9,790 nucleotides of DNA from positions 1 through 9,790 of the forward strand of contig CAYHAA010000036.1 of assembly GCA_964354495.1 (NCBI GenBank), given 5' to 3'. Shown here in pieces: positions 1 through 9,790 of this stretch. Under the pieces are notes generated by a model. It made no database searches and was not told the DNA's origin. It saw only the letters and a list, made by a program, of their open reading frames with translations. A program made the position numbers and the translations under genes. Every line of letters starts with the position of its first letter. Within the stretch, counting starts at the first letter, position 1. Source of the DNA: an uncultured archaeon. GTDB lineage: Archaea > Asgardarchaeota > Thorarchaeia > Thorarchaeales > Thorarchaeaceae.

Positions 1-53
1 ATCATCTAAGGGATGTCCAACTCTGTCCAAGTTTTCAGCAGCTGTTGCATACC

Positions 54-182
54 CTAGCTTCCGCTCTGCCACCATCTCCACGTGACATAGATTCCTCCCA
101 GAACAGGAAGCATGCCAAAGAATATCGTGACCATCAACAACTCCAAGGAATCTAGACCAACGTAGACAGTCAAAAAGGGCAT
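54..182 (-). CDS. Possible 42-aa single-pass membrane peptide, or 3' remnant of a truncated membrane-protein gene
   Basis: Manual translation MPFLTVYVGLDSLELLMVTIFFGMLPVLGGIYVTWRWWQSGS*, a hydrophobic stretch followed by WRWW. It is below the ORF-track cutoff and its ATG overlaps the ATG of the opposite-strand ORF at 181. Confidence 0.3.
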   Translation of the reverse strand: MPFLTVYVGLDSLELLMVTIFFGMLPVLGGIYVTWRWWQSGS

Positions 183-864
183 GAGTATCAATACACCCTC
201 GGGAGATCGTACATTATTGAACTATGGTTTACCAAAGGAAACTGAGAATTGGTCAAAGGAATCAATTATTGCTTACTTACAGGATATGATCTCTCAAGAA
301 GGCCATATTGCAGAGGGAAAAATCAGGTGGGAGCGATCGAATGCACTGAACCCCGGTCAGAAATCTGATGGTTATGATTTGCAACCACAGCTTACTCAAC
401 CAGAGATTGAATTACTCGTAAACAAAGGTCATCATTATCCTGGTGATTATGACGGAGAAAAGACGCTGCGTTGGAACAGAATCAAGGAGTTAACTCATCA
501 TGAAAACCCCAAAATCGCGGAAACTGCAAAAGAATTCTGCAACGTAATCAATGAGAATAGAAACCGTCTGATGGATGATGAAAAAAAGATTGCGAATAGA
601 CTAGGTATTCATCTTGAAGTTAATCCCGAAGAAATGGCAATCTATAGAAGTGGCCGCATATCCGTGAAATGGGAAGCTAGGACAAATGATACAAAATCGA
701 TGATTCGGTGGGCATTAGTATGTTCTCCAAATCATCCGGAAAAAGAAGTGGCTCTTAATAAGTGGCTAGCGAAACGTGATGATGAAGAAGTTCAACAAGT
801 CATTAGCGACTTGCAGAATGAAGGGGTCAATGTATCCAACAACTGGAGGGAAGACATTCAATGA
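181..864 (+). CDS. LAGLIDADG-like (DOD homing-endonuclease fold) protein, single C-terminal-type domain with a large insertion, probably N-terminally truncated
   Basis: YGLPKETENWSKESIIAYLQDMISQEGHI matches the IP..I....E...AFL.GLFDAEG.V pattern of the second LAGLIDADG motif, with the acidic residue retained. LMDDEKKIANRLGIHLEV matches the LL..V..LL.RLGI...I helix, and WALVCSPNHPEK resembles the F...IGF.HP.K tail. An in-frame stop at 163-165 prevents upstream extension. Recognised by eye. Confidence 0.6.
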   Translation: MSINTPSGDRTLLNYGLPKETENWSKESIIAYLQDMISQEGHIAEGKIRWERSNALNPGQKSDGYDLQPQLTQPEIELLVNKGHHYPGDYDGEKTLRWNRIKELTHHENPKIAETAKEFCNVINENRNRLMDDEKKIANRLGIHLEVNPEEMAIYRSGRISVKWEARTNDTKSMIRWALVCSPNHPEKEVALNKWLAKRDDEEVQQVISDLQNEGVNVSNNWREDIQ

Positions 865-1163
865 GAAGAAACAATGAATCAGACAGTGCCGAGGAAGAGA
901 TTCATCAAATGGACCGGAGGAAGGGGCGAGTTCGTCAACATGTCATTCTGATTGCCGATCTTAGTGCTCTCATTGTGAAAGAGCTGAGAATGACTTCTGG
1001 TGGCATGCTCAAAACTGATATCATCAAACGATTTGCAGACTATTCGACCGAGCAAATAGAAGACGCTCTGGAGAGTGCCATAGAGGACGAATACATTGAG
1101 GTTGAAACCCGAGAGAGCGGTGTTCGCTGGTATCACTCTGTCTGCTTTGACGAACCAGAATGA
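861..1163 (+). CDS. Small winged-helix-like hypothetical protein (100 aa)
   Basis: ATGA overlap with the upstream stop suggests translational coupling. The C-terminal 65 aa show helix-helix-helix plus a beta-hairpin pattern (LIVKELRMTSGGMLKTDIIKRFADYSTEQIEDALESAIEDEYIEVETRESGVRWY). Confidence 0.55.
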   Translation: MRRNNESDSAEEEIHQMDRRKGRVRQHVILIADLSALIVKELRMTSGGMLKTDIIKRFADYSTEQIEDALESAIEDEYIEVETRESGVRWYHSVCFDEPE

Positions 1164-1189
1164 GCCAAGGAATATTAACTATGATTAAG

Positions 1190-1328
1190 TGGTAGCGGGT
1201 AGTGGATTTTTTGGCCGAATTATGGAAGTCATGATTCGCGAACCACCGGTCTCAGGGTTATGAGCCCTGCGGGATAGGCTTCGCCCATGGGCGGAGAATC
1301 CGCTCTAGACTGGCTTCCCCAACCCGCT
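1190..1328 (-). tRNA. Initiator tRNA-Met (CAT) with two 30-nt introns (1280-1309 at position 18/19; 1210-1239 at 56/57) and encoded CCA
   Basis: Removing both inserts gives AGCGGGT TG GGGA AGCCAGGCCTA TCCC G CAGGG CTCATAA CCCTG AGACC GGTGG TTCAAAT CCACT ACCCGCT A CCA, a full cloverleaf. The A1-U72 pair and three consecutive G-C pairs in the anticodon stem are archaeal initiator hallmarks. Confidence 0.93.
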
Positions 1329-1417
1329 TTACTTAAGCGATTGTTTTAGCAAACATAGGCGTGTGGTCCAGAAGGGCCTCTGCCAGCGTTGCTTAGACGG
1401 GGAACGGCTGTGGCGGG

Positions 1418-1432
1418 TATTAAAGTTATTCG
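1418..1432 (-). promoter_or_regulatory. Candidate BRE/TATA for the tRNA-iMet gene
   Basis: Minus strand reads cgaataac-TTTAATA about 90 nt upstream of the tRNA 5' end. It also reads TATTAAAG on the plus strand, so it could be bidirectional. Confidence 0.4.
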
Positions 1433-1490
1433 TAGGGCAGGTCTGTAGACACTCTTATCTGGCTGCGGGATATAGACATGGTGAGTGGAG

Positions 1491-2078
1491 ATGGGAGATT
1501 CGAGGTTACTCACACGGTTCCGCGAGTTCTGTATGGCCTATGGGGCCAAGTATGCTTTCGAAGGCGTTGTCGAGTGCCTACAGTCATTGAAGCCTGTTGA
1601 GCCGGAGCGCCTCCCCCGGGGTATGCTTGTTCAGAGTGCAGCGGGTTCAAGATTCGTTCAATTCGAGTCTGAGCGAGTGCCTCCTGTGGCCATCGGAGAT
1701 ACGGTCATAGTGGTAGGACTCGATGGATGGCGAGGCGAGAACAGTGTTCTTCCTGCAGTGCTCCTCAATCCAGCTGAGAGATATGCATGGTTCCTCAGAG
1801 ATCTTCGGCATAGAACGACCTGTAACATGGCACTCTGGAACACATCTGTGATCTTTGCTATTGCTTTTGGTATATTCCTAATAGCTAAACAGATTCAGCC
1901 GCTACGAGAGATTTGGAGCTATATTCTCTCCTTGCTGTTCCTTATAGTAGCCTTCTTCGCCGAGCCCTCTGTTCTGCGGTACAATGAACGACCTAGGTTG
2001 TATCACTGTGATGAGAAGACATGGCATGTCCTCACAGCTGAGGTAGCAGAGAGATTCGGCATCAAGGCTTCAGTATGA
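1491..2078 (+). CDS. Hypothetical membrane protein: OB-fold-like N-domain, 2 TM helices, short C-domain (paralog 1)
   Basis: ORF-track start is GTG 1485. ATG 1491 is preferred because GGTGA (SD-like) lies upstream and MGDS aligns with MGES of the paralog. It has an OB-type AIGDTVIVVG strand and two hydrophobic segments. Confidence 0.75.
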   Translation: MGDSRLLTRFREFCMAYGAKYAFEGVVECLQSLKPVEPERLPRGMLVQSAAGSRFVQFESERVPPVAIGDTVIVVGLDGWRGENSVLPAVLLNPAERYAWFLRDLRHRTTCNMALWNTSVIFAIAFGIFLIAKQIQPLREIWSYILSLLFLIVAFFAEPSVLRYNERPRLYHCDEKTWHVLTAEVAERFGIKASV

Positions 2079-2158
2079 GACCGACAGTATTGGAGGTGTA
2101 GGGGATCTAAACCGGCAAGTCTTATTCAGGGAAACGAGATAACACCACATGATAGGAA

Positions 2159-2794
2159 TTGGGAGAATCAAGTCAAATCGAGAAGATGCTGAAGAAGATT
2201 GAGCGGACGCTTGACAAGTGCGAAACAGAGCACATCTTCAGGGGGACCATCTTTGAGTTTGACACTGTAGGTTCGGTCCCAAAGGAGCGGCTCATTAAGG
2301 GCATTCTTGTTGACGGAAAAGAGGGGATGCGCCGAGTCGATTACTCTGACTCTCTAGGAGGGCAATCAATCGTGAATGCTTCTTCTCTGAATGTTGGAGA
2401 TCCCGTTGTCATCTTGGGAGCACAGCATCCACAGAGAGTGACTGCCACACTTCCCCTGCTCATTGTGCACCCCAGGGAACAGACACTGCTGTTTGCCCGA
2501 GAGCCTGAGAGTCATCAATGGGGCGGAGTAGGCGACACTGTACAGGCTGCATTATGGGTGATTCTTGGATTCATATCTGCCTCTATCGTCCTGATTTCCC
2601 TTTTGCCAACATTCTGGAATTATTGGGTGCTCCTATTCACGCTATGCATAGCAGCGGTTGCAATGTTGTTCCTTATCTTTGGAATTGAACAATACCGCCA
2701 TCATACACAGCGAGCACGAGCAGTATGTTTCGACTTGCAGGGCTGGGAGCATGTAGTCAATATAATCAATAGCCGCTTCCATCTAGAGAGATAG
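2159..2794 (+). CDS. Hypothetical membrane protein: OB-fold-like N-domain, 2 TM helices, short C-domain (paralog 2)
   Basis: TTG start. It shares F.G, ERL..G.LV....G.R.V, GD.V...G, LP.....P.E....F.R and a C-terminal R.R....D...W........RF with the 1491-2078 protein. Confidence 0.75.
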   Translation: MGESSQIEKMLKKIERTLDKCETEHIFRGTIFEFDTVGSVPKERLIKGILVDGKEGMRRVDYSDSLGGQSIVNASSLNVGDPVVILGAQHPQRVTATLPLLIVHPREQTLLFAREPESHQWGGVGDTVQAALWVILGFISASIVLISLLPTFWNYWVLLFTLCIAAVAMLFLIFGIEQYRHHTQRARAVCFDLQGWEHVVNIINSRFHLER

Positions 2795-2873
2795 ATTAAA
2801 TGCAACATTTACGAATCATTCATGAAGCATTATAGCCACACTTCCGGAACGAAACTTCAGAAGTGAGAGAATC

Positions 2874-3257
2874 ATGAGAGGTAGAAGAAGAGACCCGGGT
2901 CGAAGATCCGGGGGAGTCAGGAGGCCGTTTCTTCATGCTCCACGTCCCCTTAGAAGACGTATTGCTCGACAACTGGTGCGCCTCAGCGTAGGTTCCTCGC
3001 TCCTATACATGATTGCAGGCACAGACAAGGCAGTGAAGCTCAAGCCTGATGATGCACTGAGCATAGAGGACGAGACTGGAAAGCCGATTACAGAGATGGA
3101 TGAAACCGAGCTTGTTGCAACCATGCAGCGGCTCGGAATCAAGAGCATATCGCTCACTGATGAGGAGAAAAGGACCGTGCTTCTCTCCTGTCCCTACTGT
3201 GGCCACAGGAATGAAGAAGATGTCCGAAAATGCGAGAACTGCGGTGCGAGCATCTAG
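2874..3257 (+). CDS. Hypothetical protein with Arg-rich N-terminus, small helical domain and C-terminal zinc ribbon
   Basis: CPYC-x10-CENC at the C-terminus and an acidic helical core (KLKPDDALSIEDETGKPITEMDETELVATMQRLGI). The start could alternatively be the internal Met at about 3009. Confidence 0.7.
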   Translation: MRGRRRDPGRRSGGVRRPFLHAPRPLRRRIARQLVRLSVGSSLLYMIAGTDKAVKLKPDDALSIEDETGKPITEMDETELVATMQRLGIKSISLTDEEKRTVLLSCPYCGHRNEEDVRKCENCGASI

Positions 3258-3399
3258 GCTAGCTGCACGACTCGCATCCTGTCTATTCGTGTTCATATGG
3301 GCTGAAAAGGAACGGAGCAGTTCTTAGTGGTTGTTCATCGAGTGATACACACATTGTTCTATCATGCGAATAGAACTCTACCAACGGAGAACGTGCACA

Positions 3400-3657
3400 A
3401 TGATTATCGAGGTTTCGCTCCTGATTGCTATCTACGCCATCTGGATAGTCCTGCTCGTGAACGTGATGGTATCAAGCGAGGAGGTTTCTCTCACGATTGC
3501 GACGCTACCCTTCATCGTGACCTTTCCAATCACGCTCATTCTCTCATCAATCTTGGAGATCACTAGGCCCGGCGCGTTCTTGGCTGACATTCTCCTGACG
3601 ATGGTCGTTGGCGTACTTCTCTTCATCAGATGGGTGATGGCCATTGTAGGCGAATAG
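3400..3657 (+). CDS. Small hypothetical membrane protein, about 3 TM helices (85 aa)
   Basis: Almost entirely hydrophobic from Met at 3400 (MIIEVSLLIAIYAIWIVLLV...). The ORF-track start at 3364 adds a polar 12-aa extension lying over an inverted repeat. Confidence 0.7.
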   Translation: MIIEVSLLIAIYAIWIVLLVNVMVSSEEVSLTIATLPFIVTFPITLILSSILEITRPGAFLADILLTMVVGVLLFIRWVMAIVGE

Positions 3658-3672
3658 GCTGACCGCTGTAGG

Positions 3673-3679
3673 AAAAAAA
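3673..3679 (-). terminator. Oligo-T terminator candidate after rps27ae
   Basis: T7 tract on the minus strand about 37 nt after the rps27ae stop, between convergent genes. Oligo-T termination is established in archaea. Confidence 0.5.
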
Positions 3680-3715
3680 GAATGACATGTGACGAGATAT
3701 AGAAGGAATACGTTA

Positions 3716-3877
3716 TTAGTCCTTACGCTTGAACTCGGAATATCCACAGCGACCGCAAGCATATCGATTGAAGTGCTCTGCCATGAAGGTGCCCTTCTCG
3801 CAACGGGGGCATGACCTCTTGTTGGTTGTCACCTTTCCAGCCTTGTCGACCTTATACATGGTGTGTGCCTGTGGCAT
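3716..3877 (-). CDS. rps27ae: 30S ribosomal protein eS31 (S27ae), 53 aa; absent from the ORF track
   Basis: Manual translation [53 protein letters not shown], with CPRC/CGRC zinc knuckles and the FMAEH motif. TAATG overlap with the rps24e stop. Confidence 0.97.
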
Positions 3878-4188
3878 TACTCTTCGCTCTCCTTGTTCTT
3901 CTGCCTTGGTTCATGACGCTTAATGATATAGTTGAGTTCAATCCGGTTCATCTGCTCGGGAGTGGCATATACCCTTGCAGAGCCGCTAGTTATTCCAATT
4001 CCATACTTTGTTTTGAGCTTCTTGATCACAACAGCTGCGGCGTCCGCATTATATTGTGCTGAGATTTTCGCACGGATGTCAGCCCTACTCGGGGTAGTTG
4101 CACCTACGTGTTCTATGCTGAACTCTATCTCCTTTCGTGCGAGGAGCTTGTTTTCCTTCTCCTTTAGAATCTCTACTTTCATTGGCAT
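3877..4188 (-). CDS. rps24e: 30S ribosomal protein eS24
   Basis: [16 protein letters not shown] and YGIG...G.ARVY motifs, and a canonical position before rps27ae. The start could be GTG 4191, ATG 4188 or ATG 4182. Confidence 0.96.
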
Positions 4189-4247
4189 CACTTACTGAGA
4201 ATCAGACCACATCAGCTGTGGGGTCAGCCAGCCGACTTGGAGTTGTC

Positions 4248-4262
4248 TAATAAATCTTTCAC
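4248..4262 (-). promoter_or_regulatory. BRE/TATA candidate for rps24e-rps27ae
   Basis: gtgaaaga-TTTATTA on the minus strand, about 60 nt upstream of the rps24e start. Confidence 0.55.
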
Positions 4263-4270
4263 CAGTGACA

Positions 4271-4474
4271 CTAGCGAACTTTCAATGCGTACTTGCCTGG
4301 CTTGTCAATATTGAGTCGCGAGGCCACATAGGAGTCTTTTCTGGGGTCGTCATGTAGGCTCTTTCCTGGAAGAATGACTACAATCCCCGTATATGAAGTA
4401 GACAGACTAGTACTCTTGCAGTTGGGGCACATACTCTCACTTGTGAGGTAGTGACAGGCTCGACACGCTTTCAT
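4271..4474 (-). CDS. spt4: Transcription elongation factor Spt4 (RpoE''), 67 aa
   Basis: KACRAC...CPNC zinc site and the C-terminal PGKYALKVR signature. The true start is ATG 4474; the ORF-track extension to 4537 lies inside rpoE1. Confidence 0.95.
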   Translation of the reverse strand: MKACRACHYLTSESMCPNCKSTSLSTSYTGIVVILPGKSLHDDPRKDSYVASRLNIDKPGKYALKVR

Positions 4475-4499
4475 CTTTGCTATTTCATTTCCCTCCCAG

Positions 4500-5099
4500 C
4501 TACTTCTTCTTCTTCTCTTTCTCCTTCTTGGGTTCACCGCGGGCAGCCTTCACATCATCCTCTACCCATGACTGGTCTGGTCCAATCTTCCCAAGGAACG
4601 GTTGTCTCATAGTGAGTCCCAGTTTTCCTGATTTATTGCCAGACTCGAAGCTGATTGATGTGACTCTGGCACGAACCATGTCGCCCTCTGCGAGCATGCG
4701 TCCTGTTTCCTTTCCAAGAAGTGCACTCCCCTTTGTGTCCTGAGTGATGAAGTCATCACATATCTGACTCACATGACATAGACCGTCCAGTGGGCCCATT
4801 CGAATGAATGCCCCAAAGTCCATGAGCTCGACGACGTTACCCTCTACAAGCTCTCCTCGGAGAGGCTTGAACGTAAGCACGCGATAGGTCACCGCATGGT
4901 ACGTTGCCCCATCACCGGGAATCAGGCGACCCTGCCCAATCTCATCTATCCCTATTACGGCAATCATCAGGCCAACATCTCGATCCAGGACATTCTCATG
5001 CTGTTTCCGCAAGTGAATCATCGCTGCATCCTCTATGGGTGACCCGAATTGTGCTGGTGGAATACGTACGACATCTTTCACTGTCACTATACTGTACAA
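4500..5099 (-). CDS. rpoE1: DNA-directed RNA polymerase subunit Rpo7 (RpoE')
   Basis: VRIPP, GDGA, GE.VEG.V and the S1-domain FGAFIRMGPLDGLCHVSQI and KLGLTMRQPFLGK motifs. TTG start with GAGGAG 9 nt upstream. Confidence 0.97.
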   Translation of the reverse strand: MYSIVTVKDVVRIPPAQFGSPIEDAAMIHLRKQHENVLDRDVGLMIAVIGIDEIGQGRLIPGDGATYHAVTYRVLTFKPLRGELVEGNVVELMDFGAFIRMGPLDGLCHVSQICDDFITQDTKGSALLGKETGRMLAEGDMVRARVTSISFESGNKSGKLGLTMRQPFLGKIGPDQSWVEDDVKAARGEPKKEKEKKKK

Positions 5100-5208
5100 C
5101 TTAAGACGCTCCTCGCCTGACAGAATAATTCTTCTCAGAACACTTCAGACTCAGGGATGTGCCCAAGGGTCTGAACCAGACGGCTCAGCGGCTCATCGCT
5201 TTGTAAAC

Positions 5209-5222
5209 CATAAAAACGTTGT
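5209..5222 (-). promoter_or_regulatory. BRE/TATA candidate for rpoE1-spt4
   Basis: acaacg-TTTTTATG on the minus strand just after the PIN-gene stop, implying a leader of roughly 85 nt. Confidence 0.5.
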
Positions 5223-5230
5223 GACACGGC

Positions 5231-5635
5231 TCACGGAATGAATCCAATCAGTTGAAGCTGCTTCCTGCCTCTGAGGTAGAGCACAGGAGTTCTTTGGGAG
5301 AGCGCACGCTCCTTGAGTTTCCTATCATTTGTTGCAATGACGCCGCCTGAGGTGATCGCATATCTCAAGATCTCATCGTCCACAGGTATGCCTTTTCCTG
5401 GTTCTCCTGGCTCAACAACTCGGCATCTCTGCACAAGATCCAAGGCTATCTTGAACCTGTGACTTCCTGCTCTGGTTTCATGTACAAGATTTCTCTTGAG
5501 TTCGCTCACAACAGACTGAAGCACCACGAACTCAATGTTTCTCTCAAGAATCCTCTCTGTTTCGGCAAAAATATCCACACCAAACTGGCCAGGCACAGTC
5601 AGCATATTGGTATCAAGAACAACGATGAGAGGCAC
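5231..5635 (-). CDS. PIN-domain ribonuclease, Fcf1/Utp24-like archaeal family
   Basis: VVLDTNML..P.QF.VDIF, VVSEL, VDDEI and IATNDRKLK motifs with acidic catalytic residues intact. Conserved position after aIF2-gamma; GTG start. Confidence 0.92.
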   Translation of the reverse strand: MPLIVVLDTNMLTVPGQFGVDIFAETERILERNIEFVVLQSVVSELKRNLVHETRAGSHRFKIALDLVQRCRVVEPGEPGKGIPVDDEILRYAITSGGVIATNDRKLKERALSQRTPVLYLRGRKQLQLIGFIP

Positions 5636-5638
5636 TAC

Positions 5639-6880
5639 TTACACTTCCGCATGCCCGATTAGCCGCCACTTGTTCTCAACACGGCGACCAATCGCAATGC
5701 GCTGCCCCTTTTCTGCAATGACCGGACGTTTGAGTGTCAACTCTATCTCATCACCATGCAGTCTAGTGATGACTCCAACAGTGGATGCAGTACCGATAAC
5801 AATCATCATTGATTCATTGAGCTTCAGGTTCTCCACCTGTTGCTTACTCTCCATCCCCACGACCCTCTGCATGAGAATTGGTTTTACCATCATTTTCTCA
5901 ATAGCCTTGGGCAACTTGCCAACTCTGCCGACAACATTACCTACAAGGCGATCGGCACGCGTTGACGCCGGATCCAAGGAAGTACCCACACCTATTAGAC
6001 CCCCGGGAAAGGCCTCTTGGAGAAAGTTGCCGCTTCCTGATATGAGACTGATTATCTTGGTCTTGATGGGTTTGAATCCCTTCTCAGTCTTCGCACCGGG
6101 CGCGATCTCTATCTCGTCACCAACCTTCAGTTTTCCCTCAATCACCGATCCGCCCACGACTCCGCCACGCAGCTTTTCCGGAGTAGTACCCGGACGATTG
6201 ATATCGAAGGAACGAGCCACGAACATCTTTGCTAGGGCATCTTCATGACGTTTGGGTGTTGGAATGACCTCCTCAATGGTCTTGACCAGAAGATCGATAT
6301 TCGCTCCAAAGACTGCAGATATTGGGATGATTGCTGTGCCTTCGGCGATAGTCCCTTTCACGAAGTCTTTGATCTGCTGGTAGTGTTTCTTCGCCTGTTC
6401 TTTTGTGACGAGCTCAATCTTGTTCTGAACTATGATGATATTCTTCACACCTATAATCTCCAGAGCTCGGAGATGCTCTGCAGTCTGAGGCATGGGACAG
6501 GGTTCATTCGCTGCAATCACCAAGATTGCACCATCCAAGAGGCTGGCGCCGCTCAGACAGGTCGCCATCAGTGACTCGTGACCGGGACTGTCGACAAAGG
6601 ATATCTCCCGCAGGACCTCAAGAGACCCCCCACATTTGCTACACTTGCCATCCTTTGCTAGATGTGAGGTTGTGTACATATCAGGCTCAGGGCAGTTCTT
6701 GCATTTCATTATCGTGGTCGCTGCGTAGCCGAGCCGAATAGAAATACCCCGCTTGATCTCATCAGAGTGTCTATCAGTCCACTCACCTGTGAGATATGAA
6801 ACTAATGTGGTCTTTCCATGGTCCACGTGACCCAACGTACCAATACTTACTTCGGATTGTCCTGCGTATCTTCTAGTCAC
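5639..6880 (-). CDS. eif2g: Translation initiation factor 2 subunit gamma
   Basis: GHVDHGKT (G1), RGISIRLGY, DSPGHE (G3), NKIE (G4), CKNC/CSKC zinc knuckle, ARSFDINRPG, and C-terminal RR....WRLIG. GTG start with SD-like GGAAGTGA. Confidence 0.98.
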   Translation of the reverse strand: MTRRYAGQSEVSIGTLGHVDHGKTTLVSYLTGEWTDRHSDEIKRGISIRLGYAATTIMKCKNCPEPDMYTTSHLAKDGKCSKCGGSLEVLREISFVDSPGHESLMATCLSGASLLDGAILVIAANEPCPMPQTAEHLRALEIIGVKNIIIVQNKIELVTKEQAKKHYQQIKDFVKGTIAEGTAIIPISAVFGANIDLLVKTIEEVIPTPKRHEDALAKMFVARSFDINRPGTTPEKLRGGVVGGSVIEGKLKVGDEIEIAPGAKTEKGFKPIKTKIISLISGSGNFLQEAFPGGLIGVGTSLDPASTRADRLVGNVVGRVGKLPKAIEKMMVKPILMQRVVGMESKQQVENLKLNESMMIVIGTASTVGVITRLHGDEIELTLKRPVIAEKGQRIAIGRRVENKWRLIGHAEV

Positions 6881-6937
6881 CTAGTCTTCACTTCCAGCTG
6901 TGACTTATTCGGTCGTGGTCACACCTTTCCTGTTGCA

Positions 6938-6952
6938 CATAAGAAGGTTCTG
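6938..6952 (-). promoter_or_regulatory. BRE/TATA candidate for eif2g
   Basis: cagaac-CTTCTTATG on the minus strand about 60 nt upstream of the GTG. The same TCTTAT core occurs upstream of both OB-TM paralogs. Confidence 0.4.
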
Positions 6953-7238
6953 ACATGTGACCAATTCCAGCAGATTTTTACTTCTCACATATACACTTTG
7001 ATTGGAGATTTTTTAGATATCTCAAGACCTTCATCGCTCACTGCAAACACCATTTCAAGACTTGACGGCGGATTTTTATGGATACTATCTCTGGCTGGAA
7101 CATGAAGCGTTGTAGCCTATAATGATTCCTTATCATCTACAGGGAAAGAACTATGTTTTTAGGGGGATGAAACTGCTCTTGTTCCTATAGAGTAGAGAAA
7201 ATGTTGTTCATCTTGTGATGAGTCGCTTCTCACAGTGA

Positions 7239-7344
7239 AGTGCTTTTCTCTCTTAAACATATTATCACGTATTCCAGCTTTATGGCGATGTAGGGGTTTC
7301 ACCTATCAAGACTTTGTACATACACTCCGGGAAGACTTGGGTCA
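7239..7344 (-). pseudogene. Degenerate fragment of a paralog of the large hypothetical gene at 8300-9790
   Basis: Ungapped match to 8762-8867, 83/106 nt by hand count. Translates DPSLPGVYVQSLDR*NPYIAIKLEYVIICLREKST versus DPSLPGVHLQSPDRWSPYIAIRPECVMIGLREKGT (24/35 aa). In-frame TGA at 7299-7301 and another at 7230-7232. Confidence 0.9.
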
Positions 7345-7387
7345 GTTGCATTTTTCTCGATTAATTCATATGTGATTTCTTTGAAGA

Positions 7388-8278
7388 TTGACAGGAATGA
7401 ATATGCTTCTAGAATTTCAAGATTTATTTATTAATCCAACAACCAAGAATCCTCTCTCATTCAAAGGAACACTTACTCCAGATAAACGATGGCGAGAAGG
7501 AGTCCTTGAAAACAGTCAAAATAAAGCAAAGTTTCATGTAAAAAACGGCATTCCAAATTTCGTGAATCAAAAGAAAGAAGCTTGGACCGGTGGAAGAGAA
7601 TCATTACGTCCAGAGTTAGAGTGGATAGAACGAAGCTGGAACAATCATTTAGAAACTCTGAAGAAACACAATAATCATGACTATTATGAATTTGCTAGAA
7701 TAATTGCCAAAACTGGAGGACTTGGTATCGACATTGCGAGTGGTCCAGGAGGCGGATCTGTCCCTTCCATATTGTTCTTTAATCCTGAAGCAAAGGTAAT
7801 GATGACTGACCTTGGAGTGAGTGTATTATACTTGTGGCAAGAGTCTCTCCACAATCAGAGAAAAGGTCATGATGTTGCATTTACAGGAATGGATGTTACC
7901 AGCATCCCACTCAGATCCAATTGCCTTGATTATGTTGTAGATTCAGGAGGATATGGAAATGTAGAATATGCTGACAAAGCTATTGTAGAGTCATTTAGAG
8001 TCTTAAAATCTGGGGGTAAGTTGTATCTGAATGATGCTATTACAGAGGAAGTAGAGAAACTACCTGCAGAAGTATATTCAGAGCTTGTCAGTAATAAGCC
8101 GCAATATACAGTAGGTTGGGAGCAAATGGTGAAAGAAGCAGGATTCATAATTGAGAGCAAAGACACATGGAAGAAACAAAAACTCAACTATGATGAAAGT
8201 GATCTTGGGGCTCTATCGAAACAATATGGTGTCGAAATATATTTCACTAGCTTCTCATTAATTGCCCACAAACCATAG
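7388..8278 (+). CDS. Class I SAM-dependent methyltransferase with N-terminal Trm112-like domain
   Basis: Motif I GIDIASGPGG, acidic residue ending beta-2 (VMMTD), MDVTSIPLRSNCLDYV and FRVLKSGG. The N-terminal FINPTTKNPL...FHVKNGIPNFV resembles Trm112. The start could be TTG 7388, ATG 7397 or ATG 7403. Confidence 0.88.
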   Translation: MTGMNMLLEFQDLFINPTTKNPLSFKGTLTPDKRWREGVLENSQNKAKFHVKNGIPNFVNQKKEAWTGGRESLRPELEWIERSWNNHLETLKKHNNHDYYEFARIIAKTGGLGIDIASGPGGGSVPSILFFNPEAKVMMTDLGVSVLYLWQESLHNQRKGHDVAFTGMDVTSIPLRSNCLDYVVDSGGYGNVEYADKAIVESFRVLKSGGKLYLNDAITEEVEKLPAEVYSELVSNKPQYTVGWEQMVKEAGFIIESKDTWKKQKLNYDESDLGALSKQYGVEIYFTSFSLIAHKP

Positions 8279-8299
8279 CTAGGTTAGTAATCCAAAGTT

Positions 8300-9790
8300 C
8301 TAGATTAGTTTCTCCTCTCTCATCACTCTGACGCACTCCTTCACAGCCCGTACCTTGTCCTCATCACTGAGATTGAACTCATCAAGGAGTGACCTGACAT
8401 TACTCACAAAGTCCGCCCTGTTAACACGTCCAAATTGCTTAATATCATGCAGGTGACCGGTAACAGGAATCTTATGAATTTCAATCTCTGAGGTCAAGAC
8501 CACATAGACGATCCGTCCACCTGTTGAGTCCGGCTCAATAGTAACTCCATCCAACTCGACCTTCGTCTTGCCTTCGCTCACTCCGTAGACCTCAATCGAA
8601 GCCGCTATCTCGCCCTGAATCTCTGACATCAATCGTCTGTCCGCAGTAATACCAGTAATCTTCAAGAAATCTCTCATCTCACGTTCGAGAAGATTCTTTA
8701 CTTCAGACTCATCCCGTAAGGCAACATCCCGTTCAGGAACTCTTCTCTCTTGTGTCTGTCCAGTGCCCTTCTCTCTCAGACCTATCATCACACATTCTGG
8801 TCTGATTGCGATGTAGGGGCTCCATCTATCAGGGCTTTGCAGATGCACTCCAGGAAGACTTGGGTCATACTTAAGACCTGTCAACTCTGTCAGCATCATA
8901 CGTAGATGCCAGGATTCCTTCACTTCCTCAATACAGTCCTTCCTGACCTCTAGATTGAAAGTGTGGGTCACCCATTTTTGCCCCTCCTTTGACCAATATG
9001 CCAATTCCTGATGACCTAAGAGAAACCGTGCCTGAGCATCAGTGAGTCGGACTTCCATGAGTTCCCTCAGTTCAGGTGTGAGGGTGTGTGGAGTATCAAC
9101 ATGAATCCTCCAACATGATCCATGGTGCAATCCCGGCTCATTACTGACATGTATAGGTTCTCCCAGTGAACTCCTATATCCAAAGAGGAAGTGATGTTTA
9201 ATGGTCCGAGCTAAGCGATGAGCCTTTTGTATATCCTCTAGTGAGATGTGTTTCAAGGGGCAGGTCCATGGATCATGATACATCTCTATAGTAATATCAA
9301 ACTCCTTGGTAGCATGTAACAAGTCCTTTGCTGTGGGCGGTATCTTCAGGCTCATCTTTGGAAAAGGATTGTGTCTATTGATCCAAGGTCTAAGCAATGC
9401 AACATCATCATCGTATGAGATGTTTCTGAACCTGTTCCAGATCAATTGGTGTCCATTGACCATAACCGGTTCGCACTCATTATCAGGGCGTCTGAGAACT
9501 TCCAACAGGTCAGCTGTTCTGTTAATCAGAATCTCCCCAATCATCTCCTCAGATTTCTTGTCTTTAAAGATAACTCTGTACATCTCATCTTTGGTATCAA
9601 GCGTTACCCTACAGGTAGCAGATATGTTTCCCTCTAGTCCCTTGTGTAGAATAAGTGTCGCTCTAGCGACCATGTCTTCTATCTTATGAATAGGACTCCG
9701 AACATCATCATACTCGATGGACTGAAGATATGAACCTCCCTTCCATCTGAACCAAATCAAAAGGGGTGAGGTCAAGGCAGTACAAATCTT
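8300..9790 (-). CDS. C-terminal part (at least 496 aa) of a large hypothetical protein; 5' end outside the window
   Basis: The frame stays open from the TAG at 8300-8302 past the ORF-track TTG at 9775 to the window edge (KICTA-L...). Globular, protein-like composition; no family recognised. Confidence 0.8.
   Translation of the reverse strand, partial: KICTALTSPLLIWFRWKGGSYLQSIEYDDVRSPIHKIEDMVARATLILHKGLEGNISATCRVTLDTKDEMYRVIFKDKKSEEMIGEILINRTADLLEVLRRPDNECEPVMVNGHQLIWNRFRNISYDDDVALLRPWINRHNPFPKMSLKIPPTAKDLLHATKEFDITIEMYHDPWTCPLKHISLEDIQKAHRLARTIKHHFLFGYRSSLGEPIHVSNEPGLHHGSCWRIHVDTPHTLTPELRELMEVRLTDAQARFLLGHQELAYWSKEGQKWVTHTFNLEVRKDCIEEVKESWHLRMMLTELTGLKYDPSLPGVHLQSPDRWSPYIAIRPECVMIGLREKGTGQTQERRVPERDVALRDESEVKNLLEREMRDFLKITGITADRRLMSEIQGEIAASIEVYGVSEGKTKVELDGVTIEPDSTGGRIVYVVLTSEIEIHKIPVTGHLHDIKQFGRVNRADFVSNVRSLLDEFNLSDEDKVRAVKECVRVMREEKLI

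Follow-up and report, generated by a model that had tools for sequence, protein, structure and literature searches.

The window analysed here, a stretch of 9,790 nucleotides that is contig C36 of the draft genome of an uncultured Asgard archaeon (G000), carries on its minus strand an interrupted gene for initiator tRNA-Met(CAU), 139 nt long (window 1328..1190), with one 30-nt intron in the D-loop, another in the T-loop and none at the canonical 37/38 site. The reading that we favor, with a probability of about 0.88, is that the locus is a working, single-copy initiator tRNA gene whose two introns are removed by the splicing endonuclease EndA at relaxed bulge-helix-bulge (BHB) motifs and whose exons are joined by the RtcB ligase. 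A multi-intron layout has already been published for Asgard archaea, so this is a clean example rather than a new type, and the gene leaves the understanding of how such introns work unchanged; the genus-wide series of apparent gains, losses and slides in which it takes its place is a useful extra.

Structure and identity of the gene

All parts of the gene lie on the minus strand, which the earlier note does not name, and are given in window coordinates. Exon 1 (19 nt, 1328..1310) opens with a 5' end typical of archaeal initiators and comprises the acceptor 5' strand, the D-stem 5' strand and the D-loop through G18, and is followed by the D-loop intron (30 nt, 1309..1280), which lies between G18 and G19. 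Exon 2 (40 nt, 1279..1240) holds the remaining D-arm, an anticodon arm without interruption (anticodon CAT at 1262..1260), the variable loop and the T-stem 5' strand through C56. The T-loop intron (30 nt, 1239..1210) then separates C56 from A57, and exon 3 (20 nt, 1209..1190) contains T-loop A57-U60, the T-stem 3' strand, the acceptor 3' strand, A73 and an encoded CCA. For the D-loop we use a numbering of our own, A14 G15 C16 C17 A17a G18 / G19 C20 C20a U20b A21, where the slash, here and below, marks the cut.

Excision of both inserts in silico leaves 79 nt, which ARAGORN calls as tRNA-Met(cat) and in which the four stems are all paired. The spliced cloverleaf has a 7-bp acceptor stem starting from A1:U72, a 4-bp D-stem with an 11-nt D-loop, an anticodon stem with G29-31:C39-41, a 5-nt variable loop, and a 5-bp T-stem closing the T-loop TTCAAAT. 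A1:U72 and three consecutive G:C pairs at 29-31:39-41 are the established marks of archaeal initiator tRNA; both are present here, whereas the elongator Met gene on contig C6 of the same genome has G1:C72 and no GGG/CCC. The predicted junctions AGCCAG/GCCTA and GTTC/AAATC occur exactly in the intron-less orthologues of two congeners (G021 and G005, loci L041 and L042), and a copy of the whole gene with the same two introns is present in the congener G012 at 99% identity. Three proposals made from the letters alone in the earlier note are thus borne out: that this is an initiator-type tRNA-Met, that two non-canonical introns of 30 nt interrupt it, at 18/19 and 56/57, with none at 37/38, and that their removal gives back the T-loop UUCAAAU. 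The ribozyme core of a group I or group II self-splicing intron, hundreds of nt in length, is absent from the 30-nt inserts, and Rfam returned no family in the window at E up to 1.

The genome G000 is a 3.30-Mb draft in 51 contigs with an estimated completeness of 97.7% and an estimated contamination of 3.8%. Three motif searches of this assembly (anticodon arm, 5' exon, and 3' exon in tRNA context) each gave one occurrence and no second initiator gene; the exon 2 sequence GGGCTCATAACCC and the 5' exon motif of exon 1 are each found a single time in the genome. The intact intron-less initiator gene elsewhere that, according to the earlier note, would make the present copy a pseudogene did not turn up in this 97.7%-complete assembly. 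Of two further CAT calls made by ARAGORN, one is the elongator Met gene on C6 and the other, on contig C3, folds poorly. We conclude that the interrupted locus is a genuine initiator tRNA gene, apparently the sole one of this Asgard archaeon. The C3 call, also labelled tRNA-Met(cat) (C3:161795-161924), includes a 42-nt intron, its D-stem is mispaired and its extra arm is long; it is probably a multi-intron tRNA wrongly parsed, perhaps the CAU isoleucine tRNA.

The host genome also encodes a eukaryote-like actin, which reaches 415 bits with Pfam Actin and ~500 bits with eukaryotic PDB actins; none of four archaeal control genomes was positive. This actin supports the placement of the host among the Asgardarchaeota. 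Pfam Profilin and VPS28 had no match in G000, nor in the control genomes, and so are uninformative. The actin gene is split by a contig end, with most of it at C12:94148-95206 and its last 32 codons at C37:3-98.

Splice geometry and splicing enzymes

The archaeal splice rule that we applied is our reconstruction, based on what is established for canonical 37/38 introns. Under it, (i) the central helix (helix H) is formed by four exon bases and four intron bases, the former stopping two bases short of the 5' site and the latter two bases short of the 3' site, and (ii) the cut falls after the second base of each bulge, with the intron hairpin beginning one base past the 5' cut. The T-loop intron has a complete helix H (4/4; UGGU with gcca, that is U51-U54 at 1245..1242 with 1215..1212), bulges UC/g and aa/A, and a hairpin (1238..1230 with 1224..1216) that is 8/10 paired. 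This is the geometry that had been read from the letters beforehand, including the inner helix cgaau with auucg continued by aug with cau and a 3' site aa/A placed in a loop, and all of its elements are present. In the D-loop intron helix H is 3/4 (GCC with ggc, that is G15-C17 at 1314..1312 with 1285..1283, A14 standing opposite g), the bulges are AG/t and aa/G, and the hairpin (1308..1299 with 1295..1286) is 7/10 paired, with three mismatches in G000. The same 3/4 helix with its A.G mismatch is found in 14 of the 16 congener copies of this intron.

All four splice sites thus fit the position after the second bulge base, and a closed 3-nt bulge is present at the two 5' sites only. The 3' sites lie in loops of ~7 and ~9 nt, for which the D-stem or two T-stem pairs provide the only closure, because the exon-side helix is absent or reduced to 2 bp up to the D-stem or T-stem remnant; the intron-side helix is present and covarying. 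As modelled here, both introns are relaxed bulge-helix-bulge motifs and not strict ones. In its minimum-energy fold the precursor retains both acceptor and anticodon arms, and the T-loop intron is seen with its helix, bulge and hairpin. When the intron letters were shuffled, a fit to the rule equal to or better than that observed arose in 18 of 200,000 trials for the T-loop intron and in 589 of 200,000 for the D-loop intron, so the rule fit of both exceeds chance.

Comparison among species adds to this picture. The D-loop introns comprise 13 distinct sequences that are readily aligned, and 5/10 pairs of their hairpin are altered on both sides, with a covariation score of 0.239 against 0.138 in shuffled controls (reached in 0/500) and at most 0.12 when the pairing is slid. 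The four T-loop introns of the homologous type (G000, G012, G009 and G017) have a common apical part and five rewritten basal pairs (cgaau with auucg, cgguu with aaccg, cuugg with ucaag); 4/9 pairs are altered on both sides, and 97% of cells are paired as against at most 42% when slid. The sole difference between G000 and G012 within the gene turns a T-hairpin C.A mismatch into C-G, and the same is seen in an independent DNA contig. Judged by these compensatory changes, the intron hairpins are under structural conservation between species. Elsewhere in the G000 genome the best blastn-short matches to either intron are 13-14 nt, which is chance level, and so there is no hint of copying, in either direction, between them and another gene of this genome.

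Two EndA genes are present in G000, in the regions C7 64948-65196 and C6 24745-25002. The product of one (188 aa) gives a full-length match to the catalytic chain of the Aeropyrum pernix heterotetramer (E = 1e-42), retains the Tyr, His and Lys positions, and aligns without gaps across the Crenarchaea-specific loop segment, while in the other (212 aa) the catalytic His is replaced, which fits a putative structural (beta) subunit. An RtcB ligase is also encoded (588 bits). Typing of the EndA subunits thus gave a catalytic alpha chain with the specificity loop and a beta chain lacking the His, the broad-specificity type of endonuclease that such introns had been expected to require. An (alpha-beta)2 EndA with this loop (L1) has been attributed to Asgard archaea from a sample of genomes that included a Thorarchaeota genome, and the loop has been tied to cleavage of relaxed motifs; in the same study certain Asgard lineages were left with incomplete tRNA sets (Kaneta et al. 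2018, PMC5829648). By sequence comparison the G000 alpha chain would belong with the known (alpha-beta)2 enzymes of this kind (A. pernix 3P1Z/3AJV, Pyrobaculum 2ZYZ; PMC5829648), since its alignment with the A. pernix catalytic chain is full-length and takes in the loop and Tyr/His/Lys. The beta chain of G000 is nearer to the M. kandleri and M. jannaschii proteins than to crenarchaeal beta chains. The tRNA introns of Thermoproteales likewise have relaxed BHB motifs outside 37/38 and are served by an (alpha-beta)2 EndA that bears an additional specificity loop (Sugahara 2007/2008; Marck and Grosjean 2003; reviewed in PMC4090602), but they belong to a different phylum, and the introns here are uniformly 30 nt.

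We infer that both introns are cut out and the exons joined in the following way. Transcription would yield a precursor of ~139 nt, from which a heterotetrameric (alpha-beta)2 EndA would cut each 30-nt intron at its relaxed bulge-helix-bulge. The substrate offered to the enzyme would consist of a helix of 3-4 bp in which the upstream exon pairs with the intron 3' end, a 3-nt bulge with the 5' site, and the intron hairpin, and the 3' site would lie two bases beyond the helix within an enlarged loop. RtcB would then ligate the three exons into a 76-nt tRNA plus CCA.

Other explanations deserve weighing. One that we regard as improbable is that the gene is a decaying or redundant copy which is not processed, the real initiator tRNA coming from another gene in an assembly gap. 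The assembly is indeed a draft of 51 contigs, so that a second initiator gene could sit in unassembled DNA; truncated initiator copies are found in the congeners G003 (L037) and G008 (L181), the D hairpin carries its three mismatches in G000, and no spliced RNA was seen in the public runs. Such a copy would hardly be expected to have spliced stems that are all paired and exons that agree with the intron-less orthologues, or to keep its position near the aIF2-gamma gene (see below); G012 retains it at 99% identity with a single change that is compensatory, the three motif searches gave no second copy, and most of the 28 congeners searched have only interrupted copies. Chimeric assembly of a contig from different strains, or misbinning, scarcely needs to be entertained. 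G000 is a metagenome-assembled genome with 3.8% estimated contamination, but G012 has the same contiguous layout, DNA run X1 contains a single 874-nt contig of ~96% identity with the same contiguous two-intron layout, and in DNA run X5 exact contigs cover window 1119-1269 (across the T-loop intron) and 1305-1450.

It is also conceivable, and we think a little less probable than a redundant copy, that the inserts are real but are not removed by EndA at a BHB (another nuclease acting, for example), or that one of them stays in the mature RNA as an expansion. The placing of both 3' sites in open loops rather than in closed 3-nt bulges, and the three pairs of helix H in the D-loop intron, would suit this reading. 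Against this, the four sites all fall exactly at the positions predicted by the rule relative to helix H. A contact between D-loop and T-loop is needed by every tRNA, and an insert at G18/G19 or in the T-loop would break it, which argues against a retained insert. Such relaxed motifs are, moreover, published substrates of (alpha-beta)2 enzymes with the loop, a type present in Asgard archaea (PMC5829648) and encoded by G000. Removal of both introns by EndA and joining by RtcB is therefore the account that we prefer.

In the public RNA runs X19 and X20 there are no spliced-junction reads (X19 has nothing at all); no public run contains more than 46% of the sampled words. Run X20 does contain an unspliced 151-nt contig of a relative, which corresponds to window 1246-1370 with 11 differences, keeps the D-loop intron, lacks a 37/38 intron and runs on into the other T-loop intron type. 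It may be DNA carry-over, and its layout would be one more intron combination in addition to those described next.

Intron content and history across the genus

The gene was compared by BLAST with the species genomes of its genus, 28 in all. The initiator gene shares a contig with the aIF2-gamma gene in at least nine congeners (eight have it 3-7 kb away, G008 ~16 kb), and likewise in the window, where the distance is 4.3 kb; this shared placement indicates that the initiator genes are orthologous.

At least eight intron combinations occur at this orthologous gene. There is no intron in G021 and G005, a D-loop and a T-loop 56/57 intron in G000 and G012 (which are 99% identical here), D-loop and 37/38 introns in eight genomes, and a 37/38 intron only in G001 and G002. 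G009 has D-loop, 37/38 and T-loop introns, and G017 has 37/38 and T-loop introns. In G008, G011 and G014 the D-loop and 37/38 introns are accompanied by an unrelated 33-nt T-loop intron placed further 3', and the D-loop of G004 carries an unrelated intron of 31 nt that lies two bases upstream and has a 4/4 central helix. The D-loop intron is missing in G021, G005, G001, G002 and G017 and is found in 16 congener copies.

In an aIF2-gamma tree G000 and G012 together are sister to G017 (37/38 plus T-loop) and G006 (D-loop plus 37/38), with support 98/93, and the three-intron G009 falls in a separate clade. Since D-loop and 37/38 introns are in the majority in the genus, the simplest history is a three-intron ancestor with one precise loss per lineage. 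On this single-protein tree the lack of a 37/38 intron in G000 and G012 would most simply be a precise recent loss on their branch. The empty 37/38 site pointed out in the earlier note is real, and since most congeners have an intron there, recent loss is a simpler reading than a special design.

The T-loop intron has likely moved as well. In G009 and G017 the rule puts the homologous intron at 57/58, one base further 3' than the 56/57 of G000, with helix GGUU with gacc and bulges Cg/g and aA/A; the mature T-loop of G009, as read from its sequence, is UUCGAAU, in which G replaces A at position 57. The homologous introns therefore point to a one-base slide. In G004 (L040:1520-1590) the 31-nt D-loop intron follows C17, is unrelated in sequence and has a perfect central helix (GAAG with cttc), and thus appears to have been gained independently within that loop.

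Some further copies were noted. The truncated copies of G003 and G008 keep the D-loop and 37/38 introns and have lost the T-arm 3' half and the acceptor 3' strand; that of G008 lies 2.1 kb from the full gene. Outside the genus, three Asgard genomes from other families of the phylum (L043, L044 and L055) have initiator genes with T-loop introns of ~22-30 nt, and L055 has an additional 37/38 intron.

Multi-intron tRNA genes at non-canonical sites were described in the earlier note as best documented in Thermoproteales, a statement now outdated by Asgard cases published in 2024 and 2026. In three complete Asgard genomes 92-95% of tRNA genes are interrupted, often at non-canonical sites and often by more than one intron, and Supplementary Data 4 of that study includes an initiator tRNA(CAT) gene with three introns (Valentin-Alvarado et al. 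2024, PMC11291895). A 2026 preprint on 90 Asgard genomes reports that D-arm introns escape annotators and infers that introns were gained repeatedly (bioRxiv 10.64898/2026.10.13.758758). With two introns (18/19 and 56/57), both outside 37/38, the present gene belongs among these. The published cases (Atabeyarchaeia and Freyarchaeia; PMC11291895 and bioRxiv 10.64898/2026.10.13.758758) are from the same phylum and also have short introns in the D-arm and T-arm, protein-spliced as is predicted here, several to a gene and missed by annotators, whereas here another Asgard lineage is concerned and there are two introns only, with none at 37/38. The word "initiator" occurs 0 times in the main text of either paper and "Thorarchae" 0 times in that of the preprint, and the tRNA introns of this lineage are not discussed there. 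What the genus adds is a single-copy syntenic gene with zero-, one-, two- and three-intron states whose boundaries are exact to the base; within it the canonical intron appears to have been lost precisely and a T-loop intron to have slid by one base. The series is a compact natural data set for the gain, loss and movement of tRNA introns and for the substrate range of loop-bearing EndA.

Detection by tRNA finders and the surrounding DNA

Neither ARAGORN nor Rfam (E up to 1) called an RNA gene anywhere in the window, yet the intron-less orthologues L041 and L042 are recognised as tRNA by both (57.4 bits in Rfam), so the expectation that standard scans would overlook the gene was correct. Both programs missed all the submitted copies with a D-loop or T-loop interruption, and they missed or mis-called the 37/38-only copy of G001. 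In the nearly complete G000 genome Rfam finds only 26 tRNAs and ARAGORN 31, so many other tRNA genes must be concealed likewise. An essential gene that is invisible to standard tRNA finders makes the genome seem to be without an initiator tRNA, and the exact coordinates given here mend that annotation.

Two overlapping ORFs of 227 and 100 aa (window 181-1163, plus strand) point at the tRNA gene and end 26 nt from its CCA. The 227-aa ORF is only 43% identical in G012, as compared with 99% for the tRNA and 88% for the ORF on the other side, and relatives of both ORFs of the pair adjoin the initiator gene in G008, G004 and G022. No Pfam family was found in the 227- and 100-aa ORFs, and a LAGLIDADG identity considered for them is without Pfam support. 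By these comparisons the pair look like a fast-changing or exchangeable cassette. On the other side, the 60 nt upstream of the initiator genes (L027-L048, L179) are of two unrelated types among congeners, one ending in gtttaagtaa, which is the type of the window, and the other bearing cctacgaataactttaaaactc. Their distribution is discordant with the aIF2-gamma tree, in which the sisters G017 and G006 differ in type, and may reflect recombination at the tRNA gene.

A bolder idea, which we think unlikely, is that the initiator gene of this genus is a site of ongoing conflict with mobile DNA, where D-loop and T-loop introns would come, go and slide because they disrupt the recognition sequence of integrating elements or of a neighbouring nuclease cassette. 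It is hinted at by the at least eight layouts at one single-copy orthologous gene, the shift between 56/57 and 57/58, the truncated copies of two congeners, the two unrelated 5' flanks and the fast-changing ORF pair 26 nt away. A protective role of tRNA introns is an old hypothesis, reportedly put forward by Randau and Soll in 2008.

Directly after the CCA, at window 1170-1189, there is a conserved motif resembling cttaaNcatagttaat that is shared by ~10 congeners and could be a terminator hairpin or an attachment site.
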